Assembly: GCF_002854065.1 (NCBI RefSeq)
Contig: NZ_CP024147.1
Direction: 5' to 3' (one strand)
Origin: Escherichia coli
GTDB taxonomy: Bacteria > Pseudomonadota > Gammaproteobacteria > Enterobacterales > Enterobacteriaceae
Length of the DNA stretch: 64,000 bases
The position numbers were made by a program, and so were the translations under genes. The notes beneath the pieces were generated by a model that searched no databases, had not been told where the DNA came from, and saw nothing but the letters and a program-made list of their open reading frames with translations. Numbering within the stretch: position 1 is the first letter of the stretch; each line of letters opens with the position of its first letter. This document shows, in pieces, positions 1 to 64,000 of this stretch.

Positions 1-132
1 AACTCTCTTTATATATTCAGCAGATAAAAATATAACTCATTAACAAAAATCATTTGTTTTTGCCCCGTTATATTCACCGTTACAGCGACTTACAAAATTA
101 AGTCATTCACTCACTGACGCCGATTAAATATT

Positions 133-141
133 CCTGTATCG
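133..141. repeat. Target-site duplication CCTGTATCG, left copy
   Basis: Identical 9-mer directly abuts both IS1 ends (133..141 and 910..918). Confidence 0.85.
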
Positions 142-156
142 GGTAATGACTCCAAC

Positions 157-660
157 TTATTGATAGTGTTTTATGTTCAGATAATGCCCGATGACTTTGT
201 CATGCAGCTCCACCGATTTTGAGAACGACAGCGACTTCCGTCCCAGCCGTGCCAGGTGCTGCCTCAGATTCAGGTTATGCCGCTCAATTCGCTGCGTATA
301 TCGCTTGCTGATTACGTGCAGCTTTCCCTTCAGGCGGGATTCATACAGCGGCCAGCCATCCGTCATCCATATCACCACGTCAAAGGGTGACAGCAGGCTC
401 ATAAGACGCCCCAGCGTCGCCATAGTGCGTTCACCGAATACGTGCGCAACAACCGTCTTCCGGAGCCTGTCATACGCGTAAAACAGCCAGCGCTGGCGCG
501 ATTTAGCCCCGACGTATCCCCACTGTTCGTCCATTTCCGCGCAGACGATGACGTCACTGCCCGGCTGTATGCGCGAGGTTACCGACTGCGGCCTGAGTTT
601 TTTAAATGGCGGAAAATCGTGTTGAGGCCAACGCCCATAATGCGGGCGGTTGCCCGGCAT
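157..660 (-). CDS. insB: IS1 InsB reading frame (167 aa); expressed as InsAB' transposase by -1 frameshift at the A6C motif (597..603, minus strand)
   Basis: ORF track 167 aa ending LNIKHYQ; reverse complement of 597..603 is AAAAAAC inside the insA/insB overlap. Confidence 0.93.
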
Positions 661-854
661 CCAACGCCATTCATGGCCATATCAATGATTTTCTGGTGCG
701 TACCGGGTTGAGAAGCGGTGTAAGTGAACTGCAGTTGCCATGTTTTACGGCAGTGAGAGCAGAGATAGCGCTGATGTCCGGCAGTGCTTTTGCCGTTACG
801 CACCACCCCGTCAGTAGCTGAACAGGAGGGACAGCTGATAGAAACAGAAGCCAC
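579..854 (-). CDS. insA: IS1 InsA (transposition repressor, 91 aa)
   Basis: ORF track 91 aa [37 protein letters not shown]..., recognised InsA. Confidence 0.95.
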
Positions 855-909
855 TGGAGCACCTCAAAAACACCATCATACACTAAATCAGTAAGTTGGC
901 AGCATCACC

Positions 910-918
910 CCTGTATCG
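910..918. repeat. Target-site duplication CCTGTATCG, right copy
   Basis: Identical 9-mer directly abuts both IS1 ends. Confidence 0.85.
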
Positions 919-992
919 TTCTTAATGAGCAGTCTACTTATATTCATATAATCAATGAATATTAATCAATATATAATACATAGGGAATGTAA

Positions 993-1160
993 ATGAACAA
1001 ATTTATTAAAGTTGCACTGGTAGGTGCAGTACTGGCTACGTTAACTGCATGTACTGGTCATATTGAAAACCGTGATAAGAACTGCTCTTACGACTACCTG
1101 CTGCACCCAGCAATTTCTATTTCTAAAATCATTGGCGGTTGCGGTCCTACTGCACAGTAA
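993..1160 (+). CDS. yhfL: Small lipoprotein YhfL (55 aa), MNKFIKVALVGAVLATLTAC lipobox signal; absent from the ORF track (below 60 aa)
   Basis: ATG at 993, TAA at 1158..1160; translation MNKFIKVALVGAVLATLTACTGHIENRDKNCSYDYLLHPAISISKIIGGCGPTAQ matches YhfL from memory. Confidence 0.85.
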   Translation: MNKFIKVALVGAVLATLTACTGHIENRDKNCSYDYLLHPAISISKIIGGCGPTAQ

Positions 1161-1201
1161 GTCTCTGACAGAAATCAGCTAACACCGGTTTAATTGCCCG
1201 A

Positions 1202-1236
1202 CGCCCTCTGGATTTTCCGAGGGCGTATTTGTTTCT
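1202..1236. terminator. Intrinsic terminator hairpin between convergent yhfL and yhfS (CGCCCTCTGG ... CCGAGGGCG then T-rich)
   Basis: GC-rich inverted repeat followed by TATTTGTTTCT. Confidence 0.6.
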
Positions 1237-1266
1237 GCATTCTTTTCGAAAACATCATTCACAAGA

Positions 1267-2352
1267 TTAAATACTGGCAATACTCTCACGCAAAATCCGC
1301 AGCACCGTCTCTTCACCGCTGCGATTCGGGTTAATGCGAATCGCACAATGTTCGAGTTGCGGATTCGCCTGGCGGAACGTTCCGGAAAGGCGATAAAAGA
1401 GCGGCGGGATTTCATATTTCGACTCTGCACCGACCGGGTAAGGCAACGCGCCACGCTTTTGCGCTTCTTCCAGCACCCTGGCGGCAATCGGCTGATGAAA
1501 CTCGACAATCAACACCTTCGACTGCGCATTGGCAATGACGGCGCTTTTCACTTCCGGCACTGCACCACCGTTGAGCAAAGCCAGCAACCGTTCAGATACC
1601 CCTGCCTGCACCGCGTGCATCACTGGCGCGAACACCAGCCCACGCAACACTTCCAGCGCCTGTGAGCCCTGGATCTGGCTGCCGCCGGAGTAAAGCGTGG
1701 CGCGAATCCGACTAATAACATCGGCATCGCCAACCACTGCACCAACGCCCTCCGGCCCAAACAGCTTGAAGCAGGAGAATGTCGAGACATTCGCGCCGCA
1801 TTCACAGCCGATTCGCGCCACCTTCATCACCGCATAGTTGTCATCGGTTAACGCTGGAACACCTGCCGCGCGCAACGTTGCCAGCACATCTGCCAGCACA
1901 TAGCTGTCCTGCGGCTGCTGGCGCGTATGCTGCACCAGCGCGGCATCAGGTTGTTGCTCGTCGACGACCTGCTTCAGTGCCGACAGGGCATTGAAATCAG
2001 CAGTAATAAGCGTCAGCCCCATCTGCTCAATAATAACCCGTGTCGTTGGGTAAACAGGCGCGTCATGCACCAGAAGACGCTGCCCCGGTTTGAGCAAAGC
2101 CGCCAGCCCGGCGCGAATCGCGCCAGTCCCCGCGCCCTGCACCAGCGCCGCCGCTGGTGCATGAAACGCATCTGCCAGCACCTGCTCCACCCGCTGGGTA
2201 ATGCGCGGTTGATTCAACCCTGGAGTTAACCCTAAATCACCGCCAGTAAGAAACTCGCTGCCGGGGAAATGGCGGCAGATGGTGTCCACCAGCGCAAACT
2301 GCTTTTGCTGCGCTTCATTAAGCGTCAGGCTTTGCAGAGGAAACGTCTTCAT
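1267..2352 (-). CDS. yhfS: YhfS, PLP-dependent enzyme family protein of unknown function (361 aa)
   Basis: ORF 361 aa, length and synteny match K-12 YhfS. Confidence 0.85.
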   Translation of the reverse strand: MKTFPLQSLTLNEAQQKQFALVDTICRHFPGSEFLTGGDLGLTPGLNQPRITQRVEQVLADAFHAPAAALVQGAGTGAIRAGLAALLKPGQRLLVHDAPVYPTTRVIIEQMGLTLITADFNALSALKQVVDEQQPDAALVQHTRQQPQDSYVLADVLATLRAAGVPALTDDNYAVMKVARIGCECGANVSTFSCFKLFGPEGVGAVVGDADVISRIRATLYSGGSQIQGSQALEVLRGLVFAPVMHAVQAGVSERLLALLNGGAVPEVKSAVIANAQSKVLIVEFHQPIAARVLEEAQKRGALPYPVGAESKYEIPPLFYRLSGTFRQANPQLEHCAIRINPNRSGEETVLRILRESIASI

Positions 2353-2363
2353 AGGTGCATTCC

Positions 2364-3668
2364 TTAAGCCGGAATAAACAGGCCAAACCAGTAAAGAACA
2401 TTCAGCAGGATGCCGGTGATCATTACTGCCACGACCGGTGCCGCCATTTTCTGTACCGGACGGCCCAGGGATTCGTTGAGGAAGTAAATGGCAACCGCGA
2501 TAGAGAATCCGGTATAACCCGCCATCTTAATTGCTGCGAAAATCGAACCGACCAGCAGCGCCACTTCCATCAGCATATTCATGGCGTTACGGATGTTATC
2601 CGACGCATTACGCACCGACGGGTAGCGTCCCAGCCATTTGCCGATAGAACGAAGCAGCAAGACTTCCGCCGAAATAACCACTGCGCCTAATACCGCTGCA
2701 ACCATCGGATTCGGCGAGAGATAGCCCACCGCATAAACAAAGGTAAAGCCCGCAACTGCATACACACCCGTTGCTAAGGCGGTGGTGGCAATCAACGGTA
2801 CAAAACCCAGCCCGCGCATAAATTCTGCCAGTGCCGCCTGGTTGATCAGCGTTTGCGATTGTTCCGGCGTTACGCCTGCGGAATATGCTTTCTCAAGGGT
2901 GAAGATCGACACTTCACTGCCAGCAAAAATCTTCATGCTGGCAACGGCGGCAATCAGCGCCCCTACAATAGCGATATACGGTAAGTTTTTGATAATCCGC
3001 GACGTGCGTTCTTCAAACACCGAAAGCCCGCTGGCATCGATGTCATTTTCATCACGATGACGCAGGTCGTGAGTTATCGCGATCCCCAGCAGCATCACCA
3101 TGCCAATAAAGATTTCGATGGATTCAGGGTTAAGATGTGGGAAATAGCGCACGACTACCACACGGGTCATCAGAACAACCACGGCGGCGACCAGACTTTG
3201 CTTCCAGCCAAACTGGTAGAAAATCGCCACCAGCGGGAACAGTGCAAAAGCAGAAACCACCGGCGAGCTTAATTCCCCGAGGCTACCTAATACATCCACC
3301 GGCAGCGCGGTCAGCAGCTGGTTTACTGGCAACAGGCAAGTAAGGATCAACACGCCCCAGATAGCGCCAAGACCAAACGCCATCAGGCTGTTTATCGCCA
3401 GTACGCCGAGGATATCGGTAGGAAGAAAGAGTAACCATGCGTTTAGCAGCCCGGTTTTCAGGGTAAAAGAGATCCCCACCGAGGCCACAAAACCAATGCT
3501 CAGACCAAAAGCGATACTCCCCGCCTCGCGACGGTTCATATAGCCTTCAATCAGTTGCGGCAGGATCGGGCGGATGCCGTCATGAAAAACAGCCGCCGAG
3601 CGATGCGCCAGAAGCGATGTCATACCCGTCAGGCACGCCACCACGATAATCTGAATATACAGATCCAT
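2364..3668 (-). CDS. yhfT: YhfT, multi-pass inner-membrane protein, putative transporter (434 aa)
   Basis: ORF 434 aa, highly hydrophobic; synteny. Confidence 0.85.
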   Translation of the reverse strand: MDLYIQIIVVACLTGMTSLLAHRSAAVFHDGIRPILPQLIEGYMNRREAGSIAFGLSIGFVASVGISFTLKTGLLNAWLLFLPTDILGVLAINSLMAFGLGAIWGVLILTCLLPVNQLLTALPVDVLGSLGELSSPVVSAFALFPLVAIFYQFGWKQSLVAAVVVLMTRVVVVRYFPHLNPESIEIFIGMVMLLGIAITHDLRHRDENDIDASGLSVFEERTSRIIKNLPYIAIVGALIAAVASMKIFAGSEVSIFTLEKAYSAGVTPEQSQTLINQAALAEFMRGLGFVPLIATTALATGVYAVAGFTFVYAVGYLSPNPMVAAVLGAVVISAEVLLLRSIGKWLGRYPSVRNASDNIRNAMNMLMEVALLVGSIFAAIKMAGYTGFSIAVAIYFLNESLGRPVQKMAAPVVAVMITGILLNVLYWFGLFIPA

Positions 3669-3679
3669 AGTCGTGCCTT

Positions 3680-4033
3680 TTATTTCAGATGGTTAATCAG
3701 CATCGGAATCGCGTGTTCGACGTGCTCAACGGAAAGGCCAAACGCCACTTTTCCTTCAGCGATCATTTTGGCGATATGCTCGTCTTTCGCTTTAATGCCT
3801 GGTTTGGCAATGGTGCAACTTTTGTTATAGCCAATCACCGCGATGGCAATCGACAATGCCGCGCCCGCACCGGTATTACACGCGCCGATGTAATAATCCA
3901 GTTGCCCGGATTTCACCTTCATTGCCGCTTCCATGTCGTTGTGAATGAAAACTTCAAAACAGCCAGGAGCCGTCGCTTCAATAGTTTTTTTAATCTGCTC
4001 ACGCTGTAAGCCTGCAACGCCAATCTTTTTCAT
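3680..4033 (-). CDS. yhfU: YhfU (DUF2620 family, 117 aa); ORF-track start at 4072 is probably an over-extension
   Basis: Internal Met MKKIGVAGL gives the K-12 length of 117 aa. Confidence 0.75.
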   Translation of the reverse strand: MKKIGVAGLQREQIKKTIEATAPGCFEVFIHNDMEAAMKVKSGQLDYYIGACNTGAGAALSIAIAVIGYNKSCTIAKPGIKAKDEHIAKMIAEGKVAFGLSVEHVEHAIPMLINHLK

Positions 4034-4043
4034 GAGTCTGTCC

Positions 4044-4922
4044 TTATTGGAAAAATTGAGAGGGATTTTCACGTAACATCACATCCACATCGGCCTGACT
4101 GAATCCTGACTGGCGCAATTGCGGAATAAAGGTGGTTAGTAAATAGTCATAGCCATAACCACCGTTGGCTTTTAAATGGGAGCGGCGCGTAATATCCATC
4201 GACAGCATGACGCGGTTCAGCAACCCACGGTCGCGTAGCGCATGAAGCATCGCAATACGCTTTTCGTCCGGGTAGTAACTGTTCTTACCAATGGTGTCGA
4301 ACTGCACATACGCGCCGAGATCGATCATCTTCAAAATGTTGTCGAGGTTGTCTTTCAGATCGCAGTGACCAACGGTGACGCGCGAAAGATCAACTCCGTG
4401 GGCTTGCAACAAAGCCAGTTGCTCCAGCCCCATCGTGCTGAACGACGTATGCGTGGAGATCGGGCGTCCGGTCTGGTTATGTGCCAGCGCGGCGGCAATA
4501 AATACCTTCTCTTCCAGCGGCGTAATCTTCCCTTCGCTGGAGCCGATCTCCGCGATGATCCCGGCTTTCAGTTCCGTGCCATCGATACCCTGCTCAATTT
4601 CATCGACCATCTCCTGCGCCAGTTCCTGCACGCTGCGGGTCGCCACATGTTCCGGGAAAAACGCGTCCTGGTAATAACCGGTACAGGCCACCACGTTGAT
4701 CCCCGTCTCGCGCATTACATCGAGCATAAATTGCGCATTGCGCCCCATGTAACGGTTGGTCATCTCAATCACATTACGCACGCCCCGGGCCATCAGGTCG
4801 TTCATCTCCTGGCAAATGAACGAATACTGATCAAGGCGGCAGTCCACGTTGTTTTTAAAGCCGGAGAGATCAATATGCAGATGCTCATGGGCGAGGGTGT
4901 AACCCGTCGGATCAAAACTCAT
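4044..4922 (-). CDS. php: Php, phosphotriesterase-homology protein (amidohydrolase superfamily, 292 aa)
   Basis: ORF 292 aa, HxH metal-binding start [20 protein letters not shown]; synteny. Confidence 0.9.
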
Positions 4923-6145
4923 AGGGTGTCTCCTGCAAACCGGAGGGAGGAAAGAAAAGAGCGACCATTTTGTGGCGGTGGCGCACGGAAAAATTCACAC
5001 ACGGTAGCCCCCACATCAGAAAGCGTGGTGCGCACACCGATCTGCGTAGTGACCAGCCCTTGCTGATAAACCAGCACTGGCACCACTTCACGGGTATGGT
5101 GGCTGTGACCAATGGTCGGATCGTTACCGTGATCCGCCATCACGACCAGGCAATCATCTGGCTGCATCGCCTCGACAAGCCGGGCAAGATTACGGTCAAC
5201 GACCTGCAAACGTTCGGCATAACTTGCGACGTCTTCTGCGTGACCAGCGAGGTCGGTTTCCTGAATGTTGGTGCAAATAAACGCTGTCTGATGGGTGATA
5301 AATTCGTCGAGGGTGATATCCATAATCCGCTGGCTATCCACCAGATTTTGCCAGCTCACGCCATAAGGATTGTTGACGATATCTGCCACCTTACCCACCA
5401 GCACGGTTGGCACGCCTGCTTCATACAGTTTTTGTGGCACCTGCACTTTTTCATCGACGCCATAGCCCATATGCACGACCTGGAAACCGTTGTCATAAGC
5501 GCCAGAACGCGGCGCATTAATACCAATAAAGCGCCCTTCTTTGCTTTCTGCGGCATCGAGAATACGCTGACTGTCGGTTAACAGGCCGCCAAATGTAATG
5601 ACCCGACCGACCTGTACCTGGTCACGCACGATACGACCAATTTTGATTGCGTCGTCAAAAGAGATCACAGAGAGATTGGCGGTAATGTTATAGACTTGGC
5701 CTAAATCCGCCTCGAGATTATCGCCAATCGCAACCGCCTGATTGACTCACAGAAATTGCAGTTCATCGCCACGGCGCTCCACCTGCCAACCGGCGGATAC
5801 TAATGCCTGCTCAACACGGTCAATCACATCGCGAAAGGGCATCCGCAGCGGCGGTAACGGGCGCGTGCCTAAAATTTCCTGATGCCCCATAAAGGTATCG
5901 CCACCTTCATGTTGCAGCTCTGCCACACCCCAGGTTGCGGAGTCTGACGGCTGCATATCACCTGGCGCATAACCCAATGCGTTGATTAGCCCCAGCTTCT
6001 CCAGCGTTGGTAGCTGCAAATGCGGCAGCTGGCTCAGGATGTGACCACAGGTATTCGCTCCGGCATCTTGCGGGCGCACCAGCGTGACATCTTTCATTGC
6101 ACCTACGCCAAAGCTATCAATCACTAACACCACAAATCGCGCCAT
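4919..6145 (-). pseudogene. yhfW: yhfW (phosphopentomutase-like, 408 codons) interrupted by an in-frame TGA at 5747..5749 (codon 133)
   Basis: ORFs 5747..6145 and 4919..5668 are in the same frame; the combined span of 1227 nt equals K-12 YhfW of 408 aa plus stop. Confidence 0.8.
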
Positions 6146-7308
6146 TACGCCTCCAGAGAGTTTCCAAGACTGTCATAACGACCGACAATTTCCGGTTCGC
6201 CACGCTGAATACCCGATACCAACACCACATCACTGCGGGTAACAAAAATCTGCGTACGAAAACAGAACACTACGGCACTACTCACCGGAAACTCGCCTGC
6301 TAACGGCAGGTAATAGTCGATACTGCTGTCATCCACAGTTTTGAGATTTGTTTCAGTAATCTTTTGATTTTCTGGCGTAAACACCAGCGCATGTTGCGCA
6401 TGACCACGACGGTAATAACCGCCGCCGTAGCAGTAGCTGTCGCCACGGAAATGGTGGGAAATTTCACTTAACCAAAGCATCGCGATACGTTCAGGCTGAT
6501 CGCCCTGCTGGTTTGCCGGAATTGTGCCCGTCAGCGCATGACCGGGTTCGGCATGAGTCACACCGTATTGCGCCAGCAATGGCAACGAAGTGCAGCTGGT
6601 CGCAGAAGGTGCGTTCAGTTGCTCAATCGCAATACCAGATTTCGCCAGTTGATCCCGTGCCTGTATCAGCGTGTGAAGATTCGGTGTCGGCAAAACTTTC
6701 CCGGCAGCCTCATCCCAAAGCAGGCAAGGGAAATGGGTTAGTCCGGCTAAATGCAGCCCCGGCAGTTTCTTAATTTCAGCAACCACCTCGTGCAGCGAAT
6801 GCTGTACAAAACCGCTCTCCTGCCCCGGATAAAGAAAATCATCGTCGCTATAAACTTTGAGCAGCACAGACTGGATTCGCCCGGCTTTCACCGCCGCCGC
6901 AGAAACTTCCCGCGCTTTGTCGAGAGTAAACACGGTGATGACGTCGGTGCCCTGTTCAACGGCGTCAGCAACCTGATGACAAGGGATTTGTACCAGATGC
7001 CCCTGATGCGCCACCGGCAAACCAGCGCGGCGCATGACTCGCGCCTCTTTGTAATCCACCGCCACAATGCCGCTGTAGCCCAACGCCAGCAGTTTTTCCG
7101 CCAGCCATGGGTTACGACCGAATTGTTTGGTCATCAGATACAGTTCAATGCCGTAAAGCCGCGCCGTCTCAATCTGCCGCTTACCGTTTTCCAGTATCTG
7201 ATCCACGTCGATCACCCAGCTGTCCGGGGCGATCTTGCCCTGCTGCCACAGACTTAAAGCGGCGGAAATCAGCGCCGGGTTCTGGCGTTTCAATGCTTCT
7301 ACAAACAT
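6145..7308 (-). CDS. yhfX: YhfX, alanine-racemase-fold (fold type III PLP) protein, 387 aa
   Basis: ORF 387 aa; synteny; 4-nt ATGA-type overlap with yhfW start. Confidence 0.85.
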
Positions 7309-7391
7309 CTTGTTGCCTCGTTTCTGTTCCTTGAATTAAATATTCATTTTTTTGAATATTTAGATTGTGCGACGTGGATTTGCCGAATGCC

Positions 7392-7754
7392 TCAGATACT
7401 TTCGTTAGCAGCCATCCATAATCCATAAAGGTTGGCCAGCAAATAGCCTTCTTCACACGGGTTAACTTCCAGTGCGAATTCCTTCAACAACACCTGATGC
7501 AATTGCACAACGGCTTGCCAGTGGCTGGATTGCGCCAGCTCTGCCAGCAACTCGTTATCCAGTGGCTCAATTTCTTCACCACGGCGACTGCGCATCAGTG
7601 CACTCGCCATATGTGTCATCGCCATCGTTCCTTGCTCACTGCGCACCGGCAGATGGCACTCTGTTTCCAGTACCTTGACGACCTGCATCATGCCTTTGCA
7701 GATGTCCTTATCAATAACGCCTGCATCGCAAAGCAGGTTGAGTCTGGTTTCCAT
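7392..7754 (-). CDS. yhfY: YhfY (120 aa); start taken at internal Met METRLNL
   Basis: K-12 length 120 aa; ORF-track start at 7796 would overlap yhfZ. Confidence 0.75.
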   Translation of the reverse strand: METRLNLLCDAGVIDKDICKGMMQVVKVLETECHLPVRSEQGTMAMTHMASALMRSRRGEEIEPLDNELLAELAQSSHWQAVVQLHQVLLKEFALEVNPCEEGYLLANLYGLWMAANESI

Positions 7755-7770
7755 ATCAGATGCCTTTCGT

Positions 7771-8676
7771 TTAATAACTCGGTTCCTGTTCCCCACTCAC
7801 CACCCGTTGTTGATGGGCGAGCAGGGCGTGTTTATCTACAACGGCACGCAGCAGTTGTTGCATTGGGTAATCATCGACTCGCGTCAGGACCACGGCTTCG
7901 GTGGCCTGTAAAAATCGCGGATCGTCTGTGAGCGGCGTCGCCTCTAATCCCAGCATGGTCAGTTCGTTTTCCGCCACCACGTTCCAGATAACCGCATCAA
8001 CATCGCCTTTAACAATGCGTTGTAAACTCTCGTGATAAGAGAGATCGACTCGTTCCACATCACTACCGCCAAAAAAGACATCAGTCATGATTTTCTGATC
8101 CGCCGAACGGTTATCCAGCCCCACGCGCTTCACGTTTGCGGACTCGCCTTTACGGCAAATCAACTGGTGCTCGCCAACGTAGGTGTGCGGCCCCAACTCC
8201 AGCGCGAGGCATAACCCTTTTTGCGTGAGATAACTTTCCGCCGCCAGTCGGGAAACCACCGCCATGTCATACACGCCGTTAAGTAAACACTCCACGCGAA
8301 TATCCGCGCCGCGCATATGCGCATAGTAAAAAGGAATGCCATCAAACTGGGCTTTCAATCCGCTCGCTAAACCTTCGTACAAGCGGGTATAGGGCAAAGG
8401 CATCGCACATACCACGTTGTTGATATCCACATGACTCAGCAATGCTTTGTTATCCATCTCGACCAGATAACTGCCATTGCGCCCACGGCGTTCAATCCGT
8501 ATCGCTCCGCTTGATTCCAGCGTTTTCAACGCGGCCTGCGTCAGGCCAACGGATGAACGGCATTCAGTGGCCAGTTCATCTATAGTTTTCAATCGGTTAC
8601 CGCACTTTTCACCCAACAAATAACGGGCCAGCGTCGTGATGACGACGCCTTCTTTTTTGATAAACGTTCGACGCAT
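7771..8676 (-). CDS. yhfZ: YhfZ, putative regulator with N-terminal HTH (301 aa)
   Basis: ORF 301 aa; synteny. Confidence 0.85.
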   Translation of the reverse strand: MRRTFIKKEGVVITTLARYLLGEKCGNRLKTIDELATECRSSVGLTQAALKTLESSGAIRIERRGRNGSYLVEMDNKALLSHVDINNVVCAMPLPYTRLYEGLASGLKAQFDGIPFYYAHMRGADIRVECLLNGVYDMAVVSRLAAESYLTQKGLCLALELGPHTYVGEHQLICRKGESANVKRVGLDNRSADQKIMTDVFFGGSDVERVDLSYHESLQRIVKGDVDAVIWNVVAENELTMLGLEATPLTDDPRFLQATEAVVLTRVDDYPMQQLLRAVVDKHALLAHQQRVVSGEQEPSY

Positions 8677-8834
8677 AATAAATTTTCAGTAAATTGAATA
8701 TTTATATCTTCAGGAATTTGAAGATAAGGCGCAACTGTGAGATGTGGAAACGGCGAGGCGCTTCACATTTTTTCGGATTATTGCAAATGAGGATAAAAAA
8801 ACCGGGTTTCCCCGGTTTTGGCATTAATGTTAAA

Positions 8835-9839
8835 TTACGGCTTCGCCACAAAACCAATCGCTTCGTACACCGCTTTTAGCGTACGGGAAGCGTGCGCGCT
8901 GGCTTTTTCTGCGCCGTCTTTCATCACCTGTTGCAGGAAGGCTTCATCGTTGCGGAAACGGTGGTAACGTTCCTGCAATTCAGTCAGCATACCGGAAACG
9001 GCATCAGCCACTTCACCTTTCAGATGACCATACATCTTGCCTTCGAACTGTTTTTCCAATTCCGGGATACTCTGGCCCGTTACCGCAGAAAGGATATCCA
9101 GCAGGTTGGAAACGCCCGCTTTGTTCTGCACATCGTAGCGAACTACCGGCGGCTCGTCGGAGTCGGTGACCGCGCGTTTGATTTTCTTCACTACCGATTT
9201 CGGATCTTCCAGCAGGCCAATAACGTTATTGCGGTTATCGTCAGACTTGGACATCTTCTTGGTCGGCTCCAGCAGCGACATTACGCGCGCGCCGGATTTC
9301 GGAATAAACGGCTCCGGCACCTTAAAGATATCGCCGTACAGCGCGTTGAAACGCTGGGCGATATCACGGCTCAGTTCCAGGTGCTGTTTCTGGTCTTCAC
9401 CCACCGGTACCAGATTAGTTTGATACAGCAGGATGTCCGCTGCCATCAGCACCGGATAGTCAAACAGACCAGCGTTGATGTTCTCGGCATAACGCGCAGA
9501 TTTATCTTTAAACTGCGTCATGCGGCTCAGTTCGCCGAAGTAGGTATAGCAGTTCAGTGCCCAGCCTAACTGCGCATGTTCCGGTACGTGGGACTGAACA
9601 AAAATGGTGCTTTTCTCAGGATCGATACCACAAGCCAGATACAAGGCCAGCGTATCCAGCGTCGCTTTACGCAGCTTCTGTGCATCCTGGCGCACGGTGA
9701 TCGCGTGTTGGTCAACGATACAGTAAATGCAATGGTAGTCATCCTGCATGTTTACCCACTGACGCAGCGCACCCATGTAGTTACCAATGGTCAATTCACC
9801 TGAGGGCTGTGCGCCACTAAAAACGATGGGCTTAGTCAT
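8835..9839 (-). CDS. trpS: Tryptophanyl-tRNA synthetase (334 aa), HIGH-like TIGN and KMSKS motifs
   Basis: ORF contains [10 protein letters not shown] and KMSKS. Confidence 0.97.
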
Positions 9840-10590
9840 TTTTCGATTCCTGATTTTCGCTATGCGGAAGCCCTAATGCGGGCAGAAGGTCATTTATAGA
9901 CTGATAAATTACATCAGGCTGGCTGAGATCGATAGCCTCGCCGTAGTTATATCCGTAGGTTAAGCCAACTGATGGGCAACCTGCCGCTTTTGCTGCCTGA
10001 ATATCATTGCGTGAGTCGCCAACAAACAGCATCTGTTGTGGAGCAATTCCCATCCGCTCAGCCACCAGTAACAGCGGGTCCGGATGCGGTTTTTTGTTTT
10101 GCACATCATCACCACCAATCACCACGCTGAAGTATTTGGCGATATCTAAGGCTTCGAGCAGCGGCGCGACGAACGGCGTCGGTTTGTTGGTGACCAGGCC
10201 TAGCGGCAGGCCTTTAGCCTGCAACGCGCCCAACGTATCGGCAACGTGCGGGAACAAAAACGTCCCCTCTTCGGCAACCTCGCCATAGTAGCGATCGAAC
10301 AGTTTACGCAGAATACGTACCTGTTCTTCTGCCGGAATGTCGTCATCAACGGGCGGTTTACCCATTGTTTTACGCAGAGTCGCACGTTCCTGACGCGCCC
10401 AGGTCAATGCGCGCTCCATCAGAACATCTGCGCCGTTACCAATCCAGGTAATAACGCGTTCTTCACCTGCGACGGGCAACTCCAGCGCATACAGCGCCAT
10501 ATCTACCGCAGCAGCAAGACCGGGAGCACTGTCCACCAGCGTACCGTCGAGATCAAAAGCGACGCCGCGAATATCTTCAAACTTACTCAT
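9832..10590 (-). CDS. gph: Phosphoglycolate phosphatase (HAD family, 252 aa)
   Basis: HAD motif FDLDGTL; overlaps trpS start by 8 nt. Confidence 0.95.
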
Positions 10591-11260
10591 GACTTACCTT
10601 TGCCAGTTCACTGCGCATTTCATCAATGACTTTTTTATAGTCTGGCTGGTCGAAGATTGCCGAACCGGCGACGAACATATCCGCGCCCGCCGCAGCGATT
10701 TCGCCAATGTTGTTCACCTTCACGCCACCGTCCACTTCCAGACGAATGTCAAAGCCAGACTCGTCGATACGACGACGTACTTCGCGCAGTTTATCCAGTG
10801 TTTGAGGAATGAAAGACTGACCGCCGAAACCAGGATTGACGGACATCAGCAGGATCACATCCAGCTTATCCATCACGTAATCCAGATAGCTCAGAGGTGT
10901 CGCCGGGTTAAATACCAGACCCGCTTTACAGCCATTTTCTTTAATCAGTTGCAGCGTGCGGTCAACATGCTCGGAGGCTTCTGGATGAAAGGTAATGATG
11001 CTGGCACCAGCGGCAGCGAAATCAGGCACAATGCGATCGACAGGTTTCACCATCAGGTGTACGTCGATAGGGGCGGTAATGCCATAGTTACGCAAGGATT
11101 TCAGCACCATTGGCCCAATCGTCAGATTGGGAACATAGTGGTTATCCATGACGTCAAAATGCACGACATCAGCGCCAGCTGCCAGGGCTTTTGCGGTATC
11201 TTCACCCAGGCGGGCAAAATCAGCCGACAGAATTGAGGGGGCAATCAAATACTGTTTCAT
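10583..11260 (-). CDS. rpe: Ribulose-phosphate 3-epimerase (225 aa)
   Basis: ORF 225 aa recognised; overlaps gph start. Confidence 0.95.
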
Positions 11261-11277
11261 CCGCTTCTCCTTGAGAA

Positions 11278-12114
11278 TTATTTTTTCGCGGGTGAAACGA
11301 CTCCTGGTTTGTACAAAGCCAGCAGTTCGTCCACCTTTTTACGTGTGCCGCCGTTGCTGCTTATACTGCGTCGAACTTTGACGACATGCAATTTTGCGCG
11401 CTGATACCACTCACGCGTTAACATCGTATCGTGATTGGAGATCAGCACAGGAATATGGCGATCAACCAGACCTTCGGCGATCTCCGCCAGATGCGCTTGT
11501 TGTTCAAGCGTAAAACTGTTTGTGTGATACGCCGTAAAGTTGGCGGTCGCAGACAGCGGTGCATAAGGCGGATCGCAATAGACGACGGATGCATCATCTG
11601 CGCGCGCCATGCTATCGGCGTAAGACTCACAATAGAAAAAGGCATTCTGCGCTTTTTCAGCGAAGTGATACAACTCTGCTTCCGGGAAATAGGGTTTTTT
11701 GTAGCGGCCGAACGGCACGTTAAACTCACCGCGCAGATTGTAACGACACAGGCCGTTGTAACCGTAGCGGTTCAAATATAAAAACAGTACCGCCCGACGG
11801 AACGGATCCTGGCTTTTGTTGAACTCTTCGCGGAACTGATAGTAAACCTCGGCGCAATTTGTTTCGGGAACAAACAGCTCGCGTGCGGCCTGTACGTACT
11901 CATCAGTACGCATCTTCACAATGTTATAGAGACTGATCAGGTCGCTATTGATATCGGCAAGGATATAACGAGAAAAGTCGGTGTTGAGAAACACCGACCC
12001 GGCACCTACAAAAGGCTCAACCAGACATTCGCCCTTGGGCAAATGCCGTTTAATATCATCAAGCAGGGGATACTTGCCCCCTGCCCACTTCAAAAAAGCG
12101 CGATTTTTCTTCAT
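11278..12114 (-). CDS. dam: DNA adenine methyltransferase Dam (278 aa), DPPY motif
   Basis: ORF contains [11 protein letters not shown]. Confidence 0.97.
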
Positions 12115-12220
12115 GCTGACTAACTAATTACACCTTCTCCGGCTGTGGAGAAAGCTCCGACAGCATCCAGCGCTTCAGGCAGCTCCCGCAACGATAAACC
12201 ATTGCGGGAGATAACCTTGA

Positions 12221-13507
12221 TTACTTCAGATCGGCCTGTACCTGACGCAGCGGTTTCGCCCACGGGTTTTTGGCCTGGACATCTGCTGGCAATGTAGATA
12301 CCGCTTTTTTCGCCTCTTCTTTCGAAGCGTACACGCCAGAAACCAGGACATACCACGGCTGACCATTACGCGTCGTTTCATAGACAACGTAGTTTTTCAG
12401 ATTCTCTTTCTTCGCCCAACCGTTCAGGTTGTCGTAGTTAGAGGAACTGCTCAGCTGCAGAGTGTAATGGCTGGACGGTGCCGATTTCAACGAACCCACA
12501 TTACCTGCGGTCTTCCCTCCAGCGGCTGGTGTTGCCGTGGTTTGCGCCGGGGATGCCGTCTGTACTGGAGCCGTAGTCGCCGTCTCTTTTGGTGCTGGCG
12601 TAGAAGTCGCAGCCGGTGCCTTCGTGCTCGCCACAGGAGCAGCTGGTTCAGTACGCTTCGGCGTCTGTGCTACCGGCTTCGGTTCCGTTTTCACGGTTGC
12701 TTGCGGTTTTTTCGGTTCAATCACCGCCTGCTGACGAGCTGGACGCGTAGTGGCCGGACGTTCAGCAGTTTGCGTTTTCGCCGTGTCACGCGATGCATTG
12801 CCATTGCGTACTGGCGCGACAGTTGCTGGTTCAGTCGGCAATGTAGAATTGACCGCCACATTGTTCAACTGTTGCTGATTTTGTGGCTGGGTCAGCGCAT
12901 TGTTCAGGTCACCCTGCACTTCAACACGTTGTTGACCATCCGTTGCCGCCGGGGTTTGCCCTTGAGTCGGCGTAGAAGAGATCGGCGGCAGAGAAACATC
13001 CTGCTGAGTATTTTCCGCAGACGTGGTTCCCGGCGCTGGCTGCACGCCATTCGCCTGATCGGTCGCATTGCCAGCAAGATCAATACTCTTCTCGCCAGAC
13101 GCGGTTTGATCGCTGGAAGTGGTCGAGGGGGCTTTTAGCGCAGAACCGATACCGATGATCAACAGCAGTAGAACCAGAATGCCGACGCCCATCATCATAT
13201 ACTGACGAGAAGCGGGTTTACTGGCTGCTTTTTTGCGCTTACGCGGACGACGCTCTACGCGCTCTTCATCCACGGTTTCATCTTCGGACTCGTCAATTTC
13301 TTCTTCGATTTCCGGTTCCTCATTGCGCTCTTTTTGCGCACGAGTCGGACGGCGATCGTCAGTGTCATCAAGTTCAATATCATCAAAATTGATCTGCGGT
13401 TCGCCACGTTCAGTACGCTCAGAACGTTCAGAAGATTGACGAGAACGACCAGTACGACGATCGCTGGGATCGGGTTTCAGCTCGTCTTCTGGTTTGAATT
13501 CATCCAT
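12221..13507 (-). CDS. damX: DamX, cell-division protein with C-terminal SPOR domain (428 aa)
   Basis: ORF 428 aa with acidic N-terminus and Pro/Thr/Ala-rich linker. Confidence 0.93.
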
Positions 13508-13598
13508 TTAACACCCCACTAAAAGGTTAATGCTTACCACGTTGCAATTAACCTGAAGCTAATAGACCGCTTGATAAGCGGCCTGACCTTTCTTGTTG

Positions 13599-14687
13599 TT
13601 ACGCTGATTGACAATCGGCAATGGCGTTAAGAACAAGCTCGTGCGAAACACCGCTGCGAACTTCACTCTTACCAATTGCCAACGGAAGAATTAAGCGCAT
13701 CTCTCCCGCAAGGACTTTCTTGTCACGCAGCATATGCGGTAAATACGCCTGCGCGGACATTTCGCGCGGCCCATTGACCGGTAACCCAGCCCGCGTGAGC
13801 AGAGTTATAATACGCTGCGTTTCGGCAGAACTAAACTGCCCGAGACGTTCCGACGTCCGCGCCGCCATCACCATACCCGCAGCGACCGCTTCACCATGTA
13901 ACCAATTGCCATACCCCATTTCAGCTTCAATGGCATGACCAAAGGTGTGTCCCAGATTCAGTAAAGCACGTAACCCGGTTTCGCGCTCGTCGGCGGCGAC
14001 AACTTCTGCCTTCAGTTCACAACAACGGCGAATACAGTACGCCATTGCCGGACCGTCCAGACGCAACAACGCATCCAGATTCTCTTCCAGCCAGTTGAAA
14101 AACGCACCGTCAAGAATAATGCCGTATTTGATGACTTCTGCCAGCCCCGACGCTAACTCACGCGGGGGAAGCGTTTTCAGACAGTCGAGATCCACCACCA
14201 CTGAAGCAGGCTGGTAGAACGCGCCAATCATGTTTTTACCGAGGGGATGGTTGACCGCAGTTTTGCCGCCAACGGAGGAATCGACCTGCGACAGTAACGT
14301 CGTCGGGACTTGAATGAAACGAACACCGCGCTGATAACTCGCCGCCGCGAAGCCGGTCAGATCGCCCACTACGCCGCCGCCAAGCGCCACCAGCGTAGTA
14401 TCGCGACCATGCGGCTTTTGTAACAACGCCGTAAAGACGGTATCGAGTACAGCCAGGCTTTTATACTGCTCGCCGTCAGGAAGGATAACGCTATCGACGT
14501 TAACACCCGCCTGTTCAAGTACGCCGCGGACCTTATCGAGATACAGAGGAGCCAGGGTTTCGTTGGTGACCAACATGACCTGCTCGCCCGATTTCAGCGG
14601 TAAGAATGAAGCTGGTTCATTAAACAAACCAGATGCGATGGTAATTGGGTAACTACGTTCCCCGAGAGTAACGACAATCCTCTCCAT
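13599..14687 (-). CDS. aroB: 3-dehydroquinate synthase (362 aa)
   Basis: ORF 362 aa recognised. Confidence 0.97.
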
Positions 14688-14743
14688 AACGCGACATCCA
14701 CCTTAATTACTGTACCCGCAGACGAGTGTATATAAAGCCAGAA

Positions 14744-15265
14744 TTAGTTGCTTTCCAGCATGTGAATAATCTGGTTTGCAACCACTTTAGCGCTTTGATC
14801 ATCAGTACGAATGGTCACGTCGGCAATCTCTTCATACAGCGGATTGCGTTCATTGGCCAACGCTTCCAGAACTTCACGTGGCGGTGTTTCAACGTGCAGC
14901 AACGGGCGTTTTTTATCACGCTGCGTGCGTGCAAGTTGCTTTTCGATGGTCGTTTCAAGATAAACGACAACGCCACGAGCGGAAAGACGGTTACGCGTTT
15001 CACGGGATTTCACAGAGCCGCCGCCAGTAGCCAGCACAATACCCTGTTTCTCGGTCAACTCATTGATGACCTTTTCTTCGCGATCGCGGAAGCCTTCTTC
15101 GCCTTCTAAATCGAAAACCCAGCCCACATCAGCTCCGGTTCGTTTCTCAATCTCTTGATCGGAATCGTAAAATTCCATATTGAGTTGTTGAGCTAACTGG
15201 CGCCCAATAGTGCTTTTTCCGGCACCCATAGGCCCAACCAGAAAGATATTGCGTTTCTCTGCCAT
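14744..15265 (-). CDS. aroK: Shikimate kinase I (173 aa); ORF-track start at 15466 is over-extended
   Basis: Start [19 protein letters not shown] (Walker A) at 15263..15265. Confidence 0.95.
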
Positions 15266-15665
15266 TTTTTCGGTACTACTAAGACTATTCGTTAATGATA
15301 AACCCGCTTCGCTCAGAGAGCGCCGCAGGACATGAACTGAAACCTCATAAGATATTGCGAGAGTCAGACTGAAAATTATCTCAATACTCCAGCGGGTTTG
15401 GCAACTGAATAAATCACCCATCCCTCTGCATATCTGGTCGCTGCAAGCGCGCTGCCTTGCTACCACCGCTCTGGCGATAAATCACCGGGTAAGATTAGCG
15501 TAAAAAAGACAGCAAAATGCCGCCTGAATGATAAATCATCATCATGGAACGCAGGCAGCGAAGAGCACCAACTCTCAAATCGGTACTCCTTGTATGCTAA
15601 ATACCTGCGCGCGTCAAATAGATGAAACACGTTCAGCGTAAAAACATTACCGCTTTTACGGCTGT

Positions 15666-16904
15666 TTACTCACTGGAAACCAGTCGTGGCGTGATAAACA
15701 CCACTAACTCGCGTCGTTCATCTTCTTTTCCGTCATGACGAAATAATTGCCCGAACCAGGGAATGTCGCCAAGCAACGGCACGCTATCCTGACCCGATTT
15801 ATTTTTACGGGTAAAAATGCCGCCCAGCGCCAACGTTTCTCCGCTTTTGACCTCGACCTGCGTTTCGATCTCCTGCTTATCAATCGCCAGCACTTCGCCA
15901 TCGGCCTGCTGTAGCACCTGCCCCGGAACGTTCTGGCTGATGTGTAATTTCAGCCGGATGCGACCTTTTTGTAACACCGTGGGCGTGACCTCCATCCCCA
16001 GGACTGCCTCTTTAAATTCCACCGACGTCGCGCCACTTTCCCCGCTGGAAACTTGATATGGAATTTCGCTCCCCTGTTTAATGCTGGCAGGCTGAAGATG
16101 TGAGGCCAGCAGACGCGGACTAGCGATAATATCCAGCTGCTGTTTTTGTTCGAGCGCAGAAAGCTCAAGATCCAGCAAACGTCCGTTGATGCGCCCAATG
16201 TTAAAACCGACATGCGTTGTCGCCGTCGCTACGGAGAGGTCGCTGCCAAGCGTGGTGACTTGCCCAACGCCACCAGCTTGTTGCGCATCGGCCAGCGTCC
16301 ATTTCACGCCTAACTCACGCAAACTTTTTTCATTAATGGTGACAATATGCGCCGACAGCTCAACCTGCCCGACCGGCAGATCCATTTGCGCTACCCACTG
16401 TTCAAGGGCGCTTAACGCCGTTTTGTTATCTCGTAGCAAAAGGCGATTGGTGCGTTTATCGACGGTCATACTCCCTTTGGCACTCAGTAGCTTTTCCCCA
16501 GCTTTCGCCAGCTCTCCGGCGTCGGCGTATTGCAGAGTAATATTGCGATTTTCCAGCGGCAGATTTGCCTGCGCCCGCGCCTGCTCCGCTTCCTGACGGG
16601 CGATATTGTCATTCTGCCAGGCAATGGAATGCACTGAGAGAATGTTGCCCTCCTGGCGCGTTATCAGTCCGGCGCTTTTCACTACAGTTTGTAGTGCCTG
16701 CTTCCAGGGAACATCTGTTAGATGTAACGACACCGTACCGCTGACGTCTGGCGACACCACCAGGTTCAACTTCTCCTGTTCAGCCAGCGCCTGCAACACC
16801 TGAGCTACCGGAACGTCATCCACCATCAGCGTCACTTTTTGCGGCTTTGCCGCCTGTACGCCGGGTATCAGCATCAACAGTAGTGCGGCTATCCATTGCT
16901 TCAT
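15666..16904 (-). CDS. hofQ: HofQ, secretin-family outer-membrane channel (412 aa)
   Basis: ORF 412 aa, signal peptide; synteny. Confidence 0.93.
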   Translation of the reverse strand: MKQWIAALLLMLIPGVQAAKPQKVTLMVDDVPVAQVLQALAEQEKLNLVVSPDVSGTVSLHLTDVPWKQALQTVVKSAGLITRQEGNILSVHSIAWQNDNIARQEAEQARAQANLPLENRNITLQYADAGELAKAGEKLLSAKGSMTVDKRTNRLLLRDNKTALSALEQWVAQMDLPVGQVELSAHIVTINEKSLRELGVKWTLADAQQAGGVGQVTTLGSDLSVATATTHVGFNIGRINGRLLDLELSALEQKQQLDIIASPRLLASHLQPASIKQGSEIPYQVSSGESGATSVEFKEAVLGMEVTPTVLQKGRIRLKLHISQNVPGQVLQQADGEVLAIDKQEIETQVEVKSGETLALGGIFTRKNKSGQDSVPLLGDIPWFGQLFRHDGKEDERRELVVFITPRLVSSE

Positions 16905-17220
16905 TTGTATCTCCTTGCCGTTGCCACAACCATTGTGGCGGTTCGCAGTTTGTCCCGGTACCCAGCGTTAGTACGTCTGGCGTCAGCTGTAAAATTGTCC
17001 AGCCGTTTTCCAGCACATCGTTTTGCTGCACCCGTCGCCATTTCTTTTGCCCGTCTTTTATTACACCGATGATGCGCTCGCCTCGCCCTACCATCCCCTG
17101 ATAGCGCCACTGGCTAAGTTCGCTAATCCGGCATAGATCTTCCGGCGGTTTAAAAGGGTCACGCATACCGGTTAAAAGGCACAATGCAATACCTGCCAAC
17201 AACCAGCGTTTAACCCTCAT
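16816..17220 (-). CDS. hofP: HofP (134 aa), start at MRVKRWLLAGIALCLL
   Basis: K-12 length; ORF track over-extended. Confidence 0.85.
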   Translation of the reverse strand: MRVKRWLLAGIALCLLTGMRDPFKPPEDLCRISELSQWRYQGMVGRGERIIGVIKDGQKKWRRVQQNDVLENGWTILQLTPDVLTLGTGTNCEPPQWLWQRQGDTNEAMDSRTTVDADTRRTGGKAAKSDADGG

Positions 17221-17650
17221 GCGGCGTCTCCAGTTGTAGGGTGAACAAAAGATCATCACCTTCCACGCTTAATGAAAAACGGCTCACGCTGACGTTGCGC
17301 TCTGCCAGCCGTGTAAATGCCGACGGCACTGCTTCCCACAGCGTTTTCAACGCCAACTCGCCTCCCTGCGCGGATGGATGCCAGGAAACCAGTTGCGCGC
17401 CGGATAACTGAAAATCCAGTGGCGAAAAGGGCAGCGTTTTTTCCTCGCTGAAGGGAGTGGTGTCTACCAGGCGATACAGTGCGGCCCACTGCTGGTGATG
17501 ACTTGCCCGTAGTCGAATTAATGCGTCGCTCTCTTCATGATGTGTCGATGACAGAAAAATGAGCGTAACTAACATCAGCAACCAGACTGCCCAGCAAAGC
17601 TGGCGGAGACGGGGTGATGTGGCGAACCACCAGTCAAAGAACATGTTCAT
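17210..17650 (-). CDS. hofO: HofO (146 aa)
   Basis: ORF 146 aa; synteny. Confidence 0.88.
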   Translation of the reverse strand: MNMFFDWWFATSPRLRQLCWAVWLLMLVTLIFLSSTHHEESDALIRLRASHHQQWAALYRLVDTTPFSEEKTLPFSPLDFQLSGAQLVSWHPSAQGGELALKTLWEAVPSAFTRLAERNVSVSRFSLSVEGDDLLFTLQLETPHEG

Positions 17651-18173
17651 CGCTAACCTTCCTTGTTAACTGATACTCAAATTGCCAGCGTCCCTGCGCA
17701 TCCTGCTGCGTGGCCCCCCGCTGATTGAGATGAAAAGACGCATCCTGGCGGAGTGACGTTTCCAGTGCGTTTAACGCGGTAATGCTTGTTGTCAGCCCCT
17801 TGATCTCCAGCGTTCCCTGCTGCCAGCTTATCGTTGTCAGCCAGGCGTGCTCGGGTAAAAGCGCCGCCAGTGCTTCCAGCGCAGATTGCCAGTCGCGGGT
17901 AAATTGTCGCTGGCGCTGCCGTTGCAAACGCTGTTCGCGTAACTGCTGTTGCTGCAGCAAACGTGGTTTCGTTATCTGTAAGCTGCGGGCGAGTTGTTGT
18001 TCCCCCTGAAGCAAAACGGCGTCTACGCGAGCTTCGGCGCTGCTTGTCAGACGCAGTATTAGCGTTATCCCGACGGCCAGCAGCAGAGGCGCAACGAACA
18101 TCAGCAACCAGAAACGAAGAAAAGCGGTCCGGCGTTGCTGTCGCCAGGGCAAAAAATTAATTGGCGGGTTCAT
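17634..18173 (-). CDS. hofN: HofN (179 aa)
   Basis: ORF 179 aa; synteny. Confidence 0.88.
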   Translation of the reverse strand: MNPPINFLPWRQQRRTAFLRFWLLMFVAPLLLAVGITLILRLTSSAEARVDAVLLQGEQQLARSLQITKPRLLQQQQLREQRLQRQRQRQFTRDWQSALEALAALLPEHAWLTTISWQQGTLEIKGLTTSITALNALETSLRQDASFHLNQRGATQQDAQGRWQFEYQLTRKVSDEHVL

Positions 18174-18952
18174 CAGTACGCCTTCCCAAGCGCCAGCCCC
18201 AGCGCGATGGCAAAGTCTCCACCTGGCGGCGGTAACGGCGGCTGACGAACAGAAACGGCCTCCCAGGGATCAAATCCGCCTTCGCCACATATCGCGACGC
18301 TTTCGGGATCAACGGATAACGCTGCCGCCAGCTCCTTCGCGCTAGTCATCCCCACCGCCAGTTTGCGCCCCCAGCGATAGCGCGTCGCCCACAGCCACTG
18401 TTCGTTATCACGCCAGGCCAGACATTGCTGATGAGAAGGTAAAAAAGGCAGGAATCGCTGTAATGCACTGGCATCCGGGGTGATCGCACTAACATGAACA
18501 CGCAACCTTTCTGCCAGAGTAAGCAGCGTTGCCAGCTCTTTGCTTTGCGCGGCAGTCACGTTATAGGCGGGACTGAGTGAGTCTTCGCTGTAATCGAAGC
18601 GCAGGGAGTCCGGATCCATATCCAGCTCGCGGGCCATCGTCCCGGAAAGCCAGGCCGTTTGCTCCCGCTCACCGAGGGACATCGGCGGGCGCGGAAATGA
18701 CCGCTGTAATGTGCGACTGGCGGGAAACGCCAACATGATGTGATGGCGCTGCGGCAGTTCGCGACTCCACGGTAACAACGTTTTAGCCAGCCGCTGCGCA
18801 TCAACAATCCGCCCATCTTTGATAATGTCGTGCGCCAGCGGCAACCGCCACCAGCGTTGCAAAAAGCATTCTTTTGCGCCCCGCACAATAGCAACCGCTA
18901 CCGCTTCTTGCTGTTGTAAATGCAAACCAATTTGCCAGATCTTAAATGCCAT
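18173..18952 (-). CDS. hofM: HofM (259 aa), start at MAFKIWQIGL
   Basis: K-12 length 259 aa; ATG at 18950..18952. Confidence 0.88.
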   Translation of the reverse strand: MAFKIWQIGLHLQQQEAVAVAIVRGAKECFLQRWWRLPLAHDIIKDGRIVDAQRLAKTLLPWSRELPQRHHIMLAFPASRTLQRSFPRPPMSLGEREQTAWLSGTMARELDMDPDSLRFDYSEDSLSPAYNVTAAQSKELATLLTLAERLRVHVSAITPDASALQRFLPFLPSHQQCLAWRDNEQWLWATRYRWGRKLAVGMTSAKELAAALSVDPESVAICGEGGFDPWEAVSVRQPPLPPPGGDFAIALGLALGKAY

Positions 18953-19071
18953 TGTGATGATCTCCTTATCACCCGTCACTCTGACGGGTATATCAATGCG
19001 TCTGGCTTGCCTTTATACTACCGCGCGTTTGTTTATAAACTGCCCAAATGAAACTAAATGGGAAATTTCCA

Positions 19072-21624
19072 GTGAAGTTCGTAAAGTATTTTTTGATCCT
19101 TGCAGTCTGTTGCATTCTGCTGGGAGCAGGCTCGATTTATGGCCTATACCGCTACATCGAGCCACAACTGCCGGATGTGGCGACATTAAAAGATGTTCGC
19201 CTGCAAATTCCGATGCAGATTTACAGCGCCGATGGCGAGCTGATTGCTCAATACGGTGAGAAACGTCGTATTCCGGTTACGCTGGATCAAATCCCGCCGG
19301 AGATGGTGAAAGCCTTTATCGCGACGGAAGACAGCCGCTTCTACGAGCATCACGGCGTTGACCCGGTGGGGATCTTCCGTGCAGCAAGCGTGGCGCTGTT
19401 CTCCGGCCACGCGTCACAAGGGGCGAGTACCATTACCCAGCAGCTGGCGAGAAACTTCTTCCTCAGTCCAGAACGCACGCTGATGCGTAAGATTAAGGAA
19501 GTCTTCCTCGCGATTCGCATTGAACAGCTGCTGACGAAAGACGAGATCCTCGAGCTTTATCTGAACAAGATTTACCTTGGTTACCGCGCCTATGGTGTCG
19601 GTGCTGCGGCACAAGTCTATTTCGGAAAAACGGTCGACCAACTGACGCTGAACGAAATGGCGGTGATAGCCGGACTGCCGAAAGCGCCTTCCACCTTCAA
19701 CCCGCTCTACTCGATGGATCGTGCCGTCGCGCGGCGTAACGTCGTGCTATCGCGGATGCTGGATGAAGGGTATATCACCCAACAACAGTTCGATCAGACA
19801 CGCACTGAGGCGATTAACGCTAACTATCACGCGCCGGAGATTGCTTTTTCTGCGCCGTACCTGAGCGAAATGGTGCGCCAGGAGATGTATAACCGTTATG
19901 GCGAAAGTGCCTATGAAGACGGTTATCGCATTTACACCACCATCACCCGCAAAGTGCAGCAGGCCGCGCAGCAGGCGGTACGTAATAACGTGCTGGACTA
20001 CGACATGCGCCACGGCTATCGCGGCCCGGCAAATGTGCTGTGGAAAGTGGGCGAGTCGGCGTGGGATAACAACAAGATTACCGATACGCTGAAGGCGCTG
20101 CCGACCTATGGTCCGCTGCTGCCTGCCGCAGTCACCAGCGCCAATCCTCAGGGAGCGACGGCGATGCTGGCGGACGGGTCGACCGTCGCATTGAGTATGG
20201 AAGGCGTTCGCTGGGCGCGTCCTTACCGTTCGGATACTCAGCAGGGACCGACGCCGCGTAAAGTGACCGATGTTCTGCAAACGGGTCAGCAAATCTGGGT
20301 TCGTCAGGTTGGCGATGCATGGTGGCTGGCACAAGTGCCGGAAGTGAACTCGGCACTGGTGTCGATCAATCCGCAAAACGGTGCCGTTATGGCGTTGGTC
20401 GGTGGCTTTGATTTCAATCAGAGCAAGTTTAACCGCGCCACCCAGGCACTGCGTCAGGTAGGTTCCAACATCAAACCGTTCCTCTACACCGCGGCGATGG
20501 ATAAAGGTCTGACGCTGGCAAGTATGTTGAACGATGTGCCAATTTCTCGCTGGGATGCAGGTGCCGGTTCTGACTGGCAGCCGAAGAACTCACCACCGCA
20601 GTATGCCGGTCCAATTCGCTTACGTCAGGGGCTGGGTCAGTCGAAAAACGTGGTGATGGTACGCGCAATGCGGGCGATGGGCGTCGACTACGCTGCAGAA
20701 TATCTGCAACGCTTCGGCTTCCCGGCGCAAAACATTGTCCACACCGAATCGCTGGCGCTGGGTTCAGCGTCCTTCACCCCAATGCAGGTGGCGCGCGGCT
20801 ACGCGGTCATGGCGAACGGCGGCTTCCTGGTGGACCCGTGGTTTATCAGCAAAATTGAAAACGATCAGGGCGGCGTGATTTTCGAAGCGAAACCGAAAGT
20901 AGCTTGCCCGGAATGTGATATTCCGGTGATTTACGGTGATACGCAGAAATCGAACGTGCTGGAAAATAACAATGTTGAAGATGTCGCTATCTCCCGCGAG
21001 CAGCAGAATGTTTCTGTACCAATGCCGCAGCTGGAGCAGGCAAATCAGGCGTTAGTTGCGAAGACTGGCGCGCAGGAGTACGCACCGCACGTCATCAACA
21101 CTCCGCTGGCATTCCTGATTAAGAGTGCTTTGAACACCAATATCTTTGGTGAGCCAGGCTGGCAGGGTACCGGCTGGCGTGCAGGTCGTGATTTGCAGCG
21201 TCGCGATATCGGCGGGAAAACCGGTACCACTAACAGTTCGAAAGATGCGTGGTTCTCGGGTTACGGTCCGGGCGTTGTGACCTCGGTCTGGATTGGCTTT
21301 GATGATCACCGTCGTAATCTCGGTCATACAACGGCTTCCGGAGCGATTAAAGATCAGATCTCAGGTTACGAAGGCGGTGCCAAGAGTGCCCAGCCTGCAT
21401 GGGACGCTTATATGAAAGCCGTTCTTGAAGGTGTGCCGGAGCAGCCGCTGACGCCGCCGCCGGGTATTGTGACGGTGAATATCGATCGCAGCACCGGGCA
21501 GTTAGCTAATGGTGGCAACAGCCGCGAAGAGTATTTCATCGAAGGTACGCAGCCGACACAACAGGCGGTGCACGAGGTGGGAACGACCATTATCGATAAT
21601 GGCGAGGCACAGGAATTGTTCTGA
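19072..21624 (+). CDS. mrcA: Penicillin-binding protein 1A (850 aa), GTG start
   Basis: Protein begins (V)KFVKYFLILAVCCILL as in K-12 PBP1a; ORF-track ATG at 19048 is 8 codons upstream. Confidence 0.95.
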   Translation: MKFVKYFLILAVCCILLGAGSIYGLYRYIEPQLPDVATLKDVRLQIPMQIYSADGELIAQYGEKRRIPVTLDQIPPEMVKAFIATEDSRFYEHHGVDPVGIFRAASVALFSGHASQGASTITQQLARNFFLSPERTLMRKIKEVFLAIRIEQLLTKDEILELYLNKIYLGYRAYGVGAAAQVYFGKTVDQLTLNEMAVIAGLPKAPSTFNPLYSMDRAVARRNVVLSRMLDEGYITQQQFDQTRTEAINANYHAPEIAFSAPYLSEMVRQEMYNRYGESAYEDGYRIYTTITRKVQQAAQQAVRNNVLDYDMRHGYRGPANVLWKVGESAWDNNKITDTLKALPTYGPLLPAAVTSANPQGATAMLADGSTVALSMEGVRWARPYRSDTQQGPTPRKVTDVLQTGQQIWVRQVGDAWWLAQVPEVNSALVSINPQNGAVMALVGGFDFNQSKFNRATQALRQVGSNIKPFLYTAAMDKGLTLASMLNDVPISRWDAGAGSDWQPKNSPPQYAGPIRLRQGLGQSKNVVMVRAMRAMGVDYAAEYLQRFGFPAQNIVHTESLALGSASFTPMQVARGYAVMANGGFLVDPWFISKIENDQGGVIFEAKPKVACPECDIPVIYGDTQKSNVLENNNVEDVAISREQQNVSVPMPQLEQANQALVAKTGAQEYAPHVINTPLAFLIKSALNTNIFGEPGWQGTGWRAGRDLQRRDIGGKTGTTNSSKDAWFSGYGPGVVTSVWIGFDDHRRNLGHTTASGAIKDQISGYEGGAKSAQPAWDAYMKAVLEGVPEQPLTPPPGIVTVNIDRSTGQLANGGNSREEYFIEGTQPTQQAVHEVGTTIIDNGEAQELF

Positions 21625-21629
21625 TTAAA

Positions 21630-21652
21630 AAGGCGCTTCGGCGCCTTTTCAG
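21630..21652. terminator. Bidirectional intrinsic terminator AAAGGCGCTTCGGCGCCTTTT between convergent mrcA and nudE
   Basis: Perfect hairpin flanked by A/T runs. Confidence 0.7.
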
Positions 21653-21678
21653 TTTGCTGACAAAGTGCACTTGTTTAT

Positions 21679-21775
21679 GCCGGATACGGGTGAACGCGTT
21701 ATCCGGCTAACAAAATCGTGAAAACTCAATATATTGCAGGAACCCCATAAGCCTGATAAGCGTTGTGCATCAGGC
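21679..21775. repeat. Two REP (repetitive extragenic palindrome) units, GCCGGATACGGGTGAACGCGTTATCCGGC and GCCTGATAAGCGTTGTGCATCAGGC
   Basis: Match enterobacterial REP consensus from memory. Confidence 0.7.
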
Positions 21776-21788
21776 AAACTTCACGCAT

Positions 21789-22349
21789 TTACACTCGCCC
21801 CTGCCCTTTCAACCATTCGCGCACGAGGAACAGCGCGCTGACATTACGCGCTTCGTTGAAGTCAGGGTCTTCCAGCAAATCCATCATATGCGCCAGCGGC
21901 CAGCGCACCTGTGGTAGCGGCTCTGGCTCATCGCCTTCCAGCGATTCCGGGTAGAGATCTTGCGCTACCACGATATTCATTTTGCTGGAAAAGTAAGACG
22001 GTGCCATGCTGAGCTTCTTCAAAAAAGTCAGATCGTTCGCACCAAATCCAACCTCTTCTTTTAGCTCGCGGTTAGCGGCTTCGAAGACGCTTTCACCCGG
22101 ATCAATTAATCCTTTCGAAAAACCTAATTCGTAGGATTCAGTTCCCACTGCATATTCGCGGATCAGGATCAGGTGATCGTCCACAATCGGCACAATCATC
22201 ACTGCTTCCCGGTTGGTTGGACGCATTCGTTCATAAACACGCCGCACGCCATTGCTGAACTCCAGATCCACGCTCTCGACGGTAAACAGTCGGGAACGGG
22301 CTACAGTTTCAACATTCAGAATGGTGGGTTTTTGTAATGATTTGCTCAT
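21789..22349 (-). CDS. nudE: ADP-sugar diphosphatase NudE (Nudix, 186 aa)
   Basis: ORF 186 aa with Nudix box. Confidence 0.93.
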   Translation of the reverse strand: MSKSLQKPTILNVETVARSRLFTVESVDLEFSNGVRRVYERMRPTNREAVMIVPIVDDHLILIREYAVGTESYELGFSKGLIDPGESVFEAANRELKEEVGFGANDLTFLKKLSMAPSYFSSKMNIVVAQDLYPESLEGDEPEPLPQVRWPLAHMMDLLEDPDFNEARNVSALFLVREWLKGQGRV

Positions 22350-22668
22350 CGTGGGATCTATGCTGTGAAATCAGCGGTTATTGTGCGATATCGGACACGC
22401 TTTCGGCAATGTGAATTGCATGTTATTTACATTTATGTAACTTAATAAATAATCGTCCTCAAATCAAATTAAAAGTCAATAGGTTGAAATAACTCCAGGA
22501 ATTTGCTGATATTCCGCCTTCAGAGGGTTTGCTATGATCAGCGGTTACTGTGATGTGCTTAATGATGCTCAAGTTAAACTCCACGCTTGCCGATAGCCAA
22601 CCGCAGAATCATGTATTGTGTCCGGTGCGACTGACCACGCCTGACAGACTAAGTAAGATGGGGAAAGC

Positions 22669-24804
22669 ATGAGCACCATTGTGATTTTTTTAGCTGCTTT
22701 GCTGGCCTGCTCACTACTTGCGGGATGGCTGATAAAAGTGCGATCCAGACGGCGTCAGCTGCCCTGGACCAACGCCTTCGCGGATGCGCAAACGCGTAAA
22801 CTCACACCTGAAGAACGTAGCGCCGTTGAAAATTATCTTGAGAGCCTGACGCAGGTATTACAGGTGCCTGGCCCAACGGGAGCCAGCGCGGCACCGATCT
22901 CTCTGGCGCTGAATGCCGAAAGCAACAACGTCATGATGCTGACACACGCTATCACGCGTTACGGCATCTCTACCGACGATCCGAATAAATGGCGTTACTA
23001 CCTCGATTCGGTAGAAGTGCACCTGCCCCCTTTCTGGGAGCAGTACATCAACGATGAGAATACCGTTGAATTGATTCATACCGATTCGCTGCCACTGGTT
23101 ATTTCACTCAACGGTCATACGCTGCAGGAGTACATGCAGGAAACGCGCGGCTATGCCTTGCAACCTGTTCCGTCCACGCAGGCGTCGATTCGCGGGGAAG
23201 AGAGTGAGCAAATCGAGCTACTCAATATTCGCAAAGAAACGCATGAAGAATATGCGCTGAGTCGTCCGCGCGGGCTGCGTGAAGCGTTGCTGATCGTCGC
23301 CTCCTTTCTGATGTTCTTTTTCTGCCTGATTACCCCGGATGTATTTGTTCCGTGGCTGGCAGGCGGCGCGTTACTGCTGCTGGGCGCAGGTCTGTGGGGG
23401 CTATTCGCCCCCCCGGCAAAATCCTCCCTGCGGGAAATTCATTGTCTGCGCGGTACACCCCGTCGTTGGGGATTGTTTGGCGAAAACGATCAGGAACAGA
23501 TCAACAATATTTCACTCGGTATTATCGACCTGGTCTATCCCGCACACTGGCAGCCATACATTGCTCAGGATCTCGGTCAACAAACCGATATTGATATCTA
23601 TCTCGACCGCCACGTAGTGCGTCAGGGACGATATCTTTCGCTGCATGATGAAGTAAAAAACTTTCCGTTACAGCACTGGCTGCGCAGTACGATTATCGCT
23701 GCGGGCTCGCTGCTGGTGCTGTTTATGCTGTTATTCTGGATCCCGCTGGATATGCCGCTGAAATTCACTCTCTCATGGATGAAAGGCGCGCAGACCATTG
23801 AAGCCACCAGCGTAAAACAACTGGCTGACGCTGGCGTGCGGGTAGGCGATACATTGCGTATTAGCGGTACGGGAATGTGTAATATTCGCACTTCCGGAAC
23901 CTGGAGCGCGAAAACCAATTCACCTTTTTTACCGTTTGACTGCTCGCAGATCATCTGGAATGACGCCCGCTCATTACCATTACCAGAATCTGAGCTGGTC
24001 AACAAAGCGACGGCATTGACTGAAGCAGTTAATCGCCAGCTGCACCCTAAACCGGAAGATGAATCTCGCGTCAGTGCCTCATTACGTTCAGCGATTCAAA
24101 AATCCGGCATGGTATTGCTTGATGATTTTGGCGACATTGTACTGAAGACAGCGGATCTGTGTTCTGCCAAAGATGACTGTGTGCGACTGAAAAATGCGCT
24201 GGTCAATCTCGGCAACAGTAAAGACTGGGACGCGCTGGTAAAACGCGCCAACGCCGGGAAGCTCGATGGCGTGAATGTGTTATTACGCCCGGTGAGTGCG
24301 GAATCGCTGGATAACCTGGTGGCAACCTCCACCGCGCCGTTTATCACGCATGAAACGGCACGAGCGGCACAATCACTAAACAGTCCGGCCCCCGGCGGAT
24401 TCCTGATTGTCAGCGATGAAGGCAGCGATTTTGTTGATCAGCCCTGGCCTTCGGCATCACTTTACGACTACCCGCCGCAAGAACAGTGGAACGCTTTCCA
24501 GAAACTGGCACAAATGCTGATGCATACGCCGTTTAACGCCGAGGGTATCGTCACAAAAATCTTCACTGACGCCAATGGTACGCAGCATATAGGCCTTCAT
24601 CCGATCCCGGATCGTTCCGGCCTGTGGCGCTATCTCAGCACCACACTGCTGCTACTGACGATGCTGGGTAGCGCCATTTATAATGGCGTACAGGCCTGGC
24701 GGCGTTACCAGCGTCATCGCACTCGCATGATGAAGATTCAGGCCTATTATGAAAGCTGCCTGAACCCGCAACTGATCACCCCTTCAGAAAGCCTTATCGA
24801 ATAA
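22669..24804 (+). CDS. igaA: IgaA (YrfF), inner-membrane negative regulator of the Rcs phosphorelay (711 aa)
   Basis: ORF 711 aa; synteny. Confidence 0.93.
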   Translation: MSTIVIFLAALLACSLLAGWLIKVRSRRRQLPWTNAFADAQTRKLTPEERSAVENYLESLTQVLQVPGPTGASAAPISLALNAESNNVMMLTHAITRYGISTDDPNKWRYYLDSVEVHLPPFWEQYINDENTVELIHTDSLPLVISLNGHTLQEYMQETRGYALQPVPSTQASIRGEESEQIELLNIRKETHEEYALSRPRGLREALLIVASFLMFFFCLITPDVFVPWLAGGALLLLGAGLWGLFAPPAKSSLREIHCLRGTPRRWGLFGENDQEQINNISLGIIDLVYPAHWQPYIAQDLGQQTDIDIYLDRHVVRQGRYLSLHDEVKNFPLQHWLRSTIIAAGSLLVLFMLLFWIPLDMPLKFTLSWMKGAQTIEATSVKQLADAGVRVGDTLRISGTGMCNIRTSGTWSAKTNSPFLPFDCSQIIWNDARSLPLPESELVNKATALTEAVNRQLHPKPEDESRVSASLRSAIQKSGMVLLDDFGDIVLKTADLCSAKDDCVRLKNALVNLGNSKDWDALVKRANAGKLDGVNVLLRPVSAESLDNLVATSTAPFITHETARAAQSLNSPAPGGFLIVSDEGSDFVDQPWPSASLYDYPPQEQWNAFQKLAQMLMHTPFNAEGIVTKIFTDANGTQHIGLHPIPDRSGLWRYLSTTLLLLTMLGSAIYNGVQAWRRYQRHRTRMMKIQAYYESCLNPQLITPSESLIE

Positions 24805-24868
24805 CACGTTTGCGCGGCAGGTTATGCTACCCTGTCGCGCAAATTGCTTCACTCTGGAGATTTCCCTC

Positions 24869-25537
24869 ATGCATATCAACATTGCCTGGCAGGACGTAGA
24901 TACCGTTCTGCTGGATATGGACGGCACGTTGCTCGACCTCGCCTTCGATAACTATTTCTGGCAAAAGCTGGTGCCTGAAACATGGGGCGCGAAAAACGGG
25001 GTTACGCCACAGGAAGCGATGGAATATATGCGCCAGCAATATCACGACGTACAGCATACGCTAAACTGGTACTGTCTTGATTACTGGAGTGAGCAACTGG
25101 GTCTGGATATCTGTGCGATGACCACCGAGATGGGACCGCGTGCCGTACTGCGTGAAGATACCATTCCGTTTCTTGAGGCACTGAAAGCCAGCGGTAAGCA
25201 GCGAATTTTGCTCACCAATGCGCATCCGCACAACCTGGCGGTAAAACTTGAGCATACCGGTCTGGACGCACACCTTGATTTATTACTTTCCACCCACACA
25301 TTTGGTTATCCGAAAGAGGATCAGCGGTTATGGCATGCGGTGGCCGAAGCTACGGGTCTGAAAGCTGAAAGAACGCTGTTTATTGATGACAGCGAAGCGA
25401 TTCTCGATGCTGCCGCGCAATTTGGTATTCGTTACTGCCTCGGCGTGACTAATCCTGACTCAGGGATTGCCGAGAAACAGTATCAACGCCATCCGTCACT
25501 GAATGACTACCGCCGCCTGATCCCCTCGCTAATGTGA
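24869..25537 (+). CDS. yrfG: YrfG, HAD-family nucleotidase (222 aa), start MHINIAWQDVDTVLLDMDGTL
   Basis: HAD DxDGT motif; K-12 length. Confidence 0.9.
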   Translation: MHINIAWQDVDTVLLDMDGTLLDLAFDNYFWQKLVPETWGAKNGVTPQEAMEYMRQQYHDVQHTLNWYCLDYWSEQLGLDICAMTTEMGPRAVLREDTIPFLEALKASGKQRILLTNAHPHNLAVKLEHTGLDAHLDLLLSTHTFGYPKEDQRLWHAVAEATGLKAERTLFIDDSEAILDAAAQFGIRYCLGVTNPDSGIAEKQYQRHPSLNDYRRLIPSLM

Positions 25538-25547
25538 AGGAGACGCC

Positions 25548-25949
25548 ATGAAAGAAAAACCTGCTGTTGAGGTTCGACTGGATAAATGGCTATGGGCTGC
25601 CCGTTTTTATAAAACCCGCGCGCTGGCCCGTGAAATGATTGAGGGCGGTAAGGTGCATTACAACGGGCAGCGCAGCAAGCCGAGCAAAATCGTCGAGCTG
25701 AATGCCACGCTCACTCTGCGCCAGGGAAATGACGAACGCACGGTGATTGTAAAGGCGATTACTGAACAGCGTCGCCCCGCCAGCGAGGCAGCCTTGCTGT
25801 ATGAAGAGACTGCGGAAAGTGTAGAGAAACGCGAAAAAATGGCGCTGGCACGTAAACTTAATGCCTTAACCATGCCGCACCCGGACCGACGCCCAGACAA
25901 AAAAGAGCGCCGCGACCTGTTACGATTTAAACACGGCGACAGTGAATAA
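25548..25949 (+). CDS. hslR: HslR / Hsp15 ribosome-associated heat-shock protein (133 aa)
   Basis: ORF 133 aa recognised. Confidence 0.93.
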   Translation: MKEKPAVEVRLDKWLWAARFYKTRALAREMIEGGKVHYNGQRSKPSKIVELNATLTLRQGNDERTVIVKAITEQRRPASEAALLYEETAESVEKREKMALARKLNALTMPHPDRRPDKKERRDLLRFKHGDSE

Positions 25950-25973
25950 CTGTTACCTGCAAGAGAGATGATT

Positions 25974-26852
25974 ATGCCGCAACATGACCAATTACATCGC
26001 TATCTGTTTGAAAATTTTGCCGTTCGCGGCGAACTGGTAACCGTTTCGGAAACCCTGCAACAGATCCTTGAGAACCACGATTATCCGCAGCCCGTTAAAA
26101 ACGTGCTGGCAGAACTGCTGGTTGCGACCAGCCTGTTAACCGCTACGCTGAAGTTTGATGGTGATATCACCGTACAGCTGCAAGGCGACGGTCCGATGAA
26201 TCTGGCGGTTATTAACGGTAACAACAACCAGCAGATGCGCGGTGTGGCGCGCGTGCAGGGCGAAATTCCAGAAAATGCCGACCTGAAAACGCTGGTCGGC
26301 AATGGTTACGTGGTGATCACCATTACCCCGAGCGAAGGTGAGCGCTATCAGGGCGTGGTGGGTCTGGAAGGAGATACCCTGGCGGCCTGCCTGGAAGATT
26401 ACTTTATGCGTTCTGAACAGCTGCCGACGCGCCTGTTTATTCGCACCGGCGACGTAGACGGCAAACCGGCTGCGGGCGGTATGTTGTTGCAGGTAATGCC
26501 TGCGCAAAATGCCCAGCAGGACGACTTCGACCACCTGGCGACGCTAACCGAAACCATCAAAACCGAAGAACTGCTGACCTTACCGGCAAACGAAGTGTTG
26601 TGGCGTTTGTATCACGAAGAAGAGGTGACGGTTTACGATCCGCAGGATGTGGAGTTCAAATGCACCTGCTCGCGTGAACGTTGCGCCGATGCGCTGAAAA
26701 CGCTGCCTGATGAAGAAGTCGATAGCATCCTGGCGGAAGATGGCGAAATTGACATGCATTGTGATTACTGCGGTAACCACTATCTGTTCAATGCGATGGA
26801 TATTGCTGAAATCCGCAACAACGCGTCTCCGGCAGATCCGCAAGTTCATTAA
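25974..26852 (+). CDS. hslO: Hsp33 redox-regulated chaperone (292 aa), C-terminal CxC...CxxC zinc centre
   Basis: Start [12 protein letters not shown]; CTCSRERC and CDYCGNHY motifs. Confidence 0.95.
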
Positions 26853-26859
26853 TGAGTAT

Positions 26860-26892
26860 GTCCGGCAGAGAGGGCTCTGCCGGATTTTACGA
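26860..26892. terminator. Intrinsic terminator hairpin CCGGCAGAG...CTCTGCCGG then ATTTT
   Basis: Inverted repeat plus T-run downstream of hslO. Confidence 0.6.
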
Positions 26893-26914
26893 CTAATACA
26901 CCTGATGCGCTTTG

Positions 26915-28639
26915 TCACTCATTCAGATTCACATCCAGCCTTTCACCATCCACTACAAGATCGCGCCACGCTTTAGGCTTCGTTCCCAGTTTTCCATCCT
27001 TCGCAGCTGTGAGTAATTTTTCTTTCGTTATATCACGCGGAAGTAAACTCATCGTAAGCTCTTGCCATTCTTTCTTGTCAGGATCAAAGCCATAGACAAT
27101 GTATCTTTCATCATCAAAGGCAAAGAGGATCCGCTCTGCCCTGCCATCACTATTCAGATCTTGCTCGACAAGTACGCAGGCGTCTTTTTCAATGCAGGTC
27201 ATCACGTTATAGCGATCCTGGATTAAGGCCGACCAGAATGTCGCATCCGGTTTACCAGAACCTGGGGCAATTAACACATTTTCGGCTAATACTTTTTCCG
27301 ATATCTGTTGCTGAAGATGTTGCTCTCCATCTAACGCCATCAACAGATCCCGCGCACGTTTCGGGTCTTTCATATACTCGGCATCGCTTTTCAGCGACTC
27401 AAGCGCCGCACGTCCATAGCGACCGCTCTGTTCGAGCATGTAGATAGTTACCTGGTCTGGCGTATTTTTGCCGCTCTGATAACGCGCCATATGACTGTTC
27501 ACACTAATGCGCATACTGTCCAGCACCGGAGAATTAAGAAGCACCAGTATTACCAACACCAATAACGAAACCGCAAGGTTCACTTTGCCCTGAAGAACAA
27601 GGGGATTTTGCCCTTTACGCCAGACGATGCTGACAAAATACCCCAGCGACCACACCAGTAACACCAGCACCGCCAGCACGCCCTGCAAGCGGTCGACAGT
27701 CCAGCCGTACTGAGCAACCCGCAGCCATAACGCCCAGGCGGCGACGAACACATACAGCGGAGCAACCAGCAAAGCGGTTTTAATCAGGCAACGCAACGGC
27801 CCCGTCCAGGGAAGAGACGCTTTTTGCGGATCGCGGACAATAGCCATTAAGATCAATTGCAAAAAGGCCAGCGTCAACAGCAACCCGGCGGCGGAGATGT
27901 GGCGAGAAATCGCGCTCAGGCCCGTAAACGGCAGGGTGATGATAAACATCAGGGTTAGCAATGATACTAACGGCAGCAACCCCGTGGCGATTAACGTGAA
28001 CAACTTTTGAATAGAGTCGATTAAACGTGACTGTGTTCGCGCGAGGATCACCGCCAGCGCGGTAACCAGACCTAATGTAAGATACATAAACCAGTCGGTT
28101 GCAAAAAAGAGCGTATTGAAAAACGTGATGCCAACAAGTTTAAACAACTCACCCCACAGTAAAAGCACCAGCCACGTCAGGCCATTGGCGAGAAAAATAA
28201 CCTGTAATATAAGTACGTTATGCCATACTGACTGGTAAAAATAGCGATAGCGGCTACTGCCATTGCGGATGCGAAGGCTTTGTTGTATCCACGGTAGCAA
28301 CAACATTGCCATCAGCAGCAGATAGCAGCCAAAATCCCAAAGCGCCTTTTCAGCTCTCCAGGGGTTCATGCCATCAGTTTGCCACTTCAGCCAACCGCTC
28401 ATCCCCAGCGTGGCAATAAACACCAGCGCCAGCCATCCCCAAAGGCGCTTCTGTTTAAAAGAGATCACGGAGAAGAGTAAAACGGATGAAAACGCGACGG
28501 TCGCAGGCACGCCATAAACAATCCAACTGTGATTTTTTCCGGAAAGCCAGGCGATCAGCAGGTAGCAAACCAGACCCTGAAGTAATCCGGTAGCAATCAT
28601 CCCCCAGCGTGTTGCGGGTGAAAGTTCAACGTTATCCAT
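26915..28639 (-). CDS. yhgE: YhgE, multi-pass inner-membrane protein (574 aa)
   Basis: ORF 574 aa; synteny. Confidence 0.9.
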
Positions 28640-28883
28640 GTTGGTTATCCAGAATCAAAAGGTGGGTTAATTATCGCATCCGGGCAGTAGTATTTTGCTT
28701 TTTTCAGAAAATAATCAAAAAAAGTTAGCGTGGTGAATCGATACTTTACCGGTTGAATTTGCATCAATTTCATTCAGGAATGCGATTCCACTCACAATAT
28801 TCCCGCCATATAAACCAAGATTTAACCTTTTGAGAACATTTTCCACACCTAAAATGCTATTTCTGCGATAATAGCAACCGTTT

Positions 28884-28899
28884 CGTGACAGGAATCACG
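28884..28899. promoter_or_regulatory. Putative CRP site in pckA promoter region (cGTGA-N6-TCACg)
   Basis: Near-consensus TGTGA-N6-TCACA half-sites upstream of pckA. Confidence 0.45.
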
Positions 28900-29017
28900 G
28901 AGTTTTTTGTCAAATATGAATTTCTCCAGATACGTAAATCTATGAGCCTTGTCGCGGTTAACACCCCCAAAAAGACTTTACTATTCAGGCAATACATATT
29001 GGCTAAGGAGCAGTGAA

Positions 29018-30640
29018 ATGCGCGTTAACAATGGTTTGACCCCGCAAGAACTCGAGGCTTATGGTATCAGTGACGTACATGATATCGTTTACAACCCAAG
29101 CTACGACCTGCTGTATCAGGAAGAGCTCGATCCGAGCCTGACAGGTTATGAGCGCGGGGTGTTAACTAATCTGGGTGCCGTTGCCGTCGATACCGGGATC
29201 TTCACCGGTCGTTCACCAAAAGATAAGTATATCGTCCGTGACGATACCACTCGCGATACTTTCTGGTGGGCAGACAAAGGCAAAGGTAAGAACGATAACA
29301 AACCTCTCTCTCCGGAAACCTGGCAACATCTGAAAGGCCTGGTGACCAAACAGCTTTCCGGCAAACGTCTGTTCGTTGTCGACGCTTTCTGTGGTGCGAA
29401 CCCGGATACTCGTCTTTCCGTCCGTTTCATCACCGAAGTGGCCTGGCAGGCGCATTTTGTCAAAAACATGTTTATTCGCCCGAGCGATGAAGAGCTGGCA
29501 GGTTTCAAACCAGACTTTATCGTTATGAACGGCGCGAAGTGCACTAACCCGCAGTGGAAAGAACAGGGTCTGAACTCCGAAAACTTCGTGGCGTTTAACC
29601 TGACCGAGCGCATGCAGCTGATTGGCGGCACCTGGTACGGCGGCGAAATGAAGAAAGGGATGTTCTCGATGATGAACTACCTGCTGCCGCTGAAAGGTAT
29701 CGCTTCTATGCACTGCTCCGCCAACGTTGGCGAGAAAGGCGATGTTGCGGTGTTCTTCGGCCTTTCCGGCACCGGTAAAACCACCCTTTCCACCGACCCG
29801 AAACGTCGCCTGATTGGCGATGACGAACACGGCTGGGACGATGACGGCGTGTTTAACTTCGAAGGCGGCTGCTACGCAAAAACTATCAAGCTGTCGAAAG
29901 AAGCGGAACCTGAAATCTACAACGCTATCCGTCGCGATGCGCTGCTGGAAAACGTCACCGTGCGTGAAGATGGCACTATCGACTTTGATGATGGTTCAAA
30001 AACCGAGAACACCCGCGTTTCTTATCCGATCTATCACATCGATAACATCGTTAAGCCGGTTTCCAAAGCGGGTCACGCAACGAAAGTTATCTTCCTGACC
30101 GCAGACGCCTTTGGTGTGCTGCCGCCGGTTTCTCGTCTGACTGCCGATCAAACCCAGTACCACTTCCTCTCTGGCTTCACCGCCAAACTGGCCGGTACTG
30201 AGCGTGGCATCACCGAACCGACGCCAACCTTCTCCGCTTGCTTCGGCGCGGCATTCCTGTCGCTGCACCCGACTCAGTACGCAGAAGTGCTGGTGAAACG
30301 TATGCAGGCGGCAGGCGCGCAGGCTTATCTGGTTAACACTGGCTGGAACGGCACTGGCAAACGTATCTCGATTAAAGATACCCGCGCCATTATCGACGCC
30401 ATCCTCAACGGTTCGCTGGATAATGCAGAAACCTTCACTCTGCCGATGTTTAACCTGGCGATCCCAACCGAACTGCCGGGCGTAGACACCAGGATCCTTG
30501 ATCCGCGTAACACCTACGCTTCCCCGGAACAGTGGCAGGAAAAAGCCGAAACCCTGGCGAAACTGTTTATCGACAACTTCGATAAATACACCGACACCCC
30601 TGCGGGTGCCGCGCTGGTAGCGGCTGGTCCGAAACTGTAA
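29018..30640 (+). CDS. pckA: Phosphoenolpyruvate carboxykinase (ATP), 540 aa
   Basis: Start [17 protein letters not shown]; GLSGTGKTT kinase motif. Confidence 0.97.
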
Positions 30641-30684
30641 TGATTTGAAGCTGGAGAATATCTATCCAGTATCTTATAGAAAGC

Positions 30685-30714
30685 AAAACGGGAGGCACCT
30701 TCGCCTCCCGTTTA
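30685..30714. terminator. Bidirectional terminator AACGGGAGGCACCTTCGCCTCCCGTT between convergent pckA and envZ
   Basis: Strong hairpin with flanking A/T runs. Confidence 0.75.
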
Positions 30715-30715
30715 T

Positions 30716-32784
<2,069 letters not shown>

Positions 32785-33011
32785 TGTTTGTACTCCCAAA
32801 GGTTCGCAACAATTTGTAAGCGTGTATTCTTAAAAAAGCTCACGTTCGTCACCAGCTAAATCTGGTATGAATTTCAGCCTAAATTGTTACAAAGCATATT
32901 AAACAGCAGCTTAAGTATACAATTTATTCGGCGAAACATTATTGATTCTGTTGATATGATCACGTTATACCCAATGTGCGCATTATCAAACAGACAAAGG
33001 GAATCAACGAG

Positions 33012-33488
33012 ATGAAAACGCCCCTGGTTACCCGGGAAGGGTATGAAAAACTCAAACAAGAGCTAAATTATCTCTGGCGTGAAGAACGCCCGGAGGTCAC
33101 AAAAAAGGTGACCTGGGCCGCAAGTCTGGGCGACCGCAGCGAAAATGCTGACTATCAGTATAATAAAAAGCGTCTGCGTGAAATCGACCGTCGCGTGCGC
33201 TATCTCACTAAATGCATGGAAAATCTCAAAATCGTCGATTACTCCCCTCAGCAGGAAGGCAAAGTCTTTTTTGGCGCGTGGGTGGAGATTGAAAACGACG
33301 ATGGCGTGACTCACCGTTTCCGTATTGTCGGCTACGATGAAATTTTTGGCCGTAAAGATTACATCTCTATCGATTCCCCGATGGCCCGCGCATTGCTGAA
33401 AAAAGAAGTCGGCGATCTGGCTGTGGTGAATACTCCTGCCGGGGAAGCGAGCTGGTATGTTAATGCTATCGAGTACGTGAAACCGTAA
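33012..33488 (+). CDS. greB: Transcript cleavage factor GreB (158 aa)
   Basis: Start MKTPLVTREGYEKLKQEL; ORF-track start over-extended. Confidence 0.95.
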   Translation: MKTPLVTREGYEKLKQELNYLWREERPEVTKKVTWAASLGDRSENADYQYNKKRLREIDRRVRYLTKCMENLKIVDYSPQQEGKVFFGAWVEIENDDGVTHRFRIVGYDEIFGRKDYISIDSPMARALLKKEVGDLAVVNTPAGEASWYVNAIEYVKP

Positions 33489-33584
33489 GGAAGAGTCTTA
33501 ACCTCCTGCCGATGGCTGGCATTTTTGCCAGCCAGTCCGTATAACTATCCCCTGATTTTTGATCCGAAAAGATGAACTCAAACC

Positions 33585-35906
33585 ATGATGAATGATTCGT
33601 TCTGCCGCATTATTGCGGGTGAAATTCAGGCGCGCCCGGAACAGGTTGACGCTGCCGTTCGCCTGCTTGACGAAGGGAATACCGTGCCGTTTATCGCACG
33701 TTATCGTAAGGAAATCACCGGCGGTCTGGATGACACGCAGCTGCGTAATCTGGAAACGCGTCTGAGCTATCTGCGCGAGCTGGAAGAGAGACGTCAGGCG
33801 ATCCTCAAGTCCATTTCCGAGCAAGGCAAACTCACCGATGATCTGGCGAATGCCATCAACGCCACCCTAAGCAAAACCGAACTCGAAGACCTCTACCTGC
33901 CCTACAAACCTAAACGCCGCACCCGCGGGCAAATCGCCATTGAAGCAGGGCTTGAGCCGTTGGCTAACCTGCTGTGGAGCGATCCGTCACACACGCCAGA
34001 AGTCGCCGCTGCGCAATATATTGATGCCGATAAAGGCGTGGCAGATACCAAAGCCGCGCTGGACGGCGCGCGCTATATCCTGATGGAACGGTTTGCCGAA
34101 GATGCCGCGCTGCTGGCGAAAGTGCGTGATTATCTGTGGAAGAACGCGCATTTGGTTTCTACGGTGGTGAGCGGTAAAGAAGAGGAAGGGGCGAAATTCC
34201 GCGACTATTTCGATCATCACGAACCGTTGTCCACGGTGCCTTCTCACCGCGCGCTGGCGATGTTCCGTGGGCGTAACGAAGGCGTACTTCAGCTTTCGCT
34301 GAATGCCGATCCACAGTTCGATGAGCCGCCGAAAGAGAGCTATTGCGAGCAAATCATCATGGATCACCTTGGCCTGCGCCTGAACAATGCCCCGGCGGAT
34401 AGCTGGCGCAAAGGCGTGGTGAGCTGGACGTGGCGCATCAAGGTGCTGATGCATCTGGAAACCGAACTGATGGGCACCGTGCGCGAACGTGCGGAAGATG
34501 AAGCAATCAACGTCTTTGCCCGTAACCTGCACGATCTGCTGATGGCGGCCCCTGCCGGACTGCGTGCAACGATGGGCCTCGATCCGGGTCTGCGTACTGG
34601 GGTAAAAGTGGCGGTGGTCGATGCCACTGGCAAACTGGTAGCGACCGATACCATTTACCCGCACACCGGACAAGCCGCAAAAGCAGCGATGACTGTTGCT
34701 GCGCTGTGTGAAAAGCATAACGTTGAACTGGTGGCGATCGGCAACGGTACAGCTTCCCGCGAAACCGAACGTTTCTATCTCGACGTGCAGAAGCAGTTCC
34801 CGAAAGTGACCGCACAGAAAGTGATCGTCAGCGAAGCTGGCGCGTCGGTTTACTCGGCTTCCGAGCTGGCAGCGCAGGAGTTCCCGGATCTCGACGTTTC
34901 GCTGCGTGGCGCGGTTTCTATCGCCCGCCGTTTGCAGGATCCGCTGGCGGAGCTGGTGAAAATCGATCCGAAATCTATCGGCGTAGGTCAGTATCAGCAT
35001 GACGTTAGCCAGACGCAACTGGCCCGCAAACTGGACGCAGTAGTAGAAGACTGCGTAAACGCCGTTGGCGTCGATCTCAACACTGCTTCTGTTCCGCTGT
35101 TAACCCGCGTGGCGGGCCTGACGCGCATGATGGCGCAAAACATCGTAGCCTGGCGCGATGAGAACGGCCAGTTCCAGAACCGTCAGCAACTGTTAAAAGT
35201 GAGCCGTCTGGGGCCGAAAGCCTTCGAGCAGTGCGCGGGCTTCCTGCGCATTAACCACGGTGATAACCCGCTGGACGCCTCTACCGTTCACCCGGAAGCC
35301 TATCCGGTGGTGGAACGCATTCTGGCAGCAACACAGCAGGCACTGAAAGATCTGATGGGTAACAGCAGCGAACTGCGTAACCTGAAAGCGTCTGACTTTA
35401 CTGATGAAAAATTCGGTGTGCCGACAGTAACTGACATCATCAAAGAGCTGGAAAAACCGGGTCGCGATCCGCGTCCGGAATTTAAAACCGCTCAGTTTGC
35501 CGATGGCGTCGAGACAATGAACGACCTGCAACCGGGTATGATCCTCGAAGGCGCTGTCACCAACGTCACCAACTTTGGCGCGTTTGTCGATATCGGCGTG
35601 CATCAGGACGGCCTGGTTCACATCTCTTCATTGTCGAACAAGTTTGTGGAAGATCCGCATACCGTGGTGAAAGCGGGCGACATTGTGAAGGTGAAAGTGC
35701 TGGAAGTGGATCTTCAGCGTAAACGTATCGCCCTGACTATGCGTCTGGACGAGCAGCCTGGCGAAACCAACGCTCGTCGCGGCGGCGGTAACGATCGCCC
35801 GCAAAACAACCGCCCGGCAGCCAAACCACGCGGTCGTGAAGCGCAGCCTGCCGGTAACAGCGCGATGATGGACGCGCTGGCGGCAGCAATGGGCAAAAAA
35901 CGTTAA
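33585..35906 (+). CDS. yhgF: YhgF, Tex-like RNA-binding protein with C-terminal S1 domain (773 aa)
   Basis: ORF 773 aa recognised. Confidence 0.93.
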
Positions 35907-35985
35907 ACGCCCGGACTGGCCCCTAAACCTGCGCGATAAGGCGTTCACGCCGCATCTGGCAACGAACGCCTTGCCTGACATAAAA

Positions 35986-36018
35986 GTGCCGGAGAATATC
36001 TCCGGCATATTTATTCCA
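35986..36018. terminator. Hairpin GCCGGAGAATATCTCCGGC then T-rich, downstream of yhgF; adjacent REP-like unit at about 35935..35960
   Basis: Inverted repeat plus ATATTTATT. Confidence 0.6.
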
Positions 36019-36140
36019 CAGCCAAACTCACAATATATTTCGTTAATATTTATCACTTCATTAACAACTGAAACCTTAATTAAACATTAGCCAGTCCTGG
36101 TAATTCGCTATTCGAATTATATTTTCGCTGCGATATAACC

Positions 36141-36154
36141 TTGAGCCACATCAA
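36141..36154. promoter_or_regulatory. Putative FNR box TTGAG-CCAC-ATCAA upstream of feoA
   Basis: Matches TTGAT-N4-ATCAA at 9 of 10 positions; feo is known to be FNR-activated. Confidence 0.5.
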
Positions 36155-36207
36155 CATTGAGTCAGATTATTATTCAAACCAACATTCGCACACATTTTAA
36201 GTATTGC

Positions 36208-36234
36208 TGATAGAAACCATTCTCATTATCATTG
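36208..36234. promoter_or_regulatory. Putative Fur box (GATAGAAACCATTCTCATTATCATT) upstream of feoA
   Basis: Resembles GATAATGATAATCATTATC; feoABC is Fur-repressed. Confidence 0.5.
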
Positions 36235-36343
36235 TACTGTTGATTATTTAATCTCTCCTTCGTTGGCAAATCATCTGGTCTCATGTCGCTGTCAAACGCC
36301 CCATGAGGTAGTTATCCAGTTAATGAGAAACAAGTAGGCACCT

Positions 36344-36571
36344 ATGCAATACACTCCAGATACTGCGTGGAAAATCACTGGCTTTTCCCGTGAAATCAGC
36401 CCGGCATATCGCCAAAAACTGCTTTCTCTTGGCATGTTACCTGGCTCCTCTTTTAATGTGGTGCGCGTCGCTCCACTCGGCGACCCCATTCATATCGAAA
36501 CCCGTCGTGTGAGCCTGGTATTACGCAAAAAAGATCTGGCCTTATTAGAAGTGGAAGCGGTTTCCTGTTAA
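36344..36571 (+). CDS. feoA: Ferrous iron transport protein A (75 aa)
   Basis: ORF 75 aa recognised. Confidence 0.95.
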
Positions 36572-36587
36572 TACGGTGATAACAACA

Positions 36588-38909
36588 ATGAAAAAATTAA
36601 CCATAGGCTTAATTGGTAATCCAAATTCTGGCAAGACAACCTTATTTAACCAGCTCACTGGCGCACGTCAGCGTGTAGGTAACTGGGCTGGCGTTACCGT
36701 CGAACGTAAAGAAGGGCAATTCTCCACCACCGATCATCAGGTCACGCTGGTGGACCTGCCCGGCACCTATTCTCTGACCACCATCTCATCGCAGACCTCG
36801 CTCGATGAGCAAATCGCCTGTCACTACATTTTGAGTGGCGACGCCGACCTGCTGATTAACGTGGTGGATGCGTCTAACCTTGAGCGTAACCTGTACCTGA
36901 CGCTACAACTGCTGGAACTCGGCATTCCCTGCATCGTGGCACTGAACATGCTCGACATTGCCGAGAAGCAAAATATTCGTATTGAAATTGATGCTCTGTC
37001 GGCGCGTCTTGGCTGCCCGGTGATCCCGCTGGTTTCAACCCGTGGTCGCGGTATTGAAGCGCTCAAGCTGGCGATTGATCGCTATAAAGCTAACGAGAAT
37101 GTGGAACTGGTGCATTACGCACAGCCGCTGCTCAACGAAGCAGATTCACTGGCAAAAGTGATGCCTTCCGACATCCCGCTGAAACAACGTCGCTGGCTGG
37201 GCCTGCAAATGCTGGAAGGCGATATCTACAGCCGCGCCTACGCCGGTGAAGCGTCGCAGCATCTTGATGCCGCCCTCGCCCGTCTGCGTAATGAGATGGA
37301 CGATCCGGCGCTGCACATTGCCGATGCGCGTTACCAGTGCATTGCTGCCATCTGTGATGTGGTAAGCAACACCCTGACGGCAGAACCCAGCCGTTTCACC
37401 ACTGCGGTAGATAAAATCGTGCTCAACCGTTTCCTCGGTCTGCCGATTTTCCTCTTTGTGATGTACCTGATGTTCCTGCTGGCTATCAACATCGGCGGGG
37501 CGTTACAGCCGCTGTTTGACGTCGGCTCCGTGGCGCTATTTGTGCATGGTATTCAATGGATTGGCTACACGCTCCACTTCCCGGACTGGCTGACTATCTT
37601 CCTCGCCCAGGGCTTGGGTGGCGGTATTAACACCGTGCTGCCACTGGTGCCGCAGATCGGCATGATGTACCTGTTCCTCTCCTTCCTTGAGGACTCCGGC
37701 TATATGGCGCGTGCAGCGTTTGTGATGGACCGCCTGATGCAGGCGCTGGGCTTGCCGGGGAAATCCTTTGTGCCGCTGATCGTCGGTTTCGGTTGTAACG
37801 TACCGTCGGTAATGGGTGCACGTACACTTGATGCACCGCGTGAACGTCTGATGACCATCATGATGGCACCGTTTATGTCCTGCGGCGCGCGTCTGGCTAT
37901 CTTCGCAGTATTCGCGGCTGCCTTCTTCGGGCAGAACGGTGCGCTGGCGGTCTTCTCGCTGTATATGCTCGGTATCGTGATGGCGGTGCTGACTGGCCTG
38001 ATGCTCAAGTACACCATCATGCGCGGTGAAGCGACGCCGTTTGTCATGGAGCTGCCGGTCTACCATGTACCACACGTTAAAAGCCTGATTATCCAGACCT
38101 GGCAGCGTCTGAAAGGCTTCGTTCTGCGTGCTGGTAAAGTGATTATCATCGTCAGCATTTTCCTGAGCGCTTTCAACAGCTTCTCGTTGAGCGGGAAAAT
38201 CGTCGATAACATCAACGACTCGGCGCTGGCTTCCGTCAGCCGGGTGATCACCCCGGTCTTCAAGCCGATTGGCGTGCATGAAGATAACTGGCAGGCAACA
38301 GTTGGCCTGTTTACGGGTGCAATGGCGAAAGAAGTGGTGGTGGGTACGCTCAACACCCTCTACACCGCAGAAAATATTCAGGACGAAGAGTTCAATCCGG
38401 CGGAATTTAACCTCGGTGAAGAGTTGTTCAGCGCGGTAGATGAAACCTGGCAGAGCCTGAAGGACACCTTCAGCCTTAGCGTACTGATGAACCCCATTGA
38501 AGCTAGCAAAGGCGACGGCGAAATGGGTACCGGGGCGATGGGCGTGATGGATCAGAAATTCGGTAGCGCAGCTGCCGCATACAGCTACCTGATTTTCGTC
38601 CTGCTGTATGTACCGTGCATCTCGGTGATGGGAGCCATCGCCCGTGAATCAAGCCGTGGCTGGATGGGCTTCTCCATCCTGTGGGGGCTGAATATCGCTT
38701 ACTCACTGGCAACATTGTTCTATCAGATCGCCAGCTACAGTCAGCACCCAACTTACAGCCTGGTGTGCATTCTGGCGGTTATCCTGTTTAACATCGTGGT
38801 TATCGGTCTGCTGCGCCGCGCGCGTAGCCGGGTGGATATCGAACTGCTGGCAACCCGTAAGTCGGTAAGCAGTTGCTGCGCAGCCAGCACCACCGGTGAT
38901 TGCCATTAA
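36588..38909 (+). CDS. feoB: Ferrous iron transporter FeoB, N-terminal GTPase plus permease (773 aa)
   Basis: Start [21 protein letters not shown] (G1 motif). Confidence 0.97.
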
Positions 38910-39145
38910 TGGCTTCACTTATTCAGGTGCGTGATTTGCTGGCGTTACGGGGCCGTATGGAAGCGGCCCAGATAAGCCAGACATTGAACACTCCACAGCC
39001 AATGATTAACGCCATGCTGCAACAACTGGAAAGTATGGGCAAAGCCGTGCGGATTCAGGAAGAACCTGACGGCTGCCTCTCCGGCAGTTGTAAAAGCTGC
39101 CCGGAAGGAAAAGCCTGTCTGCGCGAGTGGTGGGCGCTGCGTTAA
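38909..39145 (+). CDS. feoC: FeoC (YhgG), winged-helix protein with Cys cluster (78 aa)
   Basis: [11 protein letters not shown]...[15 protein letters not shown]; start overlaps feoB stop. Confidence 0.9.
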
Positions 39146-39165
39146 CCATACTCCATCGCCTGTTT

Positions 39166-39205
39166 TGAAAAGCCCGGTATGCGTTTGCATCCGGGCTTTT
39201 TTGCG
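39166..39205 (+). terminator. feoABC intrinsic terminator AAAAGCCCGG...CCGGGCTTTTTTG
   Basis: Hairpin followed by T6. Confidence 0.75.
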
Positions 39206-39347
39206 TGCGGCTTTCCATAAAAATGCAATTCTTGCAGCGCGACGTAAGTTCCTCTGAAAGCGTCTCGCAGGGATGAAAACTCGCTAATGCACAGGTGTGG
39301 AGTGGCGCATAGAGTCGCGGCATTCAAACAACAGGTGAAGGAGCGCC

Positions 39348-40226
39348 ATGAGCAAAAAGCAGAGTTCCACCCCACACGATGCGCTGTTCAAACTCTTTTT
39401 ACGCCAACCGGAGACGGCACGCGATTTTCTTGCGTTTCATTTACCGGCACCCATTCACGCGCTCTGTGATATGAAAACCCTCAAGCTGGAGTCGAGCAGC
39501 TTTATTGATGACGATCTGCGTGAAAGCTATTCCGACGTGCTGTGGTCGGTGAAAACGGAACAAGGACCAGGATACATCTATTGTCTGATTGAACATCAAA
39601 GCACCTCAAACAAACTGATCGCATTCCGCATGATGCGTTACGCCATTGCCGCAATGCAAAATCACCTTGATGCCGGATACAAAACGTTGCCGATGGTGGT
39701 GCCATTGTTGTTTTATCACGGTATTGAAAGCCCCTATCCCTATTCGCTGTGTTGGCTGGATTGTTTCGCCGATCCCAACCTGGCAAGGCAGCTCTATGCC
39801 TCTGCATTTCCGCTGATTGATATCACCGTCATGCCTGATGATGAAATCATGCAGCACCGACGCATGGCGCTGCTGGAGTTAATTCAAAAACATATTCGTC
39901 AACGCGACCTGATGGGGCTGGTAGAACAAATGGCCTGCTTATTAAGTAGTGGATACGCTAATGACAGACAAATCAAAGGGCTGTTTAATTACATACTGCA
40001 AACCGGCGATGCGGTACGTTTTAACAATTTTATCGACGGCGTTGCCGAACGATCACCGAAACACAAGGAGAGTTTAATGACTATTGCGGAAAGATTGCGG
40101 CAGGAGGGGGAACAATCCAAAGCCCTGCATATAGCCAAAATAATGCTTGAATCCGGAGTTCCTCTTGCAGACATCATGCGCTTTACCGGGCTGTCAGAAG
40201 AAGAGTTGGCTGCGGCGAGTCAGTAA
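39348..40226 (+). CDS. rpnA: RpnA (YhgA), recombination-promoting nuclease, transposase_31 family (292 aa)
   Basis: ORF 292 aa; synteny. Confidence 0.9.
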
Positions 40227-40252
40227 AGTTCTGTCTCGCCATTCAAAAGTGC

Positions 40253-41744
<1,492 letters not shown>

Positions 41745-41802
41745 AGCCTCGATGATGGGCGTATTATAACCAACTAAAATAGTCAACTATTAGGCCATTA
41801 CT

Positions 41803-42378
41803 ATGATCCGTATTTCCGATGCTGCACAAGCGCACTTTGCCAAACTGCTGGCAAACCAGGAAGAAGGGACACAAATCCGCGTATTTGTGATTAACCCTGG
41901 CACGCCTAACGCTGAATGTGGTGTTTCTTATTGTCCGCCGGATGCCGTGGAAGCCACTGACACTGCCCTGAAATTTGACCTGCTGACCGCGTATGTTGAT
42001 GAGTTAAGCGCTCCTTACCTGGAAGATGCAGAGATCGATTTTGTTACCGACCAGTTGGGTTCTCAGCTAACACTGAAAGCGCCTAACGCCAAAATGCGTA
42101 AAGTGGCAGATGATGCACCACTGATGGAGCGCGTGGAGTATATGCTGCAGTCGCAGATCAACCCACAGCTTGCTGGTCACGGTGGTCGCGTTTCACTGAT
42201 GGAAATCACCGAAGACGGTTACGCCATTCTGCAATTTGGCGGCGGCTGTAACGGTTGTTCCATGGTCGATGTGACGCTGAAAGAAGGGATCGAGAAGCAG
42301 CTACTAAACGAATTCCCGGAGCTGAAAGGTGTGCGCGATCTCACCGAACACCAGCGCGGCGAACACTCCTACTACTAA
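41803..42378 (+). CDS. nfuA: Fe-S cluster carrier NfuA (191 aa)
   Basis: C-terminal Nfu domain GGGCNGCSM. Confidence 0.95.
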
Positions 42379-42435
<57 letters not shown>

Positions 42436-42562
42436 CGTTGAACATGTGCCAGACGTTGGCGCAGCATTGCTTTGGCAAATCCCTCCCTTCGTTTCCCCGC
42501 GATAATATGACCAACCTCTCATAATTTAAATTTACCCCGCTCTGGTGATTCTCAAACGCCAG

Positions 42563-42584
42563 ATGTTACCCGTATCATTCACAT
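42563..42584. promoter_or_regulatory. Putative GntR operator 1 of gntT (ATGTTACCCGTATCATTCACAT)
   Basis: Resembles GntR operator core TGTTACCCGTAACA. Confidence 0.45.
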
Positions 42585-42701
42585 GAGTACCAAACATACC
42601 CCTGACATCTGACTACAATAATTAGTTTTAGTGGGTATCAGTCGTGGTGCCGCAATATCTCTGTTCCCGATTGGGATAATTAGAGTTTGTCGTCAGAAAA
42701 T

Positions 42702-42719
42702 TGACGTTACCCATAACAA
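42702..42719. promoter_or_regulatory. Putative GntR operator 2 of gntT (TGACGTTACCCATAACAA)
   Basis: Second GTTACCC-ATAAC-like element just upstream of the gntT start. Confidence 0.45.
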
Positions 42720-42738
42720 ATGAAAGGCCAGGTAAATC

Positions 42739-44055
42739 ATGCCATTAGTCATTGTTGCTATCGGTGTAATCTTGTTGTTGCTCCTGATGATCCGCTTCAA
42801 AATGAACGGCTTCATCGCTCTCGTCCTCGTGGCGCTTGCTGTTGGATTAATGCAAGGAATGCCGCTGGATAAAGTTATTGGCTCCATCAAAGCCGGTGTC
42901 GGCGGGACGCTCGGTAGCCTTGCCCTGATCATGGGTTTTGGCGCAATGCTGGGCAAAATGCTGGCAGACTGCGGTGGCGCACAACGTATCGCCACCACGC
43001 TGATTGCCAAATTTGGTAAAAAACACATCCAGTGGGCGGTGGTACTGACCGGTTTTACCGTTGGTTTTGCCCTGTTCTATGAAGTGGGCTTTGTGCTGAT
43101 GCTGCCGCTGGTGTTTACCATCGCGGCTTCTGCGAATATTCCACTGCTGTATGTTGGTGTACCAATGGCAGCTGCACTGTCTGTGACCCACGGCTTCCTG
43201 CCACCGCATCCGGGTCCGACTGCGATTGCCACCATTTTCAATGCCGATATGGGTAAAACCCTGCTGTACGGTACTATTCTGGCAATCCCGACCGTGATTC
43301 TCGCCGGTCCGGTTTACGCTCGCGTGTTGAAAGGTATCGATAAGCCGATCCCGGAAGGTCTGTACAGCGCGAAAACCTTCAGCGAAGAAGAGATGCCGAG
43401 CTTTGGCGTCAGCGTCTGGACCTCTCTGGTGCCGGTAGTGCTGATGGCGATGCGTGCGATTGCCGAAATGATCCTGCCGAAAGGTCACGCTTTCCTGCCG
43501 GTAGCGGAGTTCCTCGGTGACCCGGTAATGGCTACGCTGATTGCCGTGCTGATTGCGATGTTCACCTTTGGCCTGAACCGTGGTCGTTCAATGGATCAGA
43601 TTAACGACACGCTGGTTTCTTCCATCAAAATCATTGCGATGATGCTGTTGATCATCGGTGGTGGCGGTGCGTTCAAGCAGGTGCTGGTAGACAGCGGCGT
43701 GGACAAATACATTGCTTCCATGATGCACGAAACCAACATTTCTCCGCTGCTGATGGCCTGGTCGATTGCTGCCGTACTGCGTATCGCGCTGGGTTCCGCA
43801 ACCGTTGCGGCAATCACTGCGGGTGGTATCGCGGCACCGCTGATTGCAACGACGGGTGTTAGCCCGGAGCTAATGGTTATTGCGGTGGGTTCCGGTAGTG
43901 TGATTTTCTCTCACGTGAACGATCCAGGCTTCTGGCTGTTCAAAGAGTACTTTAACTTGACTATCGGCGAGACCATCAAGTCCTGGTCGATGCTGGAAAC
44001 CATTATCTCGGTGTGCGGTCTGGTAGGCTGTCTGCTGCTGAATATGGTGATTTGA
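42739..44055 (+). CDS. gntT: High-affinity gluconate permease GntT (438 aa)
   Basis: ORF 438 aa recognised. Confidence 0.95.
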   Translation: MPLVIVAIGVILLLLLMIRFKMNGFIALVLVALAVGLMQGMPLDKVIGSIKAGVGGTLGSLALIMGFGAMLGKMLADCGGAQRIATTLIAKFGKKHIQWAVVLTGFTVGFALFYEVGFVLMLPLVFTIAASANIPLLYVGVPMAAALSVTHGFLPPHPGPTAIATIFNADMGKTLLYGTILAIPTVILAGPVYARVLKGIDKPIPEGLYSAKTFSEEEMPSFGVSVWTSLVPVVLMAMRAIAEMILPKGHAFLPVAEFLGDPVMATLIAVLIAMFTFGLNRGRSMDQINDTLVSSIKIIAMMLLIIGGGGAFKQVLVDSGVDKYIASMMHETNISPLLMAWSIAAVLRIALGSATVAAITAGGIAAPLIATTGVSPELMVIAVGSGSVIFSHVNDPGFWLFKEYFNLTIGETIKSWSMLETIISVCGLVGCLLLNMVI

Positions 44056-44064
44056 TAACACTGA

Positions 44065-44092
44065 CTGCCGGATGCATCGCATCCGGCATCAA
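44065..44092. repeat. Palindrome GCCGGATGCATCGCATCCGGC between convergent gntT and malQ (terminator / REP-like)
   Basis: Perfect inverted repeat. Confidence 0.55.
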
Positions 44093-44099
44093 CCGCACT

Positions 44100-46184
44100 C
44101 TACTTCTTCTTCGCTGCAGCTCTGCGCCGTCTGTCCAAATCCTTCAGCAACTTGTTCACGCCATCATCGGCAAACATCGTCTCAAGCGTTGCGGAAAGCT
44201 TGCGTCGCCAGTTTTTATACTGGTAACTGGTGCCAGGAATATTCACCGGTTCGGCCATATCCAGCCAGTCTTCCGGCTGTAGTCCTAACAGAGCACTGTT
44301 ACTGTCGGCAATGTAGCGCTGCAAACCACGGTTCAGCGTCGGCGTCATCGACATCAACGATGCCTTATGCCCGGCACGTTTTGGCAGACAACCATATTTA
44401 TGCAGTGCATCCAGCAGCCCTTGCTTCGCCAGTTCGCGATCCTGATACAGACCGCGCAGTACCACTTCATCCGGATACAGCCCCAGGGTTTTGCCCAGCG
44501 TTAGATCCCCGCTCTCCCAGTAGCCGCGTAGCGTAGGCAGGTCATGTGTCGCCGCAACCGCCATCGACTGCTCCGGATACGCTTTCGGTGCACGGAACGT
44601 CTTCTCGTGGTCGTTTTCGAAATAGAGCACTTTGTAGGAGTACACACCGCTGCTGCGCAGCTTACCGACAATCTCTACCGGTACGGTACCGAGATCTTCA
44701 CCAATCACCATACAGCGATGACGTTTACTTTCGAGTGCCAGAATCGAGAGCAGATCATCCACCGGATAGTGAACATACGCGCCCTGATCTGCCGTCTCGC
44801 CATACGGTATCCACCACAAACGCAGCATCGACATCACATGGTCAATTCGTAATGCGCCGCAGTTTTGCATATTGGCACGCAACAGCTCGATAAACGGTTC
44901 ATAGGCACGCGCGGTGATGATATGCGGGTCCATTGGCGGCAATCCCCAGTTCTGCCCCAACGGGCCGAGGATATCCGGCGGCGCGCCAACCGACGCTTTC
45001 AGGCAATACAGTTCACGGTCGCACCAGGTTTCCGCCCCACCTTCCGCTACGCCAACCGCCAGATCACGATACAAGCCAATCGGCATTTCATAGCCCTGGC
45101 TTATCTCCCAGCAGGCGGCAAACTGGCTGTAAGCCAGCCACTGCAGCCAGAGATAAAAATCAACGTCATCGCGATGTTCTTCGCAGAACTGACGCACTTC
45201 TGGTGAATCCACGTTCTGATACATCTCTGGCCATGCAGGCCAGCCCCAGCGCATTTCGTCCTCTTTCACTTGCTGGGCATGTAGCGCATCAAAGGCTGCC
45301 TGCCAGAACAGGCTGTCGCCTTGATCTGCAACAAACTGGCGAAACGCGGCCATCTGCTCATCATCACGTTGCGCGAAACCTTTCCACGCCATTCGTAATG
45401 CTGTCATTTTTAGGGCGGTAACCGTGGAGTAATCGACCCAGTCGGCATCCCGCGCCTGTTGCAGCGTCTGTTGCGTGGTCGGCAACTGCCACCAGGCCTG
45501 AGCCTCTTCGCTAAGATGGAAATCTTCGACGGCGTTAACGTCGATATAAATCACATTCAGCCAACGGCGAGAAGACGGGCTGTATGGGCTGGCGCTCTCC
45601 GGATTTGCCGGATAGAGCGCATGAATCGGGTTCAGGCCGATGAACGACCCGCCACGTTTTGCCACATCCACCAGCATCGCTTTGAGATCGCCAAAATCCC
45701 CAATACCCCAGTTTTTTTCCGATCGCAGCGTATAAAGCTGGACGCAGGCACCCCACAGCTTTTGTTTATTCAGCAACGCCTGCGGTTCGTAACAGCGTTT
45801 CGGGGCGACAATCACCCTGCAATGCGCGCGCTGGTCTTCCTGGGTAAGCGTCAGCGTGTGATAACCTTCCGGCAGCTTCGTCGGTAGATTGAACGCTTTG
45901 CCCCCAGTTACATGGCCTTTGTACTGCGTTCCTTCTTCGGTGGTCAGCAGCCAGCTATATTCGCCGCTGCCCTCCACCACCATCGGCATTTTTTTGCCGC
46001 TGGTATAAACCATGACATTCGGGACTGGCGTTACCGCCACTTTCGTGGCGGTACGTTGATGCATCGCGTCAAGCAAACGCCGTTTGGTTTCGGCGCTAAT
46101 CGACTGCGGTTTACCGTGGGCATTGATGTAATTGGGGCTAATCCCCGCCGCCAGCGCGGCATTATCCAGACGTTTGCTTTCCAT
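44100..46184 (-). CDS. malQ: 4-alpha-glucanotransferase (amylomaltase), 694 aa
   Basis: ORF 694 aa recognised. Confidence 0.97.
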   Translation of the reverse strand: MESKRLDNAALAAGISPNYINAHGKPQSISAETKRRLLDAMHQRTATKVAVTPVPNVMVYTSGKKMPMVVEGSGEYSWLLTTEEGTQYKGHVTGGKAFNLPTKLPEGYHTLTLTQEDQRAHCRVIVAPKRCYEPQALLNKQKLWGACVQLYTLRSEKNWGIGDFGDLKAMLVDVAKRGGSFIGLNPIHALYPANPESASPYSPSSRRWLNVIYIDVNAVEDFHLSEEAQAWWQLPTTQQTLQQARDADWVDYSTVTALKMTALRMAWKGFAQRDDEQMAAFRQFVADQGDSLFWQAAFDALHAQQVKEDEMRWGWPAWPEMYQNVDSPEVRQFCEEHRDDVDFYLWLQWLAYSQFAACWEISQGYEMPIGLYRDLAVGVAEGGAETWCDRELYCLKASVGAPPDILGPLGQNWGLPPMDPHIITARAYEPFIELLRANMQNCGALRIDHVMSMLRLWWIPYGETADQGAYVHYPVDDLLSILALESKRHRCMVIGEDLGTVPVEIVGKLRSSGVYSYKVLYFENDHEKTFRAPKAYPEQSMAVAATHDLPTLRGYWESGDLTLGKTLGLYPDEVVLRGLYQDRELAKQGLLDALHKYGCLPKRAGHKASLMSMTPTLNRGLQRYIADSNSALLGLQPEDWLDMAEPVNIPGTSYQYKNWRRKLSATLETMFADDGVNKLLKDLDRRRRAAAKKK

Positions 46185-46193
46185 CGAGCTTCC

Positions 46194-48611
<2,418 letters not shown>

Positions 48612-48653
48612 TCAACACAACGTTATCGCTAGTTTGCCAGGCTCGATGTTGAC

Positions 48654-48705
48654 CTTCCTCATCCTGCGGGGGATTAGGCAGGGAGGAGTTGCGGGGATGA
48701 GCAAG
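48654..48705. promoter_or_regulatory. malPQ promoter MalT boxes (CAGGATGAGG on the malP sense strand; GGGGATGAGC on the opposite strand)
   Basis: Match MalT box consensus GGGGA(T/G)GAGG. Confidence 0.5.
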
Positions 48706-49192
48706 GAAATGTGATCTCGACCACTTAAAGCTAGTGCAAACCACAGGATTAGCAGCAAATCAATGCCATACAGCGCAGAAAATCTGTATCTAAGTGCAAA
48801 AAATGGCCGTTGCGTATTTTCAAAAAGCGGAAGGTAACTCTATAAATTAAGTAAAGGAGTGAAACAGTTTCACAAGTAAAATATCCAGTGTGCTCCATCT
48901 CATTCTTAATAGATTTATTAAGATCATCTTTTTAGATAGCACTTTCATCAGGAATGAAGAAGAAACCCTTGCTTAAATGAATCTGATGAACATAAGGGAA
49001 ACCAGTATTCACGCTGGATCAGCGTCGTTTTAGGTGAGTTGTTAATAAAGATTTGGAATTGTGACACAGTGCAAATTCAGACACATAAAAAAACGTCATC
49101 GCTTGCATTAGAAAGGTTTCTGGCCGACCTTAGAACCATTAATTACGAAGCGCAAAAAAAATAATATTTCCTCATTTTCCACAGTGAAGTGA

Positions 49193-51904
<2,712 letters not shown>

Positions 51905-51964
51905 GTTTGTATAGCGTTTTTATGTACACTCTTTATACTGTATATAAAATCGCACTACAGGCTC

Positions 51965-52249
51965 ATGAATATGAAACCGGAAAGCAAAGAAGCGCCAATC
52001 AATATCAGAGCGAAAGCCTCACAGCGTGACCTGATTGATATGGCAGCGAATCTGGTCGCAAAATCGCGCACTGATTTTATGCTGGATGCCGCATGCCGTG
52101 AAGCGCAAGACATCTTATTAGATCAACGACTATTCATCCTTGATGACGAGCAATACGATGCGTTTCTCGCTGCCCTGGACGCCCCCATCACTGCTGAGCG
52201 TCAGGCCAAAATTAACGCGTTGATGAATCGTAAATCGCCATGGGAATAA
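51965..52249 (+). CDS. DUF1778 (TacA/AtaR-like) ribbon-helix-helix antitoxin, 94 aa
   Basis: INIRAKASQRDLIDMAANLVAKSRTDFMLDAACREAQDILLDQRLF...DEQYDAFLAALDAP resembles the DUF1778 antitoxin family; stop overlaps the toxin start (ATGGGAATAA). Confidence 0.75.
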   Translation: MNMKPESKEAPINIRAKASQRDLIDMAANLVAKSRTDFMLDAACREAQDILLDQRLFILDDEQYDAFLAALDAPITAERQAKINALMNRKSPWE

Positions 52250-52725
52250 CGGCTCCTACTCCCCTAACGTCTGAACATAATCTGGCTGACTTTTGCTGTT
52301 CCGATCACGGGATGAATGAATGGCTAAAAAAGAAAGCATTAAAAAATCACAGCTCCGGTCTGTCTCGTGTTTACGTTATCTGTATTGCCAATACCCGCCA
52401 GGTAATCGGCTATTACTGCCTTTCTACAGGCAGTATTCAACGTAATTTGGCCCCTGGAGCCATGCGACGTAATGCTCCCGAATCGTTGCCTGTTGTCGTA
52501 TTAGGCAGACTGGCAATTGATCAAGCCTGAGCAGGTAAAGGGTTGGGCGTCGCATTGTTGAAAGATGCAGTCTATCGCACAATGTCCATAGCTCAACAGG
52601 TAGGGGTTCGTGCGCTCATTGTTCATGCCTTAGACGATTCAGTACGCAATTTCTATCTGAAGTATGCCTTTGTACCTTCACCATTCCAGTCACTTACCTT
52701 ACTGTATCCCATTACTCTGGAGTAA
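52240..52725 (+). pseudogene. GNAT-family acetyltransferase toxin (TacT/AtaT-like), 162 codons, broken by in-frame TGA at 52528..52530
   Basis: ORFs 52240..52530 and 52543..52725 share a frame; the stop falls in LGRLAIDQA*AGKGLGVALL, immediately before the GNAT acetyl-CoA-binding G-x-G motif. Confidence 0.75.
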
Positions 52726-52774
52726 TTTACCTCTACCGGATAGTCACACTGATGAGTCTGATCCGGGAGGGATT

Positions 52775-53806
<1,032 letters not shown>

Positions 53807-55033
53807 TTATCCTTTTACGCACACCACCTGACGCAGGGTGTAGATAACTTCCACCAGATCGCTTTGTGCCGCCATCACCGCATCAATATCTTTATACGCC
53901 ATCGGGATTTCGTCGATCACTTCGGCATCTTTACGGCATTCCACATGCGCGGTAGCACGAATTTGATCTTCCACGCTGAACAGTTTTTTCGCTTTAGTAC
54001 GGCTCATTACCCGCCCGGCACCGTGGCTGCATGAACAGAACGACTCTTCATTTCCCAGCCCACGGACGATAAAGCTTTTCGCTCCCATCGACCCTGGAAT
54101 AATTCCATATTGACCAGCACGCGCAGACACCGCGCCTTTACGCGTCACGTAGATCTCTTCACCAAAGTGCTGTTCTTTTTGCACATAGTTGTGGTGACAG
54201 TTGATCTCTTCCATCGCCAGCGTTTGTGGCTGTCTGACCGTTTTCTGCGTAATGCTCTGCAACGCCGTTACTACGTTTTCCATCATCGCATCGCGGTTAA
54301 GGCTGGCAAAAAGCTGCGCCCAGGCCACGGCTTTCAGGTAATCATCAAAGTATTCCGTACCTTCCATAAAGTACGCCAGATCACGCGACGGCAATGTTTC
54401 AAGCGTTTCCTGCATCTCTTTTTGCGCCAGATCGATAAAGTAAGTCCCGATGGCATTACCAATTCCGCGTGAACCGGAGTGCAGCATAATCCACACCTGG
54501 TCCGACTCATCAAGGCAGATTTCAATAAAGTGGTTACCCGTTCCCAGCGTTCCCAGGTGTTTATAGTTGTTAGTGTTAAGGAAACGCGGATATTTTTGCG
54601 TTAACCACTGATAACCGGCCTCCAGCTCAGCCCATTTCGCATCGACGTTAACAGGCGGGTTTTCCCATGCGCCTTTATCACGTTTACAACGTCCGGTAGT
54701 ACGCCCGTGCGGCACGGCCGTTTCAATCGCCTGACGCAGCTCCGCCAGGTTTTCAGGCAGATCTGCCGCCGTTAACGCGGTACGCAGCGCGTTCATTCCA
54801 CAGCCAATATCCACGCCCACCGCCGCCGGAATAATCGCCCCTTTGGTCGGGATCACGCTACCAATGGTGGAACCTTTACCCAGGTGTACATCAGGCATTA
54901 CCGCAATATGTTTGAAAATAAACGGCATCTTCGCCGTATTAATAAGTTGCTGACGCGCATCGGCTTCTACCGGCACGCCTTTGGTCCACATTTTTACCGG
55001 GGCATTTTCAGTGGTCAGTAATTCGTAATTCAT
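53807..55033 (-). CDS. rtcB: RNA-splicing ligase RtcB (408 aa)
   Basis: ORF 408 aa recognised. Confidence 0.95.
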   Translation of the reverse strand: MNYELLTTENAPVKMWTKGVPVEADARQQLINTAKMPFIFKHIAVMPDVHLGKGSTIGSVIPTKGAIIPAAVGVDIGCGMNALRTALTAADLPENLAELRQAIETAVPHGRTTGRCKRDKGAWENPPVNVDAKWAELEAGYQWLTQKYPRFLNTNNYKHLGTLGTGNHFIEICLDESDQVWIMLHSGSRGIGNAIGTYFIDLAQKEMQETLETLPSRDLAYFMEGTEYFDDYLKAVAWAQLFASLNRDAMMENVVTALQSITQKTVRQPQTLAMEEINCHHNYVQKEQHFGEEIYVTRKGAVSARAGQYGIIPGSMGAKSFIVRGLGNEESFCSCSHGAGRVMSRTKAKKLFSVEDQIRATAHVECRKDAEVIDEIPMAYKDIDAVMAAQSDLVEVIYTLRQVVCVKG

Positions 55034-55068
55034 TTTGTTTTTCTCTTTTCGTTGGTATGTCCTGATAA

Positions 55069-55085
55069 TTGCAACCGTCGTGCCA
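55069..55085 (-). promoter_or_regulatory. sigma54 promoter of rtcBA (minus strand TGGCAC-GACGG-TTGCA)
   Basis: Matches -24/-12 consensus TGGCAC-N5-TTGCA upstream of rtcB. Confidence 0.8.
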
Positions 55086-55219
55086 GAAAATTAAATAAGC
55101 AGATTAATTTTTTAATTCATTGTTTTAAAAAAGATTATATCTTTACGTCCGTAACCGGAGATTTCCCGCAAAGCCGATTTACCGATAATGAAATATCGTC
55201 TTTTATAAGGATATCTAAG

Positions 55220-56818
55220 ATGCGTAAAACAGTGGCTTTTGGCTTTGTCGGAACGGTGCTGGATTATGCCGGGCGCGGCAGTCAGCGCTGGTCGAAATGG
55301 CGTCCGACGCTTTGTTTATGCCAGCAAGAATCGTTGGTCATCGATCGACTGGAATTATTGCATGACGCCCGCTCGCGCTCGCTATTTGAAACGCTTAAAC
55401 GCGATATCGCCAGCGTTTCGCCAGAAACAGAAGTGGTGAGCGTTGAGATTGAACTGCATAACCCGTGGGATTTCGAAGAGGTTTACGCCTGCCTGCATGA
55501 TTTCGCCCGTGGTTACGAGTTTCAACCAGAAAAAGAAGACTATTTAATTCACATCACCACCGGCACCCACGTCGCGCAGATTTGCTGGTTTCTGCTGGCG
55601 GAAGCGCGTTATCTACCCGCCCGGTTGATACAATCTTCACCTCCGCGCAAAAAAGAACAACCGCGCGGCTCAGGTGAAGTGACGATTATCGATCTCGATC
55701 TAAGCCGTTATAACGCCATCGCCAGCCGCTTTGCCGAGGAACGCCAGCAAACGCTTGATTTTCTTAAGTCCGGCATTGCCACGCGTAACCCCCACTTCAA
55801 CCGCATGATTGAGCAGGTTGAAAAAGTGGCGATTAAATCCCGCGCACCGATCCTGCTTAACGGCCCGACCGGTGCGGGTAAGTCGTTTCTGGCACGACGC
55901 ATTTTCGAATTAAAACAGGCGCGGCATCAGTTTAGCGGCGCGTTTGTGGAAGTGAACTGCGCCACCTTGCGTGGCGATACCGCCATGTCGACGCTGTTTG
56001 GTCATGTAAAAGGCGCGTTTACCGGGGCGCGGGAATCCCGTGAAGGATTATTACGTAGCGCCAACGGTGGAATGTTGTTTCTTGATGAGATTGGCGAACT
56101 GGGCGCAGACGAACAGGCAATGCTGCTGAAAGCCATTGAAGAGAAAAACTTTTACCCGTTTGGCAGCGATCGCCAGGTGAGCAGTGATTTTCAGCTCATC
56201 GCCGGAACGGTGCGCGATTTACGCCAGCTGGTTGCCGATGGCAAATTCCGCGAAGATCTATACGCGCGGATCAATCTCTGGACCTTCACCCTGCCGGGGC
56301 TACGCCAGCGTCAGGAAGATATTGAACCTAACCTGGATTATGAAGTGGAGCGCCACGCTTCACTCACCGGCGACAGCGTGCGTTTTAACACCGAAGCGCG
56401 GCGCGCCTGGCTGGCCTTTGCGACATCTCCCCAGGCAACATGGCGCGGTAACTTTCGCGAGCTTTCTGCCAGCGTCACGCGAATGGCAACCTTTGCCTCT
56501 AGCGGACGCATTACTCTGGACGTGGTTGAAGATGAGATAAACCGTCTGCGCTATAACTGGCAGGAGAGCCGCCCCTCCGCGCTTACGGCGTTGCTGGGCG
56601 CAGAGGCAGAAAACATCGATCTCTTCGACCGTATGCAACTGGAACACGTTATCGCTATCTGCCGCCAGGCAAAGTCGCTTTCCGCAGCCGGACGCCAGCT
56701 TTTTGACGTTTCGCGCCAGGGCAAAGCCAGCGTCAATGACGCGGATCGGCTACGCAAATACCTGGCGCGTTTTGGTCTGACGTGGGAAGCATTGCAGGAT
56801 CAGCACAGCTCCAGTTGA
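55220..56818 (+). CDS. rtcR: RtcR, sigma54-dependent activator with N-terminal CARF-like domain (532 aa)
   Basis: Start [18 protein letters not shown]; AAA+ Walker A GPTGAGKS; ORF track over-extended by 56 codons. Confidence 0.93.
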
Positions 56819-57558
56819 ATATGGTGGTCCGTCAGCACCTGCATCACGCTTACTGGCGGCGGGGCGTCGGTGTAGACGGCATCTACCATGCTGATGCTGC
56901 CCATATTGACCATCGCGTTACGGCCAAATTTGGAGTGATCGACAACCAGCATAACGTGGCGCGAGTTCTCAATAATGGCGCGTTTGGTGCGAACTTCGTG
57001 GTAATCGAACTCCAGCAGCGAGCCGTCGCTATCGATGCCGCTTATCCCCAGAATGCCGAAATCAAGGCGGAACTGGGAGATAAAATCGAGCGTCGCTTCG
57101 CCAATGATCCCGCCATCGCGGCTGCGTAATTCGCCACCGGCGAGAATAATGCGGAAATCTTCTTTTACCATCAACGTGTTAGCAACATTGAGATTGTTGG
57201 TGACAATGCGCAAATTGCTGTGATTGAGCAGCGCGTGCGCCACCGCTTCCGGCGTGGTGCCGATATCGATAAACAGCGTCGAGCCGTTGGGGATTTGCTC
57301 CGCCACTTTACGGGCAATCCTCTCTTTTTCTTCGGTCTGGGTGGCTTTACGATCGTGCCACGGCGTGTTAACCGAACTGGAAGGCAGCGCCGCACCGCCA
57401 TGATGGCGCAGGATCAGGTTTTGCTCTGCCAGTTCGTTGAGGTCGCGGCGAATAGTCTGCGGGCTGACGGAGAAGTGCTCCACCAGCTCCTCGGTACTGA
57501 CATAACCCTGCTGTTTAACCAGTTCGATAATACCGTTGTGACGTTGTGTTTGTTTCAT
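56800..57558 (-). CDS. glpR: Glycerol-3-phosphate regulon repressor GlpR (DeoR family, 252 aa)
   Basis: Start MKQTQRHNGIIELVKQQGYVSTEEL. Confidence 0.95.
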   Translation of the reverse strand: MKQTQRHNGIIELVKQQGYVSTEELVEHFSVSPQTIRRDLNELAEQNLILRHHGGAALPSSSVNTPWHDRKATQTEEKERIARKVAEQIPNGSTLFIDIGTTPEAVAHALLNHSNLRIVTNNLNVANTLMVKEDFRIILAGGELRSRDGGIIGEATLDFISQFRLDFGILGISGIDSDGSLLEFDYHEVRTKRAIIENSRHVMLVVDHSKFGRNAMVNMGSISMVDAVYTDAPPPVSVMQVLTDHHIQLELC

Positions 57559-57574
57559 TTCTAAATCCCTGGAA

Positions 57575-58417
<843 letters not shown>

Positions 58418-58449
58418 TTATTCCACACAAAAGGGGACAGTATAAAGCG

Positions 58450-58854
<405 letters not shown>

Positions 58855-58965
58855 TTATACATATCACTCTAAAATGTTTTTTCAATGTTACCTAAAGCGC
58901 AATTCTTTGCTAATATGTTCGATAACGAACATTTATGAGCTTTAACGAAAGTGAATGAGGGCAGC

Positions 58966-60471
58966 ATGGAAACCAAAGATCTGATTGTGATAGGTGGCGG
59001 CATCAATGGTGCTGGTATCGCGGCAGACGCCGCTGGACGCGGTTTATCCGTGCTGATGCTGGAGGCGCAGGATCTCGCTTGCGCGACCTCTTCCGCCAGT
59101 TCAAAACTCATCCACGGTGGCCTGCGCTACCTTGAGCACTATGAATTCCGCCTGGTCAGCGAGGCGCTGGCTGAACGTGAAGTGCTGCTGAAAATGGCCC
59201 CGCATATCGCCTTCCCGATGCGTTTTCGCCTGCCACATCGTCCGCATCTGCGCCCGGCGTGGATGATTCGCATTGGTCTGTTTATGTACGATCATCTGGG
59301 TAAACGCACCAGCCTGCCGGGATCAACTGGTTTGCGTTTTGGCGCAAACTCAGTGTTAAAACCGGAAATTAAGCGCGGATTCGAATATTCTGACTGTTGG
59401 GTAGACGACGCCCGTCTGGTACTCGCCAACGCCCAGATGGTGGTGCGTAAAGGCGGCGAAGTGCTTACTCGTACTCGTGCTACTTCTGCTCGTCGCGAAA
59501 ACGGCCTGTGGATTGTGGAAGCGGAAGATATCGATACCGGCAAAAAATATAGCTGGCAAGCGCGCGGCCTGGTTAACGCCACCGGCCCGTGGGTGAAACA
59601 GTTCTTCGACGACGGGATGCATCTGCCTTCGCCTTATGGCATTCGCCTGATCAAAGGTAGCCATATTGTGGTGCCGCGCGTGCATACCCAAAAGCAGGCC
59701 TACATTCTGCAAAACGAAGATAAACGCATTGTGTTCGTGATCCCGTGGATGGACGAGTTTTCCATCATCGGCACCACCGATGTGGAATACAAAGGTGATC
59801 CGAAAGCAGTGAAGATTGAAGAGAGTGAAATCAATTACCTGCTGAAAGTGTATAACACGCACTTTAAAAAGCAGTTAAGCCGTGACGATATCGTCTGGAC
59901 CTACTCCGGTGTGCGTCCGCTGTGTGATGATGAGTCCGACTCGCCGCAGGCTATTACCCGTGATTACACCCTTGATATCCATGATGAAAACGGCAAAGCA
60001 CCGCTGCTGTCGGTATTCGGCGGTAAGTTGACCACCTACCGCAAACTGGCGGAACATGCGCTGGAAAAACTGACGCCGTATTATCAGGGCATTGGCCCGG
60101 CATGGACGAAAGAGAGCGTGCTGCCGGGTGGTGCCATTGAAGGCGACCGCGACGATTACGCAGCTCGTCTGCGCCGTCGCTATCCATTCCTGACTGAATC
60201 ACTGGCGCGTCATTACGCACGCACTTACGGCAGCAACAGCGAGCTGCTACTCGGCAATGCGGGGGCGATAAGCGACCTCGGGGAGGATTTCGGTCATGAG
60301 TTCTACGAAGCGGAACTGAAATACCTGGTGGATCACGAATGGGTCCGCCGCACCGACGATGCCCTGTGGCGTCGCACAAAACAAGGCATGTGGCTGAATG
60401 CGGATCAACAATCTCGTGTGAGTCAGTGGCTGGTGGAATATACGCAGCAGAAGTTGTCGCTGGCGTCGTAA
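58966..60471 (+). CDS. glpD: Aerobic glycerol-3-phosphate dehydrogenase GlpD (501 aa)
   Basis: Start METKDLIVIGGGINGAGIA (FAD fold). Confidence 0.97.
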   Translation: METKDLIVIGGGINGAGIAADAAGRGLSVLMLEAQDLACATSSASSKLIHGGLRYLEHYEFRLVSEALAEREVLLKMAPHIAFPMRFRLPHRPHLRPAWMIRIGLFMYDHLGKRTSLPGSTGLRFGANSVLKPEIKRGFEYSDCWVDDARLVLANAQMVVRKGGEVLTRTRATSARRENGLWIVEAEDIDTGKKYSWQARGLVNATGPWVKQFFDDGMHLPSPYGIRLIKGSHIVVPRVHTQKQAYILQNEDKRIVFVIPWMDEFSIIGTTDVEYKGDPKAVKIEESEINYLLKVYNTHFKKQLSRDDIVWTYSGVRPLCDDESDSPQAITRDYTLDIHDENGKAPLLSVFGGKLTTYRKLAEHALEKLTPYYQGIGPAWTKESVLPGGAIEGDRDDYAARLRRRYPFLTESLARHYARTYGSNSELLLGNAGAISDLGEDFGHEFYEAELKYLVDHEWVRRTDDALWRRTKQGMWLNADQQSRVSQWLVEYTQQKLSLAS

Positions 60472-60534
60472 ATTAACGTAAGGTGATCAGGTCAGATTTC
60501 AATCTGGCCTGAGACTGATGACAAACACAAAATT

Positions 60535-60630
60535 GCCTGATGCGCTACGCTTATCAGGCCTACGTGGTTTATGCAATATGTTGAATTTGCATGATTTTGT
60601 AGGCCTGAGAAGGCGTTCACGCCGCATCAG
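60535..60630. repeat. BIME: two REP units in inverted orientation (GCCTGATGCGCTACGCTTATCAGGCCTAC and GTAGGCCTGAGAAGGCGTTCACGCCGCATCAGG)
   Basis: REP consensus recognised downstream of glpD. Confidence 0.75.
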
Positions 60631-60684
60631 GAATGAACAAAGTGCACTTTGTCAACAATCTGACCTACTTTTTGAGTCAGAGAA

Positions 60685-61287
60685 TTACCGCAAAGCCCAC
60701 GCCATCATACCCAACGTAACAAAACTCAGGCACGTTCCCCACTCACTCCACTTCCGTATCTGGCTTCTATTTTTGCTACGCCACTGGCAATAATATCCCA
60801 ACGCAAAACCAAGCTGTGCGCTTATTGGACCGATAAAATCCGTCCACGGCTGAGGCCAAAATGGCGAAAAATTCAGGGGTAGCCAGACAACAAGCAGAAA
60901 GAAATTGCGGATACTTTCCAGCAACGCAATTTTCGCTGGCGCGATGTAAAAAATGATATTCCAGAGGATCAACCATAAATAGACCGGTGCGAATACCAAC
61001 CAACAATGGAGCCTGCTTTTCAATTCAGATTGAGTTCTACGAGTAAATTGCCAACCAACGCAACACATTACACAGAAGAAAAGCGCATATTCAGCCGATA
61101 ACCAAAGTTGTAATTGCAGAAGTGAAATACGCCTGATCATGAGCGGGATTGAGAACAGCATTTCCCCCAGAAAACTCAGCGTGATAATACAAGCAGCCAG
61201 CGCAACCACCATCGGCCACACCAACAACGGCACAATAACAAAGCCGAGAAATAACGGATAAATATAAAGTCTGATTATATTCATCAT
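60685..61287 (-). CDS. Uncharacterised multi-pass membrane protein (200 aa), paralogous to the N-terminal domain of the 505-aa protein upstream
   Basis: ORF 200 aa, mostly hydrophobic; start ATG overlaps upstream stop (TAATG); shared segments with 62305..63822 N-terminus. Confidence 0.75.
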   Translation of the reverse strand: MMNIIRLYIYPLFLGFVIVPLLVWPMVVALAACIITLSFLGEMLFSIPLMIRRISLLQLQLWLSAEYALFFCVMCCVGWQFTRRTQSELKSRLHCWLVFAPVYLWLILWNIIFYIAPAKIALLESIRNFFLLVVWLPLNFSPFWPQPWTDFIGPISAQLGFALGYYCQWRSKNRSQIRKWSEWGTCLSFVTLGMMAWALR

Positions 61288-62279
61288 TATTGTCCTGATG
61301 ATTCGGGGGATGCTTCATACAGCAGCACATACCCCACATCCTCTACCAACTGTTGCCCCTGCTGACTTATAAACCAGTCAACAAATTTCTGCGTTTCCGG
61401 CGTGGGATTTTCACGCGTCACCATATAGGCATCCACAATGTATGGATAAGTGCCGTTGCGGATATTTTCCTCGGTAGGCGCAACGCCATTTATAGCCAAA
61501 AGTTTAATCTGCTTGCGCATTTTGAGCATATTGTCATTCATACGAGTGACGTAATAGTGGAAGGTGTACCCAATGGAAGATGGCGTGTTTTGATAGTCGG
61601 CAACTTCAGTAATTAAACCGCCCATAAGATCAATCACAGTAGATTTTTTAGCTGGCAGCATTGGGGTGTCTTGCATAACCAATCCCTTCATAATCGTTTG
61701 GCTTCCAGAATCTTCAGGGCGCTGCCAGACTTTTATATGTTCGTCACTACCACCTACTTTATTCCAGCGGCTAGTTTTGCTGCTAAAAATATCTTTAACC
61801 TGGTGCTCAGAGAGAGAATTTACCGGGTTATTAATATCAACGATAAAGACAAAGGCTTCGCGGGCGAAAGCGGTATATTTCAGTTTAACACCCGCTTCTT
61901 CTGCACGTTTTTTCTGTCCTTCCGACGGTTGTGCAACAAAAATAACCGTCGCGGAACCTTTAATCAGACTATCGTAGGCTTCAGCTGTTCGGGTTTGCTG
62001 CAAACCATACGCCTGCCAGGCCAGCGAGGTTCGATCCTTATCTTTTGGCTCGGGTACTAATTTATAATACGCGGAGGCATACAGCGGGTATAAGGCTGTA
62101 GCGCCGTACACTCTCGGCCATCTTGACCAATCATCGCTGTAACGTAATGCAGGTTGCCCCCGCAGAGACGTCAGTCCATGGCTCTCTTCTTCCCTGACGC
62201 TGTTATAGTACCCTTCCCGGTCGACACATCCCGCCAGTAACGCCGTGCCTAATAGTAAAACACCGGTGAATTTATTCAT
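61287..62279 (-). CDS. Uncharacterised lipoprotein with PstS-like (PBP_like_2) phosphate-binding-protein-family domain, about 330 aa; start at MNKFTGVLLLGTALLAGC
   Basis: Lipobox LLAGC; motifs QRPEDSGSQT, IGYTFHYY, APTEENIRNG resemble PstS DGSGTSF / GAIGYVEY / SPTEENF; ORF-track start at 62342 would overlap the upstream gene. Confidence 0.8.
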   Translation of the reverse strand: MNKFTGVLLLGTALLAGCVDREGYYNSVREEESHGLTSLRGQPALRYSDDWSRWPRVYGATALYPLYASAYYKLVPEPKDKDRTSLAWQAYGLQQTRTAEAYDSLIKGSATVIFVAQPSEGQKKRAEEAGVKLKYTAFAREAFVFIVDINNPVNSLSEHQVKDIFSSKTSRWNKVGGSDEHIKVWQRPEDSGSQTIMKGLVMQDTPMLPAKKSTVIDLMGGLITEVADYQNTPSSIGYTFHYYVTRMNDNMLKMRKQIKLLAINGVAPTEENIRNGTYPYIVDAYMVTRENPTPETQKFVDWFISQQGQQLVEDVGYVLLYEASPESSGQ

Positions 62280-62304
62280 CTCGCTGATTCCTTTCTCTCG
62301 AGCG

Positions 62305-63822
62305 TTATTCCATTGTTGGATACAGCGGCACATATCCCACATCTTCTACCAGACTCTGCCCCTGCGGCGTTAAAAACCATTCGACCAGTTTTTGTGTTTC
62401 TGACGTTGTATTTTCCCTCGTTACCATAAAGGCATCGACGATATAGGGATATTTGCCGTTGCGAATATTTTCCGCAGTCGGTGTAATACCGTTAATCGCT
62501 AGCAGTTTTATATTTTTATCAGCATTCATTTGCGTCGCGTAATAGCGGAAGGTATAGCCTATTGCGTTGTTTGTATTACGGTATTCGGCAACGACTTTAA
62601 TCATTCCCTCCATCACGCTTGCCACTTCCATTTCCTGCGGCGAGATCATGCGGACATTTTTCATGACCTGTGATTGCATCACTGTCTGGCTGCCAGAGTC
62701 TTCCGGGCGCTGCCAGGTCTGGATCTCCTGATCGTTACCGCCAACAGTACGCCAGTTGGTAATTGCACCACTGAAAATGTCACGCACCTGTTGTTCAGTC
62801 AGGGAATTAACCGGATTATCCGCATTGACGATGAAAACGAATGCTTCACGGGCAAAGGGGGTGTACAGCAAAGTGACACCAGATTCCTTTGCACGTTTTT
62901 TTTGCCCACCGGAAGGTTGCGCCACGAAAATAATATCAGCATCGCCCTTAACGATTTTGTTATATGCTTCTGGCGTACGAGAGTTTTCCAGATAATCCCA
63001 AACGTGAAAATCCTCTGGTATTACACTTAATGCATAAAATGCAGAAGCATAAATTGGGTACGCAGCCGTGGCGCCATCGATTCGCGGCCAGTTTTGCCTA
63101 AACTGAATTTGCGGTTTGCCACGCAGCGGCGTCAGTCGATTATTGAGTTTATCGGGTTGCCAGGCCCAGATATCAATATTTTCGCGTACACCGACACCAG
63201 GATTGAGCTGTTTATATAAATAACCCTGATAACCAGCGACAAAACCAAGCATGAGAAGGATAAACAGGAGGGAATTACGGCAACGTAGCCCGGATGTACC
63301 GGTTAAAGGATGTCTGGTTGGCCGGCCGTACCCCAGCGAAAAACTGATATGCGCGCCAACGGGTATAATGACTATCCACCAGTACTCACCTCCGACTACT
63401 GAGACTAACAAAACGCCCAGCCAGGGGAGCATAAGATCAGCCAACCAACCCGATCCCATCTGGTGAAATTGATAATCTGCCAGATGCAGCGCGATTATCC
63501 AGCCAACCAGGATTAATAAAGCGGGTACTAAAAAAAGACATTGTCGCCAGACGGCTATTTCTCTTTTTTCTGGTGCACTATCGCCTGCCCATACTCGCCC
63601 CGAGAAAAATAGCATTAATGCGCCCAGCGCCAGCATAAAAATGTTGAGCAGAAGGTAAATTGTTGGCGTGATAAGGATATTACAAACTTCAATAATACCG
63701 GCAAGTCCGACACCCAGCATAGCAACAACCGCCGCCAAAAATTGCGTCAGTATGGGGATGCCGAAAAAAGTCATTACCAGCGAGGACAAAATCCATTTTC
63801 TGTTTTGCATTATTCTTTCCAT
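62305..63822 (-). CDS. Uncharacterised fusion protein (505 aa): N-terminal multi-pass membrane domain plus C-terminal PstS-like periplasmic binding domain
   Basis: First about 215 aa hydrophobic; C-terminal domain paralogous to the downstream lipoprotein (QRPEDSGSQT, IGYTFRYY, TPTAENIRNG); -10-like TATAAT 18 nt upstream. Confidence 0.8.
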   Translation of the reverse strand: MERIMQNRKWILSSLVMTFFGIPILTQFLAAVVAMLGVGLAGIIEVCNILITPTIYLLLNIFMLALGALMLFFSGRVWAGDSAPEKREIAVWRQCLFLVPALLILVGWIIALHLADYQFHQMGSGWLADLMLPWLGVLLVSVVGGEYWWIVIIPVGAHISFSLGYGRPTRHPLTGTSGLRCRNSLLFILLMLGFVAGYQGYLYKQLNPGVGVRENIDIWAWQPDKLNNRLTPLRGKPQIQFRQNWPRIDGATAAYPIYASAFYALSVIPEDFHVWDYLENSRTPEAYNKIVKGDADIIFVAQPSGGQKKRAKESGVTLLYTPFAREAFVFIVNADNPVNSLTEQQVRDIFSGAITNWRTVGGNDQEIQTWQRPEDSGSQTVMQSQVMKNVRMISPQEMEVASVMEGMIKVVAEYRNTNNAIGYTFRYYATQMNADKNIKLLAINGITPTAENIRNGKYPYIVDAFMVTRENTTSETQKLVEWFLTPQGQSLVEDVGYVPLYPTME

Positions 63823-63892
63823 TCTTTCTGAATGGCGAAATTATACTCCCCGAGTCCCCTTGCCCCTTCTGGACACTTTTCCGAAATGATGG

Positions 63893-63921
63893 CGAAAAAA
63901 ACGGGACCCTTTGGCCCCGTT
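63893..63921 (-). terminator. glgP intrinsic terminator (minus strand AACGGGGCCAAAGGGTCCCGTTTTTTT)
   Basis: Hairpin followed by T7 immediately downstream of the glgP stop. Confidence 0.7.
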
Positions 63922-63937
63922 CTATTTATTGGTGAAA

Positions 63938-64000
63938 TTACAATCTCACCGGATCGATATGCCAGATATGATCAGCGTACTCTTTGATAGTACGGTCAGA
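63938..64000 (-). CDS. glgP: Glycogen phosphorylase GlgP, 3' end only (…SDRTIKEYADHIWHIDPVRL)
   Basis: Partial ORF running off the window; C-terminal sequence recognised. Confidence 0.8.
   Translation of the reverse strand, partial: SDRTIKEYADHIWHIDPVRL

Follow-up and report, generated by a model that had tools for sequence, protein, structure and literature searches.

The locus analysed here corresponds to ataRT2 of Escherichia coli O157:H7 Sakai (ECs4261-ECs4262), which encodes the antitoxin AtaR2 and the toxin AtaT2 (PMC7470980). Intact AtaT2 is toxic and is neutralised by AtaR2, its Y139A mutant is non-toxic, and the two proteins assemble into a complex with two toxin and four antitoxin subunits (PMC7470980). 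The intact toxin acetylates Gly-tRNAGly, exclusively so in vivo, and ribosomes stall at Gly codons (PMC7470980; PMC9177977). For the O157:H7 allele the literature shows that AtaR2, a ribbon-helix-helix/DUF1778 protein, binds and blocks the GNAT toxin AtaT2, and that free AtaT2 draws on acetyl-CoA to acetylate the glycine on Gly-tRNAGly, with ribosome stalling as the outcome. AtaRT2 of O157:H7 is already known in detail, and the pseudogene described below is already flagged in public annotation.

The stretch of E. coli DNA analysed here, referred to as the window, is 64,000 nucleotides long and carries two small genes between malT and rtcA. Judged by sequence identity, these are the characterised AtaR2/AtaT2 pair and not a new module. 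In a search of solved structures, the toxin with its internal stop replaced matched chain B of PDB 7F37 over residues 1-161 (E=4e-105), with W97 as the sole difference, and the antitoxin was 100% identical to chain C of the same entry. The next-best solved structures were Salmonella TacT/TacA (~1e-43; 152 bits for TacT compared with 352 for 7F37), followed by AtaT and KacT at 1e-18 to 1e-20; ItaT was absent from the matches to the repaired toxin in this search. Three cloning primers published for the ataR2 and ataT2 genes of O157:H7 Sakai (PMC7470980) match the window exactly, AtaR2-F at 51971-51993, AtaT2-F at 52240-52260 and AtaT2-R at 52696-52725. A full-text literature search for '7F37' gave no match, so the link between this entry and the name AtaT2 rests on the sequence identity and the primer matches. 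The primers AtaT2-Y139A-F and -R, given in Supplementary Table S1 of PMC7470980, have no match to ataT2 anywhere in the window; they appear to come from a different gene, possibly through an error in that table.

Family assignments point the same way. The antitoxin matches the TacA1/DUF1778 family in Pfam (PF08681, E=1.2e-19) and the repaired toxin two GNAT families (PF13508 and PF00583, both at ~1e-4), with no NCBIfam family found for either protein. The initial annotation, made from the letters of the sequence, had proposed a DUF1778 antitoxin paired with a GNAT toxin; the family matches, together with those to the TacT, AtaT and KacT structures, bear out this module type, but the specific, characterised AtaRT2 of O157:H7 had not been recognised.

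The antitoxin gene ataR2 is intact, runs from 51971 to 52249 on the + strand and encodes a 92-residue protein of the DUF1778/TacA family (WP_000801912.1) that O157:H7 also encodes; its assignment draws on the identity to 7F37 chain C, the PF08681 match and the primer match. The 94-residue frame described at the outset is present (51965-52249), but the start is placed at the ATG at 51971, giving MKPESKE..., a choice supported by a Shine-Dalgarno-like AGG, by the start annotated in RefSeq, by the crystallised PDB construct and by the published primers. All positions given in the initial annotation hold. The ataT2 pseudogene, encoding a GNAT aminoacyl-tRNA acetyltransferase toxin, follows on the same strand at 52240..52725, as defined by 7F37 chain B, the primers and RefSeq. 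Its frame comprises 161 sense codons and a TAA stop at 52723-52725, and is interrupted at codon 97. The reading frames, with the toxin frame starting at 52240, confirm that the two genes overlap, by 10 nt, via ATGGGAATAA. To the left, malT (49199..51904, + strand) ends with a stop codon at 51902-51904, 4 bp to the left of the module-specific segment, and to the right the convergent rtcA (52775..53803, - strand, 342 residues) has its stop codon at 52775-52777.

The defect in ataT2 is a TGA at 52528..52530 on the + strand; base-by-base comparison with O157:H7 shows that it stands in place of TGG (Trp97), the G at 52530 having become A. Over the 486 bases of the toxin gene the O157:H7 genome differs at only one other position, 52338, where AAA in the window replaces AAG without changing the amino acid. 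The TGA lies in the GNAT frame 52240-52725, as originally reported, within LGRLAIDQA*AGKGLG and two residues before the GKGLG acetyl-CoA loop (residues 99-103), and both 7F37 and O157:H7 identify Trp as the wild-type residue that it replaces. Position 97 itself is variable among 33 homologues, being Y, W or F, so it is the truncation, not the absence of a crucial residue, that argues for inactivation. In contrast, G103 of the GKGLG loop and Tyr139, both downstream of the stop, are invariant in the same 33 homologues. The predicted product of 96 residues would lack motif A, the acetyl-CoA loop, as well as the catalytic Tyr139, and AtaT2 of the TGA allele is therefore almost certainly inactive; RefSeq likewise annotates a pseudogene with an 'internal stop', in keeping with the inactivation first proposed.

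It is highly probable, we conclude, that the locus is a chromosomal type II AtaRT2 operon, an accessory segment of some 0.9 kb, in which this W97 stop has left a non-functional toxin fragment beside an intact orphan antitoxin. A single G-to-A transition in the lineage of the strain would have converted codon 97 from TGG to TGA, so that translation would end after residue 96, before the loop that binds the acetyl-CoA pyrophosphate and before Tyr139. What is left over would be a recently dead toxin gene next to an antitoxin gene that is intact and probably still autoregulated.

The spread of the TGA allele was followed with a 37-nt probe around the stop, counting exact and one-mismatch occurrences in 377 complete genomes. 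Two genomes matched exactly and the remaining 375 of the 377 did so with one mismatch; those of the latter that were read directly have TGG, or Trp, at codon 97. The two exact matches are CUWW06, from wastewater in Thailand, and 100416, from human stool in Gambia, both annotated in RefSeq with an 'internal stop'. A longer, 61-nt probe found one genome only, missing 100416, which carries another SNP at 52549. Neither genome is the same as the window: CUWW06 differs from it by SNPs at 42586 and 55525 and by an IS1 insertion that the window does not contain, and 100416 shows 10 differences over 24 kb, one of them V104I, which lies beyond the stop.

The same TGA is present in four independent ENA/Logan contigs from metagenome or SRA data (L020-L023), which do not differ from the window across the module. 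These come from a cluster of 96-residue proteins (P0041) indexed in 149 blocks, from which ten contigs were examined; six of the ten end at codon 96 and are uninformative about the stop, and only L020-L023 were counted. The six are independent Logan contigs (L014-L019), each breaking off exactly at ataT2 codon 96 or 97. Such ends may reflect a break in the assembly graph at a site that is polymorphic within samples containing both TGA and TGG strains, or an artefact of gene calling.

We conclude that the TGA allele is real and is inherited in a small but geographically spread lineage. Downstream of the stop only one further change is seen, the V104I of 100416, which argues that the stop arose recently; the loss of the toxin likewise looks recent.

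The orphan state of AtaR2 raises the question of whether it has been kept for a function of its own, either as a transcription factor or in neutralising related GNAT toxins carried on plasmids (anti-addiction). We consider this reading, which is compatible with a dead toxin, unlikely. AtaR2 and its leader match those of O157:H7 at 100%, as retention would predict, and enterobacterial plasmids commonly carry related GNAT/DUF1778 pairs whose toxins are 60-73% identical, 4,241 plasmid records giving a match. Perfect conservation is, however, also expected after a recent loss of the toxin, and neither a second GNAT toxin nor a second GNAT toxin-antitoxin pair was found within the 64-kb window.

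There is little likelihood that the toxin is merely attenuated, with low-level readthrough of the UGA by tRNA-Trp restoring Trp97 and the resulting trace of AtaT2 being held in check by the intact antitoxin. Of the E. coli stop codons UGA is the most prone to leak, and near-cognate reading by tRNA-Trp would put the original tryptophan back. As the change is precisely TGG to TGA, misreading by this tRNA would regenerate the wild-type protein, and the frame beyond the stop is still open and almost unchanged. That frame would be equally unchanged after a recent mutation, however. The base following the stop is G (GCC-TGA-GCA), which is not known to be among the leaky UGA contexts, and no stimulatory structure is seen 3' of the stop (fold z=+0.65); given this base and the lack of such a structure, readthrough is unlikely to matter. 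A more speculative proposal, of a leaky 'dimmer' allele giving AtaT2 at roughly a hundredth to a thousandth of its usual level, or of an AtaR2 acting as an anti-addiction factor against plasmid GNAT toxins, also seems very doubtful. Were the dimmer part of it true, the ratio would shift strongly to antitoxin and a conditional trace of toxin would stay.

Programmed recoding of the UGA, for example by selenocysteine insertion, would account for an in-frame UGA within an otherwise open frame and is exceedingly improbable. The 63 nt after the UGA fold at -11.5 kcal/mol (z=+0.65), no better than shuffled sequence, and Rfam gave no match at E<=1 across 51700-53000. The UGA is not conserved among relatives, being absent by one base from 375 of the 377 genomes, and recoding is contradicted by this and by the lack of a recoding hairpin. 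Equally improbable is a sequencing or assembly error in a toxin that is really intact, which the single-base difference and the rarity of the TGA (two of 377 complete genomes) might suggest and which the initial annotation had named as grounds for its own refutation; it is effectively refuted by the TGA in the window, in two genomes from different continents with other SNPs or an IS1, and in four contigs, all independently assembled.

Upstream of ataR2, a leader at 51902..51965 (+ strand) forms a 27-nt imperfect inverted repeat, with arms at 51902-51928 and 51939-51965 that are 78% complementary. Its predicted fold, at -27.5 kcal/mol (z=-5.3), is much more stable than those of shuffled sequence. 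The short palindromes noted in the leader initially, TGTACA (51923-51928) and ATACTGTAT, are present, but as parts of this larger repeat. Blocks of the repeat are partly conserved upstream of Pectobacterium and Raoultella homologues, and their conservation in these different genomic contexts indicates that the repeat belongs to the module and not to malT. A consensus scan places a sigma-70-like promoter match, TGTACA-16 nt-TAAAAT, inside the repeat at 51923..51950 (+ strand, 9 of 12 matches), a scan that is weak alone, the region yielding 3 sites where 1.8 are expected. The 27-nt inverted repeat is a reasonable candidate for the AtaR2 operator, and the autoregulatory role first proposed for its palindromes is plausible.

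The two genes form part of a module-specific segment, 51909..52797, defined by alignments to K-12 and to four other empty-site haplotypes. Across these five haplotypes the segment takes the place of about 49 bp of the empty junction, among them the final three rtcA codons and a REP-like hairpin. Of 5,426 complete E. coli genomes, 394 carry the module, as a single chromosomal copy in each and between malT and rtcA in every case listed; the carriers are mostly O157:H7, O55:H7 or O145, plus scattered others. About 5,002 genomes have the empty junction of K-12 type, in several divergent haplotypes, with malT followed directly by rtcA in K-12 itself.

The core cassette (51909-52735) has 46% G+C compared with 54% for malT and 60% for rtcA. 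Its closest relatives outside E. coli, in Pectobacterium (78%), Raoultella (66%) and, as a fragment, Yersinia pestis, do not adjoin malT or rtcA, and the full-length identity of plasmid-borne relatives does not exceed ~73%. The presence in a minority of genomes, the lower G+C and the unrelated contexts of the relatives uphold the initial description of the module as strain-specific cargo, and acquisition of the segment is the more parsimonious direction of change. No direct repeats or target duplication were found at the boundaries in the alignments to empty-site haplotypes, and no mobility gene was seen at the segment. The module has diverged from O157:H7 by 0.34%, compared with 1.36% for the pooled flanks (Fisher p=0.007), but it is not less diverged than malT alone (p=0.32), and its lower divergence is a weak sign of recent transfer.

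The surroundings of the segment are themselves variable. The empty malT-rtcA junction is very polymorphic, being 80-90% identical to K-12 over 159 bp in 2,333 genomes (L003:2742-2900; window 51905-51908 and 52736-52800), and rtcA is the most diverged gene between the lineage of the window and O157:H7, at 3.0% compared with 0.7% for malT. Further along, the stretch from glpD to glgP (window 60686-63814) holds two genes for PstS-family phosphate-binding proteins and one hypothetical gene, which are not known to be intact in K-12, and it may be another strain-variable region. One PstS-family gene between glpD and glgP is interrupted in CUWW06 by IS1B (L005:22818-23581; about 62818 in the window), and the same gene is intact in the window and in 100416.

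Replacement of the junction alters the end of the neighbouring gene. RtcA ends in ...VMITKLTD in the window and in ...VSIE in K-12; its last seven codons (52778-52798, MITKLTD) lie inside the module-specific segment and replace three K-12 codons (SIE), so that alignment demonstrates the difference at the rtcA 3' end that had been suspected from the outset. Between the convergent ataT2 and rtcA, folding and alignment define a hairpin at 52730..52770, with a predicted energy of -16.6 kcal/mol on the + strand (z=-0.95) and -17.2 kcal/mol on the - strand (z=-2.4). Its arms, CCGGAT/ATCCGG, resemble those of the REP-like hairpin of the empty site. From these folds, tentatively, the hairpin is likely to be a shared terminator of ataT2 and rtcA.

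In Pectobacterium brasiliense (L008:3085-3262) an AT-rich insert of some 165-180 bp interrupts the ataT2 homologue. It is bounded by terminal inverted repeats, GGGCGGGATTCCACTTTG ... CAAAGTGAG..CGCCCTG, with GAGAAATAC possibly duplicated; Rfam gave no match for the insert, which looks like a miniature transposable element. Y. pestis NCTC5923 (L009:4001-4153) retains only a fragment of an AtaT2-like toxin, covering residues 27-77 at 71% identity, with no antitoxin match found within 4 kb of it. A frameshifted relative is represented by protein P0043, and decay seems common in this family of toxins.

The correct label for the locus is ataR2 with an ataT2 pseudogene (W97*), as the module is neither novel nor uncharacterised. 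As an ordinary pseudogene it matters little beyond correct annotation, and readthrough of the UGA or an independent role for the orphan antitoxin would, if true, add modest interest only. The W97* locus nevertheless offers a clean natural case of toxin-first decay that leaves an orphan antitoxin, and the TGA is a handy marker SNP for a small E. coli lineage known from Thailand, Gambia and several metagenomes.

Compared with the described systems, the locus is distant from AtaR-AtaT of O157:H7 (PDB 6AJM, 6GTP), KacA-KacT of Klebsiella (PDB 5XUN, 5ZGN) and ItaRT, which belong to the same family and share aminoacyl-tRNA acetylation, but have different or broader target preferences. AtaT and KacT align with the repaired toxin at E values of only ~1e-18 to 1e-20, and AtaT2 is 29% identical to AtaT (PMC7470980). 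TacA-TacT of Salmonella Typhimurium (PDB 5FVJ, 7F36, 7AK8) has the same GNAT/DUF1778 architecture, TacT aligning with residues 3-155 of the repaired toxin (E ~1e-43), and TacT also targets Gly-tRNAGly in vivo (PMC9177977). It is nonetheless a more distant orthologue, with Phe at the equivalent of Trp97, at another genomic location, and it is intact. As in TacAT-type pairs, a DUF1778/TacA antitoxin lies upstream and a coupled GNAT toxin homologue downstream, but the intact toxin frame with its acetyl-CoA loop and catalytic tyrosine is missing. Since the TGA precedes both GKGLG and Y139, the locus is a member of this group by descent, a toxin-null allele and not a working pair. With AtaRT2 of O157:H7 Sakai, finally, it shares the locus, the malT-rtcA site, an identical antitoxin and an identical leader, and differs in having TGA and not TGG at codon 97, where the toxin reading frame of the window strain now ends after residue 96.

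Follow-up and report, generated by a model that had tools for sequence, protein, structure and literature searches.

Where does the activator RtcR dock to switch on the RNA repair operon rtcBA of Escherichia coli? The Rtc system links tRNA and rRNA damage to transient tolerance of ribosome-targeting antibiotics, and the rtcR/rtcBA pair is reportedly known from Genschik et al. 1998. To our knowledge, RtcR carries the best-studied CARF domain acting outside CRISPR. The enhancer of RtcR is given as 'NK' (not known) in the review of Hartman et al. 2016 (PMC4987338). In the available text of two further studies (PMC5175333, PMC9650030) an upstream activator sequence and an IHF site are mentioned, and their sequences are not given there. 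We analyzed this control region within a 64,000-nt stretch of E. coli DNA (contig NZ_CP024147.1, assembly GCF_002854065.1), called the window below.

The rtc locus in the window

By the coordinates of the open reading frames, positions 55034-55219 are exactly the 186-bp intergenic region between rtcB (ATG at 55033-55031, minus strand) and rtcR (ATG at 55220, plus strand). Gene order was taken from Pfam and PGAP annotation. On the plus strand malT (49199-51904) is followed by a toxin-antitoxin module, and then by rtcA and rtcB on the minus strand. The rtcA gene (52775-53806) encodes an RNA 3'-terminal phosphate cyclase (Pfam RTC, E 1.7e-80, and RTC_insert); PGAP places its start at 53803, which gives a protein of 342 aa. 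The rtcB gene (53807-55033) encodes an RNA 3'-phosphate/2',3'-cyclic phosphate ligase of 408 aa (Pfam RtcB, E 1.8e-133, in agreement with PGAP). Divergently oriented rtcR (55220-56818) encodes a sigma-54 activator of 532 aa, annotated by PGAP as RtcR, and beyond it lie glpR, glpG and glpE on the minus strand, and then glpD. All three Rtc proteins are intact. A scan of positions 51500-57500 against Rfam at E <= 1 returned zero matches, so that there was no known RNA family in or around the intergenic region.

The region is widespread in the species. Of 5426 complete E. coli genomes 4855 contained it, 4840 of them with at least 80% of its length. An 8,886-bp stretch differed from strain CUWW06 at 2 positions, and 261 bp around the intergenic region were 100% identical to the O157:H7 strain TR01. 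The earlier note on this DNA had called for a comparison with K-12. Over the aligned 261-263 bp the identity to a K-12 derivative was 98%, and the sigma-54 promoter, the IHF-like stretch and the inverted repeat described below were identical. The differences comprise two substitutions upstream as well as a 2-bp indel and three adjacent substitutions in the rtcB leader, which is 2 nt shorter than in K-12. The leader allele of the window, ACATACCAACG, is the one common to E. albertii and the cryptic clades.

Gene order also agrees with K-12 (malT...rtcA-rtcB/rtcR-glpR; Engl et al. 2016, PMC5175333; Kotta-Loizou et al. 2022, PMC9650030), except that the window has an additional AtaR2/AtaT2 module between malT and rtcA, with an altered 3' end of rtcA. 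The intergenic region is thus the divergent control region of the E. coli RNA repair locus, and its promoter, the activator and the neighboring toxin-antitoxin module have all been described before. This agrees with the earlier note, which had called the system a known one; it matches the described rtcR/rtcBA system of K-12.

A sigma-54 promoter upstream of rtcB

The earlier note had also reported a sigma-54 promoter on the minus strand upstream of rtcB, and this promoter was recovered exactly. The -24/-12 element TGGCAC-GACGG-TTGCA (TGGCACGACGGTTGCA) occupies positions 55085-55070 with zero mismatches. Upon closer alignment both diagnostic dinucleotides were present, GG at 55084-55083 and GC at 55072-55071, exactly 10 bp apart. 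The minus strand around the promoter reads ...TTTTCTGGCACGACGGTTGCAATTATCAGGACATACC..., and the stretch containing TGGCAC-N5-TTGCA reads TTTTCTGGCACGACGGTTGCAATTATCAGGACATACCAACGAAAAGAGAAAAACAAAATG.

A match of this length could in principle arise by chance and have no promoter function. The exact pattern occurs once in the 64 kb; in 100 dinucleotide shuffles of the window it occurred on average 0.08 times, and 7 of the 100 shuffles held at least one exact match, which leaves some room for a fortuitous hit. When one mismatch was allowed the pattern was not rare (3 observed, 2.05 expected), and the evidential weight therefore lies on the exact match, its orientation, its position and its conservation. 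All of these speak against chance. The element has the correct orientation, its 3' end lies 36 nt ahead of the rtcB ATG, and the adjoining gene encodes a cognate AAA+ activator with a GAFTGA motif (RtcR; PF00158, E 1.2e-50). TGGCAC and TTGCA do not vary among 12 enterobacterial sequences or among 8 Escherichia sequences chosen across the identity range, and a GG-N10-GC element could be recognized in 24 of 25 loci at a comparable distance from rtcR. Finally, the element is identical to the experimentally studied promoter of K-12. We consider a chance match extremely improbable.

Published experiments are in line with a functional promoter. According to PMC5175333 and PMC9650030, expression of rtcBA from the identical K-12 promoter sequence needs sigma-54 and RtcR, and the former source reports that 175 nt upstream of the rtcB ATG are sufficient for regulated, RtcR-dependent expression. 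The homologous site of Salmonella, TGGCACGCTGGTTGCAAT, is bound by sigma-54 in vivo and drives sigma-54-dependent expression (PMC3844500). PMC9650030 describes native PrtcBA as primed with ApC at -1/+1 and reports a very low in vitro activity of the wild-type promoter. The transcription start of rtcBA was inferred at C 55059 (minus strand), preceded by A 55060, because this position lies at the usual distance of 12 nt from the C of the -12 element and because ApC fits A55060/C55059. This start would leave a leader of 26 nt to the rtcB ATG.

RtcR and its signal

The earlier note had described a divergent RtcR with an N-terminal CARF-like sensing domain, and the domain analysis confirmed this reading. 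The RtcR/CARF domain (PF06956) covers residues 2-185 of the plus-strand product (E 7.6e-86 in Pfam) and is followed by the Sigma54_activat domain (PF00158) at residues 187-354. The Walker A motif GPTGAGKS is located at residue 215 and the GAFTGA motif at residue 265. At the C-terminus no Pfam helix-turn-helix model matched at E <= 0.001; the C-terminal domain of RtcR is described as a helix-turn-helix in PMC7790460. A C-terminal segment ...AGRxLF.SR..K... is common to 24 RtcR orthologues, and its terminal helix, which is invariant or nearly so, is the putative recognition helix. Since this helix is near-invariant in the 24 proteins, a shared half-site in the DNA is to be expected.

Regarding the signal, the earlier note had stated that the ligand of RtcR is still debated, which holds in part. 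A ligand of the CARF domain has been described (Hughes et al., PMC7790460), and to this extent the statement does not stand. It does stand with respect to the proteins involved: both RtcA and RtcB bind to the CARF domain, and they are needed in vivo yet insufficient in vitro (Kotta-Loizou et al. 2022, PMC9650030). RtcR that lacks its CARF domain is constitutive (PMC5175333, PMC9650030).

A candidate RtcR enhancer next to rtcR

A search of the intergenic region for upstream activator sequences, as the earlier note had suggested, yielded a concrete candidate. Phylogenetic footprinting was carried out on 25 loci, comprising the window, 16 usable rtcR loci from a genome scan and 8 obtained via homologous proteins. 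All loci were read on the rtcB-sense strand, beginning at the start codon of rtcR, and rtcR was divergent from an rtcB-containing operon in all loci checked except Chitinolyticbacter L027, which had no rtcB within the fetched flank. Twelve enterobacterial sequences were aligned: five from Escherichia and one each from Klebsiella, Intestinirhabdus, Superficieibacter, Salmonella, Enterobacter, Phytobacter and one further genus. Only two islands were conserved in this alignment, CTGGCAC...TTGCA of the promoter and the 40 nt proximal to rtcR. The approximately 85 nt between them could not be aligned between genera.

Within the rtcR-proximal island lies a perfect inverted repeat, CGATA-N6-TATCG, at positions 55183-55198. 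It spans -124 to -139 relative to the inferred start, with its center at about -131.5, and it is the single exact match in the window. The palindrome was found with zero mismatches in all 12 enterobacterial loci and in the window (13 sequences), and per locus a score as high was reached by 0 to 1 of 2000 shuffles. In the enterobacterial loci 24-26 nt separate it from the rtcR ATG, and its distance to the -24 element is 111-113 bp. The arms are invariant and the spacer varies (TTTCAT, TTTAAT, AATAAT, ATTTAT, GTAAAT, TTAAAA). In Salmonella and Intestinirhabdus the arms are extended symmetrically to AAAGACGATA/TATCGTCTTT. Symmetric variants of the arms were also observed in Superficieibacter (GCGATA/TATCGC) and Ralstonia (CGATC-N6-GATCG). 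A generic repeat finder reported eight AT-rich inverted repeats, none of which was conserved across species; the 5-nt arms of the candidate are below the seed length of that program.

Outside the enterobacteria the exact palindrome does not hold as a universal motif. It fails in 9 of 13 non-enteric loci, and there only a looser enrichment of GATA/TATC was found. Over the 13 non-enteric loci, 34 such tetramers lie in the 60 nt adjoining rtcR compared to 4 in the remaining intergenic DNA. This 12-fold enrichment was reached by none of 5000 shuffles, and the preferred spacings were 10, 20 and 30 bp. With one mismatch the palindrome is present in Pseudomonas GD03944 and in Chitinolyticbacter, where in each case 7 of 2000 shuffles reached the score. 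The Pseudomonas GD03944 locus contains four half-sites at intervals of 10 bp (TATC-N6-GATA-N6-GATA-N6-TATC). Based on these comparisons of sequence, CGATA-N6-TATCG is proposed as the RtcR enhancer. It falls inside the 175-nt fragment for which PMC5175333 reports RtcR-dependent activation. No description of RtcR docking on the CGATA palindrome was found in the literature searched; Genschik et al. 1998 and Kurasz et al. 2018 may hold one.

Could the 40-nt block next to rtcR be kept merely as the sigma-70 promoter, leader and ribosome-binding site of rtcR, with the RtcR enhancer lying elsewhere or being poorly conserved? The block runs unbroken to the Shine-Dalgarno sequence and the ATG. A probable ribosome-binding site, AAGGA at 55207-55211 (plus strand), is located 8 nt before the rtcR ATG in a block conserved across the Enterobacteriaceae, and it overlaps a weaker TATC half-site at 55210-55213. 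On the rtcR strand the distal arm of the palindrome and two bases of the spacer form the hexamer GATAAT (55184-55189), which is present in most enterobacteria. It is the best, yet weak, candidate for a possible rtcR -10 hexamer. Moreover, E. coli ATCC 25922, the one allele of lower identity that was inspected, has CGAGA-N6-TATCG, so that one arm is not strictly conserved within E. coli.

A -10 hexamer, however, leaves the second arm unexplained. It does not account for a fixed 6-bp spacer of free sequence, for the symmetric changes in Superficieibacter and Ralstonia, or for the constant 111-113 bp to the -24 element across DNA that cannot be aligned. The hexamer has no convincing -35 partner: the promoter scan detected no sigma-70 promoter for rtcR, and a lenient scan gave only weak candidates, namely GATAAT at 55184 with TTTCCC, and TATAAG at 55204. 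The RNA fold of the stretch was no better than that of shuffled sequences either (z = +0.87). An explanation of the block solely by rtcR expression signals is therefore rather unlikely, in our estimation, though it deserves to be taken seriously; the position of the palindrome in a possible rtcR promoter or leader could explain part of its conservation.

Two other readings of the repeat were rejected. As a hairpin in the rtcR leader RNA of E. coli the palindrome would fold with -4.2 kcal/mol, no better than shuffled sequences. A likeness to a Fur box (GATAATGA...) was dropped by eye, as the spacing of the half-sites is unsuitable. For the 10-nt arms of Salmonella and Intestinirhabdus an RNA hairpin may still apply.

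A second block in the intergenic region was considered as well. On the rtcB-sense strand positions 55146-55167 read GGGAAATCTCCGGTTACGGACG and contain TCCG-N4-CGGA, with the center at about -94.5. This block, in place of the CGATA palindrome, could be the E. coli RtcR enhancer. Amid variable flanks, its core AAATCTCCG(G/T)TTACGGAC is kept in E. coli, E. albertii, E. whittamii and the cryptic clades, and the position of the block (-87 to -108) is also typical of enhancers. The block is not conserved in the other genera aligned (Salmonella, Klebsiella, Enterobacter and others), despite an identical recognition helix of RtcR in these organisms, and no related motif was detected in the other 17 loci. 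It is thus an improbable enhancer, considerably more so than an origin of the rtcR-adjoining block in rtcR expression signals alone. We retain the CGATA palindrome as the candidate site.

Between the palindrome and the promoter an IHF-like site, AATTAAAAAATTA, was found at 55105-55117 (minus strand; about -46 to -58), with one mismatch to the consensus WATCAANNNNTTR. A second, overlapping match with one mismatch is located at 55113-55125. The window contains 69 matches with one mismatch, compared to 49 expected, and the E. coli site is not significant alone. Comparison between species adds to this. Ten of the 25 loci contain the perfect consensus WATCAANNNNTTR, in every case on the same strand and with 30-45 bp between it and the -24 element downstream, and the E. 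coli site shares alignment columns with the perfect consensus of Salmonella, Superficieibacter and Entero_P0039. An 'rtc IHF binding site' is mentioned in the available text of PMC9650030, where no sequence is given.

A decayed toxin-antitoxin module beside rtcA

The earlier note had placed a toxin-antitoxin insertion at the 3' end of the operon. The module indeed adjoins rtcA and is absent from K-12. It is located on the opposite strand, convergent with rtcA, and has a promoter-like site of its own (TGTACA-16-TAAAAT, 51923-51950) ahead of the antitoxin gene; thus it lies beside the operon and is not part of it. No canonical terminator was predicted in the 49 nt between the stop codons of the toxin gene and rtcA. 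The module has taken the place of the K-12 malT-rtcA spacer together with the final codons of rtcA. Alignment placed the junction of the insertion at about 52798, which is why the C-terminal end of RtcA differs from K-12. Of 5426 genomes 394 contained the module at this site, and most of these were O157:H7, O55:H7 or their relatives.

The antitoxin gene (51971-52249, plus strand) is of the ataR2 type (DUF1778/TacA family; Pfam TacA1, E 9.7e-20; PGAP) and is intact in the window. It overlaps by 10 nt with an ataT2-type GNAT toxin gene (52240-52725, plus strand), which is a pseudogene carrying W97* (TGG to TGA at 52528-52530). The same toxin gene is annotated by PGAP as an 'internal stop' pseudogene in strain CUWW06. 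The intact toxin of strain TR01, from the same locus, matched PDB 7f37_B over all 161 residues (E 9.5e-107) and contains Y139. AtaT2 is the Gly-tRNA(Gly) acetyltransferase of O157:H7 Sakai (ECs4261-ECs4262) with the catalytic residue Y139 (Ovchinnikov et al. 2020, PMC7470980). The Sakai AtaR2/AtaT2 pair has a toxin of the same family and likewise a DUF1778 antitoxin, and its ECs tags fit the malT-rtcA position; in contrast to Sakai AtaT2, the toxin in the window carries W97*. As W97* truncates the toxin before Y139, the toxin should be inactive in this strain. The locus is a decayed member of the DUF1778-GNAT (TacAT/AtaRT) type II modules.

Discussion

Taken together, the intergenic region is very probably a divergent control region with a sigma-54 promoter reading into rtcBA, RtcR as the cognate CARF activator, a candidate enhancer with an IHF-like site and, as a separate unit, the AtaR2/AtaT2 module. 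According to the literature, sigma-54 holoenzyme rests on the -24/-12 element as a closed complex, and the CARF domain keeps RtcR inactive. RtcR is freed by a signal that is tied to tRNA damage, with fragments ending in a 2',3'-cyclic phosphate and with RtcA and RtcB binding to the CARF domain. It then oligomerizes and opens the promoter at the expense of ATP. To this published scheme our comparisons would add that RtcR docks on CGATA-N6-TATCG (55183-55198), about 130 bp upstream of the start, and that the AT-rich stretch with the IHF-like site (55105-55117), when bent by IHF, may loop RtcR onto the polymerase. Like PspF, RtcR bound at this site would probably also lower its own expression. 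Autoregulation is proposed because the repeat overlaps both the possible rtcR -10 hexamer (GATAAT) and the rtcR leader.

The pspF/pspABCDE locus of E. coli combines a divergent activator gene with a sigma-54 operon, and an IHF site lies between enhancer and promoter. There the enhancer overlaps the activator's own promoter and causes negative autoregulation, and the activator is subject to feedback from operon products. PspF is cited as an analogue of RtcR in PMC9650030. Unlike RtcR, PspF lacks a sensor domain; its activity is under the control of PspA. For RtcR the corresponding overlap between enhancer and promoter is putative.

A close counterpart outside Escherichia is the rsr-yrlBA-rtcBA operon of S. 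Typhimurium (PMC7790460, PMC9879122, PMC3844500), with the same activator, the same divergent layout and the same -24/-12 element (TGGCACG-N4-GTTGCAAT). The Salmonella enterica locus that was fetched contains the same palindrome at the same offset. The S. Typhimurium operon begins with rsr and Y RNAs, which the window lacks. At its 3' end the type II toxin-antitoxin module dinJ-yafQ is co-transcribed from the sigma-54 promoter, whereas the module in the window belongs to another family and is convergent. A toxin-antitoxin neighbor of rtc is thus not unique to the window. In S. Typhimurium 14028s, activation depends on the SOS response and on Gifsy-1 genes.

How far the reading of the palindrome can be extended is a matter of balance. 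We would give roughly even chances to the whole proposal that it is the RtcR enhancer, that RtcR sites are in general GATA/TATC half-sites arranged on one face of the helix, that RtcR autoregulates, and that arm variants such as the CGAGA of ATCC 25922 tune inducibility between lineages; it has been drawn from sequence comparison. The only addition made here to a known system is a precise and cheaply testable candidate for the RtcR site, together with its natural variant in ATCC 25922. A defined RtcR site would allow clean enhancer mutants and in vitro assays of the activation step.

Variation in the rtcB-rtcR intergenic region

A natural variant of the candidate RtcR enhancer, the inverted repeat CGATA-N6-TATCG, is found in E. 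coli ATCC 25922 (locus L031). There the sequence reads CGAGA-N6-TATCG, with one arm mutated at the position equivalent to window 55195. Matches H16-H18, whose level of identity resembles that of the ATCC 25922 match, may share this variant. Within window 55146-55167 of the same region lies a 19-nt core, AAATCTCCG(G/T)TTACGGAC in the rtcB sense, that includes the palindrome TCCG-N4-CGGA. This core is kept in Escherichia species although its flanks diverge, and was not found in the other genera compared.

Operon starts in other genera

ARAGORN and Rfam tRNA matches show that the sigma-54 promoter is closely followed by a tRNA-like gene or element in Chitinolyticbacter (L027 1119-1190), Pseudomonas GD03944 (L012 2065-2210) and Accumulibacter (L011 1781-1853); here and below, positions are local to each rtc locus. 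Probably, these elements are RNAs of the tRNA-like or Y-RNA type that RNA-repair operons are known to carry. Unlike these three loci, E. coli has no tRNA-like element downstream of its sigma-54 promoter. A gene encoding a zf_Tbcl domain separates rtcB from the sigma-54 promoter in Ralstonia (L026 865-1128) and Niveibacterium (L030 699-1457). The first operon gene is Ro60/TROVE (rsr) in Enterobacter and Phytobacter, and probably also in Klebsiella, Intestinirhabdus and Superficieibacter. In E. coli and in a Salmonella enterica locus (L023), rtcB itself is the first gene.

Genes flanking the rtc locus

On the plus strand, rtcR converges with glpR on the minus strand, and the 3' ends of the two genes share 19 nt (window 56800-56818), an overlap that is also present in an annotated K-12-type genome. 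Between malT and rtcA, the AtaT2-type GNAT toxin gene (window 52240-52725) carries a TGG to TGA change in codon 97, creating a stop at 52528-52530; the adjacent antitoxin gene (window 51971-52249) is intact. The annotation of strain CUWW06 flags the identical internal stop. In TR01 and F8492, the remaining strains with inspected annotation, the toxin is intact. Immediately upstream of the antitoxin gene, window 51923-51960 contains the promoter-like TGTACA-16-TAAAAT, in which the palindrome TATAC-T-GTATA is embedded. This site is likely an operator through which the AtaR2-AtaT2 complex would autoregulate.

Damage to and loss of rtc loci in E. coli

In E. coli O157:H7 F8492 (L004 2809-4034), rtcB is called frameshifted by the annotation. 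At nt 1051 a run of six A (A6) is directly followed by a 1-nt deletion, which would cut the ligase to about 350 residues; this deletion may be typical of O157:H7 or may be a homopolymer sequencing error. Two IS1 copies interrupt the rtc locus of E. coli LB858871 (L035 1151-3958), where the rtcB gene is split and both rtcR and a large part of the glp cluster are absent. Across the complete E. coli genomes, 571 of 5426 gave no match to the rtcB-rtcR intergenic region, and loss of the rtc system is therefore not rare.

What the first reader, a model, noticed from the sequence alone, without database searches (positions are those of the whole stretch)
60472..60684. BIME (paired inverted REP units) between glpD and the new operon
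Two REP units in opposite orientation (60535..60563 and 60598..60630) lie downstream of glpD and downstream of the 200-aa membrane gene. Such elements can stabilise upstream mRNA and bind gyrase/IHF; here it marks the boundary between the conserved glp locus and the variable region.
Basis: seen in the sequence. Interest (0 to 1): 0.2.

Follow-up and report, generated by a model that had tools for sequence, protein, structure and literature searches.

The report
Known BIME-1 repeat after glpD

Summary
Two REP units in opposite orientation lie at 60534-60563 (+, short Z type) and 60599-60633 (inverted Y type), separated by a 35-nt linker, between the convergent genes glpD and a 200-aa ORF.

With its conserved flank motifs the repeated unit spans about 60512-60664. 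Its architecture is that of BIME-1 (also called RIB or RIP): Z-type REP, long conserved linker with an IHF-like core, Y-type REP, in single copy. It is the ortholog of K-12 REP256 (92.5% identical).

Linker-bearing copies occur at a median of 27 places per genome in 5425 of 5426 complete E. coli genomes. Rfam's ES036/CssrF model hits the linker above its gathering score.

Two parts of the interpretation need correcting:
- Strong gyrase binding is documented for BIME-2, not BIME-1.
- The element does not mark the conserved/variable boundary. In 3021 genomes homology ends at the glpD stop codon, and a short intrinsic-terminator-like hairpin replaces the whole spacer. The K-12 deletion that created yzgL starts 60 bp inside the 200-aa ORF.

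Compensatory changes among orthologs support each REP folding on itself. The most likely role is a 3'-end element for both convergent transcripts (decay barrier, Rho-assisted termination) plus an IHF site. It is already known and of low interest.

The parts
60487..60512 (+). Locus-specific hairpin just after the glpD stop (arms 60487-60498 and 60501-60512). It lies outside the repeated family unit and has no T-run after it.
   Evidence: Inverted repeat I3. It folds at -18.1 kcal/mol. It is absent from the paralog alignment. No terminator-like site is found in 60300-60900.
60512..60533 (+). Left flank motif of the repeated unit (AGACTGATGACAAACACAAAAT), partly inverse-complementary to the right flank motif.
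   Evidence: Conserved in paralogs at entD-fepA, rhlE-ybiA and yhaC-rnpB. Inverted repeat I2. BLAST paralog hits start at 60511.
60534..60563 (+). Short Z-type REP / palindromic unit (TGCCTGATGCGCTACGCTTATCAGGCCTAC), ending in CTAC.
   Evidence: Local hairpin of -13.2 kcal/mol. 100% of cells paired across orthologs, with one U-A to A-U double change at 60538/60556.
60564..60598 (.). 35-nt long linker (L type), GTGGTTTATGCAATATGTTGAATTTGCATGATTTT. It contains the IHF-like core ATTCAACATATTG at 60574-60586 on the - strand (1 mismatch to WATCAANNNNTTR) and a small internal hairpin.
   Evidence: Highly conserved in paralogs and orthologs. IHF core match, not significant on its own. Rfam RF02751 ES036/CssrF hits 60556-60598 (-) at 39.3 bits against a gathering score of 37.6. 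A consensus linker query finds a median of 27 places per genome.
60599..60633 (-). Y-type REP / palindromic unit in inverted orientation. The + strand reads GTAGGCCTGAGAAGGCGTTCACGCCGCATCAGGAA. It is a variant copy with two stem mismatches.
   Evidence: It matches the E. coli Y-type REP GTAGGacgGATAAGgCGttCACGcCGCATCcGGCA listed in PMC2817692. Local hairpin of -15.1 kcal/mol against -20.9 for the family consensus. Double changes among orthologs at 60606/60629 and 60613/60622.
60634..60664 (+). Right flank motif of the repeated unit (TGAACAAAGTGCACTTTGTCAACAATCTGA), including the palindrome ACAAAGTGCACTTTGT at 60637-60652.
   Evidence: Conserved in paralogs. Inverted repeats I2 and I6. The PKF11-type deletion endpoint lies at about 60646.
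60656..60673 (+). CAATCTGACCT, a direct repeat of 60500-60510 and complementary to 60489-60498, followed by ACTTTTT. This is a possible remnant of an older glpD terminator tail (speculative).
   Evidence: D3 and I4. The hypothetical element-free sequence folds as a hairpin followed by a U-run. No unoccupied site was found.

Best explanation
The spacer contains one complete BIME-1 (also called RIB or RIP), the ortholog of E. coli K-12 REP256. From left to right it consists of a left flank motif, a short Z-type REP, a 35-nt conserved L linker with an IHF-type site, an inverted Y-type REP and a right flank motif, spanning about 60512-60664. It sits between the convergent genes glpD and a 200-aa ORF.

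Shown here: its identity, anatomy, family membership and orthology.

Inferred mechanism:
1. When transcribed from either side, each REP folds on itself into a stable hairpin. These hairpins act as a barrier to 3'-to-5' exonucleases and so protect the upstream message.
2. Together with the Rho-binding stretch mapped just downstream in K-12, the element helps end glpD transcription by Rho. This allele has no intrinsic terminator.
3. On DNA, the linker is a probable IHF site.

The element probably originated as a non-autonomous repeat spread by the REP-associated Y1 transposase. That is a literature-based view and was not tested here.
For: Anatomy and chance:
- The gapped REP stem pattern hits only these two sites in 64 kb, with 0 expected. 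The arms are inverted.

Family:
- The core 60511-60664 recurs at other loci at 83-90% identity, for example at entD-fepA, rhlE-ybiA and yhaC-rnpB.
- The alignment shows the same five-part layout with conserved flanks and linker.
- A consensus linker query finds 150,874 places, a median of 27 per genome.
- Rfam ES036/CssrF hits the linker above its gathering score.

Definition of BIME-1:
- z1 + y with a long, well-conserved L linker that frequently carries an IHF site, in single copy (PMC3333891; PMC2817692).

Orthology:
- K-12 is 92.5% identical over the 213 nt.
- REP256 at NC_000913.3 3563583-3563680 maps to window 60536-60633.

Structure:
- The + strand folds at -82.5 kcal/mol (z -7.5) and the - strand at -71.7 (z -5.8).
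- Under the local hairpin model 92% of cells pair, 3 pairs carry changes on both sides, and 0 of 500 shuffles reach the covariation score. Slid controls reach only 24-36% paired.

Termination:
- There is no intrinsic-terminator-like site in this allele.
- In K-12, an in vitro Rho-binding peak on the + strand at 3563672-3563779 (window 60625-60732) overlaps REP256. A 'BST' interval starting at 3563650 is flagged in the same table. The preprint's text places REP-overlapping Rho-binding sequences at 78 REPs.
- The same preprint reports that REPs between convergent genes correlate with higher expression of both genes.
Against: - No experiment bears on this strain.
- The IHF core match alone is not above chance: 69 matches at up to 1 mismatch against 49 expected in the window.
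- 3021 of 5426 genomes lack the element at this locus and use a plain hairpin with a T-tail instead. The element is therefore dispensable.
- The Y REP here has two stem mismatches, and in some lineages its left arm has decayed to GTAGACAAAATAAGG.
- The preprint stresses that REP effects depend on context and that REPs do not uniformly lengthen half-lives.
- The covariation sample is small (9 distinct, related sequences). Double changes could also come from gene conversion by other copies rather than from selection.
- My reading of 'BST' as a bicyclomycin-sensitive transcript is from my own knowledge, not from the text.
Confidence: 0.85

Rival explanations
1. It is a selfish or neutral repeat with no role at this locus: a non-autonomous element deposited long ago and drifting since. 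Any effect on glpD expression is incidental.
For: - 56% of E. coli genomes have a BIME-less allele with an ordinary terminator-like hairpin.
- The Y REP is degraded in several lineages and imperfect here.
- Deletions remove or clip neighbouring sequence freely.
- REP/BIME spread by a Y1 transposase is proposed in PMC3333891.
Against: - The copy is retained, with its linker almost invariant, in E. coli and in two unclassified Escherichia species representatives.
- Three stem pairs show double changes that keep pairing.
- The K-12 ortholog overlaps a Rho-binding peak.
Confidence: 0.3
2. It is an independent small-RNA gene (ES036/CssrF-like) transcribed from the minus strand across the linker.
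For: Rfam RF02751 matches 60556-60598 (-) at 39.3 bits, above the gathering score of 37.6. CssrF was detected by northern blot at a different locus (dacB/yhbZ) in Shigella flexneri (PMC3071730).
Against: - The 43-nt model is just the BIME-1 linker plus the REP head, a sequence present at a median of 27 places per genome. The hit therefore reports repeat membership.
- There is no promoter-like site in 60300-60900 on either strand.
- The stretch lies in the 3' region of the 200-aa ORF's transcript, so any RNA could simply be a 3'-UTR fragment.
Confidence: 0.05
3. The functional form is one long hairpin or cruciform in which the left REP pairs with the right REP, as in the minimum-free-energy fold, rather than two separate REP hairpins.
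For: The MFE of the whole spacer uses REP-to-REP pairing (-82.5 kcal/mol, against -53.1 for the all-local structure). In this strain the arms are 93-100% complementary (I1 and I5).
Against: Across orthologs this pairing shows 0 double changes and variation only breaks pairs: 86.7% paired, no better than shuffles. The A-U swap in the left REP of 30COLEC and O15_8X keeps the local stem but breaks the inter-REP pair. During transcription the local hairpins would form first (inference).
Confidence: 0.1
4. It is simply the Rho-independent (bidirectional) terminator of glpD and the 200-aa ORF.
For: It consists of stable GC-rich hairpins between convergent genes. The preprint notes that about 40% of REPs between convergent genes fall in predicted bidirectional terminators.
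Against: No hairpin-plus-T-run site occurs on either strand in 60300-60900. The only T-run (60669-60673) is not adjacent to a REP stem. The BIME-less allele does have such a site.
Confidence: 0.1

Closest known systems
BIME-1 (also called RIB or RIP) of E. coli; specifically REP256 of K-12 MG1655, between glpD and yzgL
   Same: - Same locus and same five-part layout (Z-type REP, long L linker with an IHF-type core, inverted Y-type REP, conserved flanks).
- Single copy, at the 3' ends of convergent genes.
- 92.5% identity over the 213-nt spacer.
   Different: - 16 substitutions. These include A-to-G at 60581, which falls on an N position of the IHF core.
- Y REP variants: CCTGAG...ATCAGGAA here against CCAGAT...ATCCGGCA in K-12, and GGCG/CGCC here against GACG/CGTC.
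- Here the downstream gene is an intact 200-aa ORF rather than the yzgL fusion remnant.
BIME-2 (Y + Z2 REPs, short S linker, tandem arrays; the gyrase-preferred class)
   Same: It is built from inverted REP units of the same superfamily and is extragenic.
   Different: This element has a long conserved linker, a single copy and a short Z unit. The literature read here assigns strong gyrase binding and cleavage to BIME-2.
Rfam RF02751 ES036 (CssrF) sRNA
   Same: The 43-nt model aligns end to end with 60598-60556 (-) at 39.3 bits.
   Different: The model is a fragment of the repeat (linker plus REP head). There is no evidence of an independent gene here, and no promoter-like site.
REP325 / naRNA4 (an array of REP pairs in the yjdM-yjdN operon)
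   Same: [quoted passage not shown]
   Different: REP325 is a six-repeat array between tandem genes. The naRNA4 model scores only 22.5 and 18.9 bits here against a gathering score of 59.5.

Membership tests
REP / palindromic unit (E. coli) | An imperfect palindrome of about 30-35 nt with the conserved GTAG(G)/(C)CTAC tetranucleotide at the foot of the stem | tested here: met
   Both units carry it: CCTAC at 60559-60563 and GTAGG at 60599-60603. Stems fold at -13.2 and -15.1 kcal/mol. The definition is from PMC3333891.
REP / palindromic unit (E. coli) | A match to the rigid classical 36-nt consensus with a fixed loop (my recollection of the early consensus) | tested here: not met
   0 hits at up to 3 mismatches. 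Both units differ from that string by indels in the loop region, and the gapped version matches both exactly. This is a limitation of the pattern, not of the elements.
REP / palindromic unit (E. coli) | Highly repeated and extragenic | tested here: met
   128,726 places in 5425 genomes, a median of 21 per genome at megablast sensitivity. It is intergenic here and at the three paralogous loci examined.
BIME-1 (RIB/RIP) | Two REPs in inverse orientation, one Y type and one Z1 type | tested here: met
   The inverse orientation is shown. The right unit matches the published Y sequence. The left unit is the short Z form that accompanies the L linker in every paralog examined. Calling it 'z1' rests on that association and on the definition, because the figure that gives the z1 sequence was not readable.
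BIME-1 (RIB/RIP) | A long, well-conserved L linker between the two REPs | tested here: met
   The 35-nt linker is nearly identical to those at entD-fepA, rhlE-ybiA and yhaC-rnpB. The consensus linker is found at a median of 27 places per genome. There is an Rfam ES036 hit.
BIME-1 (RIB/RIP) | The linker carries an IHF binding site | tested here: inconclusive
   The core ATTCAACATATTG at 60574-60586 (-) has 1 mismatch to WATCAANNNNTTR and an A/T-rich stretch 5' of it. Such matches are not above chance in the window (69 against 49 expected). Binding itself cannot be tested with these tools.
BIME-1 (RIB/RIP) | Occurs as a single copy, not a tandem array | tested here: met
   There are only two REP units in the spacer and in the whole 64-kb window.
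BIME-1 (RIB/RIP) | Located at the 3' end of transcription units | tested here: met
   It lies between the stop codons of the convergent genes glpD and the 200-aa ORF.
BIME-2 | Y + Z2 REPs with a short S linker, in tandem copies | tested here: not met
   The linker is 35 nt and of the conserved L type, and the element is a single copy.
Rfam RF02751 ES036/CssrF sRNA | Score at or above the family's gathering threshold | tested here: met
   39.3 bits against 37.6, full model length 1-43.
Rfam RF02751 ES036/CssrF sRNA | Expressed as a discrete small RNA from its own promoter | not testable with these tools
   There is no promoter-like site and no expression data for this strain.
Intrinsic (Rho-independent) terminator | A GC-rich hairpin immediately followed by a T-run | tested here: not met
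   0 sites in 60300-60900. By contrast there is 1 site in the BIME-less allele.

The most novel reading that the evidence does not exclude
This BIME-1 copy was inserted, using an 8-nt microhomology (CAATCTGA), between the stem and the U-tract of an ancestral intrinsic terminator of glpD. That would have converted the glpD 3' end from intrinsic to REP/Rho-dependent termination. The trace would be the 11-nt direct repeat CAATCTGRCCT at both ends of the element and the orphaned ACTTTTT tail at 60667-60673. The roughly 43:56 split in E. coli between this allele and the plain-terminator allele would then be a natural experiment on what a REP element does to a highly expressed gene.
Probability: 0.15. 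Interest if true: 0.3.

Novelty: already known. Interest (0 to 1): 0.1.

Why it matters
It matters little in itself. The element is a textbook E. coli repeat that is already annotated in K-12 as REP256, and its general properties (IHF-type linker, mRNA 3'-end protection, Rho-assisted attenuation) are published.

- The element is a BIME-1, not the gyrase-preferred class.
- It is part of the variable segment rather than its border.

There is also one practical point. The glpD 3' end is naturally dimorphic in E. coli: BIME-1 with no intrinsic terminator in about 43% of genomes, and a plain terminator-like hairpin in about 56%. That offers a ready-made allele pair for testing REP function on a strongly expressed gene.

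Tried and rejected
- **Rigid 36-nt REP consensus with 3 mismatches:** 0 hits. Rejected as a test because both units differ by loop-length indels; the gapped stem pattern works.
- **IHF core consensus scan:** the site is present, but the consensus is too weak to be significant.
- **Nissle-type allele as an 'empty site':** rejected. The whole spacer and the last ~37 nt of the downstream ORF are non-homologous, so it is an allelic replacement and not an insertion/deletion of the element.
- **Search for a true unoccupied site:**
  - A synthetic junction query returned only 2-piece (occupied) matches among the 25 spread rows listed; this was not exhaustive.
  - A junction-only query gave 0 of 5426 genomes at ≥80% coverage.
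  - A left-flank scan of species-representative genomes returned two Escherichia sp. loci, both occupied, plus two chance hits in unrelated MAGs.
  - An exact junction scan of metagenome contigs gave 0.
- **Original RIB and BIME papers (PMC413762, PMC333889):** not held.
- **Paper searches for 'ES036' and 'yzgL':** they returned almost only irrelevant matches.
- **K-12 RefSeq feature table:** it lists no repeat feature in this interval. The REP256 name and coordinates came from a preprint supplement instead.
- **MFE long hairpin as the conserved structure:** rejected on covariation.

Full report
**Setting.** The window is E. coli chromosome. The order is glpR, glpG and glpE on the - strand, then glpD on the + strand (annotated start equivalent 58966, stop codon ending at 60471), then a 213-nt spacer (60472-60684). 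After that, all on the - strand, come a 200-aa ORF with no Pfam match (60685-61287), two PBP_like_2/PstS-family ORFs, and glgP at the window's edge. A Gambian human isolate is 100% identical over the spacer.

**1.
- The left unit TGCCTGATGCGCTACGCTTATCAGGCCTAC occupies 60534-60563.
- The right unit reads GTAGGCCTGAGAAGGCGTTCACGCCGCATCAGGAA at 60599-60633, that is, a REP on the opposite strand.
It has a fixed loop, and both units differ from it by indels.
- The two conserved stem halves with a free loop (GATGCG N4-22 YCMGGCCTAC) match exactly these two sites and nothing else in 64 kb, with 0.00 expected in shuffles. The tail motif matches at 0 and 1 mismatch.

**2. What it is.**
- The core 60511-60664 is a dispersed repeat: 128,726 places in 5425 of 5426 complete E. 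coli genomes.
- Copies at entD-fepA, rhlE-ybiA and yhaC-rnpB align over the same five parts:
  1. a left flank motif (ACTGATGACAAACRCAAAAY);
  2. the short Z-type REP;
  3. a 35-nt linker centred on TGCAATATATTGAATTTGCA;
  4. an inverted Y-type REP;
  5. a right flank motif ending in CAACAATCTGA.
- Similarity stops at about 60512 on the left and about 60664 on the right. The hairpin at 60487-60512 just after the glpD stop is therefore locus-specific and not part of the repeat.
- A consensus linker query finds 150,874 places, a median of 27 per genome.
- Ton-Hoang et al. define BIME-1 as z1 + y REPs separated by a long, well-conserved L linker that frequently carries an IHF site, occurring singly. 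They define BIME-2 as z2 + y with a short linker in tandem arrays (PMC3333891; see also PMC2817692). This element fits BIME-1 on every feature I could test.
- The linker contains ATTCAACATATTG (60574-60586, - strand), 1 mismatch from the IHF core WATCAANNNNTTR. The strain-specific A-to-G at 60581 falls on an N position. That core match is not significant by itself (69 matches against 49 expected). The IHF assignment therefore rests on family membership and not on the motif.
- Rfam independently recognises the linker. RF02751 (ES036/CssrF) aligns end to end at 60598-60556 (-) with 39.3 bits against a gathering score of 37.6, and it is the only above-threshold Rfam hit in the whole window. Because that 43-nt sequence occurs dozens of times per genome, I read the hit as repeat membership and not as an sRNA gene. 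No promoter-like site is present.

**3. It is already catalogued.**
- K-12 MG1655 has the same spacer at 92.5% identity with no indels.
- A supplement table of bioRxiv 10.64898/2026.03.23.713779 lists REP256 as convergent between yzgL and glpD, at 3563583-3563680. That maps to window 60536-60633.
- The same table shows an in vitro Rho-binding peak on the + strand at 3563672-3563779 (window 60625-60732), with and without NusG, overlapping REP256. It also flags a 'BST' interval starting at 3563650. I take BST to mean bicyclomycin-sensitive transcript; that is my reading, since the main text does not define it.
- The preprint's text says such peaks overlap 78 REPs. [quoted passage not shown]

**4. 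Structure.**
- The spacer folds far better than shuffles on both strands: -82.5 kcal/mol (z -7.5) and -71.7 (z -5.8).
- The MFE pairs the left REP with the right REP into one long hairpin. The all-local alternative scores -53.1.
- I aligned twelve orthologs, nine of them distinct, including two unclassified Escherichia species representatives.

| Model | Cells paired | Pairs with changes on both sides | Controls |
|---|---|---|---|
| Local REP hairpins | 92% | 3 | 0 of 500 shuffles reach the covariation score; slid controls 24-36% paired |
| REP-to-REP pairing | 86.7% | 0 | variation only breaks pairs |

- The three double changes under the local model are:
  - U-A to A-U at 60538/60556;
  - U-A and G-C variants at 60606/60629;
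  - G-C to A-U at 60613/60622.
- The sample is small and the sequences are related, so this is modest evidence. It does favour the classical picture of each REP folding on itself.
- The Y REP is imperfect here (two stem mismatches, -15.1 against -20.9 for the family consensus), and its left arm has decayed in some lineages.

**5. The boundary claim.** Coverage counts from four searches partition the 5426 genomes almost completely.

| Class | Genomes | Basis |
|---|---|---|
| Full arrangement, as in this window | 871 | |
| K-12-type deletion | about 917 | 1788 - 871, |
| PKF11-type | about 571 | 2359 - 1788, |
| BIME-less allele | 3021 | |

- **BIME-less allele (Nissle 1917, HB-Coli0, AH25).** Homology with the window ends at the glpD stop codon. 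It resumes only at 60722, at 77-79% identity, inside a 201-aa homolog of the 200-aa ORF. The spacer is 51-53 nt and carries a terminator-like hairpin with a T-rich tail, GCCCGGTTGTGAAGTGCAACCGGGC TATTTG. The window allele has no such site.
- **K-12.** It lacks window 60745-63592, with a 4-nt overlap at the junction. From those coordinates I infer that yzgL is a fusion: the start of the 505-aa PstS-like ORF joined to the last ~20 codons' worth of the 200-aa ORF.
- **PKF11-type.** It lacks 60647-61079. Its left endpoint lies inside the palindrome of the BIME's right flank motif.
- The conserved block therefore ends at the glpD stop codon. The BIME belongs to one of two old alleles of the variable segment, and only one of the three rearrangement endpoints touches it.

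**6. Gyrase.** The papers I could read attribute preferential gyrase binding and cleavage to BIME-2, with BIME-1 having lower affinity (PMC1475751; PMC6379681; PMC2817692). 'Binds gyrase' is not a good expectation for this copy.

**7. Most likely mechanism (inferred).** The element is transcribed as the 3' UTR of glpD (+ strand) and of the 200-aa ORF (- strand).
- The REP hairpins impede 3'-to-5' exonucleolytic decay.
- Because the allele lacks an intrinsic terminator, glpD transcription probably ends by Rho acting on the stretch just downstream of the right REP, as the K-12 data suggest.
- On DNA the linker is a probable IHF site.
- I put identity at about 0.95 and this functional picture at about 0.5-0.6.
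- The main rival is that this copy is a tolerated, essentially neutral repeat (0.3). That rival is supported by its absence from 56% of genomes and by decay of the Y REP in some lineages.

**8. A loose end.**
- CAATCTGGCCT (60500-60510, the 3' arm of the post-glpD hairpin) is repeated as CAATCTGACCT at 60656-60666, which is the last 8 nt of the element plus 3 flank nt. That right copy is followed by ACTTTTT. In addition, 60489-60498 is perfectly complementary to 60657-60666.
- Deleting 60501-60656 in silico yields a hairpin followed by a U-run. One reading is that the element was inserted into an older intrinsic terminator by microhomology.
- I found no unoccupied site that could test this:
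  - 0 of 5426 E. coli genomes;
  - 0 metagenome contigs;
  - both non-coli Escherichia genomes that share the flank are occupied.
- The paralogs do not show such a flank repeat. I rate this reading at about 0.15.

**Verdict.** It is already known and of low interest.

Noticed in passing
window 60745-63592 (against K-12 L001 3789-3792): K-12 lacks this 2.85-kb segment. From the deletion coordinates, yzgL looks like a fusion of the first ~73 codons of the 505-aa PstS-like ORF with the last ~20 codons' worth of the 200-aa ORF. About 917 of 5426 genomes share the K-12-type arrangement.
   Followed up: partly
window 60472-64000; L003, L004, L005, L006: The glpD-glgP interval is a mosaic, hypervariable locus. 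This window has a 200-aa ORF plus two PBP_like_2/PstS-family ORFs. HB-Coli0 and AH25 have 201-, 255- and 236-aa ORFs plus one PstS-like ORF. Nissle 1917 has the same ORF trio (the third annotated as YbbD family) followed by a fimbrial operon, and PKF11 also has a fimbrial operon. The 200/201-aa ORFs are only 77-79% identical between alleles.
   Followed up: partly
L003 3801-3853 (Nissle 1917), against window 60472-60684: The glpD 3' end is dimorphic. 3021 genomes have a 51-53-nt spacer with a terminator-like hairpin and a T-rich tail. 2359 have the 213-nt spacer with a BIME-1 and no terminator-like site. This is a natural allele pair for testing REP function.
   Followed up: yes
window 60500-60510 and 60656-60666; tail at 60667-60673: An 11-nt direct repeat, CAATCTGRCCT, abuts both ends of the element, and the right copy is followed by ACTTTTT. 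Removing 60501-60656 in silico recreates a hairpin followed by a U-run. No unoccupied site was found in the E. coli genomes, the metagenome contigs or the two other Escherichia genomes that share the flank.
   Followed up: yes
window 60647-61079 (against L004 3968-3975): The PKF11-type deletion (about 571 genomes) has its left endpoint inside the palindrome ACAAAGTGCACTTTGT of the BIME's right flank motif, with an 8-nt overlap at the junction. This is the only rearrangement endpoint that touches the repeat.
   Followed up: partly
window 60556-60598 (-): Rfam RF02751 (ES036/CssrF sRNA) is in effect a model of the BIME-1 linker plus the REP head. That sequence occurs at a median of 27 places per E. 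coli genome, so hits to this family may mostly report the repeat rather than a distinct sRNA gene.
   Followed up: partly
window 62305-63822 (-) and 61287-62342 (-): Two adjacent PBP_like_2/PstS-family ORFs whose mechanically called reading frames overlap by 38 nt. In the 505-aa ORF the binding-protein domain begins only at about residue 247, after a long hydrophobic N-terminal region. That is an unusual layout for a PstS-like protein. The adjacent 200-aa ORF has no Pfam match.
   Followed up: no
alignment A4 columns 130-163 (window 60599-60633): In SWHEFF_68, PRO_A and KFu014 the left arm of the Y REP has decayed to GTAGACAAAATAAGG, while the linker and the Z REP stay intact. In this window and four other orthologs the Y REP stem carries T-A (CCTGA...TCAGG), which makes it resemble the Z REP stem.
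   Followed up: partly
whole window 1-64000: This is the only REP/BIME in the 64-kb window by the stem-pattern scans, and the ES036 match is the only Rfam hit at gathering thresholds.
   Followed up: yes

What the first reader, a model, noticed from the sequence alone, without database searches (positions are those of the whole stretch)
60685..63822. Three-gene operon between glpD and glgP: duplicated membrane module + PstS-like module, one copy fused and one split
Three co-directional minus-strand genes sit where K-12 has only the pseudogene yzgL (my recollection). Gene 1 (62305..63822, 505 aa) has a hydrophobic N-terminal domain of about 215 aa fused to a periplasmic domain with PstS-family signatures (QRPEDSGSQT, AIGYTFRYY, TPTAENIRNG; compare PstS DGSGTSF, GAIGYVEY, SPTEENF). 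Gene 2 (61287..62279) is a lipoprotein (LLAGC) that is a clear paralog of that periplasmic domain alone. Gene 3 (60685..61287, 200 aa) is a multi-pass membrane protein resembling the N-terminal domain of gene 1 (CLFLVPALLILVGWII vs CWLVFAPVYLWLILWNII; IPVGAHISFSLGY vs FIGPISAQLGFALGY). Genes 2 and 3 are translationally coupled (TAATG). No ABC permease or ATPase is present, so this is not a Pst-type transporter; a sensor, tethered scavenger or other oxyanion-handling role is possible but unknown.
Basis: partly seen in the sequence, partly recalled or inferred. Interest (0 to 1): 0.8.

Follow-up and report, generated by a model that had tools for sequence, protein, structure and literature searches.

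The report
Membrane-anchored PstS-like receptor gene cluster
Between glpD and glgP this E. coli strain carries three related genes, lost in K-12. They belong to a widespread, unstudied family of phosphate-binding-like proteins that are fixed to the inner membrane by their own membrane module and have no transporter beside them, so they probably sense or hand over a phosphate-like ligand rather than import it.

Summary

- **Gene 1:** a family-specific six-helix membrane module plus a PstS-fold domain (PF12849, E 1e-30).
- **Gene 2:** a lipoprotein paralog (58% identity) whose signal peptide is a relic of the sixth helix.
- **Gene 3:** the membrane module alone. BLASTP misses this (E about 2). 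Profile-profile comparison gives 98% probability over the full length (score 72, controls 15-33).

All three genes are under purifying selection (dN/dS 0.1-0.3).

The family occurs in at least 575 species. Every complete copy examined was membrane-anchored. Members tested score below NCBI's PstS cut-off. No Pst-type ABC genes lie beside the copies examined, and there is no Pho box here. The membrane module has no relative outside the family in Pfam, PDB or AFDB. I found no published function.

Best reading: transporter-independent, membrane-tethered receptors for a phosphate-like oxyanion, acting through the membrane module on other membrane proteins. In three Paenibacillus species the gene is translationally coupled to an intramembrane histidine kinase. 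The anatomy and evolution are shown; the function is inferred.

The parts
62305..63822 (-). Gene 1: full-length family member (505-aa ORF; other possible starts at 63813, which RefSeq uses, and the ATG at 63810). Membrane module plus periplasmic PstS-like domain.
   Evidence: ORF; RefSeq CDS of 502 aa at the same place in other strains; PF12849 E 1.3e-30; AlphaFold2 model with pLDDT 86.5; dN/dS 0.12-0.25.
63205..63822 (-). Gene 1 membrane module (residues 1-206), six predicted helices. Only P23, W108 and Q199 are invariant.
62368..63084 (-). Gene 1 PstS-fold (type II periplasmic binding protein) domain, residues 247-485, with the family signatures GATAAYP, QRPEDSGSQT and GYTFRYY.
   Evidence: Pfam. 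Profile against PDB: 4q8r and 4gd5 phosphate-binding proteins, E 1.6e-26. Foldseek: 9l8j and 4gd5, E 1e-14. Invariant columns.
61287..62279 (-). Gene 2: lipoprotein paralog of the binding domain (330 aa).
   Evidence: 58% identity to gene 1 residues 230-501, E 2e-115; TIGR02136 113 bits; dN/dS 0.10-0.29; present in 884 of 5426 complete E. coli genomes.
62226..62279 (-). Gene 2 signal peptide and lipobox (MNKFTGVLLLGTALLAGC, Val at position +2). It is homologous to helix 6 of the membrane module.
   Evidence: Sequence. In alignment A4, LLAGC aligns with FVAGY or LLAGW, with an invariant Gly; Superficieibacter P0066 is an intermediate form.
60685..61287 (-). Gene 3: membrane module alone (200 aa), found only in Escherichia.
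   Evidence: hhalign 98.2%, E 2e-13, with controls. No significant Pfam match. The 98 homologs that carry an organism name are all from Escherichia. dN/dS 0.18-0.43.
61285..61289 (-). TAATG: the stop of gene 2 overlaps the start of gene 3.
   Evidence: ORF coordinates and sequence.
63840..63845 (-). Perfect TATAAT hexamer 18 nt upstream of the first ATG of gene 1. No good -35 and no Pho box.
   Evidence: Read from the sequence. The consensus scan did not list it. Pho-box search: 0 matches at up to 3 mismatches in the window, best 11-12 of 18 positions upstream of gene 1.
63894..63940 (-). glgP stop codon (63938-63940), then a GC-rich imperfect hairpin and a T7 run. This probably ends the glgP transcript, which suggests gene 1 has its own promoter.
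   Evidence: Read from the sequence. The terminator scan did not flag it, so this is an inference.
60530..60650 (.). REP-type repeats between gene 3 and glpD, marking the end of the cluster.
   Evidence: Sequence. They account for the 128,599 BLAST places found in E. coli genomes.

Best explanation
**What is shown.** The three genes are paralogs from one widespread, uncharacterised protein family. A canonical member (gene 1) has a family-specific polytopic membrane module followed by an extracytoplasmic PstS-fold domain. That domain keeps most of the phosphate-ligating positions of PstS: Thr in GATA, Thr in SRT, and Arg, Ser, Gly and Ser in RPxxSGS. Gene 2 is a copy that lost helices 1-5 and converted helix 6 into a lipoprotein signal peptide. 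Gene 3 is a copy reduced to the membrane module. All three are maintained by purifying selection. K-12 lost them through a deletion that left yzgL.

**What is inferred.**
- The binding domain captures a tetrahedral oxyanion, either phosphate or a phosphoryl group.
- The protein works without a dedicated ABC importer, as a membrane-tethered receptor.
- Its membrane module docks onto other membrane proteins and passes on the occupancy signal or the ligand. Sensor kinases are the best-supported candidate partner.
- In this E. coli variant, gene 2 (a mobile lipoprotein receptor) and gene 3 (the docking module) would reproduce in two polypeptides what gene 1 does in one.
For: **Architecture and fold:**

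**Module homology of gene 3:**

**Origin of gene 2's signal peptide from helix 6:**

**Positional analog of gene 3 with a decayed binding domain in Pseudocitrobacter:**

**Selection:** dN/dS 0.10-0.43 with dS up to 0.9 between alleles.

**Family breadth:** Complete copies in the 80 loci carry 2-6 N-terminal hydrophobic helices.

**Distinct from true PstS:** 113-137 bits against the TIGR02136 cut-off of 206.6, in E. coli, Paenibacillus, Lysinibacillus and an Oscillospiraceae genome.

**No transporter partner:**
- None is present in the window.
- Neighbour clustering over the 80 loci found no recurrent permease or ATPase, apart from an unrelated betaine/choline system about 3 kb away, mostly in Lysinibacillus.

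**Link to signalling:**
- In three Paenibacillus species the gene overlaps or directly abuts (0-4 nt) the end of a 5TMR-LYT/HisKA/HATPase_c kinase that has no extracytoplasmic domain.
- PstS acting as a co-receptor for a chemoreceptor is an established precedent: P. aeruginosa PstS and CtpL, listed in PMC8050422.
- Deleting O-island 133 lowered type III secretion in an EHEC screen (PMC3378721; island assignment).

**Binding residues:** the HMM alignment to phosphate-bound 4q8r/4gd5 places family-invariant T252, R372, S376, G377 and S378 on the GSTS and REDGSGT ligating motifs.
Against: - No ligand, partner or phenotype has been measured for any single gene.
- The PstS loop that carries the specificity Asp (ASRD in 4q8r) reads VAQPS here, so orthophosphate may not be the ligand.
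- The kinase linkage is seen in only one genus among the 80 loci. Most family members are solitary genes with no conserved neighbour.
- The membrane module has only three invariant residues. That fits an anchor as well as it fits a docking surface.
- A simple helix count (six) would place the binding domain in the cytoplasm. The periplasmic placement assumes that one of helices 4 and 5 does not span the membrane. This follows from positive-inside charge counts and from the helix 6/signal-peptide homology. It was not measured.
- Escherichia gene 2 has His where the family has an invariant Arg (FRYY to FHYY; E. albertii has Leu).
- Gene 3 occurs without gene 2 in other variants of the locus.
Confidence: 0.45

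Rival explanations
1. These are extra, membrane-tethered phosphate-binding proteins that deliver phosphate to the canonical PstCAB transporter encoded elsewhere in the genome. They would act as scavengers held at the membrane, much as lipoprotein PstS does in Gram-positive bacteria.
For: PstS fold and conserved ligating motifs. Gene 2 is a lipoprotein, like Gram-positive PstS. A PPK2 polyphosphate kinase lies 128 nt downstream in Leclercia and about 3 kb away in Brachymonas, which points to phosphate metabolism.
Against: No linkage to pstCAB was found: none of the recurrent neighbour gene families in the 80 loci was a Pst-type permease or ATPase. All members tested score below the PstS family cut-off. 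There is no Pho box. A six-helix module under purifying selection is far more than a tether needs, and gene 3, which is the module alone, would then have no role. The specificity-Asp loop has changed.
Confidence: 0.2
2. The membrane module is itself a new channel or secondary transporter, and the fused binding domain feeds it. Genes 2 and 3 would be the two-component version.
For: A binding domain is always joined to a polytopic module. Helices 4 and 5 may form a re-entrant element with a near-invariant Pro. The pairing of genes 2 and 3 with TAATG coupling resembles a binding-protein-plus-membrane-component operon.
Against: Only P23, W108 and Q199 are invariant, and no conserved charged or polar network is present. 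There is no structural similarity to any transporter. The short Bacillota forms have only 2-4 helices by the hydropathy count. Gene 3 also occurs without any binding protein next to it.
Confidence: 0.1
3. The proteins act in envelope defence or interbacterial competition, for example as immunity or decoy proteins or as binders of phosphorylated envelope polymers. The glpD-glgP site would be a variable cargo hotspot.
For: The locus is highly polymorphic, with alternative cargo: proteins whose N-terminus resembles YbbD, other unknown proteins, and a fimbrial operon. Allelic divergence is deep (dS 0.2-0.9). In Salmonella, gene 2-type lipoproteins are interleaved with Rhs C-terminal orphans, PAAR fragments, HExxH and Ntox34 toxin pieces and immunity-like genes.
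Against: PADLOC finds nothing. dN/dS is low rather than diversifying. In most taxa the family gene is a solitary housekeeping-like gene with no toxin nearby. The conserved anion-binding motifs argue for a small-ligand site.
Confidence: 0.1
4. Genes 2 and 3 are decaying leftovers of tandem duplicates of gene 1 and have no function of their own.
Against: dN/dS is 0.10-0.29 for gene 2. For gene 3 it is 0.18-0.26 across divergent alleles and up to 0.43 between close ones. Reading frames stay intact at dS up to 0.9. The stop/start coupling and the lipobox are conserved.
Confidence: 0.05

Closest known systems
PstS, the phosphate-binding protein of the PstSCAB ABC importer (short type-2 form, TIGR02136; structures 4q8r, 4gd5, 9l8j, 1twy)
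   Same: Same type II periplasmic-binding-protein fold (Foldseek E 1e-14, TM-score 0.75-0.79 on the target). Same Pfam family PF12849. Conserved Thr, Arg and Ser-Gly-Ser anion-ligating motifs. Extracytoplasmic location is supported for gene 2 by its lipoprotein signal.
   Different: Scores far below the family cut-off (113-137 bits against 206.6). Carries family-specific invariant signatures (QRPxxSGSQ, GYxFRYY, REAFVF). The specificity-Asp loop has changed. It is fused to a polytopic membrane module. No pstCAB was seen beside it. No Pho box here.
Binding proteins used as co-receptors for membrane sensors (P. aeruginosa PstS with CtpL; LuxP with LuxQ; TorT with TorS)
   Same: A binding protein without its own transporter that could report ligand occupancy to a membrane partner. 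In three Paenibacillus species the gene is coupled to a kinase lacking an extracytoplasmic sensor domain. The PstS-CtpL precedent is listed in PMC8050422.
   Different: Those co-receptors are soluble, whereas this family carries its own conserved membrane module. No partner is conserved across the family, and none has been shown.
Binding domains tethered or fused to transporter membrane domains (lipoprotein or TM-anchored binding proteins of Gram-positives and archaea; OpuABC- and GlnP-type fusions). Named from my own knowledge.
   Same: A binding domain held at the membrane by an N-terminal hydrophobic part.
   Different: Here the hydrophobic part is neither a single anchor helix nor an ABC permease domain. 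It has no Pfam match and no structural relative outside the family. It also persists as a separate selected gene, gene 3.

Membership tests
PstS family phosphate ABC transporter substrate-binding protein (TIGR02136 / PF12849) | Type II periplasmic-binding-protein fold of the PBP_like_2 family | tested here: met
   PF12849 E 1.3e-30. Profile against PDB: 4q8r, E 1.6e-26. Foldseek: the top 39 hits are all phosphate-binding proteins.
PstS family phosphate ABC transporter substrate-binding protein (TIGR02136 / PF12849) | Score at or above NCBIfam's curated cut-off for the family | tested here: not met
   Gene 1 scores 123.4 bits and gene 2 scores 113.4 bits against a cut-off of 206.6. Relatives from Bacillota score 119-137 bits.
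PstS family phosphate ABC transporter substrate-binding protein (TIGR02136 / PF12849) | Encoded with, or serving, the PstC/PstA permeases and the PstB ATPase | tested here: not met
   No ABC genes lie between glpR and glgP. In the 80 related loci, the only recurrent ABC genes are a betaine/choline ProVW-type system about 3 kb away. Service to a distant PstCAB could not be tested.
PstS family phosphate ABC transporter substrate-binding protein (TIGR02136 / PF12849) | Complete set of phosphate-ligating residues (E. coli PstS T10, F11, S38, D56, R135, S139, G140, T141, from my own knowledge of the literature) | tested here: inconclusive
   Alignment to 4q8r conserves the Thr (GATA), Thr (SRT) and R-x3-S-G-S positions as family invariants. 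The ASRD loop is VAQPS. No coordinates were available to inspect the pocket.
Pho regulon member | Pho box (CTGTCATAWAWCTGTCAY) in the promoter | tested here: not met
   0 matches at up to 3 mismatches in the whole window. The best match upstream of gene 1 is 11-12 of 18 positions.
Bacterial lipoprotein (gene 2) | Signal peptide ending in a lipobox [LVI][ASTVI][GAS]C | tested here: met
   MNKFTGVLLLGTALLAGC. Gly-Cys is conserved in 10 of 11 orthologs. Lipidation itself was not tested. Val at +2 predicts outer-membrane sorting by the +2 rule (established knowledge).
Binding domain fused to an ABC or TRAP permease domain | Membrane part homologous to a known transporter membrane domain | tested here: not met
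Binding-protein co-receptor of a sensor kinase or chemoreceptor | Physical and functional coupling to a membrane signalling protein | not testable with these tools
   The only evidence is genetic. In three Paenibacillus species the gene overlaps or abuts (0-4 nt) a 5TMR-LYT/HisKA/HATPase_c kinase gene. There is no such neighbour in E. coli.
Known anti-phage defence systems (PADLOC) | Match to any PADLOC protein model | tested here: not met
   0 families for genes 1-3 and for the two alternative cargo proteins.

The most novel reading that the evidence does not exclude
This family is a new class of transporter-independent extracytoplasmic receptor. A PstS-like domain reports phosphate (or phosphoryl-ligand) occupancy through a family-specific six-helix module directly to membrane partners such as intramembrane-sensing histidine kinases. 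The E. coli cluster shows naturally that the receptor and the docking module can work as separate polypeptides (gene 2 plus gene 3).
Probability: 0.25. Interest if true: 0.75.

Novelty: new variant of a known kind. Interest (0 to 1): 0.55.

Why it matters
A protein family found in at least 575 bacterial species is currently named as an ordinary PstS transporter subunit. It does not meet that family's own threshold, no Pst-type transporter genes lie beside the copies examined, and it carries a membrane module seen nowhere else. It includes E. coli O157:H7, E. coli B (BL21-type strains), Salmonella and Klebsiella.

Because K-12 deleted the cluster, it has escaped classical genetics. It is nevertheless present in everyday laboratory B strains, so it can be tested directly.

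The E. coli locus offers a natural dissection: a fused form, a binding-domain-only lipoprotein and a module-only protein side by side. There is also an unexplained literature phenotype, reduced type III secretion after deletion of O-island 133.

If the receptor reading is right, it would add a new route by which bacteria sense phosphate-like ligands outside the Pst/PhoR system. If it is wrong, the annotation should at least be corrected.

Tried and rejected
- **BLASTP of gene 3 against the gene 1 N-terminus:** not significant. The profile comparison with controls replaced it.
- **Family scans of gene 3:** Pfam and NCBIfam gave nothing meaningful. The septation-inhibitor hit (19 bits against a cut-off of 120) is noise.
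- **PADLOC:** nothing for any of the five proteins.
- **Pfam on the 236-aa and 255-aa alternative cargo proteins:** nothing.
- **phmmer of the membrane module against 1.84 billion representatives:** only the same family and fragments of it, and no independent architecture.
- **Pho-box search:** negative.
- **Promoter and terminator scan:** no more sites than in shuffled sequence.
- **Neighbour clustering across 80 loci:** no family-wide partner. The ABC cluster turned out to be a betaine/choline system.
- **Pseudocitrobacter 351-aa protein against gene 3:** BLASTP is not significant. Its equivalence to gene 3 therefore rests on position and architecture only.
- **Literature searches** for yzgL, locus tags, OI-133, PBP_like_2 with transmembrane, and YbbD with Rhs: no functional study of these genes.
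- **Defence or immunity role** suggested by the Salmonella Rhs-orphan context: kept as a minor rival, not adopted.
Full report
**1. What is in the sequence**

The window ends in the E. coli glpR-glpG-glpE / glpD region, followed on the minus strand by three ORFs and then glgP:
- Gene 1: 62305-63822, 505 aa. RefSeq starts it 9 nt further in, giving 502 aa.
- Gene 2: 61287-62279, 330 aa.
- Gene 3: 60685-61287, 200 aa.

Gene 1 and gene 2 are separated by 25 nt, with an AAGGA Shine-Dalgarno sequence in the gap. Gene 2 and gene 3 overlap as TAATG.

Upstream of gene 1, the glgP stop codon is followed by a GC-rich hairpin with a T7 run and then a perfect TATAAT hexamer. The consensus scan flagged neither, and it found no more sites than in shuffled sequence. 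A separate promoter and co-transcription of the three genes are therefore inferences from spacing. REP repeats separate gene 3 from glpD. G+C is 43-50%, against 50-57% in the flanking genes.

**2.

*Gene 1.* Residues 247-485 match PF12849 PBP_like_2 (E 1.3e-30) and TIGR02136. An AlphaFold2 model built on 28 homologs (pLDDT 86.5) matches solved phosphate-binding proteins: 9l8j, 4gd5, 4q8r, 1twy and E. coli PstS, with E-values down to 1e-14. A family profile finds 4q8r at E 1.6e-26.

*Gene 2.* It is 58% identical to that domain (E 2e-115) and begins with a lipobox signal peptide.

*Gene 3.* The claimed resemblance to the gene 1 N-terminus fails pairwise BLASTP (E about 2) and single-sequence HMMER. 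A profile of 28 N-terminal modules aligned to a profile of 16 gene 3 homologs gives:
- 98.2% probability, E 2e-13, over residues 4-203 against 1-200;
- motifs matching in the same order: VPLL near the start, G-W/R-x-W/F-x-R, R/H-x-x-L-x-x-P...W, and P-V/I-G/S-A/S-Q-L-x-F-x-L-G-Y-Y.

The reversed profile scores 15-18 and twelve block-permuted versions score 22-33, against 72-73 for the real one. The homology is real.

**3. Population and history in E. coli**

Counts among 5426 complete genomes:

| Feature | Genomes with at least 80% of its length |
|---|---|
| Gene 1 | 3349 |
| Gene 2 | 884 |
| Whole three-gene form | 882 |
| Gene 3 (any allele found by megablast) | 2053 |

Carriers of gene 2 include O157:H7, and BLR(DE3), an E. 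coli B strain.

Other variants of the locus:
- Variant B: gene 1, then 236-aa and 255-aa soluble proteins, then a divergent gene 3.
- Variant C: as B but without the 236-aa gene.
- Variant D: a fimbrial operon in place of gene 1.
- K-12 type: only yzgL. It matches the first ~230 nt of gene 1 and the last 60 nt of gene 3, so it is a deletion scar.

Selection:
- Gene 1: dN/dS 0.12-0.25.
- Gene 2: dN/dS 0.10-0.29.
- Gene 3: dN/dS 0.18-0.26 between divergent alleles and up to 0.43 between close ones.
- dS is 0.2-0.4 between gene 1 alleles and 0.8-0.9 between the two gene 3 lineages.

These are old, selected alleles, not debris.

**4. How the three genes relate**

Alignment of gene 2 orthologs with the segment of full-length proteins starting just before helix 6 shows that the lipoprotein signal peptide is helix 6. 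LLAGC aligns with FVAGY or LLAGW, with an invariant Gly. The Superficieibacter protein continues after its Cys with the post-helix-6 sequence of the full-length proteins. Gene 2 is therefore a full-length-type copy that lost helices 1-5. This also supports an in-to-out orientation for helix 6, which places the binding domain in the periplasm.

In Pseudocitrobacter, the gene 2 ortholog is followed, with a 4-nt overlap, by a 351-aa protein. That protein has the membrane module plus a binding domain lacking its middle third and its GATA motif. Escherichia gene 3 occupies the same position. This suggests gene 3 is a second full-length copy reduced to its module. The equivalence rests on position only, since BLASTP between the two is not significant.

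**5. The family at large**

Full-length relatives (about 480-520 aa) occur in Klebsiella, Salmonella, Phytobacter, Budviciaceae, Leminorella, Leclercia and Betaproteobacteria.

Of these, 575 were confirmed. They include many Bacillota, Actinomycetota, Spirochaetes, Planctomycetes and Bacteroidia.

In the 80 loci kept, complete proteins come in two sizes by a simple hydropathy count:
- about 480-540 aa with 4-6 N-terminal hydrophobic helices;
- about 380-435 aa with 2-4 helices, mostly in Bacillales.

The membrane module:
- has no significant Pfam match;
- has no relative outside the family among 1.84 billion representative proteins;
- gives only generic helix-bundle matches in PDB;
- in AFDB50 matches, up to E 0.012, almost only proteins named as phosphate-binding or PBP-domain proteins, plus two unnamed Escherichia proteins;
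- has only P23, W108 and Q199 invariant.

All members tested score 113-137 bits on TIGR02136 against a cut-off of 206.6. The family is a distinct branch that is currently named 'PstS family' by a looser rule.

**6. Genomic context**

No partner is conserved across the family. The gene is usually solitary. The only recurrent ABC genes belong to a betaine/choline system a few kilobases away, mostly in Lysinibacillus.

Lineage-specific links:
- A histidine kinase (5TMR-LYT, HisKA, HATPase_c, with no extracytoplasmic domain) whose end overlaps or directly abuts the family gene (0-4 nt) in three Paenibacillus species.
- PPK2 immediately downstream in Leclercia and nearby in Brachymonas.
- YbbD_head proteins downstream in Klebsiella and Salmonella, similar proteins downstream in Superficieibacter, and in E. 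coli variant B a protein whose N-terminus matches the YbbD model.
- In Salmonella, gene 2-type lipoproteins embedded in an array of Rhs and PAAR orphan toxin pieces and immunity-like genes.

No Pho box is present in the window, and PADLOC finds nothing.

**7. Mechanism**

*Shown:* the fold, the architecture, the paralogy, the purifying selection, the absence of a transporter, and distinctness from true PstS.

*Inferred:* the HMM alignment to phosphate-bound 4q8r/4gd5 puts family-invariant T252 (GATA), R372, S376, G377 and S378 (RPEDSGS), and near-invariant T283, on the ligating motifs. The ASRD loop that holds the specificity Asp reads VAQPS. The domain therefore most likely binds a tetrahedral oxyanion, but not necessarily orthophosphate.

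Charge counts place the N-terminus and the loops after helices 2 and 5 in the cytoplasm. This requires one of helices 4 and 5 not to span the membrane, and it puts the binding domain in the periplasm. That agrees with gene 2 being secreted.

The module is conserved, selected even when it stands alone (gene 3), and useless as a mere tether. No transporter accompanies the family. I therefore favour a tethered receptor that acts on other membrane proteins through its module. Genes 2 and 3 would be a two-piece version.

The Paenibacillus kinase coupling, the PstS-CtpL precedent (PMC8050422) and the O-island 133 secretion phenotype fit this reading but do not prove it. My confidence in the functional part is about 0.45. 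My confidence in the anatomy and evolutionary part is about 0.9.

Rivals are: accessory binding proteins for a distant PstCAB (0.2); a new channel or transporter (0.1); a role in defence, immunity or the envelope (0.1); decay (0.05).

**8. Comparison with known systems and novelty**

The domain works like a PstS and belongs to its Pfam family. The proteins fail two of four membership tests for 'PstS of an ABC importer' (family cut-off and transporter linkage), and one test is inconclusive (ligating residues). They are closest in concept to binding-protein co-receptors and to membrane-tethered binding proteins. They differ from both in having a family-specific polytopic module.

I found no paper on their function. 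I rate this a new variant of a known kind, of moderate interest. The finding is real, widespread and testable in common laboratory strains, but its function is still inferred.

Noticed in passing
L021 1-10993 and L105 5000-19000 (Salmonella enterica contigs): Two gene 2-type lipoprotein PBP genes lie inside an array of Rhs C-terminal orphan fragments (PxxxxDPxGL ORFs), PAAR N-terminal fragments, an HExxH toxin-like ORF with a lipoprotein next to it, and an Ntox34 fragment with a HEAT-repeat protein. The order 'PBP lipoprotein, then PAAR/toxin piece, then immunity-like gene' occurs twice. I have no explanation.
   Followed up: partly
L002 2232-3712; L004 2234-3001; L005 6734-8214 (E. coli variants of the same locus): Other E. 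coli strains carry 236-aa and 255-aa soluble proteins of unknown function in place of gene 2. The N-terminus of the 236-aa protein resembles YbbD (NF007301, E 6e-5). YbbD_head proteins also follow gene 1 homologs in Klebsiella (L008) and Salmonella (L011), and similar proteins follow in Superficieibacter (L028). One variant replaces gene 1 with a fimbrial operon.
   Followed up: partly
L046 8637-11113; L056 8520-10984; L073 8649-11113 (Paenibacillus species): A short-type family member starts 0-4 nt inside the end of a histidine kinase gene (5TMR-LYT, HisKA, HATPase_c). No response regulator is adjacent, and htpG lies downstream. In a fourth species (L069) the kinase gene appears decayed.
   Followed up: partly
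L015/L016 7625-8449 (Leclercia); L014 2074-2979 (Brachymonas): A PPK2 polyphosphate kinase gene lies 128 nt downstream of the family gene in Leclercia and about 3 kb upstream in Brachymonas. This is a weak hint of a link to phosphate metabolism.
   Followed up: no
window 61560-61575 (gene 2 codons for GYTFHYY): Escherichia gene 2 has His (Leu in E. albertii) where every other family member examined has Arg in the GYxFRYY signature. Its ligand specificity or affinity may therefore differ from that of gene 1.
   Followed up: partly
window 60530-60650: REP-type palindromic repeats lie between gene 3 and glpD. They produced 128,599 BLAST places across E. coli genomes.
   Followed up: no
L007 3406-5691 (strain CUWW06); L019 587-1187 (strain XH992): The genome most similar to the window (100% identity) has IS1 inserted in gene 1. 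Another strain has a frameshift in gene 3 while gene 2 is intact. Loss events in the cluster are therefore continuing.
   Followed up: no
window 60685-63822 compared with L001, L002, L004, L019, L020: Synonymous divergence between E. coli alleles of these genes is 0.2-0.9. From my general knowledge, that is far above typical E. coli core-gene values. It suggests old allelic lineages or import from other Escherichia species.
   Followed up: partly
L032 9953-14218 (Rahnella inusitata): A family member lies between purB and a two-component pair that looks like phoP-phoQ, 575 nt upstream of the response regulator gene. This may be coincidental.
   Followed up: no

Follow-up and report, generated by a model that had tools for sequence, protein, structure and literature searches.

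Activator-dependent sigma-70 promoters, such as those that depend on PhoB, on MalT or, in class II, on CRP, pair a good and conserved -10 hexamer with a -35 position that is non-consensus and variable. They also carry a conserved element at a fixed distance upstream. In promoters under PhoB control, the Pho box normally takes the place of the -35 element. An arrangement of this kind was found downstream of glgP, which encodes glycogen phosphorylase in E. coli, ahead of an accessory cluster of three genes that, like glgP, lies on the minus strand. This intergenic segment (63823-63937, 115 bp) was analyzed as part of a 64-kb stretch of E. coli DNA, which is called the window throughout. Read along the minus strand, the elements follow in the order terminator, conserved block, 28-bp G-rich spacer, TATAAT hexamer, a predicted leader of ~23 nt and the ATG at 63810. 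From this anatomy we propose that the cluster is most likely transcribed from its own sigma-70-type promoter, in which the -10 hexamer is combined with an upstream block that would replace the -35 element and the start would lie near A63833. We hold this reading with moderate confidence. RNA polymerase would use TATAAT as a sigma-70-type -10, and the missing -35 would be offset by the block, either through an activator or through contact with the alpha subunit of RNA polymerase. Transcription starting near A63833 would give a leader of about 23 nt that contains a GGAAAG ribosome-binding site. Such a promoter is ordinary in kind.

The last 5 kb, at the end of the window, correspond to the stretch from glpD to glgP of E. 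coli. Of glgP itself, the window contains the 3' end (63938..64000, minus strand; stop codon TAA at 63940..63938), which was identified from the sequence and from the RefSeq annotation of identical or near-identical loci. Gene 1 of the cluster (62305..63810, minus strand) begins 127 nt past glgP and encodes a 501-aa protein in which an N-terminal multi-pass membrane region is fused to a PstS-like domain (PF12849, E = 1e-30). It is followed on the minus strand by gene 2 (61287..62279), which encodes a 330-aa PstS-like lipoprotein (PF12849, E = 1e-28; PGAP), and by gene 3 (60685..61287), which encodes a 200-aa membrane protein that is annotated as a hypothetical protein and gave no family match. 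The layout is that of a packed operon, with 25 nt between genes 1 and 2 and with the start of gene 3 overlapping the stop of gene 2. A reading of this DNA made from the sequence only had named the transcription unit the glpD-glgP operon. This name is wrong, since glpD (58951-60471, plus strand) is convergent on the cluster from the opposite strand, and glgP is a separate upstream gene with its own terminator. The GC content of the cluster is 43-49%, versus 50-57% in its neighbours. Between glpD and gene 3 there are REP/BIME-type repeats (60492-60660), and part of this region matches many sites in every E. coli genome. It contains an Rfam ES036 (CssrF) match at 60556-60598 (39.3 bits) and a weak naRNA4 match.

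The two PstS-like proteins are related to each other, with gene 2 58% identical to the C-terminal domain of gene 1. Against the PstS subfamily model TIGR02136 they score 123 bits (gene 1) and 113 bits, compared to a cut-off of 206.6, and no pst permease or ATPase genes adjoin the cluster. Judged in this way, the products of genes 1 and 2 are unlikely to be ordinary phosphate-uptake binding proteins, since their scores are far below the PstS cut-off and the pst neighbours are missing. A possible homology between the membrane region of gene 1 and gene 3 was considered and dropped, as it was not significant (E about 2-3).

The gene 1 family is spread across Enterobacterales. Neighbours of the PstS-like homologues include a PPK2 gene in Leclercia, purB and phoPQ on either side in Rahnella, and the type VI secretion (T6SS) gene tssM directly before the homologue in Intestinirhabdus. 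The set of genes that separates glgP from glpD is highly polymorphic. The type seen in the window (gene 1, the PstS-like lipoprotein and the 200-aa protein) occurs in its intact three-gene form in 882 of 5426 genomes, while other E. coli have gene 1 followed by two unrelated hypothetical proteins. DUF4279-like and YbbD_head proteins come after gene 1 in Klebsiella and Salmonella, and some loci hold two or three gene 1 paralogues in tandem.

The first element past glgP is an intrinsic terminator (63895..63923, minus strand), detected both by RNA folding and as an inverted repeat (I1). Its stem is formed by AGAACGGGGCC and GGUCCCGUUUU around an AAAG loop, and the stem is followed by a U7 tract at 63901..63895. 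The 11-bp stem folds with -17.1 kcal/mol (z = -2.8), and the hairpin and U-tract lie 15-45 nt beyond the glgP stop codon, so that 63895-63923 has the GC-rich hairpin and U-tract after a stop codon that mark an intrinsic terminator. A simple consensus terminator scan did not include it in its output. The terminator is kept in all Escherichia, in K. oxytoca, in one Salmonella locus (L024) and in Phytobacter. One stem pair in Phytobacter has changed from G-C to A-T in a compensatory manner (GGAGCC/GGCTCC), and in E. albertii a G.U pair has become G-C. In an RNA-seq transcript compendium, the table for the glg operon ends at glgP. Read-through from glgP is unlikely to be the main input to the cluster, since this terminator is strong and conserved, and it is unlikely to be the only input, since the same promoter module is found behind other genes in Salmonella.

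The proposed -10 hexamer is a perfect TATAAT (6/6) at 63845..63840 on the minus strand, where it had been reported before. It was said to lie 18 nt upstream of the first ATG (63822..63820); 17 nt separate the two, and the figure of 18 reflects a counting convention. TATAAT occurs 12 times on both strands of the 64-kb window, and any given start has a chance of ~0.5% of being preceded by one within 50 nt. The sequence GGAGTATAATT is invariant in every Escherichia allele read with the segment intact, including that of O157 at 88% identity; the sole exception is HUM3355, in which IS1 takes the place of all that follows the G-rich spacer. Klebsiella, Salmonella and Phytobacter carry TATACT, TATCAT or TATAAT at the same offset, so that T1, A2, T3 and T6 are invariant across four genera. 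These are mostly the positions of greatest weight in the -10 element. The conservation of the hexamer supports the earlier proposal that the promoter region of the cluster lies here, on the minus strand after glgP, with TATAAT as its -10. On these alignments, TATAAT is very likely the genuine -10 of a promoter that is probably activator-dependent.

The remark that no obvious -35 could be seen was borne out. No hexamer near TTGACA was found: AAGGGG at the 17-bp spacing matches 1/6, and the best match, GGGGCA at a 15-bp spacing, is 3/6 and falls in a region that is variable among taxa. An extended -10 (TGn) is also absent, as GGGAG precedes the hexamer in Escherichia and GCT, GTT or AGG elsewhere. 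A -10 element with neither a -35 nor a TGn is a weak promoter. A consensus promoter scan did not call the TATAAT site, which has no -35. Its only nearby call, TCGCCA-18-AATAAT, has its end at 63809 and was rejected because of its overlap with the start codon.

Upstream of the hexamer, the alignments revealed a conserved block, TTTCGGAAAAGTG (63874..63886, minus strand), at -53..-41 from the predicted start, which is a putative contact site for an activator or for the alpha-CTD. In Escherichia it extends to ATTTCGGAAAAGTGTCCAG (63887..63869, minus strand), and over 13-19 bp (about -53..-36) it is nearly invariant in 12 Escherichia sequences. The 13-bp form, TTTCRGAWAARTG, is kept by Escherichia, Klebsiella, Salmonella and Phytobacter alike, with the -10 following 27-28 bp downstream. 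It reads TTTC[AG]GA[AT]AA[AG]TG in K. oxytoca and in the three Salmonella loci (L014, L017 and L024), while Phytobacter keeps the core TTTCAGAAAA and has CAA at the end (TTTCAGAAAACAA). The block is unique in the window at 0 mismatches. Between it and the hexamer lies the G-rich spacer (63846..63873, minus strand; 28 nt), as defined by alignment, which overlaps the 3' end of the extended block and spans the position where a -35 would be. Its length is constant and its sequence is variable. The G-rich spacer was also considered as a G-quadruplex, which was rejected because there are only three G-runs and they are unconserved. The upstream block and its 27-28 bp spacing are new beyond the sequence-only reading, as are the inverted repeat and the tandem 8-mer of the leader described below.

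Conservation was examined at two depths. The Escherichia alignment contained E. coli alleles of different phylogroups and down to 88% identity (K-12-like, 118, O157, 4/0, LH85a and others), together with E. albertii, E. whittamii and two cryptic-clade genomes. In the intergenic segment 69% of columns are invariant, while in the genes on either side the same taxa keep 48-53% of third codon positions unchanged, which argues that the segment is under purifying selection. Among these close relatives, conservation exceeds the neutral expectation only moderately. The 96-bp candidate promoter segment (63805-63900) is single-copy. Of 5426 complete E. coli genomes, 4636 contain it, K-12 included, and 1810 genomes are identical to the window over these positions.

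The second depth was across genera, in a small set of about six independent lineages. Homologues with 50-54% amino-acid identity to gene 1 were found in K. oxytoca, at three Salmonella loci and in Phytobacter, mostly in the glgP–glpD interval. They share one layout (block, 27-28 nt, TAT..T, ~30 nt, ATG), while the spacer sequence diverges. In two Salmonella loci the module is present without glgP upstream, behind an Fe-ADH gene in L014 and behind a 174-aa ORF in L017. The strongest argument that the module would be gene 1's own promoter is this retention behind genes other than glgP. The block and -10 motif were absent from the distant homologues in Budviciaceae, Rahnella and Leclercia. The called start of the gene at L014 4001-6109 (517 aa) lies upstream of the block and -10 module, and since the start precedes the module this gene is probably over-extended by about 15 codons.

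A similar correction applies to gene 1 itself, which has two in-frame ATGs, at 63822 and 63810, the former opening a 505-codon ORF. The 505-aa start assigned before is probably wrong: the cross-genus alignment fixes the start at the second ATG, 63810, which is conserved across genera and gives 501 aa, and PGAP starts the gene there or at an adjacent ATG. The upstream ATG of K. oxytoca is followed by a stop after three codons (ATG AGC GAA TAA). From the usual distance between -10 and +1, transcription is predicted to start at the A at 63833 (minus strand), 7 nt after the hexamer, which by arithmetic corresponds approximately to U00096.3 position 3,564,028 on the minus strand. Counted in the same way from the left end of glgP (3,564,134), TATAAT occupies 3,564,040-3,564,035. 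The leader carries two further repeats. A repeat search found the inverted repeat CCATTC-AGAAA-GAATGG (I2; 63819..63835, minus strand), which overlaps the predicted start and the first ATG and may act either as an operator or as a small hairpin at the 5' end of the transcript. The second is a tandem copy of the 8-mer GAAAGAAT with a 9-nt period (63812..63828, minus strand; direct repeat family D3), which holds the Shine-Dalgarno-like GGAAAG 7 nt before the ATG at 63810. It is this duplication that gives rise to two in-frame ATGs, at 63822 and at 63810. The 5' arm of the dyad has an alternative partner in strain 118, where it can pair with the second tandem copy.

The sequence-only reading had also drawn attention to a 9-bp direct repeat, and its two plus-strand copies of ATGGCGAAA are present as described, at 63832-63840 and 63889-63897. 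The repeat does not stand as a functional feature, since it is unconserved among strains with an intact locus. On the minus strand, the proximal copy (63832..63840) reads TTTCGCCAT and runs from the last T of the -10 through the predicted start, and the distal copy (63889..63897) is the last TTT of the terminator T-tract plus CGCCAT. The distal copy is replaced by CGCCTTTAT in E. coli 118, O157, 4/0 and LH85a, in E. whittamii and E. albertii, and in SCPM and E1V33, and in K-12 it is broken by an extra C. At the proximal copy, K-12 and E. albertii have TTTCACCAT, and E. coli 118, O157 and the strain E1V33 have TTCCGTCAT. The copies therefore vary independently, and strains with an intact locus have one, the other or neither (4/0 has only the proximal copy and FDA944 only the distal one). 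Only a single group of E. coli alleles and one strain from a cryptic clade carry the repeat, and it is absent from the Klebsiella, Salmonella and Phytobacter modules. The 9-mer occurs 6 times in the window. Exact 9-mer pairs at most 100 nt apart number 58 in the window, compared to about 25 in Markov shuffles, or roughly 0.1 per 115 bp. The repeat is a chance match with no role, since the distal copy is T-tract plus CGCCAT, each copy changes without the other between strains, and the window contains 58 pairs of this kind. A 51-codon plus-strand ORF (63832-63987) has its start at the proximal 9-mer and also spans the distal copy, and both copies read Met-Ala-Lys within it. This ORF is antisense to the promoter, the terminator and the end of glgP and is almost certainly spurious, and it shows that ATGGCGAAA is a common coding-like word.

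Several explanations other than a dedicated promoter were weighed. The cluster could have no promoter of its own and be expressed by glgP read-through alone, with TATAAT and the block conserved for some other reason or by slow drift. The cluster lies on the glgP strand only 127 nt downstream, the -35 is absent, the promoter scan calls nothing at the site and the literature yielded no start site for gene 1. However, the terminator is strong and conserved and has undergone compensatory change, the module of block, 27-28 nt and TAT..T is retained at Salmonella loci without glgP upstream, the hexamer positions retained across genera are T1, A2, T3 and T6, and the compendium's operon table stops at glgP. 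We therefore regard expression by read-through alone as rather unlikely. A second possibility is that the conserved elements act mainly as RNA, with the 63819-63835 hairpin stabilizing the mRNA or masking the ribosome-binding site. As RNA, the leader dyad of the window has a stem of -6.9 kcal/mol (z = -4.0). Hairpins of -4 to -6 kcal/mol are found at the same place with different sequences in Klebsiella and Salmonella, and K. oxytoca, with the dyad TCATC-GCAGG-GATGA, differs from E. coli in three stem pairs that are changed on both sides. Nevertheless, RNAalifold found no consensus structure among the leaders, the z-scores are weak in most lineages, Phytobacter has no hairpin, and a start at A63833 would leave only 4 bp of the stem transcribed. 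Against Rfam 15, nothing in 63000-64000 reached E <= 1, and ES036 and the weak naRNA4 near 60556-60653 were the sole matches. Since a role for the RNA leaves the upstream block and the hexamer unexplained, it would add to the promoter reading and not replace it, and as the main explanation we think it quite improbable.

The same elements were also considered as sites for particular regulators. That the two copies of ATGGCGAAA (or TTTCGCCAT) are paired regulator sites bracketing a promoter is suggested by their exact 9-bp identity, by their position 57 bp apart on either side of the block and -10, and by the presence of both in the commonest E. coli allele, that of the 1810 identical genomes. 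Given a pair frequency at chance level, a distal copy made of the terminator T-tract and 6 nt, either copy changing alone in intact loci (4/0 and FDA944), different sequences in 118, O157, E. albertii and E. whittamii, and no repeat in the modules of the other genera, this explanation appears extremely improbable. A promoter dependent on PhoB through a degenerate Pho box would suit the PstS-like products, which belong to the PstS superfamily; moreover, a Leclercia homologue adjoins a PPK2 gene, and the block includes AAAAGTGTCC, which by our own comparison resembles the AAAA-CTGTCA part of a Pho box. Against this, CTGTCATAWAWCTGTCAY had no match at <=3 mismatches, the genera do not share the second half-site, the block sits about 13-15 bp further upstream than a Pho box should, and the proteins fall far below the PstS cut-off with no adjoining pst permease or ATPase genes. 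PhoB dependence is accordingly judged to have a slim chance. The statement that there is no Pho box held up, as two CTGTCAT repeats with an 11-bp period gave 0 matches with <=3 mismatches in the whole window.

Motif scans for PhoB, CRP and CpxR sites were all negative in the region: neither the CRP site TGTGA-N6-TCACA nor the CpxR box GTAAA-N5-GTAAA was matched with <=2 mismatches in 63823-63937. The consensus of the UP element is nnAAAWWTWTTTTnnnAAAnnn at -59..-38. The block (TTTCRGAWAAR, -53..-41) is A/T-rich and agrees at ~5/14 consensus positions in a by-eye alignment, and its conserved C and G are atypical. The consensus sequences for sigma-54, sigma-E, sigma-32, MalT, marbox regulators, Cra, OmpR, PhoP, IHF and Fis, as well as the UP element, were compared by eye with the block and the G-rich spacer, and nothing was consistent across genera. 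A near-marbox in the block and spacer has its spacing off by one base, and MalT-like GGGG..GAGG strings lie at -33..-23, not at -37.5, and are unconserved. Tentatively, and with a fairly low probability in our estimation, TTTCRGAWAARTG would be the operator of an activator that controls membrane-tethered PstS-like proteins and their variable small partners.

The K-12 pseudogene yzgL (b3427) is the same locus. The terminator, the block, TATAAT and the leader are all retained there, followed by codons 1-73 of gene 1. Compared to the window, 2,852 bp (60741-63592) are deleted, with GAGT microhomology at the flanks, and the deletion fuses gene 1 after codon 73 with the 3'-terminal 56 nt of gene 3, which are no longer in the gene 3 frame. 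On arrays in K-12, yzgL gave a measurable signal with a 2-fold Cpx-dependent change (PMC2731931), and this response may be indirect. Judging by gene order, STM3527 is the gene just downstream of the Salmonella homologue, and it was among genes co-regulated with SPI-2/PhoP-type genes (PMC2639726). On the tentative operator reading, the PstS-like system may be tied to envelope or virulence regulation, as yzgL is Cpx-responsive and STM3527 clusters with SPI-2/PhoP-type genes. Conway 2014, Kim 2012, ROSE 2023, Cappable-seq 2016, Tjaden 2023, EDL933 2023, Romero 2014 and Term-seq 2022 yielded neither a mapped transcription start nor a terminator efficiency for yzgL or glgP, the one usable item being the operon table that stops at glgP.

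This small region, gene 1 included, has been hit repeatedly by insertion sequences (L010 4056-5513; L028 1539-2300; L002 3850-4610). In FDAARGOS_944, IS4 interrupts the hairpin of the glgP terminator and is accompanied by a duplicated target of 12 bp, GGCCAAAGGGTC. In HUM3355, IS1 lies in the G-rich spacer and most of the cluster has been lost, and CUWW06 has IS1 inside gene 1 and is otherwise 100% identical to the window.

The analysis provides an annotation for an intergenic segment found in about 85% of complete E. coli genomes, comprising a terminator, candidate promoter elements, a predicted transcription start and a corrected start codon. In K-12, yzgL is a widely used neutral insertion locus, yet it appears to keep the conserved promoter. 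The upstream block offers a handle for finding the regulator of this highly polymorphic cluster, which encodes PstS-like membrane proteins and occupies the hotspot between glgP and glpD in Enterobacteriaceae. The direct value of these results is small, and they neither open nor close a major question.

Set beside known systems, the glgP segment resembles other compact terminator-promoter spacers between same-strand gene pairs, in which the next promoter elements likewise begin within about 10 nt of the T-tract. It is unusual among them only in that its T-tract plus CGCCAT mimics the sequence 3' of the -10. From the known activator-dependent sigma-70 promoters it differs in the position of the block, which is centred near -47 to -49 as opposed to -35 or -41.5, and in the sequence of the block, which does not match the Pho box, CRP or CpxR consensus or, by eye, that of MalT or the marbox, and which agrees with the UP element consensus at ~5/14 positions.
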